Positions 1 to 64,000 of a DNA stretch of 64,000 nucleotides are shown one piece after another; position 1 is the stretch's first letter; each line of letters begins with the position of its first letter. Made by a program: the position numbers and the translations under genes. The stretch spans positions 3,008,001 through 3,072,000 of the forward strand of contig OY970173.1 in NCBI GenBank assembly GCA_963707635.1, given 5' to 3'. Under the pieces are notes generated by a model. That model had not been told where the DNA came from, searched no databases, and saw nothing but the letters and a program-made list of their open reading frames with translations. This DNA is from Candidatus Latescibacterota bacterium. GTDB lineage: Bacteria > Krumholzibacteriota > Krumholzibacteriia > WVZY01 > JAKEHA01.

Positions 1-456
1 GCTCGGATTCTCGGTGGTGGCGCCGATGAACACAATGGTGCCGTCTTCGATGTGGGGGAGAAACGCGTCCTGCTGGGCGCGGTTGAAGCGGTGGATCTCA
101 TCGACGAACAGCAATAGCGGCCGCTCGTCGACCGTGCGGAGTTTCCTCGCGTCCGCGATGACGCGCTTGACGTCGCTGATGCTCGAGGTCACCGCGCTGA
201 AGGGCACAAAACGGTTGCGCACGCGTGTCGCGATCAGCCGCGCGAGGGTGGTCTTTCCGCTCCCGGGCGGCCCCCACAGGATCATCGACTGCGTGAGCTC
301 GCCCGCGTCGAGAGCGGTGCGCAAGAGCGTTCCCTCGCCGACGATGTCCTCCTGCCCCACCAGCTCGTCGAGCGTGCGCGGCCGCATGCGGTCCGCGAGC
401 GGGGTGGCGCGCGCGGCGCCGGAGTCCCGGGGCAGAAGCTCGAACGGTTCGCTCAT
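1..456 (-). CDS. rarA: Replication-associated recombination protein A (AAA+ ATPase), truncated by the window edge
   Basis: Translated by hand from ATG at 456: MSEPFELL...PLADRMRPRTLDELVGQ...MILWGPPGSGKTTLA...FVDEIHRFNRAQQDAFLPHIEDG. These are the RarA/MgsA Walker A/B signatures. Not in the ORF track. Confidence 0.95.
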   Translation of the reverse strand, partial: MSEPFELLPRDSGAARATPLADRMRPRTLDELVGQEDIVGEGTLLRTALDAGELTQSMILWGPPGSGKTTLARLIATRVRNRFVPFSAVTSSISDVKRVIADARKLRTVDERPLLLFVDEIHRFNRAQQDAFLPHIEDGTIVFIGATTENPS

Positions 457-496
457 ATGGTTGCGCGTGGGTGCGCCGGCGCGTTCCGGCAGCCGG

Positions 497-1450
497 TCAT
501 TTGTAGGCCGGTTTGCGGTCGAAGCGGTGGTGGGCGGTGATCGTGCGCACGGTGCCGGACTTGCTGCGCATCACGATCGAGTGGGTGACGGCGCCCCCGG
601 GAACGAATTGCACGCCGGCCAGGACGTCGCTGTTGGTCACGCCGGTCGCGGCGAACATGGTGTTCTCGCCGCGCACGAAGTCGTCGATGCGCAATACCCG
701 GTCCTTGCGCGCGAAGCCCGCGGACCGCAGCGACTCCGTTTCCGCGTCGTCGCGCGGCTCGAACTGCGCCTGCATATCGCCGCCGACACACTTGAGAGCG
801 GCGGCGGCCAGCACCCCTTCGGGACTCCCGCCGATGCCCATGACCACGTCGATCCCGCTCGCGGGAACCGCCGTCGCCAGCATGGCGGTCAGGTCTCCGT
901 CGGGCACGAGCAGGATCCGCGCCCCCGCGGCGCGCACGTCCTCGATCAGGTTGCGGTGGCGCTCCCGGTCCAGAATGCACACCGTCAAGTCTTCGACGTA
1001 GCATCGCTTCGCGTCCGCGATATTGACCAGATTGTCGAGCGCCCCGGCCCTGATGTTGATGCGCCCGGCCGCCTCGGGACCGACCGCGATCTTGTTCATG
1101 TACGGAACGGGCGGGTTCAGCAGCGAATCCCGGTTGGAGACGGCGATGGTGGAGATGGCGTAGTTGCGGCCGAAGGCGACCGACTCGATCGACTGCAGCG
1201 CGTCGACGGCGACATCGACTTCGGGAGCGTCGCCCGCCCTGGCGGCCGACTTGCGTTCGTTCGTGGCAACGGTTTCGGCGTCGCCGACCACGACCCGGCC
1301 GACGATCTTGACCGATTTCATGACCAGACTGACCGCCTCGCGAGCCGCGCGGTCGGCGGCCTCGCCGTCGCCCTTGCCCATCCAGCGGGCCGACGCCAAG
1401 GCGGCGGCCTCCGTGACCCGGACCAGTTCGAGAGCGAGGTTGCGTTCCAT
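497..1450 (-). CDS. glpX: Class II fructose-1,6-bisphosphatase (GlpX) family protein with divergent active-site motifs
   Basis: MERNLALELVRVTEAAALA, PDGD, GIGGSPEGV, FAATGVT and MRSKSGTVR match the GlpX family. The GEG and DPxEGT motifs are altered (see findings). Confidence 0.85.
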   Translation of the reverse strand: MERNLALELVRVTEAAALASARWMGKGDGEAADRAAREAVSLVMKSVKIVGRVVVGDAETVATNERKSAARAGDAPEVDVAVDALQSIESVAFGRNYAISTIAVSNRDSLLNPPVPYMNKIAVGPEAAGRINIRAGALDNLVNIADAKRCYVEDLTVCILDRERHRNLIEDVRAAGARILLVPDGDLTAMLATAVPASGIDVVMGIGGSPEGVLAAAALKCVGGDMQAQFEPRDDAETESLRSAGFARKDRVLRIDDFVRGENTMFAATGVTNSDVLAGVQFVPGGAVTHSIVMRSKSGTVRTITAHHRFDRKPAYK

Positions 1451-1478
1451 GAACGCCCGGGCGAGGGCGGGTCTGACC

Positions 1479-1907
1479 TCAGGCCGGGCCGCTGCCGCCG
1501 GGCTCCGACCCCGGCGCGCCGACGGCGTCCGGTTTGGACCGAGAAACCAGCAACTCGTTCAGCTCGCGAGCCATCTGGTACTGGTGAAAAGCGAATATGA
1601 ACGGGAAGAGCACGTACGCCACGCCGAACGTGAGCAGGTAGGCGATGGCGACGATCACAAACGAGAGGAAGAACCAGTTCCACTGGCCCAGGTAGAGGTA
1701 GCCTATCGACCCGGCCAGCGGGATCCAGCCCAGCACGAATCCCAGGAAACCGGCGAGACCGGGGCTCTTGGCCTCACGCTGGGGCTTCAGGCGCGTCCAT
1801 TCGCTGTTTTCCAGGAACGTGGCAACCGAACTGCGCAGCCGGCGTCCGCAGTGGGGGCACAACTCCGCCTTCTCGTCGACCTCACGTCCGCAATGTTTGC
1901 AATACAT
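1479..1907 (-). CDS. Zinc-ribbon membrane protein (TM2-like)
   Basis: N-terminal CKHC...CPHC, then KSPGLAGFLGF..GYLYLGQW and hydrophobic helices. Confidence 0.75.
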   Translation of the reverse strand: MYCKHCGREVDEKAELCPHCGRRLRSSVATFLENSEWTRLKPQREAKSPGLAGFLGFVLGWIPLAGSIGYLYLGQWNWFFLSFVIVAIAYLLTFGVAYVLFPFIFAFHQYQMARELNELLVSRSKPDAVGAPGSEPGGSGPA

Positions 1908-1978
1908 AGTTACCGCCTTCGAACGGGTCGGAACCCATCGGACACTATTGCGTCACTACGAGAGGAGAGAGCCGTTTG

Positions 1979-3178
1979 TTACGGTCCGAATGCGGCAAGA
2001 TTGGCCCGGGCGGTGGCATTGGCGGGATCGATCACGAGCACCCGGCGCCACTGCGCCCTGGCGTCCGGCAGCATACCACTTTCGGCGAGAACCACGCCAT
2101 AGTTATTGAGGCGAGCCGGGTCGTCCGGCTCCAACCGCACCGCGCGGCCCAGGTAGTCGCGCGCGCGCGCGAGGTCTCCCCGCCCGCGCCACGCCATGCC
2201 GAGCACGTCGAACGCCTCGCCGAGCGTGGGCGGCATGCGATCGATCCGCCCCGACGCGCGATCGATCCTCCCCGCCTCCACCTCCAGCGCGAACGCCTCC
2301 AGCCCGGAGATCGCCTCCCGGTAGCGCTCGAGCGCCACCTGCGCCCGCGCGAGGTACACCGAATCACTCCACTTGTGGCCGTCGCGCGCGACCAGGGTAT
2401 CGAACTCCGCGGCGGCTTCCGCGTTCTTGCCCACGCGGAGGTAGTGCCGCGCGAGGTTGCGTCGATACTCGGCCGGGCCGGGCCCGCCCCGCCCCACGGC
2501 GGCTTCGAACCGCGATTCCGCGCGGTCGTTATCACCGATGCGTTCGAGCGCAAGCGCGTAGTTGTTGTCGAACGCGGCGCCGTCCATCCCGAGGAGCTCG
2601 GCGCGTCCAAAACATTCCACCGCCGCGCTGTCGTCGACGCCGGTCAACCCGATTCCGACCGCGGCCACGAAGGCCGCGTTGTCGGGCTGGATCTCGCTCG
2701 CCAGCCTCCACTGCTCCAGCGCGGTCGGCTTGCGCCCCAGCTCGCTGAGCGCGAGGCCGTAGTTGAAATGCGTGAGCGGATCCGTGCCGCCGTATTTGAC
2801 CGCGACCTCGAACTCGGTGAGCGCGCGGCCGGTCTTGCCGTGCTCCATCAGCACGACGCCGAGTTTCAAGTGTGGCAGGTAGTCGCCGTATTCGATGCGA
2901 ATCGCCTGCTCGTACGCTTTCACGCTGCGGTCGAAGTCGCCGGCCCCGCGATACGCATCCCCGAGCATGGTGAACACCTGGTCGTCCTTCGGCGACTCCC
3001 GCGCGAGCGGTTCGAGCACGGCAACGGCGTCTTCGAATTGCCGGGCCACGAGCATGTCTGCAGCGCGCTGGCGCGTCTCGCTGGCGAGCGCGTCCTGCTC
3101 CTGCGTTTCCCGTCGCGCGGAGGACGCGCACCCGAGCAGCAGCAGGACCGCCACTCCGACCCGAATCGTCGACGTCAT
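1979..3178 (-). CDS. TPR-repeat lipoprotein
   Basis: Start at MTSTIRVGVAVLLLLGC (lipobox). Many TPR-like repeats (LGDAYRGAG, HFNYGLAL, NNYGVVL). Confidence 0.8.
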   Translation of the reverse strand: MTSTIRVGVAVLLLLGCASSARRETQEQDALASETRQRAADMLVARQFEDAVAVLEPLARESPKDDQVFTMLGDAYRGAGDFDRSVKAYEQAIRIEYGDYLPHLKLGVVLMEHGKTGRALTEFEVAVKYGGTDPLTHFNYGLALSELGRKPTALEQWRLASEIQPDNAAFVAAVGIGLTGVDDSAAVECFGRAELLGMDGAAFDNNYALALERIGDNDRAESRFEAAVGRGGPGPAEYRRNLARHYLRVGKNAEAAAEFDTLVARDGHKWSDSVYLARAQVALERYREAISGLEAFALEVEAGRIDRASGRIDRMPPTLGEAFDVLGMAWRGRGDLARARDYLGRAVRLEPDDPARLNNYGVVLAESGMLPDARAQWRRVLVIDPANATARANLAAFGP

Positions 3179-3285
3179 CGGCGACACTATATCGCCGCCG
3201 ACAACCGGCTTACAGCCCAAACCGAAAACAAAGCGGCCCATCGTCCGTTCGGACGACGGGCCGCTGCAGCCGGTTCGACGGATGG

Positions 3286-3786
3286 TTACAGTCCAGGGCG
3301 CATGCGGATCATGGTCGCGCGGAGCCTGCCGAGCCGGATGTTGAGCCAGTGGGAACGCGGGAGAAACCCGAGCACGGGCGGGCGGCGAATCCCCATGCGC
3401 GAGAGCTCGGACGCAGGGGCCGGGTGCATCCGGTCGAGCTTCCACGCGGTCAGAAACTCGCCGTATGCCGCGCCGGTGTTGCCCTCGAGGCGGAACACCT
3501 TGCCGAGGTTGACGCGATTCAGCGGGTCGTTTGGACTCATGCGCACCGCCTTCTCGCAGATCCTGCGCGCCGACTCGTAGTCTTCGCTCTCCACCGCGAC
3601 GCACAGCCCGTAGAGCGACAGGTAGGACGGCTGCTGCGGGCAGATCTGGAGCGCCATCTCCAGTTGCTTTCGCGCCGCGTCAACCTTGTTGCGATTCAGC
3701 AACTCGAGTGCACGATTGAAAAGTACGTTGGACTCGTGGGTGCCGTTGCGCTTGTCGATGTCTTCGAGTGTCCCGACGCTGCTCAT
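3286..3786 (-). CDS. Small TPR-repeat protein
   Basis: Start MSSVGTLEDI with a GGGGG RBS-like sequence upstream. TPR-like helices (YLSLYGLCVA, RVNLGKVF). Confidence 0.75.
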   Translation of the reverse strand: MSSVGTLEDIDKRNGTHESNVLFNRALELLNRNKVDAARKQLEMALQICPQQPSYLSLYGLCVAVESEDYESARRICEKAVRMSPNDPLNRVNLGKVFRLEGNTGAAYGEFLTAWKLDRMHPAPASELSRMGIRRPPVLGFLPRSHWLNIRLGRLRATMIRMRPGL

Positions 3787-3873
3787 GCGATCGCCCCCGT
3801 GGTTACGTTGCGATGCGGCCGGCAATGCGGAGTGCACGAAATCGGATGGGAAAGGAGGCCGCGGGGATGGTCG

Positions 3874-3889
3874 AGCAATTCGTGTACCG
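3874..3889 (-). promoter_or_regulatory. Putative sigma-54 (-24/-12) promoter
   Basis: Minus strand CGGTACACGAATTGCT fits GG-N10-GC with TTGCT. Intergenic, about 90 nt upstream of the TPR gene. Confidence 0.55.
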
Positions 3890-3934
3890 TAGCAACCAGG
3901 CGCAACGGCGACGGGAACGGCGGCGAGCGGCCGG

Positions 3935-4993
3935 TTAGGGAATGGCGACGCCGCGCGGGAAATCGCGAAGCGTCTCGTCGGCGTGGAAAAGACCGACAAA
4001 CCGGTCGCCGTCCACGATCGCAGCGAAGGGCTTGCGCGCGTCGTGCAGGTACTTGTACACGCGCGTCGCCTCGGCGGCCGCCTCGGCCACCGGGAAATCG
4101 TAGCGCGCGATCGCCCCCAGCGGCTCCGCGTATCTGCCGTCGCGAACCGCCCGCAGCACGTCGGACGTCACCACCACCCCGGCGAGCGACCCCGATTCCG
4201 CCGCCAGCGCGTACGCCGCCGCGCTCTCGCTCCCCATATGCGTGGCGATGGTTTCGACCCGATCGCTGGCCGCGAACACTGGCGCCGCCACGTCGACCAC
4301 GTCGCCGACGCACTTGCCGGCGAGCCGCACGCGCATGCTTATCATCCGCTCCTCGAGCATCCCGCCGACGAACACGAACACCGCGATCAGGGCCAGCATG
4401 ATGAAGGCGGTATCGACGAACGCGGTCACGACGAACACGAGCGCCACCAGCTGGCCGACATCGCGCGCGCGACGGGTGGCCGCGAGGTACGGCATGCGCG
4501 TCGCCAGGGCGCCCCGGAGGATGCGCCCTCCGTCCATCGGATAGGCGGGAATCAAGTTGAAGACGCCCAGCACCAGATTCACCCACGCGAGATCCACGAG
4601 GAACCCCTCGCCGTGTGGCGGGGAGCCGGTCAGCGCGAGGGCGCCGAAGAGCAGACCGGCGATGACGAAGTTCACGATGGGCCCGGCGATGGCCACCGCG
4701 ATCTCCTGCCGCGGCGACTCGGGCAGCGATTCCGCGCGCGCCACGCCCCCGATGGGAAACAGCGTGATGTCACGAACCCGGATCCCGTAGCGCCGGACCT
4801 GGACGCAGTGCCCGAGCTCGTGCAGGACCACGCATCCGAAGACCGCCAGCACCAGCGCGGCGCCTTCCAGCGCGTCCCGCCAGGACCCGGTCCGCCCCGC
4901 CAGCACTGCGTACAGCAAGAGGATGAAAGGAAAGGTGGCGTGCACCCGGACCGGGATCCCGAAGTAGCGGCCGAGGCCGACGGTGTAGCGCAT
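3935..4993 (-). CDS. Site-2 protease (M50) with C-terminal CBS-like domains
   Basis: HELGH zinc motif, FNLIPAYPMDGGR motif, multiple TM helices. Confidence 0.9.
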   Translation of the reverse strand: MRYTVGLGRYFGIPVRVHATFPFILLLYAVLAGRTGSWRDALEGAALVLAVFGCVVLHELGHCVQVRRYGIRVRDITLFPIGGVARAESLPESPRQEIAVAIAGPIVNFVIAGLLFGALALTGSPPHGEGFLVDLAWVNLVLGVFNLIPAYPMDGGRILRGALATRMPYLAATRRARDVGQLVALVFVVTAFVDTAFIMLALIAVFVFVGGMLEERMISMRVRLAGKCVGDVVDVAAPVFAASDRVETIATHMGSESAAAYALAAESGSLAGVVVTSDVLRAVRDGRYAEPLGAIARYDFPVAEAAAEATRVYKYLHDARKPFAAIVDGDRFVGLFHADETLRDFPRGVAIP

Positions 4994-5129
4994 GCGACGG
5001 TTCCAACGCTCCTTGCGGCTGCGGCGCCGCCGTGCTAAAATGCTGCTACGGTGCGCCCCTACGCCACGTAACACGGTTTGCAGATGGTCTCTACCCTTCG
5101 CCCCGCCGACGCCGGCCGGGCGCGTTCCT

Positions 5130-6932
5130 ATGCCGTACCGGATTCATGCCCTGGCACGCGTGGTCGCCGTGGCGATGCTCGTGGCGCTCCCCGCCCCGGT
5201 CTCCGCGCTGGTTCACTACGACTTCGAGCAGACGCTCTTCAGCGAGGCTCCCGAGCCGGTGCTCGACCACTGCGTCGTGGAGCAGGACAGCGTCTATCAC
5301 CTCTTCTACCTTCGGGGTAACCCCGCCGTCAACATCGGACACGCGACCACGACCGACTTCATTCACTGGCAAGTCCTCACTCCGGTGCTGGCACCCGGCT
5401 CCTGGGACACGAGGCTGTGGGCACCGTGCATCCTCCGCCGGCCCGACCAGACGTGGCTCATGTACTACACCGGCGTCAACCTGGCCGGGGCGCAGCAAAG
5501 TGGCATCGCCGTATCCGAGGACCTGGCCGAATGGTTCAAGATCCCCAATCCACGCTACCACCCGGACCCGCTGTGGGCGCTGTGGATCGAAGACGGGTTT
5601 TCGCACGGCCGGGATCCGCACGTCATGGAGTACAACGGCCGCTACTACATGTTCGTCACCGCCAAGACCTTCTCGAATCAGGGGGCGGTCGCCTGCGCCG
5701 TGTCCGACGATCTCTTCAATTGGGAGGACATCGGACCGATTTACGTGCACGAGAACTGGCACGTGCTCGAGTCGGTGTTCATTCTGCAGCGCAACGACAA
5801 GTTTCACATGTTTTTCACCGAAGAGGCGGTCTACGGCACCTCCCAGATCATGTCGGACTCCCTGCTCTCCGGGTGGGACTTCTCTTCGCGTCGAATCATC
5901 GACCCCGGTCACGCGCCGCAGATCACCGACACCCACCTGGGGCAGATGTTCTCGCGGCATTCCGTCTACAACGACCAGCACGGAACGCTGCGCTACGTGT
6001 TGCGCTTCACCCCCATGATCTGGCTCGGCGACCAGGCCGTGGTCCCCAGGTGGCTGCCGCTCGGCAACGAATGGACGTTCGTGACGGGCGACGCCTTCTA
6101 CTACCAGCCCACGTTCGGCAACAACGCGTTCGTGCGCAACCAGGGATACCCGTCGTCGTTCGTCGGAGACGGGTGGATCAATACCTACGAGTACTATACC
6201 GGGCCGACGGGATACGGCCAGCCGGGCGACAAGTTCGGAGAGTTTAAGGTCGGTGTCATACGATCGTCGACCTTCTCGATCCAGGGCAATTCGATGAGCC
6301 TGCTCGTGGGCGGCGGCGACTACCCCACCAAATGCTATGTGGCGCTGGTCGACGCCGGGACGGGCCAGGTTCTCTACCGGGAGACCGGGCGCAACAGCGA
6401 CGTGATGGACAAGCGTTTCTGGAACCTGCGCCCGTACATCGGGCGGTCGGTCTACCTCGAGGTCGCCGACAGCTCGGCGGCCGTGTTCGGGCACATCGAC
6501 GTGGATGAAATCGTCGAGTCGTACGACCTGCTCCCGGGCAGCGGCGGCGGCAACGGCCGGATGGGGGGCCGCGGCCGCGCCTCTATCACCGTCTATAACG
6601 ACAATGTAGGCGGCGACGATCTTGCAAGCGCGATGGCGTCGCCCGCGCCCCAGAGCGCGCGCTTGTTCGCCAACGTGCCCAACCCGTTCAATCCGGTCAC
6701 GTCGATCGCGTTCGAGATTCCGCAGCCCGGTCACGTGCGCCTCGATGTTTTCGACGCCCGCGGCGCGCATGTGCGCACGCTCGCGAACGGGGCGCGCGAC
6801 GCCGGTCGCGGCGAGGTCGCGTGGGATGGGACGGACGCTCGCGGAGGCGCGATGGCGTCGGGCGTCTACTTCTACCGCCTGCTGCTCGACGGGCGCGAGG
6901 TCGCGACGCGCAAGATGGTCCTGCTCAAGTAA
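5130..6932 (+). CDS. Secreted GH32/GH43-like beta-propeller glycoside hydrolase with C-terminal FlgD-Ig/T9SS-like domain
   Basis: Signal peptide; GHATTTDFIHW, LWAP, YYTG, GRDPHV and LESVF motifs. C-terminus NVPNPFNPVTSIAF...WDGTD..G..MASGVYFYRL...KMVLLK. Confidence 0.75.
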   Translation: MPYRIHALARVVAVAMLVALPAPVSALVHYDFEQTLFSEAPEPVLDHCVVEQDSVYHLFYLRGNPAVNIGHATTTDFIHWQVLTPVLAPGSWDTRLWAPCILRRPDQTWLMYYTGVNLAGAQQSGIAVSEDLAEWFKIPNPRYHPDPLWALWIEDGFSHGRDPHVMEYNGRYYMFVTAKTFSNQGAVACAVSDDLFNWEDIGPIYVHENWHVLESVFILQRNDKFHMFFTEEAVYGTSQIMSDSLLSGWDFSSRRIIDPGHAPQITDTHLGQMFSRHSVYNDQHGTLRYVLRFTPMIWLGDQAVVPRWLPLGNEWTFVTGDAFYYQPTFGNNAFVRNQGYPSSFVGDGWINTYEYYTGPTGYGQPGDKFGEFKVGVIRSSTFSIQGNSMSLLVGGGDYPTKCYVALVDAGTGQVLYRETGRNSDVMDKRFWNLRPYIGRSVYLEVADSSAAVFGHIDVDEIVESYDLLPGSGGGNGRMGGRGRASITVYNDNVGGDDLASAMASPAPQSARLFANVPNPFNPVTSIAFEIPQPGHVRLDVFDARGAHVRTLANGARDAGRGEVAWDGTDARGGAMASGVYFYRLLLDGREVATRKMVLLK

Positions 6933-6985
6933 CCGGCCCACTTCTCCACTTTACCAGCGCGCGGAATCCACGTAGATTGGGCCTC

Positions 6986-7621
6986 ATGGCCTGTAGACTG
7001 GCGTGTGCGACCGCGGTACTGCTCGTCAGCGCCGTGCTCCCCGCGGCCGCCATGGACGCCACCGCCTCGAACGAACGCGTCGGCATCCGTTTCGGATACG
7101 AAGGCACCAACGACGGTCTCCACGACACCTTCGGGGCCGGTTGGGATGCAACCCTCTTCTTCACCGAAAGAATCACGACCCACTTTCTCCTCGACATCCG
7201 GTTGGGCGCCATCTACCTGGGAGACATGCTGACGACCGAGCTCGACGACGAAATCACCCACATGCCGAACGTGGTTTCGGAGATGCGGTTTCTGTATTTC
7301 AGCGTGGGGCCGATCGTGAGCGTCGCGCTCGGCGGTTCCAATACCGGCTATGCGAGTTTCGGCCTCGGCGTCTACTCCGTGAGTCTGCTGTTCGATTCCG
7401 GGGTGACGGCGTTCGACTTCAGCGACCAGCATCTCGGCCTCAACGGCGGGTTGGGGATCTCGCGGCGGATTGCGACCAGTTGGTGCGTCGAGATCAACAG
7501 CACCGTCCACTTTTTCGACGTCGACACTCAATCCAGCGACTTGTACTGGACGTTTACCGACGGCGCCGACAACCCGGTCCTGGTCAGCGTGGCGCTGGGA
7601 GTGACGCTCGACCTGCGCTAG
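6986..7621 (+). CDS. Outer-membrane beta-barrel protein
   Basis: Signal peptide, alternating hydrophobic beta-strands, GLGVY and GLNGGLG motifs. Confidence 0.65.
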   Translation: MACRLACATAVLLVSAVLPAAAMDATASNERVGIRFGYEGTNDGLHDTFGAGWDATLFFTERITTHFLLDIRLGAIYLGDMLTTELDDEITHMPNVVSEMRFLYFSVGPIVSVALGGSNTGYASFGLGVYSVSLLFDSGVTAFDFSDQHLGLNGGLGISRRIATSWCVEINSTVHFFDVDTQSSDLYWTFTDGADNPVLVSVALGVTLDLR

Positions 7622-9669
7622 TCCCGGGCGCCGCTGGTGTCCGCCATCACCGCGATTTCGAGTTTGCGAATCAACTCCCCGGCTTCGAGGTCGGACGGGT
7701 TGAGGGCCGCGTACTTTCTCATCGCTTCCAGCGCGGGGCGGGGCCGTTTCTGCGACGCGTACGCCATCGCCAGGTTCTTGTACCCATTCGCGTAGTCGGG
7801 GAATCTCTCCGTGGTCTCCAGGAACGTGGCGATCGCTTCGTCCACGCGGCCCGTCTCCGCGTAGGACGCGCCGAGATTGTTGTACGCCCGGCGGTAGCCG
7901 GGGGAAACTTCGATCGCCCTGCGAAACGCGGCGATGGCGTCGTCGTAGCGCTTCAGCTCGCGATAGGTCACGCCCAGGTTGTTGTAGGCCTGGGCCATCG
8001 TCGGGTCGTAGTCCGCCGCCAGACGGTACTCGCGAATCGCGTCTTCGCGAAGATTCACCCGGCGCAAGACCTGCGCGAGCTCGTAGTGGACCGACGGCCG
8101 GTTGGCTTCGATCGCGAGCGCGCGGCGGTAGTCCTCGATGGCCTTGAAGTTGTTTCCACTCTGTTGATAGACGATGGCCCGCTGCAGGTACCCCTCGGGC
8201 TGCCCGGGGAACACCGCGATCGCCCGGGTGACCTCACGCAGCGCCGGCTCGAAGCTGCGCAGCTCGCTCAATCGCCGCGCGCGGCGCACCTGCTCGCGGA
8301 ATTGAATCGTATTGGGATCGACCTCGAATATGCCGGGGTAGGTCGCGAACAGCAGCGCGAGCGCGCCCACCACGAACGCTGCCCCGGTCCGGAATGAGCG
8401 CAGGCGCGACGGCATCGCGACCAGCGCGTGCCCGGCGAACAGGCACAACACCGGCGCCACCGGCTCGCGATAGCGGCCCGCGATGAAGAACCACGCGATC
8501 GAGACCACGCCGGCGAGCACGTACCCGAGCAGGATTCCGTACCGGCTCCACGCGCGCATCGACAGCAGCATCCCGAGCAGGCCGAAGACCATGATGAACC
8601 AGAGCGGGACGAACAGAGCGCGCAACCAGGGCAGCTGCCGGCGCTGAACGTCGAAGCTCTCGATCTGGGGAGCCTCGTAGCCGTTGAAGTAGAGCGCGAC
8701 CTTGCGCGCCAGCAGTATCCCCCAGCGCGCCGGAGAAGCGTCGATCTCGTCGCGTGCGCGTCCGAACCAGTAGGCCGACACCTCGGCAGGGCTCAGCTCG
8801 CGCCCGGTCTGCTGTTCGACGAACCCGCGGGTGGTGACATCGTCGATGACGTCGACGTCGCGGACGGGGACGAACATCCCGGTCGCGTCGCGGCCGTTGC
8901 CGATGTAGAAATTGACGCCCGCGTTCGAGGCCACCGGCGCGAACGCGCCGCCCGCCATGGTGTTGTGGACGAGGGCGGGGAGATTCACGGCGAACAGCGC
9001 GAGGACGAACGCGCCCGCGCGCTGATAACGCCGCGGGTGCCGTTCCTGGAAAAGGATCCATGCCAGCACAAAGGCGCTGAACACGAGGACGCCGGCGCCC
9101 GCCAGCGCCGACAGCCCTAGCACCGCGCCGGCAGCGGCACAGCGCCCCGCCGACGCGGACGGGCGCGCGTGCAGAATGAGGAGCGCCGCGCAGTTGAGCA
9201 GCGCCCCCATCCATTCCGCCAGCAGTTCGCTCTCGTAGAAGGTGGCGGCGCCGTAGAGAATCAGGATCGACGCGCCGGCGAAAGCCGCCGACGGCCGGAA
9301 GAGGCGCCGACCGAGCAGGAACGCCAGCGCGACGGTCGCTGCGCCGCCGACCACCTGGAGCAGGCGCACGACCATGAAGTCGCGACCGACGATGGAGTAG
9401 ACCAGGGAGAGAAACAACGGGTAGAGCGGAGCCATGAACAGGGCATCGCTTCGGAGCAGACGACCGTTCGCGATGTCCTGCGCCACCTGGTCGTAGTACC
9501 TGGAGTCCATGATAGGCACGCGCGCGTATAGCGCGTCCGCGCTGTGCACGACGTAGACCAGCTTGAGCACCAGCGCCACCCCGAACAGCGCGAGCGGCCA
9601 ACGCGCGCCCTGGGCGAGGGTGCGGTCGGCGCGTTCGAGGAAACGATCGATGGCGTCGAGTGTCCGCAT
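7618..9669 (-). CDS. GT-C (GT39/PMT-like) membrane glycosyltransferase with C-terminal TPR repeats
   Basis: DSRYYD and APLYPLFL motifs, about 11 TM helices, NAGVNFYIGN loop, AYNNLG TPR repeats. Confidence 0.8.
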   Translation of the reverse strand: MRTLDAIDRFLERADRTLAQGARWPLALFGVALVLKLVYVVHSADALYARVPIMDSRYYDQVAQDIANGRLLRSDALFMAPLYPLFLSLVYSIVGRDFMVVRLLQVVGGAATVALAFLLGRRLFRPSAAFAGASILILYGAATFYESELLAEWMGALLNCAALLILHARPSASAGRCAAAGAVLGLSALAGAGVLVFSAFVLAWILFQERHPRRYQRAGAFVLALFAVNLPALVHNTMAGGAFAPVASNAGVNFYIGNGRDATGMFVPVRDVDVIDDVTTRGFVEQQTGRELSPAEVSAYWFGRARDEIDASPARWGILLARKVALYFNGYEAPQIESFDVQRRQLPWLRALFVPLWFIMVFGLLGMLLSMRAWSRYGILLGYVLAGVVSIAWFFIAGRYREPVAPVLCLFAGHALVAMPSRLRSFRTGAAFVVGALALLFATYPGIFEVDPNTIQFREQVRRARRLSELRSFEPALREVTRAIAVFPGQPEGYLQRAIVYQQSGNNFKAIEDYRRALAIEANRPSVHYELAQVLRRVNLREDAIREYRLAADYDPTMAQAYNNLGVTYRELKRYDDAIAAFRRAIEVSPGYRRAYNNLGASYAETGRVDEAIATFLETTERFPDYANGYKNLAMAYASQKRPRPALEAMRKYAALNPSDLEAGELIRKLEIAVMADTSGARD

Positions 9670-9720
9670 CACTTCGACGGCAACGTATCGTAAGCCCCTG
9701 ACACCGGCAAACGAAATCCC

Positions 9721-9749
9721 TTGACCGGGCGCGGCGGCGCGCCTAGCCT
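9721..9749 (+). promoter_or_regulatory. Putative sigma-70 promoter of pyrE
   Basis: TTGACC-N17-TAGCCT about 55 nt upstream of the pyrE ATG. Confidence 0.5.
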
Positions 9750-9802
9750 CGCGTACTCACGAAACGCCGCCAGCACCAGATGCCTCGCGGGAGATTCCAC
9801 CC

Positions 9803-10381
9803 ATGACGCTCCGGGACGAACTGCTCCAACACCTCCTGTCTCATTCGTTCAAGACGGGCGAATTCACACTCGCTTCCGGCAGGACCAGCAAATATTACAT
9901 CAACGGCAAATTGACGACGCTGGATGCGCGGGGCGCGTATCTGGTCGGCCGGATGTTTCTGGCCATGATGGCGGACGACGTGCCGGATGCGGTCGGCGGT
10001 CTCACGCTCGGCGCGGACCCGATCATCGGCGCGATGCTTTCGCTGGCGGGGCTCGAGGATCTTCCGCTGCGCGGATTCATCGTGCGCAAGCAGACGAAAG
10101 ACCATGGCACCAAGTCGCTGGTGGAAGGGGCGCTGCGCGAAGGCGACCGGGTGGTGATCGTGGAGGACGTGGTGACCACGGGCGGTTCGTCGCTGCAGGC
10201 GATCACCTCGGTCAAAGCGCTGGGGTGCGAGGTGCGCCGAGTGCTGGCGGTGGTCGACCGCGAAGAAGGAGGCGGCGCCGCGCTCGCGAAGGAAGGGTGT
10301 CGGCTGGAAGCCGTGTTCACCGCCGCCGAACTGCTTGCCGCGGTTCCTCAGGGACTCCCGGGGCGCGGCGGCGACGCGTGA
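9803..10381 (+). CDS. pyrE: Orotate phosphoribosyltransferase
   Basis: FTLASGRTSKYY, RKQTKDHG and the PRPP-binding motif VEDVVTTGGS. Confidence 0.95.
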   Translation: MTLRDELLQHLLSHSFKTGEFTLASGRTSKYYINGKLTTLDARGAYLVGRMFLAMMADDVPDAVGGLTLGADPIIGAMLSLAGLEDLPLRGFIVRKQTKDHGTKSLVEGALREGDRVVIVEDVVTTGGSSLQAITSVKALGCEVRRVLAVVDREEGGGAALAKEGCRLEAVFTAAELLAAVPQGLPGRGGDA

Positions 10382-10393
10382 GCGCGCGGCGGG

Positions 10394-11551
10394 TCATTCG
10401 ATGAGGTGCCCCGTCCGCCCGAGCAGTTTGCCCAGCAGCAGCCCCCACACGGGCGCGGCATAAGCCAGGGCCGCCGCCGAGATGATGCCGCCGGCCACCG
10501 GGATGCCGCTGGTCAGCGCGCGCAGGACGACGACGGGGAGGCCGATGACGGCCACCAGTCCCACCGAATAGATGTACTCGTGCTCCATCCGGATGATCGT
10601 GCGCACGAGGCGGCGCGGATCGAGCGTCTTCGCGACTGAACCGGTGAACCCTCCGATGGAGACCATCGCGGCGGGCAGATAGACCGCGGCCACGACGCTG
10701 GCCGTCACCAGCGCCACCGGACTCCTCGATACGAACCCCCACAGCGACTCGCCGCCGCGGCCCTGCGCCAGCATGGCGAGCTTGGAGCTGCCGGCGATCA
10801 CGATTCCCCACTGCACCACGACCACACTCATCAACAGGGCGGGCCGCAGGAGCTTGCGCCACGGGTCGGCGAACGAGCGGTTCCATTCCGGCGGGCGGGC
10901 CGCGCCGCGAGCCGTGTACTCCATGATCTGAAACAGCCACAACCACAGGAGCGCGGCGCCGATGAATCCGCCGAACGGCACCCACCCGAGCCCGGCGAGC
11001 ACCGCCGCGGGCACCGCGACGTAGAGAGGTCCGCGGGCGAGCGGCATGGTCGCGAGCTCGCCCAGATCGTCCCACGCAGGCGCGGGGCGGTCGAGATAAC
11101 GAAATGCCTTCTGTTCCGCTTTCGAGAAGCGCCGCTTGACCTCTTGCGCCGCGCGCGCGTGGTAGGGGTAGCGGTGCAGCACGGTCTGGAAGTGAGCCCG
11201 CGCCTCGTCGCGGTGTCCGAGCTGGGCGGCGAGAACGCCGGCGTCGAGCTGGAACTCCAGCGTGTCGGGCGATTCGGTCGCGCGCTCGAGGGCGGCTTTG
11301 TATTCTTTTTCGACCCGCGCGCGCTCATCGTTCACGGGCGCGGCCGAATCCGACCCCGGGGATGCGCCCGGGAGATACTCCGCAAACCGGGTCTCTCCCA
11401 GTACCGCCCAGCGGTCCTCGTCGGGCAGGAAGATGCGGACGGCGGCGGACAGCTCGCCGCTGCGGCAGAGATCCTCGATCTCCTGCCAGGTCCACTGCTC
11501 TTCCCGAGTGGATCCTTCGCGAAGGACGTAGTAAAGGGTTCCGGTCGTCAT
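10394..11551 (-). CDS. Membrane protein with N-terminal GYF_2-like and TPR-like regions
   Basis: N-terminal YYVLREG...W..IEDL..SGEL.....W pattern, a TPR-like segment, then about 6 TM helices. Confidence 0.65.
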   Translation of the reverse strand: MTTGTLYYVLREGSTREEQWTWQEIEDLCRSGELSAAVRIFLPDEDRWAVLGETRFAEYLPGASPGSDSAAPVNDERARVEKEYKAALERATESPDTLEFQLDAGVLAAQLGHRDEARAHFQTVLHRYPYHARAAQEVKRRFSKAEQKAFRYLDRPAPAWDDLGELATMPLARGPLYVAVPAAVLAGLGWVPFGGFIGAALLWLWLFQIMEYTARGAARPPEWNRSFADPWRKLLRPALLMSVVVVQWGIVIAGSSKLAMLAQGRGGESLWGFVSRSPVALVTASVVAAVYLPAAMVSIGGFTGSVAKTLDPRRLVRTIIRMEHEYIYSVGLVAVIGLPVVVLRALTSGIPVAGGIISAAALAYAAPVWGLLLGKLLGRTGHLIE

Positions 11552-11584
11552 AAGCTCGCCGAGAGGTACGGTCCGCAGCTGCTG

Positions 11585-11600
11585 TGCACGCCGTGTGCCA
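11585..11600 (-). promoter_or_regulatory. Putative sigma-54 promoter
   Basis: Minus strand TGGCACACGGCGTGCA (TGGCAC-N6-TGCA), ending 34 nt upstream of the ATG at 11551. Confidence 0.65.
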
Positions 11601-11623
11601 ACCCGGGGCGCAGCCCACAATGC

Positions 11624-11652
11624 GAAGGGCCCGCCCGGAGGGCAGGCCCTTC
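11624..11652 (-). terminator. GC-rich hairpin, likely terminator of the PEP-CTERM gene
   Basis: GAAGGGCCTGCCC-TCC-GGGCGGGCCCTTC about 30 nt after the stop; weak U tract. Confidence 0.55.
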
Positions 11653-11683
11653 ATTGACTCGGTCGGTGTTAGAGGAGCGGGAG

Positions 11684-12205
11684 CTACACGGTCGCGTTCT
11701 GACGCCGCCGCATCCCCGCGTAGAGGCCGATCATCATGAGACCGGTGCCCAGGAGCATCCAGGTCGACGGCTCGGGCGTCGCCTGCGTGCCGCCACGCCG
11801 GTCGCGATCGCGACCCAGGTCGCGAGTGTTGCCACCCCGGCTGCTACCCGGACGGCCGCCCGGGCGCGTGTCGTTCCACTCCATGATCCCGCCTCCACCG
11901 TTGCCCCCCCGGGACCGGCTCGAGAACGAAGAATTAGAGAACGTCGCCCCGGCACCTGTCGTGACCAGGAAGCCGCCGTTTGCGCCCAGCGTGGGCGCCG
12001 AACCGGCGAAAGACCCCGACGCGGCGTCCGTCTTGTCCGCGAGCGAGGCGTTGAGCTGATCCTGAACCGCGTCGACACGGAGATAGTCCGTGGACTCCAT
12101 CCGAGCGTGTGCGCTCGAGTTCGACGCGGACAAAATCGATGCGGACGACTGCGTCGATGCGACGACAGTCAGAGCCAATGCAGCAACGGTGAACCGCGCG
12201 TTCAT
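11684..12205 (-). CDS. PEP-CTERM sorting-domain protein
   Basis: Signal peptide, low-complexity Gly/Ser body, C-terminal TPEPSTWMLLGTGLMMIGLYAGMRRR. Confidence 0.9.
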   Translation of the reverse strand: MNARFTVAALALTVVASTQSSASILSASNSSAHARMESTDYLRVDAVQDQLNASLADKTDAASGSFAGSAPTLGANGGFLVTTGAGATFSNSSFSSRSRGGNGGGGIMEWNDTRPGGRPGSSRGGNTRDLGRDRDRRGGTQATPEPSTWMLLGTGLMMIGLYAGMRRRQNATV

Positions 12206-12270
12206 CGAGTTCCTTTCGAAGTGCCAGACTGCAGCACGAAGAGGGGGGTGAATTGTCCTCGATGTCGCAA

Positions 12271-12287
12271 AGCAGGAGCGATGCCTG
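12271..12287 (-). promoter_or_regulatory. Putative sigma-54 promoter of the PEP-CTERM gene
   Basis: Minus strand CAGGCATCGCTCCTGCT (GG-N10-GC). An AT-richer region lies upstream. Confidence 0.5.
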
Positions 12288-12510
12288 AAATACGACTGGC
12301 CATTATTCTACCAGCAGCATTAACTGCTTGTCCAGCATTAAGATAGTAGTGGCGGATACAGCGTATATGTCGGACAGGATTCGCTATATCGAATGGCTGG
12401 GTCGGGAGCGCGAGGCGACCCATCCGCACCGTAAAGCCCCCCCCGGGGCGTGCGAATTTTCCCTGTTTACCTTCTCGAAAACGAGGCCCGGCGAGGGTTC
12501 GGTGGGAGAA

Positions 12511-12537
12511 CGGGCGCCCCGCCCGGCAGGGCGCCCG
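12511..12537 (-). terminator. Hairpin after the M16 peptidase pair
   Basis: CGGGCGCCC...GGGCGCCCG inverted repeat 16 nt after the stop, followed by TTCT. Confidence 0.5.
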
Positions 12538-12553
12538 TCCACCCCACGGGTGG

Positions 12554-14656
12554 CTACATCTTCATGCTCTTGAGCTCGATATTGAGCCCTTGAGCGGGGT
12601 TCTCCTGCTTGACCAGAAAGTGGGGCATGGCTTTCTGGACATACATGATCTGCTCGCCGTCGCTGCTCTTCACTTTCACCTTGAAGGTGGAATACGGCCC
12701 GGCGGGGACCATGAGGTCCTGCTCGCCCGTCACCTCGATGGTGATGTTCTCGAGCGTTCCCGACTGCGCATCGAGCACCGGGAACTTGAACGACTTCCCA
12801 CTCTCGAGCGGCAAGGTCGAAATCAGGATGTCGACCGCGTTCTTCAAGATCGTCCCCTTGACGAGCGTCACGTCGACGTTCTTGCCGCCGTCCTTGCCGC
12901 CCTCGACCCGTCCCTTCGCGGTCCCGTCCGCGAACGCGAGCTCCGAGGACATCTGCTGCGGCCCGGCCGCCATGGAGAACTTATAGGCTCGCGGCTCGAA
13001 CTCCGAGCCGAAAGTCATGGCCTCGTTCAGCGAGATCATCCCGGAAATCACCGACGAGGCGGCGAATTCCGACGACCCCTTCTTCTCGAGCGACACGTTC
13101 ATATCACCCAGATTCATCTCGCCGTACTTGACCGAATATGTCGCCGCCGTGTTTTTCAACCCCGACGTGTCGTAGTCGAAGTCCGTTCCCTGCACAGAGA
13201 GCTCGTCCATCGCTACGGGGTTTCCTTCGATGTCGAAGGTTGCCACCGAGGCAATGGGAGCCACCTTGTCCTTGATGGCGACGGCGTCGCCGACCAGGAC
13301 GATTGCGAGGTTGTCCGTCGGCAAGTGTTTGGCCATCGCGGTCTGAACATCCGCGGCCGTCACCTTGGCGACCTCCTTGCGGTAGTTCTCGAGGTAGCTC
13401 TTGTCCAGCCCCAGCAGCTTGATCGTCCCGATCTGCGCGGCAATCTGGCTGGGGGTCTCGATCGTGGTCGGGAAATTGCCCACCAGATACGATTTCGCGG
13501 TGTTGAGTTCCTCCGCGCTGACCGGTTCCCTGGTGATGCGCTCCAGCTGCACCAGCATCTCCGCCAGCGCGCTGTCGGACACTTCGGTGCGGCAGTTCGC
13601 CTCGGCGACGAAGATCCCCTGATCTTTCGGCTTGGTGAAGCTCGAGTACGCTCCGTAGGTCCAGCCGTGCTTCTCGCGCAGGTCGAGGAACAGCCGTCCC
13701 GTGCCGCCACCGCCGCCGAGGATGCGGTTGCCGACGGCGATCTTCGCCCAGTCCGGATCCGTCGGGCGAAGGCCCAGGAGGCCGACCCGGAGATTCGTCT
13801 GCACGGAACCCGGACGATGGTACAGCGCGATATTCCGCGCGGCTCGCCCGGGCGGGGTCGCATAGTTCGGCTTGTCCGGCGTCCCCGCCTTCCAGGCGCC
13901 GAAGTACTTCTCGACGTCCTTCTTGACCTGCTTCGTGGAGACGTCACCCACCACGAACAGGAGCGCGTTGTTGGCGACGTAGTTCTTGCGGTGGAACGCC
14001 ACCACGTCGTCGCGCGTGACGGACTCTACCGATTCGGTGGTCGGGTGGACGGAATAGGGGTGGCTGCCGTACACGACCTCGTCGAAGTGGCGATCCGCCA
14101 TCGCATCCGGGTCCGACTTCTCGAACTCGATGCCGGTTACGGCGCGCTTGCGCTCCTCCGCGAGCTCGTCTTCCGGGAACGTCGGATTGAGAATGATATC
14201 CGAAAGGAACTCGTACGCGGTCGGAAGATACTCGCTCAGAATCGAGATGGTGAGGATCGAACCGTCATTGTCGGCCGAAGCCTCGAACACTCCGCCCACC
14301 GACTCGATCCATTCCGCGAGCTGCTTCGAATCCTTCGTCGCCGTTCCCTTGTTGAGCAGCGAGCTGGTATAGGTCGCGAGCGACGACTTCCCTTCCGGGT
14401 CCAGGGTCGAACCGGCCCGGACGGCGAGCCAGATCGACGCGATCGGCTGCTCGTGGTGCTCGACCACGACCACCTCGAGCCCGTTCTTCATCACCAATTC
14501 CTGATACGCCGGAAACGAGAGCTTCTTCAGAGGCTCCGCCGGGGGCGGCGTTTGCTTGCCGGCCGCCGGCTTCGCCGCGTCGGCCGCGAGTGCCGCGCCC
14601 GCGATGCCCATCAGCAGGACCGTCAGCAGCGCGCCCATCCAACGATTGCTTTTCAT
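12554..14656 (-). CDS. M16B peptidase, non-catalytic subunit, with extra C-terminal DUF3108-like domain
   Basis: Signal peptide, NGLEVVVVE, no HXXEH motif, R/Y motif GRLFLDLREKHGWTYG. C-terminal domain contains VPAGPY. Confidence 0.85.
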   Translation of the reverse strand: MKSNRWMGALLTVLLMGIAGAALAADAAKPAAGKQTPPPAEPLKKLSFPAYQELVMKNGLEVVVVEHHEQPIASIWLAVRAGSTLDPEGKSSLATYTSSLLNKGTATKDSKQLAEWIESVGGVFEASADNDGSILTISILSEYLPTAYEFLSDIILNPTFPEDELAEERKRAVTGIEFEKSDPDAMADRHFDEVVYGSHPYSVHPTTESVESVTRDDVVAFHRKNYVANNALLFVVGDVSTKQVKKDVEKYFGAWKAGTPDKPNYATPPGRAARNIALYHRPGSVQTNLRVGLLGLRPTDPDWAKIAVGNRILGGGGGTGRLFLDLREKHGWTYGAYSSFTKPKDQGIFVAEANCRTEVSDSALAEMLVQLERITREPVSAEELNTAKSYLVGNFPTTIETPSQIAAQIGTIKLLGLDKSYLENYRKEVAKVTAADVQTAMAKHLPTDNLAIVLVGDAVAIKDKVAPIASVATFDIEGNPVAMDELSVQGTDFDYDTSGLKNTAATYSVKYGEMNLGDMNVSLEKKGSSEFAASSVISGMISLNEAMTFGSEFEPRAYKFSMAAGPQQMSSELAFADGTAKGRVEGGKDGGKNVDVTLVKGTILKNAVDILISTLPLESGKSFKFPVLDAQSGTLENITIEVTGEQDLMVPAGPYSTFKVKVKSSDGEQIMYVQKAMPHFLVKQENPAQGLNIELKSMKM

Positions 14657-14684
14657 CCCATGTCCTCCTTGGCGATGCTGTGGG

Positions 14685-16028
14685 TTAGCTGTTCTTCGGC
14701 GGCGCGGCCGTGACCATGGTCCGGTTGTCGTTGCGCAGATACTGCTTCGCCACGCGCTGAATATCCTGCACGGTCACCGCGAGGTAACGATCCAGGTCGC
14801 TATTGATCGCGGAGAGGTCGTTGTGCAGCCAGATGTAGTGGTGGATGGCCTCCGCCTTGCCCATCACGGTCTGGCGCGAGCTCACGAAATCCGTTTTCAG
14901 CTTCGTCTTCGCCTTCTGCAGCTCTTCCGCCGTGATGCCTTCGTTCTTGATCTTCTCGACCTCTTCGTCCATGAGCTTCCCGCACGTCTCGATATCCACG
15001 CCCGCGTTGGACGCGATGATCAGGCGAAACTCGCTCGGTCCCATGCGTCCATCGACGAACCCGAAGCAGCCGAACGCGGCCTCCTCGTCCTTGACCAGAC
15101 GCTTGTGCAGACGGCTCGACTCCCCGTCGATGAGGAGCGAGTTGAGCATCTCCAGCGCGGGCGAGTCGGCGTGCGCGTGGGGTGGAATCTGGTAGGTGGC
15201 GAACAGCGCGGGGACGTTGGCCTTGGGCGAGTCCACCAGTTTGCGCCGCTCGCCCTTGTTGAACGGCTCGTCCCACGCCGGGAACTTGCTGGGCTGGCCG
15301 GCGGGGATGGCGCCGAAGTACTGCTTCGCGAGCTCCATTGCCTTCTTGGGCTCGATGTCGCCGACGATGACGAGCACCGCGTTCGCCGGGCAGTAGTAGC
15401 GGTTGAAGAAGGCCTGGACGTCTTCGACCTTGGCCGCGTCCAGATCGTCCATGCTGCCGATCACGGTGTGGTCGTACGGCCAGCCGTCGTATCCGAGTGT
15501 GTCGGAAACGAGGAACGCTTCCCCGTAGGGCTGGTTGTCGATGCCCTGCCGGCGCTCTTCCTTCACAGTTTCGCGCTGGTTCTCGAACTTCTCGGAGGTG
15601 ACGACCAGCGAACGCATCCGATCCGCTTCCAGCCACAACCCCATGTTGAGGCGATTCGAGGGCAGCGTTTCGAAGTAGTTGGTCCGGTCCGTGTTGGTGG
15701 AGCCGTTGAGCGTGCCCCCCGACTCGGAGACGTACTTCATGTGGTCGCCCTTGGCCACGTTCTCCGAGCCCTGGAACATCATGTGTTCGAACAGGTGCGC
15801 GAAGCCGCTGCGGCCCTTCTCCTCATTGGCGCTCCCGACGTGATACCAGACGTTGACTGCGACGACCGGCACCGAGTGGTCCTCGGAAAGCACGACGCGC
15901 AGGCCGTTGTCGAGCTTGTGCTCTTCGTATTGAATCTCCCCGGCGGCCGCTTGCTTCTTGCCGTAGCCGGTGGTGGCAAACATGACACCGACGGCCACGC
16001 ACATTGCTGCCCAGATAAGGCGCTTCAT
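14685..16028 (-). CDS. M16B zinc peptidase, catalytic subunit
   Basis: Signal peptide, GFAHLFEHMMFQGS (HXXEH), NGST..DRTNY, VKEERR. Confidence 0.95.
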   Translation of the reverse strand: MKRLIWAAMCVAVGVMFATTGYGKKQAAAGEIQYEEHKLDNGLRVVLSEDHSVPVVAVNVWYHVGSANEEKGRSGFAHLFEHMMFQGSENVAKGDHMKYVSESGGTLNGSTNTDRTNYFETLPSNRLNMGLWLEADRMRSLVVTSEKFENQRETVKEERRQGIDNQPYGEAFLVSDTLGYDGWPYDHTVIGSMDDLDAAKVEDVQAFFNRYYCPANAVLVIVGDIEPKKAMELAKQYFGAIPAGQPSKFPAWDEPFNKGERRKLVDSPKANVPALFATYQIPPHAHADSPALEMLNSLLIDGESSRLHKRLVKDEEAAFGCFGFVDGRMGPSEFRLIIASNAGVDIETCGKLMDEEVEKIKNEGITAEELQKAKTKLKTDFVSSRQTVMGKAEAIHHYIWLHNDLSAINSDLDRYLAVTVQDIQRVAKQYLRNDNRTMVTAAPPKNS

Positions 16029-16313
16029 GCCTCCATTACCTCCGCATGTCGTTGAATCCAGAATAACGCCCCCGAAAACCGTGCACGATGAGGGAAAGGC
16101 GGGTTGGGTGCGCGGGTTGGTTGTCGCCAGATATATCCCAAAACGCCCCCTGCGTCAACCGCGCAGGGGACGTTTCGGGCGGTTTGAGTGACTCCAGGGC
16201 ACTCTACGGAAGAACCGGGTGCCGAGTTTCAGGGCATGGACGCCCCGGCCCGTCACTTGCAACGGCTACCATGCGACCCGCCCTCACCGGGCGCCCTTCG
16301 GGAGGAACCGCCA

Positions 16314-16853
16314 ATGAGACGATGCTTCGTACTTGCACTCGTGCTGGCTGGGTGCTCGGAACCCGCCACGACCGGGGATCCAGTCCGCAAGGCACCCGAG
16401 ACCAAGGTCGCCACTCGCCAGATCGCGAGCGAGCCGGCCCAATCGCCCCGGCCGGCCCAAGTGTCCCGGAATGTCACCGACGTTAAAGAGTTCGAGCGTT
16501 GCATCGCCGACCTCGCCGACGCCTGCGAGTACCGAATGGCCGGACGATACCAGCGCGCGAACGCCCGCGTTCGTTCCGCGATGGAGCAGGAGATCGCGCG
16601 GGCGCAGGCCGGCCGCGAGAGCCGCGCGGCGGCGGAACGGTCCCAGGAGATGAAACGGATCGGCGACGCCTCGGCCGAGCTGGTCGACGATATCGCGCGC
16701 GGAAACCAAAACGCGATGGAGAAGAACCTCGAACTGGCGCGCGAGTTCCTTTCACTCATGCGCGCCGACGCGGGCGCGAACGTCGTGGCGCGGCGGGAAG
16801 ACAAGGTCGAACGGCGCGAAGACCGGCGCGAGCGCCGCACCGACGGCCGCTAG
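16314..16853 (+). CDS. Hypothetical lipoprotein
   Basis: GGAGG RBS; MRRCFVLALVLAGC lipobox; helical, charged body. Confidence 0.6.
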   Translation: MRRCFVLALVLAGCSEPATTGDPVRKAPETKVATRQIASEPAQSPRPAQVSRNVTDVKEFERCIADLADACEYRMAGRYQRANARVRSAMEQEIARAQAGRESRAAAERSQEMKRIGDASAELVDDIARGNQNAMEKNLELAREFLSLMRADAGANVVARREDKVERREDRRERRTDGR

Positions 16854-18976
16854 ACGACGTTGACCCTCACGTCGACCACGCGGCAGCCGGCGCGGTCGGT
16901 GGTGACGATCACCGGGTTCATGTCCAGCTCGGCGATCCCTTCGACGTCGTGGACGAGTTGCGCCAGCCGGAGGATCGACTCCTCGACGAATTCGATGTCC
17001 ACGCGCGGGTCGCCGCGCACCCCCTCCAGGAGCGGGAACGACCGAACGCTGCGCACCATTTCGCGCGCATCGATGTCGGTCATGGGGAGTACCCGAAACG
17101 CCACGTCGCGCAGAATCTCTACGTAGCGGCCGCCCATTCCGAACATGAGCAACGGGCCGAACTTGGGATCCTGCGCGACGCCCAGGATGACCTCCTTGGA
17201 GCTACCGGCAGCGGCGTTCGCCCCAGCGCCCGCCATCTCCTGCACCATGAAACCGGTCGCGCGCTCGAACACACCCGCGCGCTTGAGCGCCGCCTCCATC
17301 GCGCGCCCCGCCTCGGCAAGCGCGGCCGCGTCGGCGATACCGACGGCGACACCGCCCACGTCGGACTTGTGCACGATGGTTTCGCCGACCACTTTTAGGA
17401 CCACCGGAAACGAAAGACCCCTGGCCGCCGCGCTCACGTCGGCGCCGGCGGGAACGACGGCGTAACGGCAGAGCGGAAACCGGTACGCGTCGAGCAGCGC
17501 GTGGGCGTCGCCCGGAGCCAGGTATCCGCCGCCCGCGCGCCGTTTCTTCTCCACGATCGCGCGCGCGCGGTCCACATCCGCCTCGAACGTTCGCACCTCG
17601 CCGACCGGGCGCGCCCGCCAGAGCCGGTAGCGGTTCATGTGCTGCGCCACCTTGACCGCATCCTCGGGGAACCGGTAGATCGGAACCGCCCGCTCGACCT
17701 CGCGCGGAATGCGCGCGTAGTACGCCTCTTCCGCCATCAACACGGAGTAGACCGACTTGCCGCGCGCGCGCGCCACCTTCGTGATACGGCGGATCACCTC
17801 CAGCGGCTCCACCATCAGCGGCGGAACGAAGATCGGAATCACGATATCGACGCCGTCGTCGGCCAGCACGAGGTCGAGCACCCGCTCGTACTGGTCGGGG
17901 CCCGCGCTCGCGATCATGTCGACGGGATTCTCCACGCTCGCCTCGGCCGGCAGGACGGACCGCAAGCCGGTTTTCGTTTTTTCCGACAGCGCGGCGATCT
18001 GGAGCCCGTGTCCGTCCGCCGCGTCCACCGCCATGATCGCCGGCCCACCGGCGTTGGTGACCAGACACAGCCGGTTGCCACCGGGCACCGGGGCCCCCAC
18101 GAAACCGGCGACCGCGTGGATCATTTCCTCGATGCTCGAGACCCGGTTGACTCCGCACTGCTGCAGCAGCGCCTCGGAGGCGACCTCGAGACCGGCCAGC
18201 GATCCGGTGTGCGACGAGGCGGCGCGGGCGCCGGCCGCGGAGGAGCCGGACTTCACCACCAGGATGGGTTTGCGGCGCGTGATCCGCTTCGACAATTCCG
18301 TGAACCGCCGGGGATCGCCGAACGATTCCAGGTACATCGCGATGATCTGCGTGTCGGGGTCGTTCTCCCAGTACTCGAGCAGGTCCATCGCGCCGACGTC
18401 CGCCTTGTTGCCCACGCTCGCGAAATAGGAGAAGCCAAGGCCGAGCTTCTGCACCGCCAAGAGAATGGCGACGCCGAGCGCTCCGCTCTGGGTCATGAAG
18501 GCCACCGTGCCGGTCGGCGGAATCCCGGGTGAGAAGGTGGCGTTCATGCGCACCGCGGGGGTGGCGTCGATCACGCCCATGCAGTTGGGGCCGATCATGC
18601 GCATACCGTAGCGGCGGGCGATCTCGATGATGGCGTCCTCGCGCTTCGCCCCCTCTTCCCCCGTTTCCCGGAAGCCCGCCGTGATGATGACGAGTCCCTT
18701 GACCCCCTTGCGCCCGCACTCCTCGACGACCCCCTGGACGTGAGCCGCCGGGACGACGATGACCGCGAGATCCACCGGGTCGGGAATCGCCTCGACCGAC
18801 GGGTACGACTTGGTGCTGTGGATGAACTCGTGGCGCGGGTTCACCGGGAACACCTTGCCGTTGAACTCGTACGCGAAGAGGTTGTTCAGGATCTCGCGCC
18901 CGATGCTCCCCGGTCGCGGGGTGGCGCCGACGATCGCGATCGAGCGGGGCTTGAAGATGGAATCGAGGGTGTGCAT
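16850..18976 (-). CDS. Acetate/acyl-CoA ligase (ADP-forming) family, fused alpha-beta
   Basis: PRSIAIVGA, GPNCMG, QSGALG, SHTGSLAG (phospho-His), NAGG, HKSDVGGV, DPKFGP, ELDMNP. Confidence 0.92.
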   Translation of the reverse strand: MHTLDSIFKPRSIAIVGATPRPGSIGREILNNLFAYEFNGKVFPVNPRHEFIHSTKSYPSVEAIPDPVDLAVIVVPAAHVQGVVEECGRKGVKGLVIITAGFRETGEEGAKREDAIIEIARRYGMRMIGPNCMGVIDATPAVRMNATFSPGIPPTGTVAFMTQSGALGVAILLAVQKLGLGFSYFASVGNKADVGAMDLLEYWENDPDTQIIAMYLESFGDPRRFTELSKRITRRKPILVVKSGSSAAGARAASSHTGSLAGLEVASEALLQQCGVNRVSSIEEMIHAVAGFVGAPVPGGNRLCLVTNAGGPAIMAVDAADGHGLQIAALSEKTKTGLRSVLPAEASVENPVDMIASAGPDQYERVLDLVLADDGVDIVIPIFVPPLMVEPLEVIRRITKVARARGKSVYSVLMAEEAYYARIPREVERAVPIYRFPEDAVKVAQHMNRYRLWRARPVGEVRTFEADVDRARAIVEKKRRAGGGYLAPGDAHALLDAYRFPLCRYAVVPAGADVSAAARGLSFPVVLKVVGETIVHKSDVGGVAVGIADAAALAEAGRAMEAALKRAGVFERATGFMVQEMAGAGANAAAGSSKEVILGVAQDPKFGPLLMFGMGGRYVEILRDVAFRVLPMTDIDAREMVRSVRSFPLLEGVRGDPRVDIEFVEESILRLAQLVHDVEGIAELDMNPVIVTTDRAGCRVVDVRVNVV

Positions 18977-18991
18977 CTGCGTCCGTGCGCT

Positions 18992-19438
18992 TCAGTGGCT
19001 CCGGGGCGGGTGGGCGGCACCGCGCCGAACCTGCTCCACCAGCTCGCGAACCTTGCTTTCGATCTCGCCGCGCACGCGTCGAAACACGGTGAGCGACTTG
19101 CCGACCGGGTCCTCGATCTTCCAGTCCACGGTTTTTCCCTTGAAGCCGCGGGGCACCAGCGCCGCCGCCCGCACGGGCGCCATCGACACCACGATGTCCA
19201 TCTCCCCCACCGGCACGGCGTCGAGGCCGTTGGAGCGCTGGCGCGAAATGTCGATCTTGAGCTCGCGCATGATCTCGATCGCGTCCTCGCTGATGACCCC
19301 GGTCGGGTTGGTGCCCGCGCTGTAGATCTCGAGGACGTCGTGGCCGAACTTGCGCGCGAACCCCTCCGCCATCGGCGACCGGCACATGTTGCCGATGCAC
19401 ACGAAAAGCACGCGGGTCTTGGTTGCGGGATGACTCAT
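18992..19438 (-). CDS. Low-molecular-weight phosphatase / ArsC-like protein
   Basis: P-loop VLFVCIGNMCRSPMAEG, SAGT, WKIEDPVG. Confidence 0.85.
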   Translation of the reverse strand: MSHPATKTRVLFVCIGNMCRSPMAEGFARKFGHDVLEIYSAGTNPTGVISEDAIEIMRELKIDISRQRSNGLDAVPVGEMDIVVSMAPVRAAALVPRGFKGKTVDWKIEDPVGKSLTVFRRVRGEIESKVRELVEQVRRGAAHPPRSH

Positions 19439-19469
19439 CGAAGCAGGTGCGATGACCGCGGACACCCTA

Positions 19470-20216
19470 TCACGACTTCACGCCGCGATACAATCCCGCG
19501 ATGCCGGCCGTGAGCCGGCGCGACTCCACGCGCTGGAGTCCGGCCGCGGTGAGCAATGCCTCCACCGCGGACGGGTCCAGGAATTCCCGGATGGACGCAG
19601 CGAGATACCCGTAGGCCTCGCCGGAACCGGAAATGAGTCGTCCGGCAAGCGGGAGGAAGGTGGCGAGATACGCCCGGTAGGCGAGCAGCGCCGCGCCGCG
19701 CGGCGGCAGGAATTCGAGCACCACCAGCCGTCCCCCGGGGCGGAGAACGCGCGTCATCTCGGCGACTCCGCGCCCGTAGTCCGGGAGGTTGCGCAGCCCG
19801 AACGCGATCGTGACCACGTCGAACGACTCGTTCGCGAACGGTAGCAACAACGCGTCGCCTTCGACGAGGCGGACGCGGCCGGCAAGCCCGGCGCGCTCGA
19901 GCTTGGCGCGCCCGACGTCGAGCATGCCGGGAGAAAGGTCGACACCGGTGATCGAACCGGGCCGCGCGCGGCGAACGAATTCGATCGCGACGTCGGCGGT
20001 GCCGGTCGCCACGTCGAGGACGTCGTCGCCCCCGCGCGCCTCCGTGCTGCCAACCAGCGCCCGCCGCCAGCGGCGATCGATGTTGCCGCTCAACACGTGA
20101 TTGAGAAGGTCGTAGCGCCGTGAGATCGCGCTGAACATTCGCGGCGTGCGCGTCTTGTCCGCCACCGTCGCCGCGACCGTGCGCTGCTCGAAACCGGGCT
20201 CGGCCAGCGGTGTCAT
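19470..20216 (-). CDS. menG: Demethylmenaquinone/ubiquinone methyltransferase (MenG/UbiE family)
   Basis: MFSAISRRYDLLNHVLS, LDVATGTAD, FGLRN, RVLRPGG, YGYLAASI. Confidence 0.88.
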   Translation of the reverse strand: MTPLAEPGFEQRTVAATVADKTRTPRMFSAISRRYDLLNHVLSGNIDRRWRRALVGSTEARGGDDVLDVATGTADVAIEFVRRARPGSITGVDLSPGMLDVGRAKLERAGLAGRVRLVEGDALLLPFANESFDVVTIAFGLRNLPDYGRGVAEMTRVLRPGGRLVVLEFLPPRGAALLAYRAYLATFLPLAGRLISGSGEAYGYLAASIREFLDPSAVEALLTAAGLQRVESRRLTAGIAGLYRGVKS

Positions 20217-21406
20217 TTCGCCACCAGCCGGTAGATCCTAGTGGGTCCGCCCGAGGGGTCGTGGGCGCACAGGTAAAGCTCATCCTGCTCGTCGAGCCCG
20301 AAGGTCGAGATCAGGATGCTGGTGTCAACCAGAAGACGGTTCTCGGGCTCGCCCCCGTCGGCGCGCAGCGCCCACACCCGCCCGCTGCCATAGTCCGCGT
20401 AGACGTACCACCCCACCAGCTCGGGCAGCGCCTTGCCGCGGTACACATAGCCGCCGGTGACGCTGATGCCTTCCGTGCGGCCGTACGCCCACACCGGGTC
20501 GGCGAAGCCGCTCGTGCCCGCGCACGATCCGGCGCGCTGGTCCGCGGGCTCGTACGGGTGCAGGCCCTCGCGACAGTCCCAGCCGTAGTTCTTGCCGGCT
20601 TCGATCCGGTCGATCTCTTCCCACGTCACCTGTCCGACGTCACCGGCCCACAGCGCTCCGGTTGCGCGGTCGAAGGAGAAGCGCCACGGGTTGCGAAGCC
20701 CCCACGCGTAGATCTCTTCTTTCCAACCCTGGGAGTTCCCTTTGAACGGATTGTCGGCCGGAATCGCGTAGCGCTTGCCGCTCACGTCGAGGCGGAGGAT
20801 CTTCCCCAAGAGCGACGCGCGATTCTGGGCGTTGCCTTGCGGGTCGCCGGCGGAGCCGCCGTCCCCGAGCGCCACGTACAGAAACCCGTCGGGGCCGAAC
20901 GCGATCTGGCCGCCATTGTGATTCGAGTACGGCTGTGTGACCTCGAGCAGGATTTCTTCGCTCGGCGGGTCGGCCGCGTTGGGGTAGGGGCCCACCGTGA
21001 AGCGCGACACCCGGGTAATGCGTTTGGTCCATTTCGACGCGGTGTAGTCGACGAAGAAGGCGTGGGTGCGCGCGAAGTCCGGGTGGAACGCGAGCCCGAG
21101 CATTCCCATTTCGTTGCCGTCGGTGTTGACGCGATCGTGAATGTCGAGGAATACCCCCATCGTGCGGGTCCCCGGCTGGTTCGCGAACACGTGGATCATC
21201 CCCTCCTGCTCCACCACGAAGAGACGATTCGTCCCGTCACGCGCCGGCTGGAGGTCGACCGGGCGGTGAAACTCGAGGTAAGGGAAGGCGTCGACGATAT
21301 CGTGGGAGGGATCACCCACGGGCCTCTCCGCGCGGGCCGGCTGGAATGCGAGTGCCCCCGTCGTCTCCGCGAGTATCAGCACGGCGAGGGCGACGCGCAC
21401 GCTCAC
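20213..21406 (-). CDS. PQQ-dependent sugar dehydrogenase (GSDH) family, secreted
   Basis: GMLGLAFHPDF, NHNGGQIAFGPDG, GDGG, GLRNPWR, NYGW. The GTG start overlaps the upstream stop. Confidence 0.9.
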   Translation of the reverse strand: MSVRVALAVLILAETTGALAFQPARAERPVGDPSHDIVDAFPYLEFHRPVDLQPARDGTNRLFVVEQEGMIHVFANQPGTRTMGVFLDIHDRVNTDGNEMGMLGLAFHPDFARTHAFFVDYTASKWTKRITRVSRFTVGPYPNAADPPSEEILLEVTQPYSNHNGGQIAFGPDGFLYVALGDGGSAGDPQGNAQNRASLLGKILRLDVSGKRYAIPADNPFKGNSQGWKEEIYAWGLRNPWRFSFDRATGALWAGDVGQVTWEEIDRIEAGKNYGWDCREGLHPYEPADQRAGSCAGTSGFADPVWAYGRTEGISVTGGYVYRGKALPELVGWYVYADYGSGRVWALRADGGEPENRLLVDTSILISTFGLDEQDELYLCAHDPSGGPTRIYRLVAK

Positions 21407-22644
21407 GGGGTCACCTCGGTCTGCACGATCCGGAAGAGCGAAGTGGGCGTTCCGTTGCTCTGATACTCCGCCACAAACAGCTCTCCGTTTTCCGCCACAC
21501 CGAAGGTCGATATCGCGAAGCCGGCTGCCTTCAGTTCGACATTCACCGGCGGAGCCCCATAAGTGAGGGCCCACACGCGGCCGGAACCGTAGTCGGCGTA
21601 GACGTACTTGCCCACGAGCGAGGTGAGCGTGGGTCCGCGGTACACGTACCCGCCAGTGACCGAGTATCCCTGCGAGCGCGGATAATCGATCACAGGATCG
21701 ATCAAGCCGGAAGCGGTCGCGCACGCGGGCGACGGGTTGTCCGGCGGCCCGGTGTAAGCAATGAACCCCTCACGGCAATCCCATCCGTAGTTGCCGCCGC
21801 TCACGATGATGTCGACTTCCTCCCGCGCGCCCTGGCCGACGTCGCCGGCCCAGAGGCGGTCAGTGGGGGCGTCGTAATTGATTCGCCACGGGTTCCGCAT
21901 TCCCCACGCGTAGATCTCCTCGCGGTACCCGCTCGAGTTCCCGACGAACGGGTTGTCCGCCGGAATCCCGTAGTAGGGGACCGTATTGACATTCTGGTTC
22001 ACGTCGAAGCGCAGGATTTTTCCGTACACCACTCCCCGGTTCTGCGCGTTTTCGTCCGGGTCACCCCCTCCCCCTTCGTCCCCGACGCCGAGGCACAGGT
22101 ACCCGTCGCCGTCGAAGCACAGCCCGCCGCCGTTGTGGTTTGAATAGTCCTGCCGGAATTCGAGCAGGATCTTCTCGCTCGCCGGATCGGCCACATCGGG
22201 GTCGCCGGCGCTCACGCTGAAGCGCGACAACCGCGACATGAGCGACGTCGTCGTTACCGTGTAATAGACGAAGAAGAACCCGTTGGACTCGTACTGGGGA
22301 TGGAACGCCAGTCCGAGCAGTCCCAACTCGCTGCAGCAGTCCACGTCCACGGACAGAAACTCGGCTGAGGACGTCGCGCCGGCGTCGTTGTCGAACACAC
22401 GGATGAAGCCGTTCTGCTCCACGACGAACAGGCGATTCGTCCCGTCGCCCGCGTTCTGGATGTCGACGGGGCGCGAGAAGGTGAGATTCGGGAACGCGTC
22501 GACCAGGTCGTAGGTGTAGTCGGAGGGCGGCGGCGGCGGAAAGCCGCCACAATCCTCACACGTCGCCGGGTCGTCACAGGACACAACCCACAGCACGCCG
22601 ACCAGCGCCAGCGACGAAGCGAGAGCGAGCAGGACTCTTTTCAC
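21403..22644 (-). CDS. PQQ-dependent sugar dehydrogenase (GSDH) family, lipoprotein
   Basis: Lipobox VVSC; GLLGLAFHP, NHNGG, GMRNPWR, NYGW. Confidence 0.9.
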   Translation of the reverse strand: MKRVLLALASSLALVGVLWVVSCDDPATCEDCGGFPPPPPSDYTYDLVDAFPNLTFSRPVDIQNAGDGTNRLFVVEQNGFIRVFDNDAGATSSAEFLSVDVDCCSELGLLGLAFHPQYESNGFFFVYYTVTTTSLMSRLSRFSVSAGDPDVADPASEKILLEFRQDYSNHNGGGLCFDGDGYLCLGVGDEGGGGDPDENAQNRGVVYGKILRFDVNQNVNTVPYYGIPADNPFVGNSSGYREEIYAWGMRNPWRINYDAPTDRLWAGDVGQGAREEVDIIVSGGNYGWDCREGFIAYTGPPDNPSPACATASGLIDPVIDYPRSQGYSVTGGYVYRGPTLTSLVGKYVYADYGSGRVWALTYGAPPVNVELKAAGFAISTFGVAENGELFVAEYQSNGTPTSLFRIVQTEVTP

Positions 22645-23339
22645 TGGGCACCTCCATCGCACCAGCGGTCGAGGAGCGACGCGAGCAACCGGTGCGGAGC
22701 ATTGAAGTCGACGCGGCCATCCACCATCTCGTCGCGCGCCTGGACGAACGGACCCGGCGCCAGATCCGACTCGCCGTGGCGAATCATCTCCGCGATGCCT
22801 TCCCTCGTCACCTCGAGGTGAAACTGGAGCGCGACCACCCGTTCCCCCACGGCGAACATCTGGTGATCGCAGGCCGCGCTGCGCGCGAGGTGCACGGCCC
22901 CCGCGGGGAGATCGAAGGTCTCGCCGTGCCAGTGAAACGCGCGGACTGCGCCCGGGAGACGAAACCACGCGTGGGCAGCGCCCGCGTCGGTCGGGCTCAC
23001 CGGGAACCAACCGATCTCCCGCTCACGGCTGCGATACACGCGCGCGCCCAGCACGTCCGCCACCAGCTGCGCGCCGAGACAGACGCCGAGCACCGGCTTG
23101 CCGGCGGCGATCACGCTCTCGATGAGCCGCTTCTCGGGCGCGAGCCATGCGTGCCGCGCTTCGTCGCGCACGCTCATCGGGCCGCCCATGACGACGAGGG
23201 CGTCGAGCGCGTCGGCGCGCGGGAGCGCCTCGCCCGCGAACAGACGGGTGAGCGCGAACTCGTGGCCCCGCGCGTTCGCCCAGTCGGCGATGTGCCCCGG
23301 CGACTCGAACGCCACGTGTTGCATGACGCCGATGCGCAT
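22641..23339 (-). CDS. Type 1 glutamine amidotransferase
   Basis: GGPMS, GVCLGAQL (catalytic Cys), QFHLE (His/Glu). Confidence 0.92.
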   Translation of the reverse strand: MRIGVMQHVAFESPGHIADWANARGHEFALTRLFAGEALPRADALDALVVMGGPMSVRDEARHAWLAPEKRLIESVIAAGKPVLGVCLGAQLVADVLGARVYRSREREIGWFPVSPTDAGAAHAWFRLPGAVRAFHWHGETFDLPAGAVHLARSAACDHQMFAVGERVVALQFHLEVTREGIAEMIRHGESDLAPGPFVQARDEMVDGRVDFNAPHRLLASLLDRWCDGGAQ

Positions 23340-24148
23340 CAGCGGGGTCGATCGTTGAGCGTCCAGTCGTACTCGAAGAACGCCAGCTTGAAGTCGGCCG
23401 TCTCGAGGTACTTTCGATCCGCCTCACCCACGTATTTCGAGGCAAACGCAGTGACGGCCTTGCGCTGCGTGACGAACCGCTCCTCCGCCGGCGAGGCGGG
23501 CGGCGCGAAGTCCTCCGCAAACCACTCGAAGATCCGCGAGGCCCACACTTCGCCGCTGTCGCGGTCGATTTGAAACTTGCGCAGGTCTGACACGAACACT
23601 TTCGCCTGGTCGTTGAGCTGGTCGTCGAGGGTGACGCCGCGATACGGTTCGTTGCGGAGCTTCGGGCACGAAACCGCCGCGCACACCAGCGCCATGTGGA
23701 TCCGCGGCTCCTTGAAGGCCGCGCGCAGCCGCTCGTGCTCGATCTGGTCGAGCGTGAGCGCCTGCCCCATCACGCGGAATCGCTGCTGGTCCCATACGCC
23801 CGGTATCTGGCCGATGCTGTTCTTCGGAAAACCAGGCTTGGGTTGCGCGGGCGCGATCGGATAGTGATCCACGACCAGCCGCAGAGTGAGCGCGTTGTAG
23901 GCGTTGATCCAGAACGCGATCTTGTCGGGGTCGCTCCACGACGTGTACGTCGCGGGGTCCAGGGCGTCGAGCGAGGCCACGAACGCGTCCAGCGGCGCGC
24001 ACTCGGCCTTCAAGCCCGCGTAGTCGACCAGCCCCTCGCCGTCGACGTACGCCAGCACGGCGGAATAGTCGTCGTACGCGGGCACCTTGGGACTCGGAAC
24101 TCCCGCCGTCGCGGTGACGAGCATCAGTATCTGCAGCGCCAGCATCAT
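23339..24148 (-). CDS. DUF547 domain secreted protein
   Basis: AFWINAYNA, LDQIEH, PRIHMALVCAAVSCP, IFEWFAEDF, YDWTLN. Confidence 0.9.
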   Translation of the reverse strand: MMLALQILMLVTATAGVPSPKVPAYDDYSAVLAYVDGEGLVDYAGLKAECAPLDAFVASLDALDPATYTSWSDPDKIAFWINAYNALTLRLVVDHYPIAPAQPKPGFPKNSIGQIPGVWDQQRFRVMGQALTLDQIEHERLRAAFKEPRIHMALVCAAVSCPKLRNEPYRGVTLDDQLNDQAKVFVSDLRKFQIDRDSGEVWASRIFEWFAEDFAPPASPAEERFVTQRKAVTAFASKYVGEADRKYLETADFKLAFFEYDWTLNDRPR

Positions 24149-24873
24149 GCGAAACCCCTCCTTCGGGCACGCCGGTACTCGGGATAATACATCAGAATCG
24201 TGCCGATGATCCGGGTTCCCGCGCGAAGCGTTCCTTTCACGGTTCCGGAAATTTTCGACGTTCCGATACGCCGCCGATACCGCACCGGCACCTCGCGAAC
24301 CCGCAGACCCGCGATCAGCGCCTTCGCCAGCATCTCGGCGTTCCAGCCATAGGTGCGGTCGCGCATGTTCAGTTTGAGCAGTGCTTCCCGGCGGATCGCC
24401 CGAAACGGCCCCATGTCGGTGCACCTCGCCCCGTAGAGCAAACGCACCAACGCGCACGCGAGCCGGTTGCCGGCGCGCTGGTTCCACGGCAGTGCGCCGG
24501 GTTCGGCGCCGCCGAGCACCCGCGATCCGATCACGAGATCGGCCTCGCCGGCGGCGATCGGCGCCACCAGCATCGGGAGTTCCTCCGGGTAGTCGGAACG
24601 ATCGGCGTCCAGGATCACCACCACCTCGATGGTCGAATCGGCGCGCGCGATTCCCGCCAGGCAGGCTCTGCCGTACCCGGGAACCGGCTCCTCGACCACG
24701 ACCGCGCCGCGCCCTCTCGCCACCTCCGCGGTCCGGTCCCGGCTGCCGTTGTCGACGACGATCACGACGTGCGCATGCGCGCGGGGAATCTCGTCGAGCA
24801 CCTGCCCGATGGATGCCTCTTCGTTGCGCGCCGGGATGATGACGGCTACGCGCATGGTCGGTCCGTCAGGCAC
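24145..24873 (-). CDS. GT2 glycosyltransferase (DPM synthase-like)
   Basis: IIPARNEE, VDNGSRD, GYG, DAD, TDMGPFRAI, SKISGT. Confidence 0.92.
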   Translation of the reverse strand: MPDGPTMRVAVIIPARNEEASIGQVLDEIPRAHAHVVIVVDNGSRDRTAEVARGRGAVVVEEPVPGYGRACLAGIARADSTIEVVVILDADRSDYPEELPMLVAPIAAGEADLVIGSRVLGGAEPGALPWNQRAGNRLACALVRLLYGARCTDMGPFRAIRREALLKLNMRDRTYGWNAEMLAKALIAGLRVREVPVRYRRRIGTSKISGTVKGTLRAGTRIIGTILMYYPEYRRARRRGFA

Positions 24874-26137
24874 GGCGAGCTCCTTTCGGCCAGAGTCCGT
24901 GGGCGAGAAACGCGTAGAACGGCACGTACTCCGCCGCCAGCAGCCAGGTCGGGACTCTCCACGCGCCCGAGCGGTCGTACTCGACCCACACCGCGTACGA
25001 GAGGGCGACCAGTCCCGTGAACGCGATCCACGCCTGGTTCGGGTAGATGCACAGCAGCGGGACCATCCAGATCAAGTACCACGGGTACACGGTCGGCGAC
25101 ACCAGCAGCGCGCACCCGGTGACGAGATACAGGTAACGAACCGGGTCGCGCTCACGCCGGGCCGCCACGAGCATGAACGCCACCCCGAACCCCGCCAGCA
25201 GGCGACGCGCGACGGTCGCGTCGCCGAGAAATCCCGCGAGTGCCATGAACGGTGGCCCGTTGAACCACCAGGTGCCGCCGTAGACGCGAAGGCTCCCAAG
25301 CAGGTGCGGTCCCGCGTCGAGAAAGGCGGCGTACCCGAGGGCCGCGGTGATCCCCATCGTCGCCAGCGCGCGCCTGGCGCCGCGGCGGACGAACAGCGGC
25401 GCCAGCGCCACCGCGAGGTACTTCACCAGCAACGACGCTCCGAACGCGACCCCGGCCGCCATGCGACGCCCGCGCTGCCAGAGCACGAGCCCCAGCACCA
25501 GCAGGAACACGCCCGCCGCGTCCACATGCCCCGAGTGGGCGGTTTCCACCATGACCAGCGGGTTCCACGCATACACGAGCGCGTATGTGGGGGGACGGCC
25601 GCGCGCGCGCAGCAACAGGACGAGCAGCACGATCGTCGCCAGGTCGAACAGCGAGAAGATGATCTTCAGAGTCGTAACGTTGGGACGAATCCATGCCGCG
25701 GCCGCAAACAGGCCCTGGGCGAGGGGCGGGTAAATGGTCGGGAGCGACTTGTGATTGAGCCGGTCGTAGGTCTCGTCCCGCATCGCGGCCAGGGTCGTAT
25801 CCGAAGGAGCCGTCACGAAGGGATTCGCGCCGCTCAGAATCACGCGCCCTTCCCACAGGTAGCGATAGATGTCGGTGGAGAGGTCCGGGTGGGCCGGCAG
25901 CATCGCCAGGCGAGCTGCGATGGCGACGATGAAGATGGCTGCGAGCGCCGCGCGGCCGCTCGGGTTCGCGCGCACCACGTTCTGCACAGCGACCGCGTAG
26001 GCCCCGAACGCCACCGCATACAGAGCCAGGAACGCCGGCACGTGGCGGTGCGGCGAATCGAGCGCGCCCATCGCCGCGGCGGCCGCCACCAGGGCGACCC
26101 CCGACGCCGCGAGCACGCCCCGTTCGCGCGCGCCCAT
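24866..26137 (-). CDS. GT-C (GT87-like) membrane glycosyltransferase
   Basis: LSTDIYRYLWEG, TIYPPLAQ, YAWNPL..E, VYPWY; about 10 TM helices. Confidence 0.85.
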   Translation of the reverse strand: MGARERGVLAASGVALVAAAAAMGALDSPHRHVPAFLALYAVAFGAYAVAVQNVVRANPSGRAALAAIFIVAIAARLAMLPAHPDLSTDIYRYLWEGRVILSGANPFVTAPSDTTLAAMRDETYDRLNHKSLPTIYPPLAQGLFAAAAWIRPNVTTLKIIFSLFDLATIVLLVLLLRARGRPPTYALVYAWNPLVMVETAHSGHVDAAGVFLLVLGLVLWQRGRRMAAGVAFGASLLVKYLAVALAPLFVRRGARRALATMGITAALGYAAFLDAGPHLLGSLRVYGGTWWFNGPPFMALAGFLGDATVARRLLAGFGVAFMLVAARRERDPVRYLYLVTGCALLVSPTVYPWYLIWMVPLLCIYPNQAWIAFTGLVALSYAVWVEYDRSGAWRVPTWLLAAEYVPFYAFLAHGLWPKGARRA

Positions 26138-26138
26138 G

Positions 26139-27602
26139 TCAGCGTTTCGCGTGGAGCAGGGAGAGGCCCAGGACGTATAGAAAGCCGGCGACGAACAGCC
26201 CGAGGTATGGAAGCGCCGCCCACTCGCCGAGCACCGCGGTCGTGACGAAGGCAGCAGTCAAATAGGCCGCCAGCAGCAGCTCGATGTAGAACGACGGCGT
26301 GCGCGTCGAGCGGTAGAGCTTGCTCTTCCAGTGGTCGCGCAGCGTCTCGATGCGGTACTTCGCGGTGCGGACGAAGGGCGTGCGGCGGCCCACCAGCGCC
26401 TCCGTCACCGCCCAGGCGTTGTTGATGCACATCCCGACCCCGAGGGCCAGGATGAAGGGCACGTCGCGCATGCGCCACTTCCAGTCCCGATTCAGTTCGC
26501 GCTGCGCAATCGCGTAGAAAAGCAGGATCGAGGCCGTGGTCATGCCGAAGACCGCCGCCTCGACCACGAACGCGCCGCCGGTGAGCGACCGGGCCCGCGT
26601 CACCACCGCGAACGGCATCAGCACGGACACGGCGACCAGCAGCAGGTAGCTCAGGTTCGCGGTCAGGTGGAAGGTCGCTTCCAGTTTCACCTTGAGCGAC
26701 GCGTCGCTTCGCCACACGCGCGGCAGCAGCTTGCGCCCCACCTGGATCGACCCCTTCGTCCAGCGGTGCTGCTGGTTCTTGAGCCCGAAGATATCGACCG
26801 GCAGTTCGCTCGGGCATTCGACCTCGGGGAGGAACACGAACTTCCACCCGCGCAGCTGCGTCCGATAGGAAAGATCGAGATCCTCGGTGAGCGTGTCGCC
26901 CTGCCATCCCCCCGCGTCCACGATGGCCTCGCGCCGGAACACGCCGCCGGTGCCGTTGAAGTTGAAGTAGCGGCCCGAGCGATGCCGCGCGGTGTGTTCG
27001 AGCACGAAGTGCCCGTCCAGCAAGAGCGCCTGCACGCGGGTGAGGAGCGAATAGTCGCGGTTGAGATATCCCCACCGCGTCTGCACCATGCCGACGCGGG
27101 CGTCCTGAAAATGGGGGACGGTCTTCTCGAGAAAGTCGCGCGGGGGCACGAAGTCGGCGTCGAAGATGGCCACCAGGTCGTCGGGCGTGGCGTCGAGACC
27201 CGCCGAGAGCGCGCCGGCCTTGTAGCCGGTGCGCTGCTCGCGGTGGAGGTATTCGGCCTGGACGCCTCCGGCGCGCAATTCCGCGACGGTCGCCGCCGCA
27301 ATCGCGCGTGTGTCGTCGGTCGAGTCGTCGAGCACCTGGATGCGCAGCCGCGAGCGCGGGTAGTCGATACTCGCCGCCGCGCGGATTACACGCTCCGCGA
27401 CGTAGCGCTCGTTAAAAAGCGGGAGCTGGACGGTGACGCTCGGAGCCCGCTCGGGCACGAACACGGGGGCGGGCCGCTGAACCGCGCGCTTGTAGTGGCG
27501 GTGATAGAGAATGAGAATCAGGTAGCGGTGCAGGCCATAGACGCCCAGCATCGCCAGGATCAGGAAGTAGAGGTTGACGACGAGCGTCTCCCAGAGCGCC
27601 AT
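26139..27602 (-). CDS. GT2 glycosyltransferase, cellulose-synthase-like
   Basis: VQLPLFNE, LDDS, YKAGAL, FDADF, TEDLD, QQHRW (QxxRW). Confidence 0.92.
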   Translation of the reverse strand: MALWETLVVNLYFLILAMLGVYGLHRYLILILYHRHYKRAVQRPAPVFVPERAPSVTVQLPLFNERYVAERVIRAAASIDYPRSRLRIQVLDDSTDDTRAIAAATVAELRAGGVQAEYLHREQRTGYKAGALSAGLDATPDDLVAIFDADFVPPRDFLEKTVPHFQDARVGMVQTRWGYLNRDYSLLTRVQALLLDGHFVLEHTARHRSGRYFNFNGTGGVFRREAIVDAGGWQGDTLTEDLDLSYRTQLRGWKFVFLPEVECPSELPVDIFGLKNQQHRWTKGSIQVGRKLLPRVWRSDASLKVKLEATFHLTANLSYLLLVAVSVLMPFAVVTRARSLTGGAFVVEAAVFGMTTASILLFYAIAQRELNRDWKWRMRDVPFILALGVGMCINNAWAVTEALVGRRTPFVRTAKYRIETLRDHWKSKLYRSTRTPSFYIELLLAAYLTAAFVTTAVLGEWAALPYLGLFVAGFLYVLGLSLLHAKR

Positions 27603-27627
27603 AAATCGATCGTCCGGGTCGGTTGCG

Positions 27628-28599
27628 TCAGACCAGCGCCCCGCCGCACGACGAGCCGCTCCCCGCCGTGCAACCGAAGCAGTGGTTGCCGGTGACGATT
27701 CTCCGGGCGTGCAGGTCGGCGTCGAAGTCGCGGATCGTGCGCGGGCGGCCGTTTCCGACCGGAAGCTTCAGCGCCAGATTGAAATCGCAGTCGTAGATGG
27801 TGCCGTTCCAGTCCACGTCGATCTGATGCCGGCACATGAGCGGCGCGACGGTCGTCGCATTGAACGACCCTTCCAGCAACTCGCGGTACGCGTCCGCTCT
27901 GCCTTCGTTCTTCAACTGGGTGGCAAATCGTCCGATGGCCATGTTGGTAATCGTGAACAGATGCGTGAAGGAGAGTCCGAAACGCGCGGCGAGTTCACGC
28001 CGGTAGTCCGCCTCGAGCGCAGCCTGCGCGCCCGGCAGGCTCGCCCCGCCGGGATTGTAGACCAGGTCCAGCGGCAGCTCGGGCCTGACCCCGTAGCCGA
28101 TCGCGTTGAGCCGGCGGATGGCCTCGATCGACCCGTGGTAGACGCCCGCTCCGCGCTGGCGATCGACATTCTCTTCGGTGTAGCACGGCATCGACGCGAT
28201 CAGGTGGATGCGCTTCAACGCGAAGAATTCCGGGAGGTCGGCGTACCCCGGCTCCAGCAGGATGGTCAGATTGGTCCGTACCATCACCTCGTGTCCGGCG
28301 TCGCGCGCGGCGGAAACGAAGCGGCGAAAGTGCGGATTCATCTCCGGCGCGCCGCCGGTGATGTCGATCACCTGCGCCCCCACCTCCCGCGCAACGCGCA
28401 GCACGTGAAGCATGGTGTCCCAGTCCATCTGCTCCTTACGGTGCGGCGACGACGAGACGTGACAATGAACGCACGAGAGATTGCACGTCATGCCGACGTT
28501 GACCTGGATGGTCGAGATGCGCTCGGCCTGGAGCGGCGCACCCGTCGCCTGCACGACCCGCTCGTCGAACCGATTCGCCTGCGCCGCTTTCCCGGCCAT
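27628..28599 (-). CDS. arsS: Radical SAM / Cys-rich protein of the ArsS (arsenosugar biosynthesis) family
   Basis: CNLSCVHC, DITGGAPE, LVYNP, YDCDFN, C-terminal HCFGCTAGSGSSCGGAL. Confidence 0.88.
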   Translation of the reverse strand: MAGKAAQANRFDERVVQATGAPLQAERISTIQVNVGMTCNLSCVHCHVSSSPHRKEQMDWDTMLHVLRVAREVGAQVIDITGGAPEMNPHFRRFVSAARDAGHEVMVRTNLTILLEPGYADLPEFFALKRIHLIASMPCYTEENVDRQRGAGVYHGSIEAIRRLNAIGYGVRPELPLDLVYNPGGASLPGAQAALEADYRRELAARFGLSFTHLFTITNMAIGRFATQLKNEGRADAYRELLEGSFNATTVAPLMCRHQIDVDWNGTIYDCDFNLALKLPVGNGRPRTIRDFDADLHARRIVTGNHCFGCTAGSGSSCGGALV

Positions 28600-28625
28600 G
28601 AATTCGCCTTCCGTTTCGTCCAATG

Positions 28626-28656
28626 AAAAGGGCGGCCCCGTTGCGGGACCGCCCTC
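28626..28656 (-). terminator. Rho-independent terminator of the prolyl oligopeptidase gene
   Basis: Minus strand GAGGGCGGTCCC-GCAAC-GGGGCCGCCC followed by TTTT. Confidence 0.7.
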
Positions 28657-28688
28657 AACATAGCGACACGCGGCCGAACCTGCAACCG

Positions 28689-30848
28689 TTATACGGTCGA
28701 AGGCGTCAACCCGAAGGTCTTGAACAGGAACGAGTAGATGTCGGCCGCCTCCTCGATCTGCTTCGACGTGGGCTTGCCGCCGCCGTGCCCCGCCTTGAGC
28801 TCGACGCGCAGCAGGATCGGGTTGTCACCCGCGTCGTTGGCCTGGAGTGTGGCCGCGAACTTCTTGGCGTGCGCCGGCACCACCCGGTCGTCGGTGTCCG
28901 CGCTGGTGATCAGAATCGGCGGGCACTTGATCCCGGGCTTCACGTTGTGCAGCGGCGAGTATTTGTACATGAACTTGAAGTCCTCGGCATTCTCTTCGGC
29001 ATTCCCGTAGTCGCTGACCCAGTACTTGCCGATGGTGAACATGTGGTAGCGCAGCATGTCGATCACCGGAACCTGGCACACCACCGCGCCGAAGAGCTCC
29101 GGCCGCTGCACCATGCACGCCGCCGTCAGCAGTCCGCCGTTGCTGCCGCCGTTGATGGCCAGCAGCCGGGTCTGCGTGTACTTCTCCTTGATCAGGTATT
29201 CGGCGGCGGCGATGAAGTCGTCGAAGACGTTCTGCTTGTTGGCGAGCACGCCGCCCTGGTGCCATTCCTCGCCGTATTCGTTCCCGCCGCGCAGGTTCGC
29301 AACCGCGTAGATCCCGCCGTTTTCCAGCCACATCAGCCGCGAGATCGAAAACGACGGCGTCATGCTGATGTTGAATCCGCCGTAGCCGTAGAGCAGCGTC
29401 GGGTTCTTCCCGTCCAGCTTGGTTCCCTTCTTCGACGTGATGAACATCGGCACGCGCGTGCCGTCCTTGGAATGATAAAACACCTGCTTCGTCTCGTACT
29501 GCGTGCCGTCGAAGTCGATCTCGGCCTTGCGGAAGACCTCCGCCTTCTGGCTCGCGAAGTCATAACGGAACGACGTGGTGGGATAGGTAAACGACGTGAA
29601 GGAGAAAAACATTTCGGCGTCTTCCCGCTTACCCGAAATCGCGTTCACGGTGCCGATGGTCGGCAGGTCGATCTCCCGCGCCATGGTCCCGTCGCGCCCG
29701 AAGATCTGCAGGCGATCGTGGGCGTCCTGCATGTACGCAATCACGAAATGGTCGCTGACCATCGACACCGCGTCGATCACTTCCTGCTTCTGCGGAATGA
29801 TCTCTTTCCAGTTTTCGCGCGCGGGGTTGGCGACGTCGACCGCGATCACCCGTCCGCGCGGCGCGTCCAGGTCGGTCTTCACGTAGAAGATCGAGCCGAC
29901 GTTGTCGACCGGCGAGAACTCGGCCTGGTTGTACTCGAGGAGGTGGATGAACTCGCCGTCGCTGTCGGCGCGCCGGTAGTAGACGCCGTTCTTCGGATCC
30001 GTGCCGTGATACACGTACAGGATCAAATAGTCGCCGTCGTCGCTGATGATGGGCGCGAATCCGAGCTCGATGTTCTGGTCGTCCTTGTAGACGATGACGT
30101 CCTGCGCCTGCGGCGTTCCCAGCGTGTGCCAGCACACGCGGCTCCGGGTGCCCTGCTCTTCGTGCCCGGGCTCGCCCTCGCCCGGGAAGCGGTTGTACCA
30201 GAACCCGCTCTTGTCCTTCTTCCACGCGACGCTGGCGAACTTGCACCATTTGAGGACTTCATCGTAGTCCTTGCCGGCGTCGACGTCGCGCACGTGGATC
30301 TCCTGCCAATCGCTCCCGCTGGCCGAAATCCCGTACGCCATGAGGGTCCCGTCCTTCGTATACGTGGTGCCGGTGAGCGCCACCGTGCCGTCGGCCGAGA
30401 GCGTGTTGGGGTCGAGCACCAGCTTCGCCTCGCCCGTGAGCGATTTCTGCACGTAGAGCGCGGACTGATTCTGGAGGCCGTCGTTCTTGGAAAAGAAGTA
30501 GCGATCGCCCTGTTTGGTGGGCAGCGTGTACTTGGGGTAGTTCCAGAGCTTGGTGAGCCGCGCCTCGATCGCCTCCCGTTTGGGATAGCTGTCGATGTAC
30601 GAGCGCGTGAGCTCGTTCTCCTGGGCGACCCACGCCTGGGTCTCCTTCGAGTCCGGGTCTTCGAGCCAGCGATACGGATCGGCGACCATGGTGCCGTGGT
30701 AGTTGTCGACCACGTCCTGCTTCATCGCCTCGGGGTATTTGTACTTCTTTGCCAGCACGAGATGATTCCCCGCCAATCCGATGATACCTGCCACGGCCCC
30801 GACCAGGGTCGCGATCGCGACGGCGGAGCCGGTTCGATGAGTGCGCAT
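28689..30848 (-). CDS. Prolyl oligopeptidase (S9A), exported
   Basis: DPYRWLED, LYGYGGF, NLRGGNEYG, GGSNGG (Ser), DDRV (Asp), AGHG (His). Confidence 0.95.
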   Translation of the reverse strand: MRTHRTGSAVAIATLVGAVAGIIGLAGNHLVLAKKYKYPEAMKQDVVDNYHGTMVADPYRWLEDPDSKETQAWVAQENELTRSYIDSYPKREAIEARLTKLWNYPKYTLPTKQGDRYFFSKNDGLQNQSALYVQKSLTGEAKLVLDPNTLSADGTVALTGTTYTKDGTLMAYGISASGSDWQEIHVRDVDAGKDYDEVLKWCKFASVAWKKDKSGFWYNRFPGEGEPGHEEQGTRSRVCWHTLGTPQAQDVIVYKDDQNIELGFAPIISDDGDYLILYVYHGTDPKNGVYYRRADSDGEFIHLLEYNQAEFSPVDNVGSIFYVKTDLDAPRGRVIAVDVANPARENWKEIIPQKQEVIDAVSMVSDHFVIAYMQDAHDRLQIFGRDGTMAREIDLPTIGTVNAISGKREDAEMFFSFTSFTYPTTSFRYDFASQKAEVFRKAEIDFDGTQYETKQVFYHSKDGTRVPMFITSKKGTKLDGKNPTLLYGYGGFNISMTPSFSISRLMWLENGGIYAVANLRGGNEYGEEWHQGGVLANKQNVFDDFIAAAEYLIKEKYTQTRLLAINGGSNGGLLTAACMVQRPELFGAVVCQVPVIDMLRYHMFTIGKYWVSDYGNAEENAEDFKFMYKYSPLHNVKPGIKCPPILITSADTDDRVVPAHAKKFAATLQANDAGDNPILLRVELKAGHGGGKPTSKQIEEAADIYSFLFKTFGLTPSTV

Positions 30849-31041
30849 GCAATGACCTCCGTGAACGGGCGCGACGACCTCCTGCACGAACGGGCGCATT
30901 ATACACGAGTGAGGGCCTCCGCGGCACGCGGGTCCTGTCGGCCAACAGCCCACGGCGGGCTCGCCATTCGCGCCTCCGCACTCGGTGGCTCGCCCTTGTG
31001 GGCGCCCGTTGGCCGCCACCCGCGGCGCGGACGCCGCCGCC

Positions 31042-31070
31042 TTGACACGGCCACGCAACGGGCGTATGGT
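31042..31070 (+). promoter_or_regulatory. Sigma-70 promoter of the thi operon
   Basis: TTGACA-N17-TATGGT directly upstream of the riboswitch. Confidence 0.75.
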
Positions 31071-31077
31071 GTTTACC

Positions 31078-31165
31078 ACATACGGGGTGCTCGTTCGCGG
31101 CGTGCGGGCGGGCTGAGATCATACCCGACGCACCTGATCCGGGTAATGCCGGCGAAGGGAATCCT
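31078..31165 (+). ncRNA. TPP riboswitch (THI element)
   Basis: GGGGTGC...GGCTGAGA..ATACCC....ACCTGATCCGGGTAATGCCGGCGAAGGGAA core, upstream of thiamine genes. Ends are approximate. Confidence 0.95.
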
Positions 31166-31177
31166 CTCGAGACGAGC

Positions 31178-31225
31178 GACCCGCTGACGTCCCGTGGTTC
31201 GGTGCAACGTTGGCGGTCTTTTTTT
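31178..31225 (+). terminator. Riboswitch expression-platform terminator
   Basis: GACCCGCTGACGT...ACGTTGGCGGTC stem followed by TTTTTTT. Confidence 0.75.
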
Positions 31226-31238
31226 GCCCAATTCTGAA

Positions 31239-32363
31239 TTGAAATCCGGCGATCCGATCGCCATCGTCGGCGGCGGCGTGATCGGCCTTGCCGTCGCCTG
31301 GCGGCTCGCACGCGCCGGACGGCGTGTCATCGTGTTCGAGCGCGATCGCGCTGGTCAGGGTGCGAGCCGGGTCGCGGCCGGCATGATCGCCGCGGTTGCC
31401 GAAGCCGGCTTCGACGATCCCGACTTCGTCGGTTTTGCGCGGGCGAGCCGCGAACGCTATCCGTCTTTTATCGAAGAACTGCAAACGGACGCCGACATGC
31501 GGGTGCCGCTTGCGGCGACGGGGTCGCTGGTGGTCGCCCTCCACCGCGACGACGCCGAGGCGATGCGGCGCACGTACGACTACCGCGTGTCGATTGGACT
31601 CCCGGTGGAATGGCTAACCGGCACCCGCGCTCGGGAGCTCGAGCCTGCGCTCACCCCACGCGTGAGCGCCGCCATGTGGATTCCGGCCGACGCCGTGGTC
31701 GAGACGCGCACGCTCGTCGCGGCGCTCGCGCGGGCGTGCGCGCAGCGCGGCGTCGAAATTCATGAGGGCGAGGCCGTCGAGCATATCCGGATCGACGGAG
31801 ACAAGGTCCGCGGCGTGGCAACACCCGCCGGTGAAACCGGCGCAGACGTCGTCGTGCTGGCCGCGGGCGCGTGGTCGGGCACGGCCGGTGCCCTGCCTCC
31901 CGACCTGGCGCCGCCCATCCGGCCGGTGAAGGGACAGATCCTCCACCTCAAGAGAACACGCGAGTTCGCGCTCCGCAACGTGGTTCGCGCGCCGCGGGCC
32001 TACCTCTTGCCCGCGGGACCCGAGTACGTCATCGTGGGCGCCACCCAGGAAGAGGCGGGGTTCGATGTGACCCCGACGGCCGGGGGCATGAAGGACATTC
32101 TCGCGCACGCGTGGGAAGCGGTGCCGTCGATCTACGACTTGCCTTTCAAAGCCGTCGAAGTGGGGCTTCGTCCGGCGACGCGCGACCACCGGCCGGTGAT
32201 CGGCGAGACGCGCGTGCGCGGGCTGGTCATGGCCACCGGGCACTTTCGCCACGGCATTCTGCTCGCGCCGGCGACGGCGGATGCGGTGTGCGCCGGAATC
32301 GTGAACGGACGATTCGGGAGCGAGGTGGCGGCGTTCTCGCCGTCGAGGTTCAACAAGGTATGA
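31239..32363 (+). CDS. thiO: Glycine oxidase
   Basis: IVGGGVIG, ASRVAAGM, PVKGQ, GLRP, TGHFRHGILLAP. TTG start is uncertain. Confidence 0.92.
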   Translation: MKSGDPIAIVGGGVIGLAVAWRLARAGRRVIVFERDRAGQGASRVAAGMIAAVAEAGFDDPDFVGFARASRERYPSFIEELQTDADMRVPLAATGSLVVALHRDDAEAMRRTYDYRVSIGLPVEWLTGTRARELEPALTPRVSAAMWIPADAVVETRTLVAALARACAQRGVEIHEGEAVEHIRIDGDKVRGVATPAGETGADVVVLAAGAWSGTAGALPPDLAPPIRPVKGQILHLKRTREFALRNVVRAPRAYLLPAGPEYVIVGATQEEAGFDVTPTAGGMKDILAHAWEAVPSIYDLPFKAVEVGLRPATRDHRPVIGETRVRGLVMATGHFRHGILLAPATADAVCAGIVNGRFGSEVAAFSPSRFNKV

Positions 32364-32569
32364 TTCACGTCACCGTCAATGGACAGCGCGAAAACATCGC
32401 GCGCGACACGATCCTCGCGGAGATGCTCCGCCGCCTCGGCGTTCTCGAGAATGCCCCCGGTGTCGCGGTGGCGGTGAACGATACCGTCGTGCCGCGGAGC
32501 GGCTGGACGACACGGCGCATGCAGGAGGGCGATGTGGTCGAGATCATCCGCGCGGTACAGGGAGGATAG
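32360..32569 (+). CDS. thiS: Sulfur carrier protein
   Basis: MIHVTVNG...VAVAVN...[13 protein letters not shown] (C-terminal GG). ATGA overlap with thiO. Confidence 0.95.
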
Positions 32570-32573
32570 AGGA

Positions 32574-33362
32574 ATGACTGCAAACGACGCGCTCGTCATC
32601 GCGGGCCGCGAGTTCCGCTCGCGCCTCATCGTCGGCACCTCGCGCTACCCGGATCCGGCCACGATGCTCGCCGCCCTCGAGGCGACGGGCACGGGCATGG
32701 TTACGGTCGCGATCCGGCGCGTGAATCTCGAGGACGGCTCCAAGGAGAGCCTGCTCTCGATGCTGCGCGGCCGCTACGCGATTCTCCCCAACACGGCCGG
32801 GTGCTACACCGCGAAGGAAGCGGTGCTCACCGCCAAGCTCGCGCGGGAGGCGCTGGACACAAACTGGATCAAGCTCGAAGTCATCGGGGATGAGGACACC
32901 CTCTTCCCCGACGTGCCCGAGCTCTTGAAAGCCGCGGAAGAGCTTCTCGCCGACGGCTTCGTCGTGCTTCCCTACTGCAACGACGACCCGATCACCTGCC
33001 GCAAGCTCGCCGACATGGGGTGCGCGGCGGTGATGCCGCTGGGCGCGCCGATCGGGTCCGGGATGGGCATCCGCAATCCGTACAATCTGCGCATTATTCG
33101 CGAACAGTGCTCGGTTCCGTTGATCGTCGACGCCGGCGTCGGCACCGCCTCGGACGTCGCCGTGGCCATGGAAATGGGGTTCGACGGCGTGCTCATGAAT
33201 TCCGCGATCGCCCAGGCGCAGCGCCCGGTCGACATGGCGCACGCGATGCGGTTGGCGGTCGAGGCTGGCCGACTCGCGTTTCGCGCCGGCCGCATCCCGA
33301 AGCGGCTCTACGCGCGCGCGTCGAGCCCGGTCGAAGGGATGATCGGAGACGACCAACCGTGA
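32574..33362 (+). CDS. thiG: Thiazole synthase
   Basis: [36 protein letters not shown]. Confidence 0.97.
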
Positions 33363-33384
33363 CGACGACCTCGCCAAACGGCTC

Positions 33385-34026
33385 ATGATCGATTTTCGCC
33401 TTTATCTCGTCACGGACCGCACCCGCTGCGCGCCGAAGTCGCTCGCGTCAGTCGTGCACGACGCTTGTTTCATCGGGGTGCGCGCCGTCCAGCTGCGGGA
33501 GAAGGACTTCACCGAGGGCGACCTGGTCGCGTGCGCCACGCGGCTCCTCGACGTCATGCGTCCGAAAGGCGCGAAGCTCCTTGTCAATGTTTCGGACTAT
33601 GTCGACGACGACACCGCGGCGCTGCTGGCCGGGAGTCCGGGCGTCGATGGCTTCCACGTTCCCGACGACCCGGAGCTGCTCGACCACATCCGGCGCAAGT
33701 TTCCGAAGCTCCTGATCGGCGCCAGCACACACTCCGCCGACGGCGTTCGTGCGGCAGGAGCGGCGGGCGCCGACTTCGTCACCTTCGGTCCGGTGTTCAA
33801 GACGCCCTCCAAGAGCCACGGGAAGTCCCACGGGCTCGATGGCCTCGCCGCCGCGTGCGCCGGTGCCGGGGTACCCGTGTTCGCGATCGGGGGCGTCACC
33901 GCCGACCGCGCGAAAGATTGCCTCGACGCCGGCGCTCACGGTGTCGCCGTGATCGGCGCGGTCATGGGAGCATCCAGCGTACGCACGGCCGTGCGCGAAT
34001 TCGCCGACGCGATGGGATCGTTATGA
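33385..34026 (+). CDS. Thiamine phosphate synthase family protein (ThiE/TenI-like)
   Basis: LYLVTD, QLREK, GASTHS, GPVF.TPSK, AIGGV. Lacks the canonical ND and HLG motifs. Confidence 0.8.
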   Translation: MIDFRLYLVTDRTRCAPKSLASVVHDACFIGVRAVQLREKDFTEGDLVACATRLLDVMRPKGAKLLVNVSDYVDDDTAALLAGSPGVDGFHVPDDPELLDHIRRKFPKLLIGASTHSADGVRAAGAAGADFVTFGPVFKTPSKSHGKSHGLDGLAAACAGAGVPVFAIGGVTADRAKDCLDAGAHGVAVIGAVMGASSVRTAVREFADAMGSL

Positions 34027-34661
34027 ACGAGCGCGAACGCGTCGGCCGTCTCCACGTGATCACCGACGTGACCGTGCAGTCGCGCTTTGCCCACGAAGAA
34101 CTCGCCGAGATGGCGTGCGCGGGCGGCGCGGACGTGATCCAGCTGCGCGACAAGCAGCTCGGCATCGAAGCGTTCACCGCCGTCGCGCGGCGGGTCCGCG
34201 AGATCTGCGCGCGTCACGAGGTCACTTTCATCGTGAATGACCGCGTCGAGGCGGCGAGAGAGATCGGGGCCGACGGCGTGCACCTCGGCCGCGCCGACGC
34301 GTCGATTTCAGAAGTGCGAGCGATACTGGGGGCCGATACGATCATCGGCGCCAGCACGGGGTCGGTCGGGGATGCGCTGGCCGCCGGGAACAACGGGGCT
34401 GACTACGTCGGCTTCGGGCACATTTTCCCGACGACGTCGAAGGTAAAGAGCACGCCGCCGGTCGGAGTCGGAGGACTCGTCGATCTATGCTCGTACGTCA
34501 ACGTCCCGGTGATCGCGATCGGCGGAATCACCGCGGAGAATGCGCTCGAAGTGCTGCGCGCCGGCGCGCACGGCATCGCGGTGATCGCCGCGGTGTGCAC
34601 CGCAAGCGATCCGCGCGCCGCGACGGCGCGACTGCGAGAGGCCGTGGACAGCAGCCGATAG
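34023..34661 (+). CDS. thiE: Thiamine phosphate synthase
   Basis: QLRDK, IVNDR, GVHLG, PTTSK, AIGGI. Confidence 0.9.
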   Translation: MNERERVGRLHVITDVTVQSRFAHEELAEMACAGGADVIQLRDKQLGIEAFTAVARRVREICARHEVTFIVNDRVEAAREIGADGVHLGRADASISEVRAILGADTIIGASTGSVGDALAAGNNGADYVGFGHIFPTTSKVKSTPPVGVGGLVDLCSYVNVPVIAIGGITAENALEVLRAGAHGIAVIAAVCTASDPRAATARLREAVDSSR

Positions 34662-34678
34662 CACCGCGGAAACGAAGC

Positions 34679-34778
34679 GCGGCCGACGATATGTCGGGCG
34701 AAGCGCGATCTCGCGAGTCGCGCGTACTAACTTGTGCGCGCGAGCGGTGAGCGCGGAGTCCGATATATCGACGGCCGC
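34679..34778. repeat. Intergenic imperfect inverted repeat with nested hairpin
   Basis: 19-nt arms GCGGCCGACGATATGTCGG (34679-34697) and CCGATATATCGACGGCCGC (34760-34778), 17/19 complementary. Inner hairpin at 34718-34743. Confidence 0.65.
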
Positions 34779-34785
34779 AGTTAGC

Positions 34786-35121
34786 CTAGAAGAATACCGC
34801 TATCCACACCGTGTCTTCGTCCGGCGCCGTCCATTCGACGCGATGCCGCGCGTGCGGCGGAATCGTCACGTGATCGCCCGGTCGTAGTTCGAGCAGAGCG
34901 TCGTCGGTTTCAAGGCGCAGCCGCGCCCACCCCTGGACCACCACCACCCACTCCGTCTCCTCCTGGTCGTACCAGAACCCCGGCGGCGACGCGTGCCCGC
35001 GCGAGACGATGCGCTCGATACGAGTGCTCGCGCCGCGCGCGAGCACGTCGTTCAATTCTCCGTGAAGCTCGGGAGGAATCCCGTCGAACAGGTGGGTCGC
35101 GCGGATCGCCACGGCCGTCAC
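34786..35121 (-). CDS. Cupin domain protein
   Basis: IERIVSRGHASPPGFWYDQEETEWV, IPPHARHRVEWT, WIAVF. Confidence 0.88.
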   Translation of the reverse strand: MTAVAIRATHLFDGIPPELHGELNDVLARGASTRIERIVSRGHASPPGFWYDQEETEWVVVVQGWARLRLETDDALLELRPGDHVTIPPHARHRVEWTAPDEDTVWIAVFF

Positions 35122-36248
35122 CGCAGCAGGTTCAGCCGTTCGGCGAATTCCCCGCCGAACATCTCCTCGAGGAGATGGCCCCCGCCGGGCACGACCTCGA
35201 GGTAGGTCTCGACGCCCAGACGCTGCAGGTGCGCGTGCGCCACCAGCGTCTCCTGATGCCAGAACGGATCCTGATCGCCGACGATGAAGGTCACCTTGAC
35301 GCCCTTGAGTTTCTCGAGGTCCGCGTCCTTGTCGGTGAGCGGATACCCCGGCAGCGCCCACAGGCTGGCCACGCGCTCCGGGTTCGCCATTACGATCGCG
35401 AAGGCGGATCCCGCGGTGGGGCCGTAGCACGCGACGTGCACCTTGCCGTTCGCGAGCTTGTAGCGCCGCGCGACTTCGTCGAACAGCTGTGTCGTCGAAC
35501 CGATCGGGTCCTCGAAGAGAAACGACGGACTCTCGACCGTAATCCACCCGCGCTGCGACGTGTCCTCGCCCCAGAACAGACCGCCCCAGTTGTCCGGGAT
35601 CTTCTTGCCCACCCCCGGCGCGACCAGCACCGGGCACGGCTGCCTCGGATCGAATCCCACCGGGAGGTCGACCGAATACGGCAGCTCGCTCCCGTCCTTG
35701 AGTTTGAGTGTGAAGTAGTTGCGCTCTCCGGGCAGCACGAAGCGGGGATCGCCGTGGAGGGAGACGAGGTCCGCGTCCTTCGACATCAGGTCACGGTCCG
35801 CGAAGCCGGCTCGCTTCGCGCCCATCAGCGCTCGCAACGCGTCGTCCTTGTCTCCTTTCAGGGCATAGGCGCACGCGAGGTTATAGAACGCGCTCGCGCG
35901 CACCGCCGCGTAGTTCGCCGCGCGATGGCCCGCGTCGATTGCACCGTCAAGGTCACCCGCGGCGTGCTTCGCGCGCGCGAGCACGAACCAGGCGCGCGGG
36001 TTGTCGGGCTCGCTCTTCACCGCCTGCTCAGCGGCGGCCACGGCCTGCTTCGGCTGGTTCGCGTCGAGCAGCTCCTCCGCCTCGACGATGGGAGACTTCG
36101 GCGCCGGGGCCGGCTGCTCATTCAAGGCCGGCTTTGCCGGCGGTGTGGACGGCGGCGTTTGCGCGGCGCTCGTCGCGGCCAGCGCCACCAACGCGGCCAC
36201 GGCACTCCCGACGAGTCCACCGAATTGACCGGCGGCGCTCGACCTCAT
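35118..36248 (-). CDS. Secreted TPR protein with C-terminal alpha/beta-hydrolase-like domain
   Basis: Signal peptide, Pro-rich linker, YNLACAYAL TPR. C-terminal domain has FIVGDQD and GGGH but no GxSxG. Confidence 0.7.
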   Translation of the reverse strand: MRSSAAGQFGGLVGSAVAALVALAATSAAQTPPSTPPAKPALNEQPAPAPKSPIVEAEELLDANQPKQAVAAAEQAVKSEPDNPRAWFVLARAKHAAGDLDGAIDAGHRAANYAAVRASAFYNLACAYALKGDKDDALRALMGAKRAGFADRDLMSKDADLVSLHGDPRFVLPGERNYFTLKLKDGSELPYSVDLPVGFDPRQPCPVLVAPGVGKKIPDNWGGLFWGEDTSQRGWITVESPSFLFEDPIGSTTQLFDEVARRYKLANGKVHVACYGPTAGSAFAIVMANPERVASLWALPGYPLTDKDADLEKLKGVKVTFIVGDQDPFWHQETLVAHAHLQRLGVETYLEVVPGGGHLLEEMFGGEFAERLNLLR

Positions 36249-36709
36249 CGCGCGACGTCCACCGGCTCTTCCACCGTCACCCGGGTGAGGACCGAGTTGG
36301 CAATGAAGCACTCGTGGTGGGAGTGGTCGTGCAGCTCGGCCAGCACCGTTGCGTCCGGCCGCTGACCCGGCGCAAACGTGATCCGCGGGCGAAGGATCAC
36401 GCGGGTGATCGCGAGCCGCTTGTGTTCGTTGGGTTCGAGAAACCCGACCGCGTCGTCGTCGTAGCGCTCCACCACGACGCCCTTGCGCGCGCAGATGGCC
36501 AGGAACGTGAGCATGTGACAGCTCGAGAGCGCCGCGACCAGCGCCTCCTCCGGGTCGACGCACTCGAGGCTGCCCAGAAACTTCGGGGCGGCGGAGGCGT
36601 GCACCACCGCGCCGTTCTTGAACGTCCACGTGTGCTCGCGATTGTAGGCCTTGTAGTCGAACGATTCGGTCTGTCTGGCCCAGGCGATCCGGGCGCGGTG
36701 TTCCGACAT
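36245..36709 (-). CDS. OsmC/Ohr family protein
   Basis: DPEEALVAALSSCHMLTFL and CFIANSV (two conserved Cys). Confidence 0.92.
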   Translation of the reverse strand: MSEHRARIAWARQTESFDYKAYNREHTWTFKNGAVVHASAAPKFLGSLECVDPEEALVAALSSCHMLTFLAICARKGVVVERYDDDAVGFLEPNEHKRLAITRVILRPRITFAPGQRPDATVLAELHDHSHHECFIANSVLTRVTVEEPVDVAR

Positions 36710-36721
36710 GATGGTTCCCTT

Positions 36722-37882
36722 CTAACGCGGCCAGGTTGACTGTGCGCTTCCCTTGGACGCAGCCTCGTCGGCAGGGGTTACCGCCGTGGTCCGGCCGCCC
36801 CGGCGGGTTCGGTCGAGCGCGCCCTGAATCGCGAGAAACTCTCCGATGTTGTCCATGGTCACGATGCCGACCAGGCGTCCTTGAAACGACACCGGCGCCG
36901 TGTTGCAGCGGCACTCCGTCAGGCGGCGAAACGCGGTGTCGAGCATCTCGGACGCCTGCACCACCTGAAAGTCGCGCTCCATCGCGTCGGAGACGCGCAC
37001 CGACGAGCCGCCGCGCGCCAGCGTCCGCAGCATCTCGCTCTGGCGGAGCACTCCCACCACGCGGCCTTCTTCCACCACCGGGAAGTCGCGCTGCGTGCCC
37101 GCCAACGTGAGCTTGACCGCATCATCGAGCGTGTCGGACGGGGTCAAGGTGTGGAACTCCGTCACCATGGCGCGGCTCACCGGTATCCCCGACAGCGAGT
37201 ACTTCATCTGCACCATGCTCGCTTCCTGGGCGGCGCCGATCCACACGAACAGCGCGATGAAGATCAGCATCGGGTTCACGAACAGACCCACGAAGCCGAA
37301 CAGCAGCGCCATCGACTGGCCGACGACGGCGGCGAGGTGGGTCGCGCGCGTGTATTCCATCCGCGTGGCCAGCAGAGCGCGCAGCACACGGCCGCCGTCC
37401 ATGGGAAATGCCGGCAGCAGGTTGAACGCCACCAGGAACAGGTTCACGAAGATGACGCGGCTCAAGAACGACCCGCCCGCCAATCCCATCTGGTCGAACG
37501 ACGGCACCGTCGAAACGAGCTGCGACACCACGAACAGAGTCGCCGCAATCAGGACGTTCACGGCCGGGCCCGCGAGCGCGACCCAGAGCTCCTGGCGCGG
37601 ATCGTCGGGCATGCGATCGAGCCGCGCGACGCCTCCGATGGGCAGCAGCGTGATGTCGCGCGTCGAGATGCCGTACTTGCGCGCGGTGAGGGCGTGACCC
37701 AGCTCGTGCAGCACCACGCACGCGAAGATCGTGACGATGAAGAGCACGCCCTCGAGAGCCGCGTGCAGACTGTGTCCGTCCCGCCAGTTCAAGACGCCCA
37801 CCCACACGAGCAGCAACAGGAACGTGAGGTGGATGTAGACCGGGATCCCGAACAACTTGCCGATTCGAATCGACCATTTCAT
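36722..37882 (-). CDS. Site-2 protease (M50) with CBS domains
   Basis: HELGH, LLPIGGVA, FNLLPAFPMDGGR, CBS pair. Confidence 0.93.
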   Translation of the reverse strand: MKWSIRIGKLFGIPVYIHLTFLLLLVWVGVLNWRDGHSLHAALEGVLFIVTIFACVVLHELGHALTARKYGISTRDITLLPIGGVARLDRMPDDPRQELWVALAGPAVNVLIAATLFVVSQLVSTVPSFDQMGLAGGSFLSRVIFVNLFLVAFNLLPAFPMDGGRVLRALLATRMEYTRATHLAAVVGQSMALLFGFVGLFVNPMLIFIALFVWIGAAQEASMVQMKYSLSGIPVSRAMVTEFHTLTPSDTLDDAVKLTLAGTQRDFPVVEEGRVVGVLRQSEMLRTLARGGSSVRVSDAMERDFQVVQASEMLDTAFRRLTECRCNTAPVSFQGRLVGIVTMDNIGEFLAIQGALDRTRRGGRTTAVTPADEAASKGSAQSTWPR

Positions 37883-37971
37883 GACACTATCAATATACAA
37901 CCTGGCGCGGCCCCGGTCGATTGCCGAGTGTATGGTAGACTCCGCGTCATGTATTTCATCGGGGAGTCAAC

Positions 37972-38784
37972 GTGAAGCAGGCGCTGACCATCGCCGGCTC
38001 CGATTCCAGCGGCGGCGCGGGCATCCAGGCCGACCTGAAGGCGTTCCACGCCCACGGCGTGTTCGGCGCGTCGGTGGTGACGGCGGTGACGGCGCAGAAC
38101 ACCCTCGAGGTCCGGTCCTCCTTCGACGTCCCGCCCGAGGTCGTCCGGGACCAGCTCGAAGCCGTGCTCGACGACCTCGAAATCGCCGCCGCCAAGACCG
38201 GCATGCTCTCCTCGGCCGCCATCGTGGAGACGGTGGCGGACGTGCTGGGCGAGAGAGGCCTCAAGAACCTCGTCGTCGACCCGGTGATGGTGTCGAAGAG
38301 CGGATTTCGCCTGCTCCGCGACGACGCCATCGACGCGCTCTCGACCCGGCTGATCCCGATGGCGCGGGTCGTGACGCCGAATCTCTACGAGGCGTCGCTG
38401 CTGGCCGGATTCGAGATCGCGTCGGTCGACGACATGAGGCGGGCGGCCGAGCGAATTGCGGCGTTGGGTCCACGGGCGGTGGTCGTGAAGGGCGGTCACG
38501 CCGCCTTCGCGCTCGCGATCGACGTCCTGTGGTCCGCCGAAACCGGCGTCGAAGAGCTGCACCCGGACGGCCCGGTTCGCGAGCGGAGCGTCCACGGGAC
38601 CGGCTGCACGTTCTCCGCGGCGATCACGGCGCGTCTGGCACTGGGCGAAGACACACGCACCGCGGTGACTGCAGCGAAGCGCTACATCACCCGCGTCATC
38701 GCGCGCGCGCCTGCGATCGGACACGGCCACCCGCCCGGGGCTCACTTCTATTTTCTGGAATCGGACGAGTGGGAGACTCGATAG
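37972..38784 (+). CDS. thiD: Hydroxymethylpyrimidine/phosphomethylpyrimidine kinase
   Basis: [44 protein letters not shown]. Confidence 0.97.
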
Positions 38785-38918
38785 TGTTGGGAGCACCATG
38801 GGGCGGTGTGCACTCCCTCCGCCGCCGTCCTCCCGCGCACAATTGTTGGAATGCGCGACTGCGGATTGGCGTCCGAGGGAGTGCGCACGGCCCCGCCTGC
38901 AGATGGCCGACGCCAGCG

Positions 38919-39611
38919 CTACTCGAGGGAGGCCTTGAGCGCCGCGCGCGCGAGCAGGCGGGTCGAGTCCAAAACTGGAAGCGGTGAGTTCTCTTCGGTA
39001 ATGATGAGCGGCACTTCCGTGCAGCCCAGCACCACCGCGTCGCAGCCCTGGCCCCGCATCTCGCTGATGAGTCCGGTGAAATAGGCGCGGGACTCCGCGG
39101 TGAACTGCGCCGCCACCAGCTCGTCGAAGATGATCCGGTTGATTAGCTTGCGGTCCTTCTCGCCCGGAAGCACGAGCTCGACGCCGAACTCGTCGAGCTT
39201 CTCTTTGTAGAACGTGCCCTCCACCGTGTAAGCCGTCCCGATCAGGCCCACACGCTTGAAGTGACGGTGCCCCGCTTCGCGCGCGACCTCTCCTGCGATG
39301 TGCAGCCAGGGCAGCTTCGCCTGCTTCGCCACCTGGTCGAACACGCGGTGGATGGTGTTGTCCGGGCAGATGACGAGCTCCGCCCCGGCCTTGGCCAGCT
39401 TGGCTTCGGAAGAGAGCATCAGCGCCGCCACCCCGTCCCATCTCCCCGCCTCGATCAGGCGAACGTAGTCGCTGAAAGGGTGCGTGTGCATGCTCACCTC
39501 GGGGTGCGCGTGCTTCTTCCCCATCAGCTCCGGGGCCTCGGTGCACACGGTGGTGTAGCAAAGCGCGGCGCCCTCCGCGCTGCACGCCACGATCCCGATG
39601 TGCCTGGCCAC
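38919..39611 (-). CDS. Aspartate/glutamate racemase family protein
   Basis: HIGIVACSAEGA, ICPDNTIH, LGCTE.P, LDSTR. Confidence 0.88.
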   Translation of the reverse strand: MARHIGIVACSAEGAALCYTTVCTEAPELMGKKHAHPEVSMHTHPFSDYVRLIEAGRWDGVAALMLSSEAKLAKAGAELVICPDNTIHRVFDQVAKQAKLPWLHIAGEVAREAGHRHFKRVGLIGTAYTVEGTFYKEKLDEFGVELVLPGEKDRKLINRIIFDELVAAQFTAESRAYFTGLISEMRGQGCDAVVLGCTEVPLIITEENSPLPVLDSTRLLARAALKASLE

Positions 39612-39625
39612 GCGCGAATCCGCCT

Positions 39626-40318
39626 CTAGTGAGACTCGCAGACGCCGCTGCAATACTGCTGGTAGACGCCGTCCAGGAAATGCCACAGCGCGCGGGCGGC
39701 CTCGTCGGCTGCCGCGACGGCGCGGTCCTGTTCCGCTTCCGAGCGGCAGTGCTCGGCCAGCAGGTCGCGCTCGACCTGGCTGTGGACGATGTCAGCGTCC
39801 TCGTGCACCGTGAAGAACTCCACCGAGCGGGCGTCGTCGAGCGCGTAGAACCGCGCGAGCCCCTCGCGCTTGGTGCGCGCCACCATCGGGACCTGCGACT
39901 CGTAGGCGTACAGGGCGGCGAGGCCGTCGCGAAAGTCCTCGCTGCGCGTCAGACGCACCATGGTCGCCACCGACTCCCCGGTTTGCGGGAGCAGCTCGGC
40001 GTTGCGCACGGCATCGCGCGCCACGCCGAGGCCGTCGGCAAATCGCATCCACAGCTCGGGATGGTTGTTCTCGCCGGCGTCCTCGTCGGTCAGGTTCTCG
40101 AGCAGGAGCTGCCGCACGCGGATATCGTCGCACGCGGCGTGCGCCGCGCTGACGTAGCGCGGGAAATAGCGGACGTGCGCGTAATACTGCTTCGCGTACT
40201 CGCACAGCGTCTCTCTCGACAGCGCGCCCGCGTTCCACTGCTGGTAGAAGGGATGCGAAAGGAGCGCATGGCGGGCGATCGTCTCGTCGAGCCGCTTCAG
40301 GAAATCGGCACCGTGCAC
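39626..40318 (-). CDS. CADD-family (heme-oxygenase-like dimetal oxidase, PqqC/TenA fold) protein
   Basis: HPFYQQW, YAKQYY, LLENLTDE....NHPELW, YAYESQ, HEDADIVH. GGAGG RBS before the GTG start. Confidence 0.88.
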   Translation of the reverse strand: MHGADFLKRLDETIARHALLSHPFYQQWNAGALSRETLCEYAKQYYAHVRYFPRYVSAAHAACDDIRVRQLLLENLTDEDAGENNHPELWMRFADGLGVARDAVRNAELLPQTGESVATMVRLTRSEDFRDGLAALYAYESQVPMVARTKREGLARFYALDDARSVEFFTVHEDADIVHSQVERDLLAEHCRSEAEQDRAVAAADEAARALWHFLDGVYQQYCSGVCESH

Positions 40319-40394
40319 CTTGGGGACCTCCGTGTCCTGGCAATTGGTGAGTCTCACCCGCCGGGCGGCGGGCAAATGGTCGTTCGAACCACCT

Positions 40395-40423
40395 ACTCTA
40401 CCCGCGCGCGAACGAGAATTCAA
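40395..40423 (-). promoter_or_regulatory. Putative sigma-70 promoter of the CADD-racemase pair
   Basis: Minus strand TTGAAT-N17-TAGAGT. Confidence 0.5.
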
Positions 40424-40575
40424 CCTCGATCCGGCAGGAGCGGGTGGCGCCGAAGCGGGGCCCGCGCGAGGCAGGGTGGCGAGGCGACAGGACCCGCGTG
40501 CTTAGGGAAATGGTTTGACACTCCTGCGCAACCACAAAATACTGCCCTCCGGCACTGTCCGAGGCGTGCCGGACC

Positions 40576-42373
40576 ATGAACCCGCCATTTCACGACACCA
40601 TTCCCCGCCAGTTCCTGGCCTGCGTCCAGGGCTTCAACAAGCCGGACGCGTTCCGCCTCAAGCGGGACGGGCGCTACGTCGACGTGGCGCACGCGTGGAT
40701 GCTGGAACAGGTGCACGCCGTCGCGTGCGCGATCGGCGCGCTCGGCCTCGCCCGCGGGGACCGGGTCGCACTCCTGTCCGAGAATCGCATCGAGTGGGCG
40801 GTGGCCGACCTCGCCCTGCTCTCGGCGGGCTTCGTCAATGTTCCGGTCTACGCGACGCTCCCGCCGTCGCAGGTCGAGTACATCCTTCGGGATTCCGGCG
40901 CGCGAGCGCTCTTCGTGTCCTCGCGCGCCCAGCTCGCCAAGATCGGCGAGATCCGCGCGCGACTCCCCCGCCTGGAGCACGTGGTCGCATTCGACGCCGA
41001 CGCCGCCGGCGACGGCGTGATCGCGTTCGGCACCATGGTCGAAAGCGGGCGCGGGCTGGCAGCGCAATCCGACTACGCAGCCATGGTGGGAGAGATCCGC
41101 GCCGGCGACTGGGCGAGCGTCATCTACACCTCGGGCACCACCGGCGAGCCCAAGGGCGCGATTCTGACCCACGCCAACTTCATGGCCAACGTTCGGCAGT
41201 GCCTGGAGGTGTTCGAAATCGGCACGGCCGACACGTGCCTTTCGTTCCTGCCGTTGAGCCACGTCTTCGAGCGCACGGCGGGCTTCTACGTGATGATGAC
41301 CGCCGGCGTGACCATCGCGTATGCAGAGTCGATCGAGGCGGTGCCGCAAAACCTCGCCGAGGTGCGTCCCACGGTCGTGTGCTCGGTGCCGCGGGTCTAT
41401 GAAAAAATGTACGCGCGCATTCTCGACACGGTGGAACGCGGGCCGGCTCTCAAGAAGCGGTTGTTCCACTGGGCCGTGCACGCGGGACGGCAGTGGGTGG
41501 GCGAACACCTGCGCGGCCGCGTCGGCCCGGTCACCGCGGCACGCCGGCGCGTCGCCAACGCGCTGGTGCTCAAGAAGCTGCAGGCACGCGTCGGCGGCCG
41601 CCTGCGCTTCTTTGTCTCCGGGAGCGCCCCGCTCGCGCGCGACATCATCGAGTTCTTCTATGCGGCCGGCATCCCCATTCTCGAGGGCTACGGCCTCACC
41701 GAAACCTCGCCCGTGCTGACCGTGAATCACTTCGGCGCGTTCAAGTTCGGGACGGTGGGCCGGCCGCTCCCCGACGTGGAGATCCGGATCGCCCCCGACG
41801 GCGAGATCCTCGCCCGCGGCCCCAACGTCATGCAGGGATATCTCAACAAGCCCGAGCAGACGGCGGAAGCAATCGTCGACGGATGGTTTCACACCGGCGA
41901 CATCGGACACCTAGACGCCGACGGTTTCCTGGTCATCACGGACCGCAAGAAGGACCTGATCGCCACCGCGGGCGGCAAGAAGGTGGCGCCCGCAGCCGAT
42001 CGAAGGGAAGCTCAAGTCCAATCCATTGGTGACGGAAGCGATCCTGGTCGGCAATCGGCGGCCGTTTATCGCGCTGCTCCTGATCCCGAACTTCGACCGC
42101 CTCGACGCGTGGGCGCAGGCCGCGGGACTGGCAACCAGCGACCGCCCCGCGCTCCTGACCGCCCCCGCCGTGCGCGACCTCTACCAGCGCGTGGTCGACG
42201 GCGTGAATCAGGAGCTGGCGCAGTTCGAGCGCATCAAGTCGTTCGCGCTGCTCGGAAACGAGCTCTCCATCCACGACGGCGACCTCACGCCGACGCTAAA
42301 AGTGAGAAGGAAGATCGTGGAGGAGAAGTTCAAGGACGCGATCGACGCGATGTATCGCGCCCCCGCGCCGTAG
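40576..42373 (+). CDS. Long-chain fatty acid-CoA ligase, interrupted by one extra base near 41990
   Basis: YTSGTTGEPKG, LPLSH, EGYGLTE, FHTGD, ITDRKK. Removing one C at 41989-41991 restores KKVAPQPIEGKLK and joins the 42026..42373 ORF (LTPTLKVRR). Confidence 0.9.
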
Positions 42374-42386
42374 CACCGGCGCGCCG

Positions 42387-44007
42387 CTAGAAGCGCCAGC
42401 TGAGGCTGGTGTAGACCTGGTCGTAGCCCTCGTTGCGCTCCCCGGAAATATTCCCGTACATTCCCTGCCCGAGGTCGACGTCCACGTCGGCCCCGAACCA
42501 GGACGTGCGGCTTGTCCGACGCCGCCGACAGCTTCGACTCCTCGTGTCGCGTCCCGCCGAACAGGTCGAACATCCAGCGCGCCCCGAGCGCGAATCCGCC
42601 CGAAACCGAATGCATCCAGCCCAGCGTGCTCTGGTTGTCGTAGCGAGTCGACCGGGCCCGCAGCTGCACATGCGCCGGGGTCAAATGGATCGCCGAGGCC
42701 GTCAGGGTGTAGGAGGTGGCGTCGCCGGCGGAGCCGCCGCTGCTCGATCGCGCCGTCGCTCCCAGCCGATAGCGCTGCGCGAAGCCCACTCCGACGCCTC
42801 CCCAGACCCCCTGCCGGTAGGAATCGTCGAACTCGGTCTCCGGGCTCACGTAGTCACGATACAGGCGCGCGTCGCGGCGGTGGTCGTAGCCACCGTCGAG
42901 GTCGACGCCGTGCGCCAGCCGATAGCGCGCCGAGAGAAACGCGTTGGTCAGCGACGCGGCGGACTCGCCTTCGTTTCGCTTCCACCCGCGGTTGATGTCG
43001 ACTTCCTGCTGGAACATCACCGAGAGCCGGGGTGTTGCCACCCGGCTCAAGAACGCCACGTACTCGCGGTTGATCTTGCCCTGTTCGTACGAGCCGATCG
43101 CGGCCGTCACCAACTCCCAGCGGGTGTGTGCCTGGGGCGCCGACCACCACCTCACGAACGCGCCGTACTCGGTGATGTCGGTCGAGAAACTGTAGTCGAG
43201 TGGTGCGGGCTGCGTGCCGCCGAAGACCCCGACGCCGAAACGACGCGCGGTTGCTTCGAACTGGCCGCCGTCGAAGGTGCTGATGCTCGCGAGCGCGGAC
43301 GAGAACTGTCGCCCGAGCGTCATGCGATAGCGGTCGCGCGGCGAGCGCGCGGTCGCATTCAGCCGATAGACGCGCGCCTCGCCGCTGTCGACCTCGCGCC
43401 CGTCGCTCACCGTCTGCAAAGTCCGGCGCGCGCGCACGTCGACCTGGAGGTCGAGCGCAGACCCTCCGACCCGCGTGCCGTCGAGGCGCACGTCGAGCGA
43501 CGGCTGCGTGACGTCGCCGCCGAAGCCGCTGCGGTCCATGACCCCGAGGTAGCGCACCCCGATTCGCCCCCGCAACCCCATGCGCCGCGGCCACGACTCC
43601 GTCGCCTCGGGCGGGGGCGCTTCGGCGGGCATCGTGGACATCACCGCCGCGCGAGCGGTGTCCGCGGCCGCCGCGGAGCGTGGCGCCGCGGTGAATCGAA
43701 CCGTGTCTCCCACCACGCACGCCGCGGTCGAGGTTTCGATCGCGCACGCCGCCCGCCGCGTGGAGACGTCCGACACGCGCAGCGTCGCGATGACCTGACC
43801 CCCGCGCACCACCTCGATGAGCGCTCCCACGTCGAGGCCGTCCTCGCGGCCGGCGTCGATGTAGATGGTCGAACTGGTGAGATAGGTGACGCGGTAGGCG
43901 CGCGCGGCGGGCGGCGCGGCGGACGCCGGGGCAGCGATCATCGCCGCCACGATCCCGGCCCACGCCAGGGCCGTAAGCATCTTCATGTGCCGGCGCGCCA
44001 TTGTCAT
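42387..44007 (-). CDS. Outer-membrane beta-barrel protein associated with multiheme cytochromes, interrupted by one extra base near 42510
   Basis: Signal peptide, small N-terminal beta domain (IYIDAGREDGL..G), many amphipathic strands. After the frameshift it ends YDQVYTSLSWRF (C-terminal Phe beta-signal). Confidence 0.75.
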
Positions 44008-44009
44008 CG

Positions 44010-45311
44010 TCAATTGCCCCGGGGATGACAGTTGTAACAAGCCGACGACAGGTACGCGTAGCCGTTTTCGTTCCGATGGTGGCCGTCGGTCTCGGCCTGG
44101 TCGTCGTGCGGGTGGCACCCGAAGCACGAGAAGTCGGCGTAGCTCGCCGCGTTGGTGTGACAGGTGCTGCACGCGTTCCAGTTGCTGTGCCTCCCGCTCG
44201 CGATCGGGAAGAACGTCGAGTGGTCGAAGGTGGCGCCGCTCCACCGGGTCGTGTTGTGACACGCAAGGCAATCGGTGGTGAAGTTCGCCGCCGCGTGGTT
44301 CGGGTCGCTCGTCCCGTCGTAGTCGTTCTGGTGGCACGACACACACGCCCCCGAGAGTCCGGTGTAGGTGCCGCCGACGTGGCAGTCGGCGCACGGGAGC
44401 GGGACGTGGGCGCCGGTGAGGGCGAACCCCGTCGTCGCGTGATCGAAATGCGCGTCTCCCCACCGCGAGGTGTTGTGACACTGCTCACAGGTCGTCGGGA
44501 AGCCGGAGGCCGCATGGGTCGGGTCGCTAGTCCCGTCGTAGTCGCTCTGGTGGCACGACACGCACGCGCTCGAGAGCCCGGTGTAGGTGCCGCCGACGTG
44601 GCAGTCGGCGCACGGCAGCGTCGCGTGCGCTCCCGTCAGCGGGAACGCGGTGAGCGCGTGGTCGAAATGGGCGTGCGACCACGCCAGCTGGTCGTGGCAC
44701 AGCTGGCAGTCCTGGCTGAATCCGCCCGCCTCGTGGTCGGGCTGGACCGTCGCCTGGTAGTCGTCCATGTGGCACGACACGCACTCGGACGCCGTGTTGA
44801 CGTAGCTCAAGTCGCCCGGCGACGTGAGCCGGTGGCACATTTCGCAGTCCAGCGTCGTGTGCGCGCCCGCCAGTGGGAATCGGGTCAGGCGATGCAGCCG
44901 GATCTGATCGTTCCGGTCGACGAAACTGCGCGTGCCGTGGCAGCGCGAACAATCCGTGCCCAGCTCGCCGTTGTGAACGTCGGCGTGGCAGTCCACGCAC
45001 GCCGTCGAGACCCCGCCGAAGTCGAGACTCTTGTGACACTGCATGCAATCCACCGACGCGTGCGCCCCACCCAGCGGGAGGAACTTGTCGTGGTCGAACT
45101 TCTTGCTGATCCGGGCCGGCTTCCAGCCCGACGCCCGGTGGCAGAGCGAGCAATCCTCGCGGTAGTCGCCGTGGGGGTTGGCCACCTTCGGCGCCTGGTC
45201 GGCCGCGCGCGCCGCCGCCGGCCCCATCACCACCTGCCCGAGCAGGCTGGGCAGCAGCGCCGCCACGGTCATCGCGATACCGAGGGATATCAGGTCTCTT
45301 CGAGGTTGCAT
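44010..45311 (-). CDS. Exported 16-heme cytochrome c
   Basis: Signal peptide; 16 CXXCH motifs counted; repeated FDH..T.FPLxGAH modules. Confidence 0.92.
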   Translation of the reverse strand: MQPRRDLISLGIAMTVAALLPSLLGQVVMGPAAARAADQAPKVANPHGDYREDCSLCHRASGWKPARISKKFDHDKFLPLGGAHASVDCMQCHKSLDFGGVSTACVDCHADVHNGELGTDCSRCHGTRSFVDRNDQIRLHRLTRFPLAGAHTTLDCEMCHRLTSPGDLSYVNTASECVSCHMDDYQATVQPDHEAGGFSQDCQLCHDQLAWSHAHFDHALTAFPLTGAHATLPCADCHVGGTYTGLSSACVSCHQSDYDGTSDPTHAASGFPTTCEQCHNTSRWGDAHFDHATTGFALTGAHVPLPCADCHVGGTYTGLSGACVSCHQNDYDGTSDPNHAAANFTTDCLACHNTTRWSGATFDHSTFFPIASGRHSNWNACSTCHTNAASYADFSCFGCHPHDDQAETDGHHRNENGYAYLSSACYNCHPRGN

Positions 45312-45357
45312 GGTCGGTCACCTCTCCGGCGCGACGGACTTCCGCCCGTCGCGTCCA

Positions 45358-47133
45358 CTAATTCCTATTCTCCAGCATGCTTCCGTCCGCGTGGCAGCTC
45401 TCGCAGCGCGCCGAGATCGGCCGGTAGAGCGCCATGCGCTTCCCGCCTGCCGCCGTCACGATCGGATGACACTTCACGCACGGAACTCGAACGTGCTTGC
45501 CGTCCAGCTGGAAGCTCTTCACGCGCGCGTGATCGAAACGGCTCGCGGGAACGAACGCATCCATCCCGTGGCAGCTCTCGCACGCACCCTTGTCCTTGCG
45601 CCCGTCGAACTGGATTCCGTGCGGGCTCTCGTGGCAGCCCCGGCACGACCGGTCGTCGATGCGCATGAGCAACTTCACCGACGCCGCGCCTTTCGACGCG
45701 GACGCGCGCGCCGGTTCCGCCATGTCCGGGTGGCACGCGAAGCACGGCACCGCGCGGTGCGCCCCCTCCAGCGGGAAGCGGGTCCCGGCGTGCATGGCCG
45801 CGTCCACGAGCGACGGCCGGAACGCGTCCATCGAGTGACAGGCGCGGCAGTCGTCCTTGCGCGCCCGCTCCCCACCGGGCGCGAAGCGCCCCTCGTGCGG
45901 GTCGCGGTGGCACTCGACGCAGCGCCCGCTCGTGGGGTGCAGCCAGACCCCAGCGGTGCCAAGCGCCGCCGCGACCTGCGCCGGTGTCCCCGCGGGCTTG
46001 CGCCCGTGACAGTCCCGGCACGCGACCCGGGCGTGCGCTCCGTCCAGCGGGTATTTCGTCGCCGCGTGTTGCGCGACCGTGAACGTGGCGGGCTTGAACG
46101 CGTCCACGCGGTGACACGCGGCGCAGTCAGGCGCCTTGCCGGCGACCACCGTCTGCCCGGCGTGCGCGTCCTGGTGGCATCCCGCGCACGTGGTAAACGG
46201 CGGTTTCTTGCCCCATGCGGTCTTCTCGTCGTGGCAGGCCGCGCACTTCACCGTCGCGTGCGCCCCGCGCAGCGGATAGCGCGTGCGGTCGTGGTCGAAG
46301 CGTTCGCCCGCGATCAGCTTGAACCCTCCGGTGACGTGACAGCTGCTGCACGTGACGCCGAACGAGCCCCGGTGGGGATCCGCATGACAGACTCCGCACT
46401 CGTCGTGCGGCAGCGGCTTGTAGAGCGGGATCACGCGTCCCTTCTCGTCCCTGGCGAGCTGGAGGCGCGCCGCCTCGTGGCAGGCCGCGCACGCCACCGT
46501 CGCGTGCTTTCCGGTCAGCGCGAACGCCGTCCTGGCATGGTCGAACCCGCGCGCGGGTTTCCACCCCTGCTCGTCGTGGCAGCGGGTGCAATCGCTTCCC
46601 AGCGAACCGCGGTGGACGTCCTCGTGACACCCGCGGCAGTCCGTGCCCAGGCCCACCCAGGGGATTTCCCGATTCTTATTCTTGACCAGTGACTGCATCT
46701 CTTTGCTCACATGCACCGACGCATGACATTTCCGGCATTCGATGGCGGCGTGTTTGCCGGCAAGCGGCCAGCCCGCGCGCGCGTGATCGAATTTCTCGGG
46801 CGACTTGTCCGGCCAGGCCACCATCGCGAAATCCCGGCCCCCGTGGTCGGGATGGCAGCGCGCGCAATCCTTTCTTCCCTCGCGCCCGTGAAAACCCTTC
46901 TGCTTCGACACCAGCGAGGCGATCTCCTCATGGCACGCCAGGCATTTCCGGTCCATCTCGCCCGCGCCCTTGCCGTGGCACTTGACGCACCCTAGATTTC
47001 CGTCGAGCGCGGCGTGCGCCTTCGCCAGCGGACCCGGCGACACCTGCGCGCGCGCGTTCGTCATGCCGCCGGCCGCTAGCGCGATCGTGATCGTCACCGC
47101 GATCGCCCGCACGCGCGCCGGCGCGCTAGCCAA
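45358..47133 (-). CDS. Exported 20-heme cytochrome c
   Basis: Signal peptide then SPGPL..AH; 20 CXXCH motifs counted; repeated FDH...(F/Y/W)PLxG(K/A)H modules. Confidence 0.92.
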   Translation of the reverse strand: MASAPARVRAIAVTITIALAAGGMTNARAQVSPGPLAKAHAALDGNLGCVKCHGKGAGEMDRKCLACHEEIASLVSKQKGFHGREGRKDCARCHPDHGGRDFAMVAWPDKSPEKFDHARAGWPLAGKHAAIECRKCHASVHVSKEMQSLVKNKNREIPWVGLGTDCRGCHEDVHRGSLGSDCTRCHDEQGWKPARGFDHARTAFALTGKHATVACAACHEAARLQLARDEKGRVIPLYKPLPHDECGVCHADPHRGSFGVTCSSCHVTGGFKLIAGERFDHDRTRYPLRGAHATVKCAACHDEKTAWGKKPPFTTCAGCHQDAHAGQTVVAGKAPDCAACHRVDAFKPATFTVAQHAATKYPLDGAHARVACRDCHGRKPAGTPAQVAAALGTAGVWLHPTSGRCVECHRDPHEGRFAPGGERARKDDCRACHSMDAFRPSLVDAAMHAGTRFPLEGAHRAVPCFACHPDMAEPARASASKGAASVKLLMRIDDRSCRGCHESPHGIQFDGRKDKGACESCHGMDAFVPASRFDHARVKSFQLDGKHVRVPCVKCHPIVTAAGGKRMALYRPISARCESCHADGSMLENRN

Positions 47134-48553
47134 CGGCCGATGCCTCCTGCGGGAGCGGCACGTCCTTCTTCACAATCCGGATGCCGATTCCCTCCAGGAA
47201 CTTGAACGGCGGATCGCCGCCGATGCGCACCACCACCACGTCGTTGGGGAGCACCTCCTCCCGCCCCTCCACGTCCAGCACGACGCTCCCCTCTCGAATC
47301 GACCGCACCTGGCTGTTCAGCGCCACGCGCAGCGTCCCGCACCTAACCGCCTCGTTGAGATTCGTGCGGTTGCGGTCTTTCACGCGCCCGAACTCCGCGC
47401 CCCGATAGCTCAGCGTGACCGTGGTCCCACGCTGCCGCGCGAGGCCGACGGCCGATTCCACCGCGCTGTCACCGCCCCCCACCACCAAGAGACGCATGCC
47501 GGCGAACGATTCCATGTCCGCAACGTCGTAGATCACCTTGCCCAGCTCCTCGCCCTCCACGCCCAGGCGGCGCGGGCTTCCGCGCCGGCCCATGGCCAGC
47601 ACGACGCGCCGGCCGCGGAAGACGCCCTCCGAGGTCTCGACCAGCAGCAGCTGGCCGCGACGTTCGATGTTGGACACGCGGTGCTGGGTCTTCACCTCGA
47701 GCCCGGTCTTCGCGATGATTCGCTCCCACGCCTGCAGGAGATGTTCCTTCGACGAGTCCGACACCCAGAGGTTGCCGTACAGCGGAACCCGCACCGGTTC
47801 CGCGAGCAGGAACTTCGCGCGCGGGTACTTGCGGATGGTGTCTGCGAGAGAGCCCTGCTCGAGCACGAGATAGCGCAGCCCGCAGCGCAACGCCTCGAGG
47901 CCCGCGCTCAACCCGGCCGGGCCGCTGCCCACGATGATCACGTCGTACGCGTCCCGGTCGCCGTCGCCCCGCGGCTCGCCGGGGGGCAGGTCGTGCGCCA
48001 CGTGCTCGATCGCCACCTTGGCCTCGTTGATCGCGTTCTTGATGAGACCGCGTCCGCCGAGCTCGCCGACGATGTACACACCGCGCAGATTGCTCTCGAA
48101 GTCCGAGTCGAGGTCCGGCACTTCGACCCGGTGTACGGCGGAGCCGGTCGCGAGGACGATCCCGCCGACCGGGCACGCTTCGACGCACTTGCCGTGTCCG
48201 GTGCAGAGCGCCGTGTTGACGGTCGCGAGTTTTCCGACCATCTGGATGGCCCCGGTTTCGGGGCAGACTGGAACGCACGCTCCGCACCCGACGCACTGAT
48301 CCGCGCGCACCACCGCGTGCGGCTTGCCGCCGGCGCTGCCGCTGTCCGCGCCCTCGACCACGGTCGGGGCGCTCACGACTTCGTAGAGCTGCATCGGCAC
48401 GTCGCAGCGCGGGCAACGCGCCGCTCCCGGCGGCACGGCCGCATGGCAGCGCGGACAGGCAGTCGCCTTTTCGGTGGTGGTCTGGCTCATGTGACGATAG
48501 ACGAAATAGCCCGTCAGCACGATCAATCCAAGCGTGGTGAGCAGCATCGTCAT
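47126..48553 (-). CDS. Membrane-anchored FAD/NAD(P)H oxidoreductase (TrxB/YpdA-like) with zinc ribbon and 2x[4Fe-4S] domain
   Basis: N-terminal TM helix; CPRC..CPRC; CVGCGACVPVCP and CTGHGKCVEACP; IVGSGPAG; VVGGGDSA. Confidence 0.88.
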   Translation of the reverse strand: MTMLLTTLGLIVLTGYFVYRHMSQTTTEKATACPRCHAAVPPGAARCPRCDVPMQLYEVVSAPTVVEGADSGSAGGKPHAVVRADQCVGCGACVPVCPETGAIQMVGKLATVNTALCTGHGKCVEACPVGGIVLATGSAVHRVEVPDLDSDFESNLRGVYIVGELGGRGLIKNAINEAKVAIEHVAHDLPPGEPRGDGDRDAYDVIIVGSGPAGLSAGLEALRCGLRYLVLEQGSLADTIRKYPRAKFLLAEPVRVPLYGNLWVSDSSKEHLLQAWERIIAKTGLEVKTQHRVSNIERRGQLLLVETSEGVFRGRRVVLAMGRRGSPRRLGVEGEELGKVIYDVADMESFAGMRLLVVGGGDSAVESAVGLARQRGTTVTLSYRGAEFGRVKDRNRTNLNEAVRCGTLRVALNSQVRSIREGSVVLDVEGREEVLPNDVVVVRIGGDPPFKFLEGIGIRIVKKDVPLPQEASAVG

Positions 48554-48563
48554 GACAGCTCCA

Positions 48564-49475
48564 CTAGAACCACGTCGCGCCGACGGTGACGACGACCACG
48601 ACGTGGATCGTGACCGCGATGAAGGCGGTGATCGCCACCGGCCGGTGGGCAGCGTGCCAGTGACGGAAGATCGAGTGGGTGGCGTTCAGGAGGCGCGTCT
48701 GCTGGTTCAGCGCCATTTCCCGGCGCGCGAGCGCCATGATCGCCCGCACGTGCTTTGCGTCGACGGTCCGCCCCGCGGCGAGCCGCGCGCGCAGCCGGCG
48801 TGCCGCCCGCGCACGCGCGATGTCGTCGCGAACCATCAACACGAACGCGCGCCCGATTCCCACGTTCGGAGGAACGGATTCCACGTTGAGAATCTCCTGC
48901 ACGTCGAGAACCGACAACCCGGACGCGTCCGCGATCTCGCCCAGCAGCGCGCGCTGGTGCGCGGCCACTTCGCCCAGCCCGAGCTCGACGCCGCCGCGGC
49001 TGCGCGGAATACGCACGTAGAGGTATCGTCCGACCACGCCGCTCGCGCACACGATGAGCATCGCGAAGTAGCCGAGACCGATCACGCCGCCGAAACGGAA
49101 GCTCGCGTGGATGGCGCCGACGAGTGGAAGCACCAGCCCCACACCGATGTGCACGTTGAGCCACCGCGGCACCGGGCCGACCCACTCGGGGGCGCGCCGG
49201 AGCTTCTTGCGCAGCGGAAAGAGCCACATGAAGAGAAACCCGAGAAACGTTACGACCCCGGCGGCCTGGCCGATGTATCCGGAGGGCCTAAACCAGGGAT
49301 GCAGGGCGTGGCGAAGCTGCTCCCCGCGCGGGAGGACATAGTAGGGTGCTCCGATGGCGGCAACGATCAGCAGGAGGACAACGGGAACAAGCACCATCCG
49401 GCCCGGGCTCGCGGTGCGCGAACTCGCAGCGGGTTTGGCGGTTACGGGCTTGGGCTTGGTCGCTGTCTGGGGCAC
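48564..49475 (-). CDS. Polytopic membrane protein with conserved His residues (cytochrome b / ferric-reductase-like)
   Basis: About 5-6 hydrophobic segments; WLNVHI..G, GAIHASF, SGVVGRYLY, WHAAHRP, TIHV. Confidence 0.75.
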   Translation of the reverse strand: MPQTATKPKPVTAKPAASSRTASPGRMVLVPVVLLLIVAAIGAPYYVLPRGEQLRHALHPWFRPSGYIGQAAGVVTFLGFLFMWLFPLRKKLRRAPEWVGPVPRWLNVHIGVGLVLPLVGAIHASFRFGGVIGLGYFAMLIVCASGVVGRYLYVRIPRSRGGVELGLGEVAAHQRALLGEIADASGLSVLDVQEILNVESVPPNVGIGRAFVLMVRDDIARARAARRLRARLAAGRTVDAKHVRAIMALARREMALNQQTRLLNATHSIFRHWHAAHRPVAITAFIAVTIHVVVVVTVGATWF

Positions 49476-49549
49476 GCTCGAACCAACCTGGGTGCGGCCG
49501 GGTTAGAAGAATCCCCAGCAACTACTGGGACAAACCACACCAGGGGAAG

Positions 49550-49564
49550 GCAACGCAAGTGCCA
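49550..49564 (-). promoter_or_regulatory. Sigma-54 promoter of the multiheme cytochrome operon
   Basis: Minus strand TGGCAC-TTGCG-TTGC is an exact TGGCAC-N5-TTGC consensus, 75 nt upstream of the first gene. Confidence 0.75.
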
Positions 49565-49706
49565 TGCCGCTAGCGGGTTAGACGCGGCACGCCTCAATAT
49601 TCCACAGCTGGCCTTCGAGCGCAACAAGAGTCTATCCGCAGGTGCCGGCCGGATTGCGTTGTGCGGGCGAAAACTGTGGCAGAATGGCTCGGCTGAGCCC
49701 GCGCGC

Positions 49707-50240
49707 CTAGACGAGGTACTTTTCCCGAATCACGCCCACGTGGTGACGCTCGTGCCCCGCGATGATGTGCGGGATCGCGCGCACGGTGATGGCATGTCCG
49801 GACGCGACCCCGGTCCGGCCCCACGCCGCCTCGTCGAACGCCTCGAACATCAGCGCGTTCGCGTGGCGCAGGTGCCGGTACTGTTCCATCAACGCGGACC
49901 ACGATTGGGCCGCGAAGTTGCCGGCCGCGATGAAGTCGTCCTGCTCCACCCCCGGGAGCGGCTGACCGAGGGCGCGCGCGAAGTGGAGCGCGCGGGAGGT
50001 GAACACCCATTCCATATCGACCACGTGGCCGAGAACTTCCTTGAGTGTCCATTTTCCCGGGGCGTAACGGTACTCGATGCGGTCGTTGGGGATCAGCTGG
50101 AGAAACGCGCTCGTCGACACCAACTGATCGCGCAGGATCGCGACAATGTCACCGTCGGGGACGAGACTTACATAGCGGTCGTAGTATTCATAGTATTCGC
50201 TGCGGTCCGGGCGCCGTCGGGTCGTGGCTGGATGCGGCAT
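49707..50240 (-). CDS. DinB family protein
   Basis: YRYAPGKWTLKEVLGH..D.E and IAGHERHH metal-binding His residues. Confidence 0.92.
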   Translation of the reverse strand: MPHPATTRRRPDRSEYYEYYDRYVSLVPDGDIVAILRDQLVSTSAFLQLIPNDRIEYRYAPGKWTLKEVLGHVVDMEWVFTSRALHFARALGQPLPGVEQDDFIAAGNFAAQSWSALMEQYRHLRHANALMFEAFDEAAWGRTGVASGHAITVRAIPHIIAGHERHHVGVIREKYLV

Positions 50241-50299
50241 GGGTCCTCCTTCACGTCGGGCCGGTGTTCACGTACGAGAAAATAGGGTAAAATACCGGC

Positions 50300-50584
50300 A
50301 TGTGCAGAAACATCCGTCCCCTTTTCAACTTCGAACCGCCCGCGACCGAAGACGAGATCCGCGCCGCGTCGCTCCAGTTCGTGCGCAAGATCAGCGGGTG
50401 TCACAAGCCCGCGCACGCCAACGAAGAGGCCTTCCACCGCGCGGTGGAAGACGTCGCCGCCGTCGCGCAGAAACTGATCGGATCGCTCGTGACGGTGGCG
50501 CCTCCGCGCAGCCGCGACGTGGAAGCGGCGAAGGCGCGGGCGCGCGCCGCGGAGCGCTTCGGAAGGAAACCGGGCGAGGCGTGA
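50300..50584 (+). CDS. DUF2277 family protein
   Basis: MCRNIRPLFNFEPPATEDEIRAASLQFVRKISG. Confidence 0.9.
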   Translation: MCRNIRPLFNFEPPATEDEIRAASLQFVRKISGCHKPAHANEEAFHRAVEDVAAVAQKLIGSLVTVAPPRSRDVEAAKARARAAERFGRKPGEA

Positions 50585-50593
50585 CGCGTCGGC

Positions 50594-51067
50594 CTACGCG
50601 CCCGCCGGTCCTTTCATGATTGCTTCGAAGCGGCGGCTCATTTCCGCCTCGGAAACGTCCTCCTTGTGGGTGGCGATCGTCCACACGTGTCCGAAGGGGT
50701 CCTGCAGCGTCGCCGACCGGTCGCCGTAGAACTGGTCTTCGAGCGGGCGCGACACGCTCGCGCCGGCAGCGATCGCCTGCTTGAAGCGCGCGTCGACGTC
50801 GTCGACGTAGAGCAGGATGCTTATCGCCGTGCCGCCCAGCGATTGCGGTCCCACGAATCCCATGTCGGGCATCTCGTCGGCGAGCATCACGAACGAATTC
50901 CCGAACTTCAGCTCCGCGTGCATCACCTTCCCGCCGGGCCCGTCCATGCGCGTGCGCGGCTCGGCACCGAACGCCTTCTGATAGAAATCGATCGCGCTCG
51001 CCGCGTCGCGGACGATCAAGTACGGTGTGACGGAGTGGTATCCGTCGGGAATGGGCTTCACGGCCAT
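50594..51067 (-). CDS. VOC/glyoxalase (PhnB-like) protein
   Basis: GYHSVTPYL, AIDFYQKAFGA, MHAEL, QFYGDR, DPFGHVW. Confidence 0.93.
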   Translation of the reverse strand: MAVKPIPDGYHSVTPYLIVRDAASAIDFYQKAFGAEPRTRMDGPGGKVMHAELKFGNSFVMLADEMPDMGFVGPQSLGGTAISILLYVDDVDARFKQAIAAGASVSRPLEDQFYGDRSATLQDPFGHVWTIATHKEDVSEAEMSRRFEAIMKGPAGA

Positions 51068-51140
51068 GGCAGGTTCCTTTCCGCCGGCGCCCGGCGCGCG
51101 CGACGACCGGAGTGTATCACGTTTCCAACCAGTGCTCTCG

Positions 51141-51659
51141 CTAGCGCGACTTGACGACCTCGACCTCCACAGGCTCCATCATCGGGACCACGCGCCCGTC
51201 GGCGTCGACAAACCCCGCCGTCACCCGGTAGGTCCCCGGCGCCAGGTTCTCCGCGCCGAAGTAATGGTCGCGCCCGCTCCAGTTGCGCATGATCATGCGC
51301 AGCTCGCCGGGTTCGAGGCGCAGCTCGGTCTTCTCGGGAAGGCATTCGCGCACCGGCCCCACACGCTGCCCGTCCAGCGTCGTGACCTCGTAGTCCCATA
51401 CGCAGGAGGTGGGACAGTCGCGCTGGAATTTCTTCTCCCCCTCGTTGAACAGGCTCGCCTCGAGGGCGACGCGCTCGCCGACCGCAAAACGCGCCGGCGT
51501 GATCGTGATGAGAAACTTGAGTCCCTCCGGGGCGGCTACCACCGTTTCGCCCGACGGCGCAACTTCGCCGGGCCCGCGTTTCCCGCGGGCCGCACACCCG
51601 TCCAGCGCGGCGATGGCCGCCGCCAGCAAGAGAAATTGCAGGGCATGCCGGAGTTTCAT
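51141..51659 (-). CDS. Lipoprotein with BsuPI-like (proteinase inhibitor-like) Ig domain
   Basis: Lipobox LDGC; N.GEK, L.PGE...NW and LAPGTY pattern. ATGA overlap with the upstream gene. Confidence 0.6.
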   Translation of the reverse strand: MKLRHALQFLLLAAAIAALDGCAARGKRGPGEVAPSGETVVAAPEGLKFLITITPARFAVGERVALEASLFNEGEKKFQRDCPTSCVWDYEVTTLDGQRVGPVRECLPEKTELRLEPGELRMIMRNWSGRDHYFGAENLAPGTYRVTAGFVDADGRVVPMMEPVEVEVVKSR

Positions 51660-52585
51660 GGCATCCATACCAGCGCCACGCGCGCGGCGGCCTTTTCGTC
51701 CTGTATGCCGTAGAGGTCCTCGAACACGGGCAACTGGATCTGGCCGCGCAGATGCACTACGGGGGCGATCCGCCAGCGCAGGCCGGGCGAGAAGTACACG
51801 ACCGTCCCCCCGCTGTTGGGGTCGGAGACGCCCTCGTGGGTGTCGTAGTCGGCCCAGCGTCCGTTGATCTCTCCGATGGCGTCGACCGGGCCTGTCACCG
51901 TCCGCTGCGCGCCGAAGTTGAATCGGAACACGTCGCCGAATTGAAACTCCTGCGCGTTGGTGTCGTTCCACTGGTAGCTGGCTCCTGCGAACAACGGCAC
52001 GCCGGCGGCGAGTGTCGCCTGCAATCCTCCGATGGCCGACCACGCGCCCGTGCCGGGCTGCAGGTGCGGATCAATCGCGCCGAGCTCGTCGGGCACCTGG
52101 GAATCTCCGGTCGGTGCCCGGATGTCCGCCGTCGCATGGAGCGCCAGCCGCGCGGCCCACACCTCCGCGAGCATGGCCACCGCCGTCACATCGAGATCAC
52201 CAATGCCCTCGACGCTGCCCGTCACTCCCTCCAGCGTCTGCTCCTTGAACACGTACGGCAGGGACGCCATGAACGTCACCCGCTGCGCGAGCCCGTACTG
52301 CGCCGTGAACCGGACGTCGTTCTCGACCCGCGACACCATCGCGACCGTCGTCGCCGCCTGTCCGGGATGGACGTGGGGGGCGGATTCGTTGCTCATGTTC
52401 AGGTAATCGACCGACACCAGCACACGGTGCATGGCCAGCAGTCGCGCGTCGTTGATAAAGAACGTGGCGTCCCCGCACGGGCAGTTCGAACAGCCCGCCC
52501 GGGCTGGACCTGCGTGCAGGAGGGCTGACAACGTGGCCGTCGCGACCATCGTATTCCAGTCGAAGAAATGCGGGAAAGAGCGCAT
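51656..52585 (-). CDS. Outer-membrane 'transporter' beta-barrel (Phenol_MetA_deg-like)
   Basis: Signal peptide, SLPYV, GIGD, APTG, LQPGTGAW, YFSPGL. Confidence 0.75.
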   Translation of the reverse strand: MRSFPHFFDWNTMVATATLSALLHAGPARAGCSNCPCGDATFFINDARLLAMHRVLVSVDYLNMSNESAPHVHPGQAATTVAMVSRVENDVRFTAQYGLAQRVTFMASLPYVFKEQTLEGVTGSVEGIGDLDVTAVAMLAEVWAARLALHATADIRAPTGDSQVPDELGAIDPHLQPGTGAWSAIGGLQATLAAGVPLFAGASYQWNDTNAQEFQFGDVFRFNFGAQRTVTGPVDAIGEINGRWADYDTHEGVSDPNSGGTVVYFSPGLRWRIAPVVHLRGQIQLPVFEDLYGIQDEKAAARVALVWMP

Positions 52586-52653
52586 GGGAGAATCCGCGAA
52601 GGGTAGCACAGGGCCGTCCGTCGGGCAATTTCTGGGCGCGTCCGCGCGGGCGG

Positions 52654-53766
52654 TTACGCGGACTGCTTCGCGCTCACCTGCGAGGCGAAGACCGCTTCGG
52701 TCCGATCGAGCATCCGCTTGAGTGTAAATTGCTCGAGAACTACTTCCCGTCCCCGCCGACCCATCGCGGCGCCCCGCGAGGGATCCAGCAGGATCGCCGT
52801 GATCGCGTCGGCCAGCTGATCGGGCCGATGGACGTCGACGAGCCGCCCCGTCTCCCCGTCCCGAACGATCTCGGGGATGCTGCTCACGTTCGTGGCCACG
52901 ACCGGCTTGCCGGCGGCCATCGCCTCGACCAGGACGTAACCGAACCCTTCTACGATCGACGGCAGCACCAGCACGTCGACGGCTTTCATCACGGATGGAA
53001 CGTCGCGACGGAAGCCTGCGATCACGACGCTTCGCTCCAGGCGCAGCTCGCGCGTCTTCGTCTTCAGAAACTCGAGGAGAGCCCCTTCGCCGACAAAAAG
53101 GAATCTCGCGCCGGGCACACGCTCCAGCACCCGCGGCATGCACGCCACGATATCGGGGATGCCCTTGCGCTCGATGATCTGGCCGACGAACCCGGCCACC
53201 GGCGCGTCCACCGGAATCCCCAGCTCACGACGGAGCGCCGCGCCTTCTTCGGGGCGATCGAGATACGGAGCAGGGTCGATTCCCTTGTAGACCACCTCGA
53301 CGCGGTCGGCGCTGAGCCACGGCGCGCTGCCAAGGAGAGTTCGTTTGGTGGCCTCCGAGTTCGCGAGCACGCGGTCGGCGAGAATATTGTACGTGAACCG
53401 GTAGCGCAGCTTGTTCTTGAGCGGATAGTCCACTTCGCGCGACGGAACCACCGCCACGTTGCCGGCGAACCTCGCCGCCAGCCCGCCGAAGCGCAGTTCC
53501 TTGTCCATGTTCGTGCACACGAGCTGAATGCGGCGCCGGCGGATGAGCCGGAGCACGTTGCCCACCACCAGCGGGTCGAAATCGCTCCGCATCGACATCG
53601 TGACCACGTCCAAGCGCTCGGCGCGGGCCCGCTCGGCGAGGATGGTGCCGGGGCGGCAGACCAGCGCCACCTCGTGACCACGGCATTCGAGGCCGTGCAT
53701 CACGTCCATGAGCCAGACTTCGGCGCCACCCCACATCTGGATGGAATTGATGAAGAGAATTCGCAC
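52654..53766 (-). CDS. GT4 glycosyltransferase
   Basis: WGGAE, RKG, PSIVEGFGYVLVEAMAAGKPVV. Confidence 0.93.
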   Translation of the reverse strand: MRILFINSIQMWGGAEVWLMDVMHGLECRGHEVALVCRPGTILAERARAERLDVVTMSMRSDFDPLVVGNVLRLIRRRRIQLVCTNMDKELRFGGLAARFAGNVAVVPSREVDYPLKNKLRYRFTYNILADRVLANSEATKRTLLGSAPWLSADRVEVVYKGIDPAPYLDRPEEGAALRRELGIPVDAPVAGFVGQIIERKGIPDIVACMPRVLERVPGARFLFVGEGALLEFLKTKTRELRLERSVVIAGFRRDVPSVMKAVDVLVLPSIVEGFGYVLVEAMAAGKPVVATNVSSIPEIVRDGETGRLVDVHRPDQLADAITAILLDPSRGAAMGRRGREVVLEQFTLKRMLDRTEAVFASQVSAKQSA

Positions 53767-53870
53767 GCGAGGAGGATCGATGCGGCGAGCTGCTCGGCGA
53801 AGGAACCTCTGCTAAGAGAAAACCGGAGCGCCCGCATTCGGGCACTCCGGTCGTCCTCGACGTTACAAAC

Positions 53871-54527
53871 TCAGTACGTCGCGCCGGCGTCGACTCGGAT
53901 GATATCGAATCCGTCGGTCGTGGCGTCGTTGATAAAGTCCTTCTCGTAGCCGATGCGCAGGAAGAACGACGGGTTCACTTCCAGACGCAACCCGGCGCCC
54001 ACCGCGTACGACGCCTCGTCGGTGCCATAGGTGCTTGCGTACGTGTCGCAGACGTAGCCCCACCACGGATCCCACCAGCACCCGGTCTGGTAGCTGGCGG
54101 CGATGTTGGTGTCGATCATCGTCCAACCGAGCATGCCGTTGACGTACGGCGTAAAGCGCTTGGGCAGGATGTTCCATTCCGCCGTCAGCGCAAACGTACC
54201 CGTATCCAGCCAGCTGCCGTAATAGGCGAGGACGGTGGGATCCGTCGCGTCGACGACAGTGGCGTTGTAACTGATCGAGCGCCAACTCATCAGCATGCCG
54301 ATGTTGAAGCGCTCGTTTGCGTTGTAGCCGAACCCGAAGCCCCAGCCCAGGTCGTCGTCGAGCGAAAGGCTGGCGCCATGCTCCCCTTCGTAAACGTGCG
54401 AATCGGTGTAGCGCGTCTGGATACTGAAATCCCAGTGGCGTGCCCGACCCGTATAGGTGTTTTCCGCCTGCGCGGTGCCTGTCAGGGCCATGACGAACGC
54501 CGCAGCGGCCATAAAGCGATACCTCAT
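53871..54527 (-). CDS. Outer-membrane beta-barrel protein
   Basis: Signal peptide, GWGFGFGYN, TPYV..MLGW, CWWDPWWGYVC loop, C-terminal Tyr. Confidence 0.75.
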   Translation of the reverse strand: MRYRFMAAAAFVMALTGTAQAENTYTGRARHWDFSIQTRYTDSHVYEGEHGASLSLDDDLGWGFGFGYNANERFNIGMLMSWRSISYNATVVDATDPTVLAYYGSWLDTGTFALTAEWNILPKRFTPYVNGMLGWTMIDTNIAASYQTGCWWDPWWGYVCDTYASTYGTDEASYAVGAGLRLEVNPSFFLRIGYEKDFINDATTDGFDIIRVDAGATY

Positions 54528-54636
54528 CCAGCGACCTCCTGCTTTTCTACTTCTCGACGCGCGGACCACCATGACCGAGCGTGTTCGAATCCGGGGAGGT
54601 TACCACACCCGGCCACTCGCGTCGCGCAGATTTCGC

Positions 54637-55407
54637 CTACTTGCTGACCTCCGCGAGAAAATCCAGCGCGGTCGCCCACGAGCGCCTGTCCGCCTTCGCG
54701 TTGTAGGCGAGCGGCGGCATGCCGTACTTGTCCGCACCCGGATTCGTGAAGCTGTGCTTCGCGTTTGCGTACGCGATGAACTCCCAGTCCGCGCCCGCGG
54801 CCGCCAGGTTCTTCTGGAAGGTCTGGACCTGGTCCGCCGACACAAAACTATCGGCCGCGCCGTTGCAGGCCAGGATGCTCGCGACGATCTTCCCCGCCGG
54901 CGCCTCCTGGGGAAGGTTCCCGTGAAAGCTCACCACGCCGTCCAGGTCCGTGCCCGCGAACGCCATCGTGAGCACCACCCCGCCGCCGAAACAGTACCCG
55001 ATCGCCGAAATGTGGGCTGCGTCGACGAGCGGGTTGGCCTTGAGCAGCTTGTACGCCGCCATGAAGCGCTCCTCGCCGACTTTCTCGTTCGCGCGGATCG
55101 CCGTGGCCCACGCGCCGGCGTCCTCGGGATGCTCGGTGAACTTCCCGTCGCCGTACATGTCGAGCGCGAACGCGACGTAGCCCGCCTCGGCCAGCATCTT
55201 CGCGCGCGTCTTGGCGTAGTCGTTCAGGCCCCACCATTCGTGGACGACGAGCACGCCCGGGCGCTTGCCGTTGACCGCCGTGTCGTACGCGATCTGGCCG
55301 CGCAGCGTCGTGTCGCCCTGCTTGTACTCGAGCGGCTCGAGTTTGATCTCCGCGTGCGCGGCCGAAACCAGAACCGCCATGAAAACCTGCAGCCAGAGTG
55401 CCTTCAC
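54637..55407 (-). CDS. Dienelactone hydrolase family protein, exported
   Basis: HEWWGLN, GYCFGG (nucleophile Cys), HSFTNP. GGAGG RBS before GTG. Confidence 0.93.
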   Translation of the reverse strand: MKALWLQVFMAVLVSAAHAEIKLEPLEYKQGDTTLRGQIAYDTAVNGKRPGVLVVHEWWGLNDYAKTRAKMLAEAGYVAFALDMYGDGKFTEHPEDAGAWATAIRANEKVGEERFMAAYKLLKANPLVDAAHISAIGYCFGGGVVLTMAFAGTDLDGVVSFHGNLPQEAPAGKIVASILACNGAADSFVSADQVQTFQKNLAAAGADWEFIAYANAKHSFTNPGADKYGMPPLAYNAKADRRSWATALDFLAEVSK

Positions 55408-55463
55408 GAAAAACCTCCTGGATGAGTGAACCGGTGCCGACGAAGCATGCGGCAGGCGCCGCC

Positions 55464-56504
55464 CTAGAAGAATACCTTGGCCAGCCGCAGCGCGCCCTGC
55501 GCCCAGGGTACCCGGTGGGTGACGCCGGACTGCCCGGACAGGCAATCCACGTTCTCCAGGTACCACTGATAGTTGCGAATCAGCGCCTCGCGGTTCGAAT
55601 ATTTCGGGACGAACCCGAGCTTCGCTTCCGCCTTGGCGATGGAAACGAACGATTCCTTGCCCACGGTCTCGTATATCCATTTGTATAGCGGCGACAGGTG
55701 GAGCGCTTCGAGGAGGCGCAGCATCAGGATCGCCGGTTTCTCGGGGAGCGACACGATTCGCTTGCCGTGGCCGGCGTAGTCGAGCACCGCCTGAAAGTCC
55801 GAGCGCGGCGTCCCGAATTCCCTGGCGCCGATGTTGAAGGTGTCGTTCACGACGTCATCGGGGAGCGTGCAGCAGCGCCATATCGCTTCGCACAGGTCCT
55901 CCACGTCGAGGTACTGGTACGGATTGTCACCGCGGCCGAGGATGGGGAAGTTGTGGCCGTCCTTGGCCCACTCATAGAAGAGCGCAAAGACGCCCAGCCG
56001 CTCGGGGCCGATGAACGACTTCGGGCGGATGATGGGGATGATCATCCCGTCGCGGCGGGCCTGCTCGCACAACCGCTCGGCCGCCACCTTCGCTTCGCCG
56101 TAGGGCCCCACGCCGTACATCGCGTCGTCCTCGAGCAGCGGATGGTGGTCGGGGATCCCGTAAACCGCCGTGGAGGAAACGTGGACCACGCGCCGAATTC
56201 CGGCGCGCTTCGCTTCATCCAGCACCGTGCGGGTTCCGTCGATATCGGTCGAGTAGATGTCGGCGGGCTTGTACAGGGGGAGCGCGGCGGCGGCGTGCAC
56301 CACCACATCCACCCCCGCCAGCGCGCGCCTCACGTCGTCCGCCTTGCGGATGTCGCCGCGAACGGCGGTGATCTTGTCGCGCGCGTCGGCGTAGTCGAAG
56401 GGCGCGAGGTCGAGCGAGACTACGCGCTGCTCCCGCGCCAGCAGGTAGCGCACCAGGTTGATGCCGAGAAATCCCGCGCCGCCGGTGATGAGAACAGTCT
56501 TCAT
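55464..56504 (-). CDS. NAD-dependent epimerase/dehydratase
   Basis: [20 protein letters not shown] (YxxxK). Confidence 0.92.
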
Positions 56505-57100
56505 TCCACCGTTCCCCGGATGTTCCAGTTAATGCTGACCGGGAATCGCTGGCTCAGCGGCATCCACTGTCCGTCGGCGGACGAATAGAGCCAGTCTCCA
56601 TCCTGGACCGCCGGCCCCGGGTCACACCCGACGGTCGGCTGGCCGACCGCATTCGTGAACTCCACGCAGATCCACAGGTCGGTGCTGGCCAGCGTCACCG
56701 GCTGCGCCAGCTTGTGTGCGTTCCACTGCCGGGCCTGCGCGTCGCTGGTAACGTCCGCCGCGTACAACGTCGCGCCGGGTTCGCTCGCACTCGACGGTCC
56801 GTAGACCTTGACCGAGCACAACTCCGCCGGCGTGAAGATGAAGTACTGCACCTCGGTCAGTTTTTGACCGGCGAGACTGCCGATCTGCGTGCTGGTGAAG
56901 CGGGCGCCCGCCTCGTAGGCACCCGCCGCCAGGTTCGGCGCCGACAGATTCCCGGCGTCGTAGTGCAGCGTGCCCGGCGGCAGCGGGCCGGGATCGACCG
57001 GGTCCTTCTTCTTCTCCTCGTCGCAGCTCGCGAGGCAGACGGCGAGCACAGCCACGCCCAGCGCACGGGCCGCGCCCACGAAATGCCGGCGTCCGATCAT
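56501..57100 (-). CDS. Hypothetical lipoprotein
   Basis: Lipobox CLASC; LHYD...WN...NWNIRG beta-rich domain. Overlaps both neighbours. Confidence 0.65.
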
Positions 57101-57660
57101 CAACGCGGCCACAGCCACCCGAATGTCCCCGCCGTCAGGGCCCCGTAGACGAGGCCGTCGCCCATCATCTTGAGCGTCGTGCCCCAGTTGAGCTTGTGCC
57201 AGATCGAGTTCTGCAGCAGCGCCAGCGAGTAGCCTGTAAACGCCGTGGCTCCCGCGAAGCGGAACACGGGGAGGTAACCGGCGCCGGGCTCGAGCGCATG
57301 TCCCGTTATGTAGGCCGCGAAGTAACCCACCAGCACCGAGTAGAGAAACCAGAGAAACAGACTCTTCCCCATCTTATACGGACCGTTGGGGATCACGGTC
57401 ATGAGCGCGACCGGCCCCTTGGTCCGCTTCTCGATGTACTCGGGTGTCTTCATCTCCGCCATCGACTTGGGGCATGGAAAGGCGTAGTCGCCCGGAGGGA
57501 TGTTGAAGGGGCGAAGCGCCGCCATGATCTCGGCCTCTTTCTCCAGCTTGCGCATGTCATTCTTGTGGATCGGCAGCATCATGTGAATGACGAAGCTCAT
57601 CAGGAACACGAACACTGCCGACAGCAGAATGGGAATCCAGAGTGACGTCGCGGACACCAT
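57100..57660 (-). CDS. Conserved hypothetical membrane protein
   Basis: AAGGAGG RBS; LWIPILLSAVFVF..S...HM..P.H, PG.Y.FP, GWLWP; about 4-5 TM helices. Confidence 0.8.
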   Translation of the reverse strand: MVSATSLWIPILLSAVFVFLMSFVIHMMLPIHKNDMRKLEKEAEIMAALRPFNIPPGDYAFPCPKSMAEMKTPEYIEKRTKGPVALMTVIPNGPYKMGKSLFLWFLYSVLVGYFAAYITGHALEPGAGYLPVFRFAGATAFTGYSLALLQNSIWHKLNWGTTLKMMGDGLVYGALTAGTFGWLWPR

Positions 57661-57755
57661 GCTCAACCTCCTTGCTGGGGGGAACTACGCCGATCGAGCG
57701 GCGTTTACGGGAGCATAATCGTTCGGCGGGGACCACGGCAACCCCGGCGCCCGAA

Positions 57756-59015
57756 TCACCCGGACGGCGCGCGCTCGTGGGCACCGGAACCGGGCACCAC
57801 CGTCGCGATTCGAAGCGCCCGCAGCATGAGTGCAGCGCTTCCGATCATGAGCAGCGACGCGCACAAGAACGCCGCCCCCGGGAAATGCACGGACGACGTC
57901 TCGGCGGAGAAATGCCCGAAGAGCTGCGTCATCAGCGGCGGACCCGCCACCGACGCGAGGCTGAAAAGACTCCCCACCGCGCCCTGGAGTTCCCCCTGGG
58001 CGTTGGCGGGAACCTGCTGCGACATGATCGCGTTCATCGACGGGTAGACGAGGCCGGCGAAGAGCCACGCCATCATCCACGCGAACATCATCCAGCCGCG
58101 GGTCGCAAAGGCGTAGCCGAGGTACCCGGTGGTGGCGCACGCGAGCCCGATCAACGCCGTGCGGCGTTCGCCGATGCGCGGGATCACGACGCGGGTGAGC
58201 ACGCCCTGGCTGGTCGCCATCATCAGCCCGACGAAGGCGAGCGAGCCGCCCACCATCGCCTCCGACCAGTGGAACTTGAACATCGTGTAGTACGACCACG
58301 TGGTCGGAAGCGCCTGGTGCCCGAGCTGCAGGAGGAAGATCGCCGCCGCCATTCCCGGAACGACCGGGTACTTCCGAATCTGGATCAGAGTGCCCAGCGG
58401 ATTCGCGCGCCCGATATGGAACGGGCGGCGCGATTCTTTCGGCAGCGATTCCGGCAGGACGAAGTAGCCGAAGGTCACGTTGGCGAGTGCCAGGCCCGCC
58501 GACGCGAAGAACGGCGTGCGGGGCCCCAACCCGCCCAGGAACCCGCCGATCGCCGGGCCGATGATGAAGCCGATACCGAACGCCACGCCCACCAGCCCGA
58601 AGTTCTGCGCGCGCTTCGCGGGCGGGCTCACGTCCGCGAGGTAGGCGTAGGCGGGGATGAACGACGCCCCCGCCATTCCCGCCAGCGCGCGCCCGAGGAA
58701 GAGCCACGAGAGCGTCGGGGCGAGTCCCATGACGATGTAGTCGATGCCGAGCGCGAAGAGCGAGAAGAGGATCACCGGCCGGCGCCCGAAGTGGTCGCTC
58801 AAACCCCCGAGCACCGGCGCGCAGAAGAGCTGCATGACCGCGTACGTGAACCCGAGCCAGCCGCCGTAGATCGCGGCCCGGCTCAAGCCCTCGCCGGTGA
58901 GCTGCATGATCAGCTCGGGGATGACGGGAACGATGATGCCGAGGCCGATCACGTCGACCAGCACGGCGATGAAAATGAACAGGACGGTGGTCTTGGCGGG
59001 TGGGGTGACGGTCAT
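57756..59015 (-). CDS. MFS transporter, TCR/Tet (DHA1) family
   Basis: D.IGLGII.PV.P, GGLSDHFGRRPV, GFIIGPAIGG, LPES, QGELQG. Confidence 0.92.
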   Translation of the reverse strand: MTVTPPAKTTVLFIFIAVLVDVIGLGIIVPVIPELIMQLTGEGLSRAAIYGGWLGFTYAVMQLFCAPVLGGLSDHFGRRPVILFSLFALGIDYIVMGLAPTLSWLFLGRALAGMAGASFIPAYAYLADVSPPAKRAQNFGLVGVAFGIGFIIGPAIGGFLGGLGPRTPFFASAGLALANVTFGYFVLPESLPKESRRPFHIGRANPLGTLIQIRKYPVVPGMAAAIFLLQLGHQALPTTWSYYTMFKFHWSEAMVGGSLAFVGLMMATSQGVLTRVVIPRIGERRTALIGLACATTGYLGYAFATRGWMMFAWMMAWLFAGLVYPSMNAIMSQQVPANAQGELQGAVGSLFSLASVAGPPLMTQLFGHFSAETSSVHFPGAAFLCASLLMIGSAALMLRALRIATVVPGSGAHERAPSG

Positions 59016-59062
59016 GGAGCGGTCATTCTACCCGCCGGCATTGATTCCCGCCAGCCCCGGCG

Positions 59063-59239
59063 TCAGTGGCGCCCGAGGGCTTTGCCCAGGTAGTAGGGCC
59101 AGATGGCCAGCGCGAGAAACGCCTTCGCATAGGGCAGATGGACATAACCGAGCGTGAACAGGTAGCCGATCAACCAGACCGGGCCTGCGATGCCGCTGAC
59201 ATCGACCTTGCGTGGGAAGTTTCTCTTCTCGTCTCCCAT
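59063..59239 (-). CDS. Small (58 aa) two-TM membrane protein
   Basis: CAGGAGG RBS, then MGDEKRNFPRKVDVSGIAGPVWLIGYLFTLGYVHLPYAKAFLALAIWPYYLGKALGRH. Below the ORF-track length cutoff. Confidence 0.75.
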   Translation of the reverse strand: MGDEKRNFPRKVDVSGIAGPVWLIGYLFTLGYVHLPYAKAFLALAIWPYYLGKALGRH

Positions 59240-59273
59240 TACCGACCTCCTGTGTTCACGGCACGCGACACCT

Positions 59274-60281
59274 TCACGGCACCCGGCGCTCGCTGTCCAG
59301 ATGTTTCATTTGATAGGGATCGTAGCGATCGCCCGCGGCCCCCTCCGGCGGAATCGCGCTCTCGATCTGCGCCAGATCTCCGGGCGTGAGCCGGAGCTCG
59401 AGTGCTCCCAGCGCTTCGGAGAATCGGTCGCGCCGGCGCGCGCCGACCAGCGGAACGATGTCGTCGCCGCGCGAGAGCACCCACGCGATCGCGACCTGCG
59501 CGACGGTGGCGCCCTTCGCCTTCGCCGCCGTGTCGAGCGCCTCGACGAGGCGGAGGTTGCGGTCCACGTTCGCCGGCTGGAACCGGGGCAGGAACGCGCG
59601 AAGGTCGCGCGGCCCGCTCGTGCGCTCCTTCGTCCAGTGGCCGCTCAAGAGCCCTCGCGACAGCACACCATACGCAGTGATGCCGACGCCCAGCTCGCGG
59701 CACGCGGGCAGGATGTGTGGTTCGATGCTCCGCGAAATGAGCGAGTACTCGATTTGCAGGTCGGCGATCGGATGAACCGCGTGCGCGCGGCGCACGGTCT
59801 CGGCCCCGGCTTCGGAGAGACCGATGTGGCGGACGTGGCCGGCCTTTATCATCTCCACGATGGCCCCGATCGTTTCCTCGATGGGCACCGCGGGGTCGAC
59901 CCGCCCGAGCCGGTAGATATCGACGTAGTCCGTCCCGAGGCGCGTGAGCGTGTAGGCGAGCGAGGTCTTGACTGCCGCGGGCCGTCCGTCGATGCCGATC
60001 CAGTTGCCGGCGACGTCGCGCATCGCGCCGAACTTGACGCTGATCACGACCTGGTCACGCCTGCGGCCGCGGAGCGCGTCGCGGATCAACAGCTCGTTGT
60101 GCCCCATGCCATAGTAGTCCCCGGTATCGAGCAGGTTGACGCCCGCATCCAGGGCGGCGTGGATGGTGGCGATGCTTTCTTTCTCGTCGGTGGGCGGACC
60201 GTACAGGTCCGACATGCCCATGCATCCCAGGCCGATCGCGGAAACCGCAGGTCCGTGTGTGCCGAGGGTTCGAGTTTTCAT
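59274..60281 (-). CDS. Aldo/keto reductase
   Basis: IGLGCMGMS, LDTGDYYG..HNE, IGLSE, LQIEYSL. Confidence 0.95.
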   Translation of the reverse strand: MKTRTLGTHGPAVSAIGLGCMGMSDLYGPPTDEKESIATIHAALDAGVNLLDTGDYYGMGHNELLIRDALRGRRRDQVVISVKFGAMRDVAGNWIGIDGRPAAVKTSLAYTLTRLGTDYVDIYRLGRVDPAVPIEETIGAIVEMIKAGHVRHIGLSEAGAETVRRAHAVHPIADLQIEYSLISRSIEPHILPACRELGVGITAYGVLSRGLLSGHWTKERTSGPRDLRAFLPRFQPANVDRNLRLVEALDTAAKAKGATVAQVAIAWVLSRGDDIVPLVGARRRDRFSEALGALELRLTPGDLAQIESAIPPEGAAGDRYDPYQMKHLDSERRVP

Positions 60282-60287
60282 GATGAA

Positions 60288-63200
60288 TCACTTCACCAGC
60301 ACGATTTTTTGCCGCTGCACGACTCCGGCCGCTTCGAACTGAACGTAGTATACGCCGCTGGCGACACGCGCGCCCCGGTCGTCGCGGCCGTCCCACGGCA
60401 CGGCGTGGGTTCCGGTGGCTCGATTCTCATCCACCAGCGCGCGCACCCGCGCGCCGCGCACATCGTACACGAACAGACGGACACGGCCCGCCTCGGGCAG
60501 ATCGAAGCCCAGCGTCGTCGACTGCGTGAACGGGCTCGGAAACGCGGGCCGGAGCGCGGCGGCCGCCGGGGGAGTGTCGTTCACGCCCGTGGGTCCTCCG
60601 GAGATACCGAGTGTGAGCGTGTAATTGCCCGTCTGATCCTGGCCGGCGTCCTCGACCACGATCGTATAGAACCCGTTGGCGCTGAGTAGCTGGTTGACGT
60701 TGTCGCTCGACGTCGAGGCGATCCACGGCCCCCCGCTGGGCGAGTACAGCCAGACCTGCGTGTCCATCGCTCCGGACGTAACGGTGGCAGTGATGTTGGC
60801 GGTCTGGCCGCTCTGCCCGAAAAACGTGTAGCCGTCCAGGTCGGCGACGGCGATGGCGGAGCCGTTGACGGGCGTATTCAGGCTGATGGGCCCGCCGTCG
60901 GTTTCGGCGCCGGTGGTGTAGGGACCGAACGACGAGTTCAAGAACGAAACGCTGTAGTCGCCCGCGGTGTCGTTCCCGTTGTCTTCGATCGCGATCGTCC
61001 ATGTGCCCGATGACGTCACCTGGTAGTCGAGCCGGTCCCCGGTCGCGTAGGTCGCAAGCGCGCCGCCCAGCGGCGGATACAGATAGATGGTCGTGTTGAA
61101 CCCGACGCCCCCGGTCGCAATGGCGCTGACGATCACCCGGCTGCCGTTGGTCGCCTGGAACTGGTAGGCATCGATGTCGGCCACGCCGCTCATCGTCCCC
61201 GTGCGGATGTCGTTCGATGCGATCGCGCCACCGTTGGCGTCGCTTCCGTCGGTGAGGGGGCCGCTGGTGGCGTTCACGAACGAAAGCGTGTACGTCCCCG
61301 TGTTGTCGTTGCCCGAGTCCTCGATCACGATCGTGTAGACTCCTGTCGTCAGGAGTTTCACGTCGAACCGGTTCGTTGAGCTGTACGCCTCGTACGCGCC
61401 CCCGCCTTGCGGGTACACCGACATGAGGGTATTGTGCGCGCCCGCGCCCGTCTCCACGCCCACCACGATCACCCGCTGGTTCGCCGATGCGTTGAACGTG
61501 TACGCGTCGAAGTCCACCCCCTGCTGGAATTGACCCGTCTTGATCTGATTCGAGAGAATCGACCCACCGTCCATGTCTCCCACATTGGTGCGCGGCCCCG
61601 ACGTCACATTCAACAAGGACATCGAGTAGTTCCCCGGGGTGTCGGTCGCGTTGTCCTCGATCAGGATCGACCACGTCCCCGTCGCCGTCAGCTGCACGTC
61701 CAGCCGGTCCCCCGTCGCGTACGTCAGGTACGCTCCCCCGCTGGGCGGATACAGAAAGATCGTCGTGTTGAACCCCGCGCCCCCCGTCGCCACCGCGTCG
61801 ATCAACACCCGGTTCCCGTTCGTCCCCGCAAACGTGAACACATCCATGTCCCCCACCCCGCTCATCGTCCCCGTCTTCACATCCGCCGAGACCATCGCTC
61901 CCCCGTCCAGGTCCCCACCGTCCGTGTACGGACCCGTCGTCACATCCACCATCGAGAGCGTGTACGTCCCCGCGTTGTCGTTGCCCACGTCCTCCACCAC
62001 GATCGTATACGTCCCCGTCTGCAACAGCTGCACGTCGAAATTGTTCGTCGAGCTGTACGCCTCGTACACACCCCCGCCCGGCGGATACACCGACATGAGG
62101 GTGTTGTGTCCCCCACCTCCCGTCTCCACCCCCGCAAACACCAGCCGGTGCCCCGCCGTCCCCGCGAACGTGAACGCGTCGAAGTCCACCCCCTGCTGGA
62201 ACTGACCCGTCACGATCTGGTTCGACACGATCACAGCCCCGTCCGTGTCACTCCCGTTCTCGTGCGGCCCCGACGTCACATTCAACAAGGACATCGAGTA
62301 GTCCCCCGGGGTGTCGGTCGCGTTGTCCTCGATCAGGATCGACCACGTCCCCGTCGCCGTCAGCTGCACGTCCAGCCGGTCCCCCGTCGCGTACGTCAGG
62401 TACGCTCCCCCGCTGGGCGGGTACAGAAAGATCGTCGTGTTGAACCCCGCGCCCCCCGTCGCCACCGCATCGATCAACACCCGGTTCCCGTTCGTCCCCG
62501 CAAACGTGAACACATCCATGTCCCCCACCCCGCTCATCGTCCCCGTCTTCACATCCGCCGAGACCATCGCTCCCCCGTCCAGGTCCCCACCGTCCGTGTA
62601 CGGACCCGTCGTCACATCCACCATCGAGAGCGTGTACGTCCCCGCGTTGTCGTTGCTCACGTCCTCCACCACAATCGTATACGTCCCCGTCTGCAACAGC
62701 TGCACGTCGAAATTGTTCGTCGAGCTGTACGCCTCGTACGCACCCCCGCCCGGCGGATACACCGACATGAGCGTGTTGTGTCCCCCGCCTCCCGTCTCCA
62801 CCCCCGCAAACACCAGCCGGTGACCCGCCGTCCCCGCGAACGTGAACGCGTCGAAGTCCACTCCCTGCTGGAACTGCCCCGCCACGATCTGGTTCGATAT
62901 GACCAACGCCCCGTCCGTGTCACTCCCGTTCTCGTGCGGCCCCGAGGTCACGTTCAAAAGCGACATCGAGTAGTCCCCGGGCGTATCGGTCGCGTTGTCC
63001 TCGATCAGGATCGACCACGTCCCCGTCGCCGTCAGCTGCACGTCCAACCGGTCCCCCGTCGCGTACGTCAGGTACGCACCCCCGCTGGGCGGGTACAAAA
63101 AGATCGTCGTGTTGAACCCCGCGCCCCCCGTCGCCACCGCATCGATCAACACCCGGTTCCCGTTCGTCCCCGCAAACGTGAACACGTCCATGTCCCCCAC

Positions 63201-64000
63201 CCCGCTCATCGTCCCCGTCTTCACGTCCGCCGAGGTCATCGCCCCGCCGTCCAGGTCTCCACCGTCCGTGTACGGGCCCGTCGTCACGTCCATCATCGAC
63301 AAGGTGTACGTCCCCGCGTTGTCGTTGCTCACGTCCTCCACCACAATCGTATACATCCCCGTCTGCGCCAGCTGCACATCGAACTGGTTCGTCGTGTTGT
63401 ACGACTCGTACACTCCCCCGCCCGGCGGATACACCGACATGAGCGTATTGTGGACTCCGCCTCCCGTCTCCACCCCCGCAAACACCAGCCGGTGACCCGC
63501 CGTCCCCGCGAACGTGAACGCATCGAAGTCCACCCCCTGCTGGAACTGCCCCGTCACGATCTGGTTCGACACGATCACAGCCCCGTCCGTGTCACTCCCG
63601 TTCTCGTGCGGCCCCGAGGTCACATTCAAGAGCGACATCGAGTAGTCCCCCGGCGTGTCGTTCGCGTTGTCCTCGATCAGGATCGTCCACGTCCCCGTCG
63701 CCGTCAGCTGCACGTCCAACCGGTCCCCCGTCGCGTACGTCAGGTACGCACCCCCGCTGGGCGGGTACAGAAAGATCGTCGTGTTGAACCCCGCTCCCCC
63801 CGTCGCCACCGCGTCGATCAACACCCGGTTCCCGTTCGTCCCCGCAAACGTGAACACATCCATGTCCCCCACCCCGCTCATCGTCCCCGTCTTCACATCC
63901 GCCGACACGATCGCTCCCCCATCCAGGTCCCCACCGTCCGTGTACGGTCCCGTCGTCACATCCACCATCGAGAGCGTGTATGTCCCCGCGTTGTCGTTGC
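60288..64000 (-). CDS. Very large secreted repeat protein (PPC-like beta-sandwich repeats) with C-terminal FlgD-Ig/T9SS-like domain; 5' end lies outside the window
   Basis: Open frame to the window edge. About 112-aa units D.D.FTF.G..G...G.(W/Y)TI..ED...G.Y. C-terminus FPSPF...VYDVRGARVR.L...WDGRD..G..VASGVY...KIVLVK. Confidence 0.88.
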   Translation of the reverse strand, partial: NDNAGTYTLSMVDVTTGPYTDGGDLDGGAIVSADVKTGTMSGVGDMDVFTFAGTNGNRVLIDAVATGGAGFNTTIFLYPPSGGAYLTYATGDRLDVQLTATGTWTILIEDNANDTPGDYSMSLLNVTSGPHENGSDTDGAVIVSNQIVTGQFQQGVDFDAFTFAGTAGHRLVFAGVETGGGVHNTLMSVYPPGGGVYESYNTTNQFDVQLAQTGMYTIVVEDVSNDNAGTYTLSMMDVTTGPYTDGGDLDGGAMTSADVKTGTMSGVGDMDVFTFAGTNGNRVLIDAVATGGAGFNTTIFLYPPSGGAYLTYATGDRLDVQLTATGTWSILIEDNATDTPGDYSMSLLNVTSGPHENGSDTDGALVISNQIVAGQFQQGVDFDAFTFAGTAGHRLVFAGVETGGGGHNTLMSVYPPGGGAYEAYSSTNNFDVQLLQTGTYTIVVEDVSNDNAGTYTLSMVDVTTGPYTDGGDLDGGAMVSADVKTGTMSGVGDMDVFTFAGTNGNRVLIDAVATGGAGFNTTIFLYPPSGGAYLTYATGDRLDVQLTATGTWSILIEDNATDTPGDYSMSLLNVTSGPHENGSDTDGAVIVSNQIVTGQFQQGVDFDAFTFAGTAGHRLVFAGVETGGGGHNTLMSVYPPGGGVYEAYSSTNNFDVQLLQTGTYTIVVEDVGNDNAGTYTLSMVDVTTGPYTDGGDLDGGAMVSADVKTGTMSGVGDMDVFTFAGTNGNRVLIDAVATGGAGFNTTIFLYPPSGGAYLTYATGDRLDVQLTATGTWSILIEDNATDTPGNYSMSLLNVTSGPRTNVGDMDGGSILSNQIKTGQFQQGVDFDAYTFNASANQRVIVVGVETGAGAHNTLMSVYPQGGGAYEAYSSTNRFDVKLLTTGVYTIVIEDSGNDNTGTYTLSFVNATSGPLTDGSDANGGAIASNDIRTGTMSGVADIDAYQFQATNGSRVIVSAIATGGVGFNTTIYLYPPLGGALATYATGDRLDYQVTSSGTWTIAIEDNGNDTAGDYSVSFLNSSFGPYTTGAETDGGPISLNTPVNGSAIAVADLDGYTFFGQSGQTANITATVTSGAMDTQVWLYSPSGGPWIASTSSDNVNQLLSANGFYTIVVEDAGQDQTGNYTLTLGISGGPTGVNDTPPAAAALRPAFPSPFTQSTTLGFDLPEAGRVRLFVYDVRGARVRALVDENRATGTHAVPWDGRDDRGARVASGVYYVQFEAAGVVQRQKIVLVK
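61570..64000. repeat. Intragenic tandem repeat, 672-bp period
   Basis: TCCCCCACCCCGCTCATCGTCCCCGTCTTCAC occurs at 61849, 62521, 63193 and 63865, with a diverged copy at 61177. Confidence 0.95.

Follow-up and report, generated by a model that had tools for sequence, protein, structure and literature searches.

Five genes that run in one direction along the minus strand of the window, a stretch of 64,000 nucleotides from a genome of the Krumholzibacteriota, would in our best reading, evenly poised between right and wrong, build an outward electron path in which NADPH feeds a flavoprotein, b hemes of the inner membrane, multiheme cytochromes and an outer-membrane barrel. To our knowledge, the characterised porin-cytochrome conduits of Gram-negative bacteria are fed from the quinone pool; a conduit fed by NADPH, if true, would be a different route of electron exit, operating at lower potentials and in lineages not known as electroactive. 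Judged by description, four of the genes match PCC3, a predicted porin-cytochrome cluster, in order, size, heme ratio and inner-membrane motifs, and the flavoprotein is a fifth gene outside PCC3 as the accessible text of PMC5566968 presents it. The earlier note's proposal of a conduit from NAD(P)H to the cell surface is thus supported in part, by gene linkage kept through rearrangements, by histidines of the ferric-reductase type, by a cytoplasm-facing flavoprotein with NADPH-type motifs and by a predicted 22-strand barrel; its core, however, had already been described.

Gene cluster, cytochromes and barrel

The features are as follows (all on the minus strand).

49550..49564, minus: sigma-54 -24/-12 promoter-like site, exact consensus TGGCAC-N5-TTGC, 89 nt upstream of the first start
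48564..49475, minus: inner-membrane protein, 303 aa, ferric-reductase-like, predicted di-heme b (His motifs, hydropathy and charge, model pLDDT 84)
47126..48553, minus: membrane-anchored Fe-S flavoprotein, 475 aa (Pfam, NCBIfam, structure match, motif counts)
45358..47133, minus: 20-heme cytochrome c, 591 aa, net charge +24 (CXXCH count; signal-peptide-like N terminus, judged by eye)
44010..45311, minus: 16-heme cytochrome c, 433 aa, net charge -21, Thr/Ser-rich (CXXCH count; 73-residue tri-heme repeats)
42387..44007, minus: predicted outer-membrane beta-barrel, ~535 aa (model of an intact relative, fold search)

The tight spacing claimed by the earlier note is borne out by intergenic gaps of 10, -8, 46 and 2 nt, and the exact sigma-54 consensus that it had reported is indeed present. 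Such exact sites number 20 genome-wide against 6.9 expected from base composition, and 8 of 10 loci of the same genus have a similar site at an upstream distance of 70-125 nt, as compared with 65 of 1652 background windows (3.9%); RpoN is encoded in the genome, as are the Ccm genes. No sigma-70 site was found, and terminators showed no excess.

The 36 CXXCH motifs previously attributed to two proteins were counted as 20 and 16, which corresponds to 29.6 and 27.1 residues per heme, respectively. The 20-heme protein is likely periplasmic and the 16-heme protein likely faces outward; the content of Thr, Ser, Ala and Gly is 36% in the latter versus 33% in the former, that of Thr plus Ser 16% versus 9%. 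In 41 of 43 core loci the homologue of the 20-heme cytochrome has 17, 20 or 23 hemes, whereas homologues of the 16-heme cytochrome range from 10 to more than 40; a sequence search found no solved structural relatives of either. The FDH..FPLxGxH triheme modules noticed earlier do occur, but strict matches number 3 in the 20-heme and 2 in the 16-heme protein (6 and 4 with a relaxed pattern).

The barrel, as modelled from its intact relative L041 (pLDDT 90), would consist of 22 strands and a small N-terminal beta domain which might plug it; the fold search returned TonB-dependent barrels (Z 15.4) ahead of MtrB (Z 12.5), and usher barrels also resemble the model. The Phe-ending beta-signal described in the earlier note exists and is kept at the end of intact relatives, but it lies in the second of two frames over which the ORF is split by one base near 42511. 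Since the contigs of near-identical strains (runs X1 and X2) do not have the extra base, the frameshift is probably an assembly error; a true pseudogene, possible for this strain, was rejected as the likelier reading.

The putative NADPH input

The membrane protein has five transmembrane helices according to hydropathy, charge and the structure model, with a helical insertion of about 120 residues on the cytoplasmic side between helices 4 and 5. Its two histidine pairs (His109/His123 and His277/His291) are invariant and, placed on helices 3 and 5, reproduce the two-heme pattern of the ferric reductase domain superfamily (PMC3591440); two W-x3-H-x13-H motifs together with SGxxG are present in 105 of 106 homologues. 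The invariant histidines, by which the protein would bind two b hemes, fit the description as cytochrome-b-like. The Pfam family Ferric_reduct gave no match for the 303-aa protein of this genome and weak matches in 15 of 27 relatives (E up to 1, best E 1.3e-4). Foldseek, run twice, yielded no clear fold; fold comparison of the model gave middling scores for superoxide oxidase (Z 7.9, rmsd 3.3, 134 aligned), NOX5 (Z 6.9) and the formate dehydrogenase N subunit (Z 6.7), so that the compact matches include quinone-reactive di-heme b proteins as well as NOX5.

The flavoprotein is composed of an N-terminal anchor, a zinc ribbon (closer relatives only), a ferredoxin with two predicted clusters and one His ligand, and a FAD/NADPH domain of the YpdA/TrxR type, matched to YpdA by structure over residues 204-461 (E 4e-29). 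This domain is circularly permuted, as demonstrated against the distant locus L068; a PDB search with the permuted segment alone found nothing. Two Fe-S motifs are present, as the earlier claim of 2x[4Fe-4S] required, but the second, C-x-G-H-x-x-C-x3-C, is non-standard, His replacing Cys in 74 of 74 homologues. Motifs which we take to be of the NADPH type (GGGxSA and Tyr-Arg) are found in 66 of these 74, pointing to NADPH as the preferred donor. In 22 of 22 proteins the anchor is oriented N-out/C-in by charge and there is no Tat signal, and a periplasmic flavoprotein was rejected; the anchored FAD/NAD(P)H enzyme of the earlier note thus keeps its anchor and its cytoplasmic side, the preference for NADPH being suggested by motif. 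Complex prediction for the flavoprotein and the membrane protein scored 0.02 against a mark of 0.32, a value which says nothing either way.

The earlier note had proposed a check of synteny across genomes, and the linkage proved to be kept: the flavoprotein gene is present in 45 of 46 loci showing both membrane protein and barrel, a figure that overstates independence because the loci were gathered with a one-phylum profile and include near duplicates. It occupies four placements (in between in 23, after the barrel in 11, upstream on the same strand in 6, upstream and divergent in 5), and in the sole exception a cNMP/4Fe-4S protein stands in its place. Among 61 related genomes, the genes for the membrane protein and the flavoprotein are both found in 28, neither in 29 and one only in 4; two genomes (G023 and G025) have the membrane protein with no full-length flavoprotein. 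Within the Krumholzibacteriota, 55 of 128 genomes carry the membrane gene. The full set also occurs in a named cultured bacterium, Emticicia oligotrophica DSM 17448, which comes from spring water and is presumably an aerobe; its five genes lie together on a plasmid (EMTOL_RS21090-21110).

Distant homologues of the membrane protein have as neighbour either a flavoprotein of the unrelated FNR/2Fe-2S kind (L063; HHalign 97.9%) or a protein with Pyr_redox, cNMP and Fer4 domains (L068; HHalign 98.8%); a cytoplasmic NAD(P)H enzyme therefore accompanies this membrane family repeatedly, and with two different folds. Weak hints come from transhydrogenase genes, directly upstream of the operon in 4 same-genus loci and about 270 kb from it in this genome, and from zwf/gnd, which precede the L063 module.

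Proposed electron path and competing readings

In the reading that we prefer, NADPH of the cytoplasm would be oxidised by the anchored flavoprotein, whose Fe-S clusters, the His-ligated one being the probable exit site towards the membrane protein, would relay the electrons to the two predicted b hemes; from these, electrons would reach an acceptor outside the cell via the cytochrome of 20 hemes, that of 16 hemes and the predicted barrel, as if a split module resembling NADPH oxidases and ferric reductases had been plugged into a PCC3-type wire. Movement of an electron from the negative to the positive side of the membrane is helped by the membrane potential, and NADPH lies at about -320 mV, menaquinol at about -74 mV; NADPH could consequently reduce hemes whose potential is far too low for menaquinol, and on these textbook energetics outward flow would be favoured. 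Such a path would consume proton-motive force instead of generating it, which suggests a redox valve, or a reductase working at low potential on iron oxides, humics or partner cells, and not a main respiratory chain; as a valve, it would best be read as operating beside a separate Rieske/cytochrome b/decaheme cluster, which lies elsewhere in the genome and looks quinol-linked.

The stricter version, a self-contained and quinone-free exporter in which the permuted flavoprotein of a split NADPH oxidase-like module hands on electrons by the His-ligated cluster and the module is wired to a heme chain across the outer membrane, driven by NADPH and the membrane potential, seems to us a little short of an even prospect. 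If true, it would redefine how PCC3 is fed and would allow Krumholzibacteriota, Bacteroidota, Gemmatimonadota and Acidobacteriota to reduce acceptors too low for quinol-fed systems.

The conduit may instead be quinone-linked, as modelled for PCC3 by He et al. 2017 (in the accessible text of PMC5566968, where the function is itself predicted), the flavoprotein being a co-regulated NAD(P)H:quinone or ferredoxin reductase which need not touch the membrane protein. The neighbours of the type cluster Slit_1446-1449 of Sideroxydans ES-1 are an HD phosphohydrolase and an aldolase, and no flavoprotein adjoins it, so that a PCC3 core need not have one next to it; quinone-reactive folds among the compact matches and the binding of ubiquinone by MsrQ (accessible part of PMC12525009) point the same way. 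We nevertheless regard this as unlikely, in view of the flavoprotein linkage retained through four arrangements, of the repeated pairing of the membrane family with different cytoplasmic flavoproteins and of the quinol-type cluster already at hand in the genome.

Rather improbable, in our view, is a module that is fed by NADPH and serves a non-respiratory envelope task, such as reductive mobilisation of iron or other metals, detoxification or repair, with the barrel as a pore that secretes or anchors the cytochrome of variable length and not as an insulating sheath. Jobs of this kind are known in the ferric-reductase superfamily (PMC3591440), one homologue is annotated 'iron reductase', outward flow would conserve no energy, and the likeness to TonB-dependent and usher barrels, as well as the habitat and supposed lifestyle of Emticicia, would fit; on the other side, the families that most often flank the 59 loci (7 representatives scanned) include no recurring iron-uptake gene, and 36 hemes would be a big investment for assimilation.

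An inward path, from Fe(II) minerals, reduced humics or partner cells to NADP+ or ferredoxin, appears improbable to a still greater degree: PCC3 is often found in iron oxidisers, Sideroxydans CL21 raised its membrane gene along with iron oxidation and heme wires are reversible, but the membrane potential would oppose the flow and NADP+ would be reached only from a donor below about -450 mV, and the type cluster of an iron oxidiser is the one with no adjacent flavoprotein. Finally, we find it very hard to believe that the flavoprotein merely travels with a cytochrome operon, as a YpdA-like reductase of low-molecular-weight disulfides or a redox sensor: YpdA is its best family and structure match, needs no catalytic cysteine (so that the absence of one here leaves a thiol role possible), and cNMP-binding domains occur in related partners, but the family score is 162 against 340, the fused ferredoxin with its invariant His, the membrane anchor and the permuted order are absent from the YpdA match, and operon linkage is tight.

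Relation to known systems

The earlier note had called for a comparison with characterised complexes; the four-gene core corresponds by description to the PCC3 architecture, itself a prediction. MtrCAB and MtoAB likewise combine a barrel and multiheme cytochromes across the outer membrane, but here the barrel is smaller, the heme repeat is another and the input is not CymA-like. Membership of MtrAB, MtoAB or PioAB was rejected, the cytochromes scoring 41.8 and 23.9 for TIGR03508 (DmsE-family decaheme; cut-off 192.2) and the barrel 15 for PF11854 (MtrB-family; cut-off 23).

The closest characterised flavoprotein is YpdA, a disulfide reductase without a catalytic cysteine and with limited activity towards flavodoxins. 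The FAD and NADPH domains align with YpdA/Bdr and TrxR-like FNRs (PDB 7a7b, 7a76) over 260 residues, but the protein described here is permuted, anchored in the membrane and fused to a ferredoxin, and YpdA membership was rejected on domain order and on a TIGR04018 (YpdA/Bdr) score of 162.5, below the curated cut-off of 339.9. The cluster differs from NOX/FRE and MsrQ (PMC3591440, PMC12525009) in that its dehydrogenase is a free-standing protein of TrxR/YpdA fold with Fe-S clusters, where an FNR domain would be fused, and in having a long cytochrome as acceptor; according to the accessible part of PMC12525009, MsrQ, a member of the ferric reductase superfamily, is supplied with electrons by a cytosolic NADH oxidoreductase that is a protein of its own. 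The Lentimicrobium cluster of 61+20 hemes in PMC13013709 may be of this family. The literature searched, in which subscription papers were mostly outside coverage, yielded no description of the five-gene architecture.

Modules of flavoprotein, membrane diheme protein and cytochrome are already catalogued in the accessible text of PMC5566968. There, PCC4 combines a barrel with a membrane protein of this sort and with redox genes, and section 16 and Table S6 list porin-less clusters of cytochrome, membrane protein and redox genes, both sharing the membrane motifs; plasmid examples of the three-gene porin-less type carry Pyr_redox/cNMP/Fer4 or FNR/2Fe-2S flavoproteins. The Table S6 clusters, however, mostly have no barrel, and PCC4 is described with three small periplasmic cytochromes (4, 5 and 10 hemes) and without a long second one, so that the present cluster, with 20 and 16 hemes, falls outside PCC4.

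The likeness to PCC3, as far as that text presents it (type clusters Slit_1446-1449 and Slit_0867-0870 of Sideroxydans ES-1), covers the order of membrane protein, periplasmic cytochrome, variable second cytochrome and barrel; a five-helix membrane protein of about 300 aa with W-x3-H-x13-H on helices 3 and 5 and SGxxG on helix 4; heme repeats, and 27-30 residues per heme, within the 22-39 of the PCC3 definition; and 22 barrel strands, as the 22 regions of the Leptothrix cholodnii barrel. When proteins alone are compared, 120 of 120 full-length homologues of the betaproteobacterial type fit the membrane-protein profile and motifs (Leptothrix discophora, E 2e-34); the PCC3 type proteins were looked for among these 120 and not found. 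The differences from PCC3 in the same text are hosts outside the Proteobacteria, a barrel with an N-terminal beta domain and, inserted after the first gene, the NADPH-type Fe-S flavoprotein, which gives PCC3 a concrete and testable candidate input.

The five-gene operon and its setting

The five tightly spaced, co-oriented genes described in the earlier note are present, with intergenic gaps of 10, -8, 46 and 2 nt, and so are the 20 and 16 CXXCH motifs counted there in the two cytochromes; the features discussed here are the following.

42387-49564, minus strand: operon for a membrane protein, a flavoprotein, a 20-heme and a 16-heme cytochrome, and a predicted outer-membrane barrel
49550-49564: sigma-54 consensus
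47126-48553: flavoprotein gene
40576-42373: AMP-binding (acyl-CoA ligase-like) gene, frameshifted near 41988, where near-strain contigs show no such break

The sigma-54 site, likewise reported earlier, matches the consensus exactly; the genome (3.2 Mb) contains 20 such exact sites, against 6.9 expected. Of 10 same-genus loci, 8 have a similar site ahead of the operon, compared with 65 of 1652 background windows, and in the remaining two loci only the last base departs. RpoN and the Ccm genes are encoded in the same genome (G000). Four same-genus genomes (loci L034, L035, L037 and L038) have NAD(P) transhydrogenase genes directly adjoining the operon on its upstream side, and in two same-genus loci such genes lie about 4 kb past the barrel, but in G000 they are not beside the operon; their adjacency is a weak hint on its role.

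Structural features of the proteins

Residues 204-461 of the flavoprotein match YpdA (E 4e-29), with a score of 162 against a family cut-off of 340, while residues 146-187 match residues 303-342 of a Sphingobium homologue (E 2e-11), a segment which there follows the same domain; the fold is thus circularly permuted. Of 74 homologues, 66 carry GGGxSA and Tyr-Arg, which we take to be signatures of the NADPH type, seven lie outside the pattern and one has Thr. As for the two [4Fe-4S] clusters previously claimed, both motifs exist, but in the second a His replaces the second Cys in all 74 homologues; in the first, the second Cys is kept in 53. The conserved cysteines are cluster ligands only, and YpdA is described as needing no catalytic cysteine (10.1101/2020.12.02.408641). 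Positive charge is greater behind the anchor than before it in all 22 aligned proteins, none of which has a Tat motif; this puts the enzyme on the cytoplasmic side. Closer relatives alone share a CxxC-x11-CxxC zinc ribbon (residues 33-50), which includes a chance CXXCH; heme binding by this motif in the cytoplasm is unlikely. A 748-aa paralogue of the permuted domain (L159, G000:C1:3167754-3170000) has no adjoining membrane-protein partner, and genes resembling it are found in many relatives as well as in a glycosyltransferase cluster of Pseudoalteromonas.

The membrane protein, without a match in Pfam or NCBIfam, has five hydrophobic segments, positively charged loops presumed to face the cytoplasm and, on that presumed side, a helical insertion of 120 residues. 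All 27 aligned sequences keep His109, His123, His277 and His291, and two W-x3-H-x13-H motifs together with SGxxG are found in 105 of 106 near-complete homologues; He et al. assign these motifs to the membrane proteins of the porin-cytochrome clusters PCC3 and PCC4 and relate them to the ferric reductase domain (PMC5566968), whose His pattern is described in PMC3591440. In a fold search the compact matches are di-heme b proteins (Z 6.7-7.9), outscored by unrelated long-helix matches, and a di-heme b fold is only suggested by the model.

The 20-heme and 16-heme cytochromes contain 23 and 21 further His usable as distal ligands, 29.6 and 27.1 residues per heme, and net charges of +24 and -21, respectively. 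Of 43 core loci, 41 encode 17, 20 or 23 hemes in the first cytochrome; in the second the number ranges from 10 to more than 40. No solved relative was found for either, and both fall short of the MtrA-family cut-offs in a family profile search.

The barrel gene is split over two frames, an intact relative aligning at residues 27-491 in one and 496-536 in the other. One base at 42511 is absent from near-strain contigs of two sequencing runs (X1 and X2, from one study), and one at 41988, where the adjacent ligase gene is broken too, from contigs of X1 and a third run, X3; relatives with an intact gene exist, and an assembly error is likelier than a strain-specific break. The barrel proposed in the earlier note, its frame interrupted in this assembly, is a predicted 22-strand structure by the model of the 58% identical protein of locus L041 (pLDDT 90), in which a small N-terminal beta domain precedes the strands along with a flexible linker. 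TonB-dependent barrels lead the fold matches (Z 16.4 and 15.4), with MtrB at Z 12.5; several fold alignments begin at model residue 35-41, hinting that the small domain, as modelled, sits in the lumen. In 6 of 17 proteins this domain gives weak FlgT_C matches, none of which reaches the cut-off.

Linkage and distribution

A total of 116 loci were compared (29 from genomes of relatives, one from an Acidobacteriota contig, one from a plasmid, 80 that were the best of 572 metagenome matches, and five from viral contigs), and linkage was counted in the 46 with both membrane protein and barrel, the barrel of the other 70 lying outside the stretch covered. The flavoprotein occurs in 45 of these 46, a tally which includes near duplicates and kin, with the metagenome part drawn from the best 80 of 572 matches, and which is therefore no measure of independence. 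It is the rearranged gene orders that carry weight: the linkage is kept through four placements of the flavoprotein gene, between membrane gene and cytochromes (23), after the barrel (11), upstream on the same strand (6) or upstream and divergent (5). In the lone locus without it (L060:1890-9152), the genes for a 36-heme cytochrome and the barrel point away from the membrane gene, and a cNMP/4Fe-4S gene without flavin domain comes after the barrel.

Of 61 genomes of relatives, 28 have both the membrane gene and the flavoprotein gene (the latter split in one) and 29 have neither; G023 and G025 have only the membrane gene, the fragmented G029 and G030 only the flavoprotein. In G060 the flavoprotein gene lies in three frames (L044:10544-12004), with second cytochrome and barrel not adjoining; this locus is possibly decaying or mis-assembled. 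Proteins 68-74% identical to the membrane protein carry the label Candidatus Krumholzibacteria, which makes this phylum the likely host. Of 128 genomes in the phylum, 55 have the membrane gene, once as a contig-end fragment; the named homologues belong to Gemmatimonadota, Eisenbacteria and Acidobacteriota. Plasmid pEMTOL02 of Emticicia oligotrophica DSM 17448 carries ccsA and then all five of the genes in the same order, with 23 and 40 hemes.

Four large viral-collection contigs with phage-like genes (L149, L150, L152, L153) encode short membrane-protein homologues (149-162 aa); in L153 (IMG/VR, 326 kb; 9932-14043) it is followed by a TPR/barrel-like gene of 729 aa and by cytochromes with 4 and 7 hemes, a PCC3-like cassette on a probable jumbo phage. 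A fifth, L151, also with phage-like genes, has a longer homologue near betaproteobacterial ones.

Proposed electron path and comparison with known systems

Cytoplasmic NADPH would reduce the FAD of the flavoprotein and through it two iron-sulfur clusters, from which electrons would reach two predicted b hemes in the membrane protein, the 20 hemes of the first cytochrome and the 16 of the second, the latter delivering them at or through the barrel to an acceptor outside the cell; of the paths read from sequence we consider this the most likely, at about even odds. The membrane potential assists electrons moving outward, with no energy conserved, and a donor of unusual strength is required for them to move inward to NADP+; on such potentials the path would run outward. 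Elsewhere in G000, locus L158 (G000:C1:2448391-2462570) encodes a Rieske protein, a cytochrome b, a 9-heme protein, a DmsE-like decaheme, a probable barrel and a 6-heme protein, together with a 13-heme protein fused to cytochrome b, a 19-heme and an NrfH-like protein, all below family cut-offs; two sigma-54 sites precede the two genes just upstream. Since L158 looks like a conventional quinol-linked route, a distinct role for the operon is plausible.

On plasmids, three-gene modules encode membrane proteins homologous to this one (HHalign 97.9% and 98.8%) beside either an FNR/2Fe-2S type flavoprotein or a Pyr_redox/cNMP/Fer4 protein; the association of this membrane family with cytoplasmic flavoproteins is thus general. 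The modules fit the size classes of Table S6 of PMC5566968, which lists such partners as 'other redox protein'; the model of that paper is quinone-linked. Against a flavoprotein-fed reading count the flanks of the PCC3 copy of Sideroxydans ES-1 (Slit_1446-1449), described as an HD phosphohydrolase and an aldolase (PMC12016527). By analogy, MsrQ, a member of the ferric reductase superfamily fed by a cytosolic NADH oxidoreductase, also binds ubiquinone (PMC12525009), which may speak against a quinone-free one.

No description of the five-gene form was found in the literature searched, which took in the text and part of the tables of PMC5566968, and the accessible text of the Krumholzibacteria paper (10.1101/2020.09.22.307553) gives no account of it. 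PCC3 is described as a four-gene, predicted conduit (PMC5566968; PMC10734462; 10.1101/2025.02.27.639646; PMC11429942; PMC13386937; PMC8788666), whereas the operon has five genes; it shows the testable descriptive features of PCC3, the composition rule aside, a likeness by description in which homology to the type proteins is approached indirectly. The five-gene form is real, and is a variant of the already described, predicted PCC3-type cluster.
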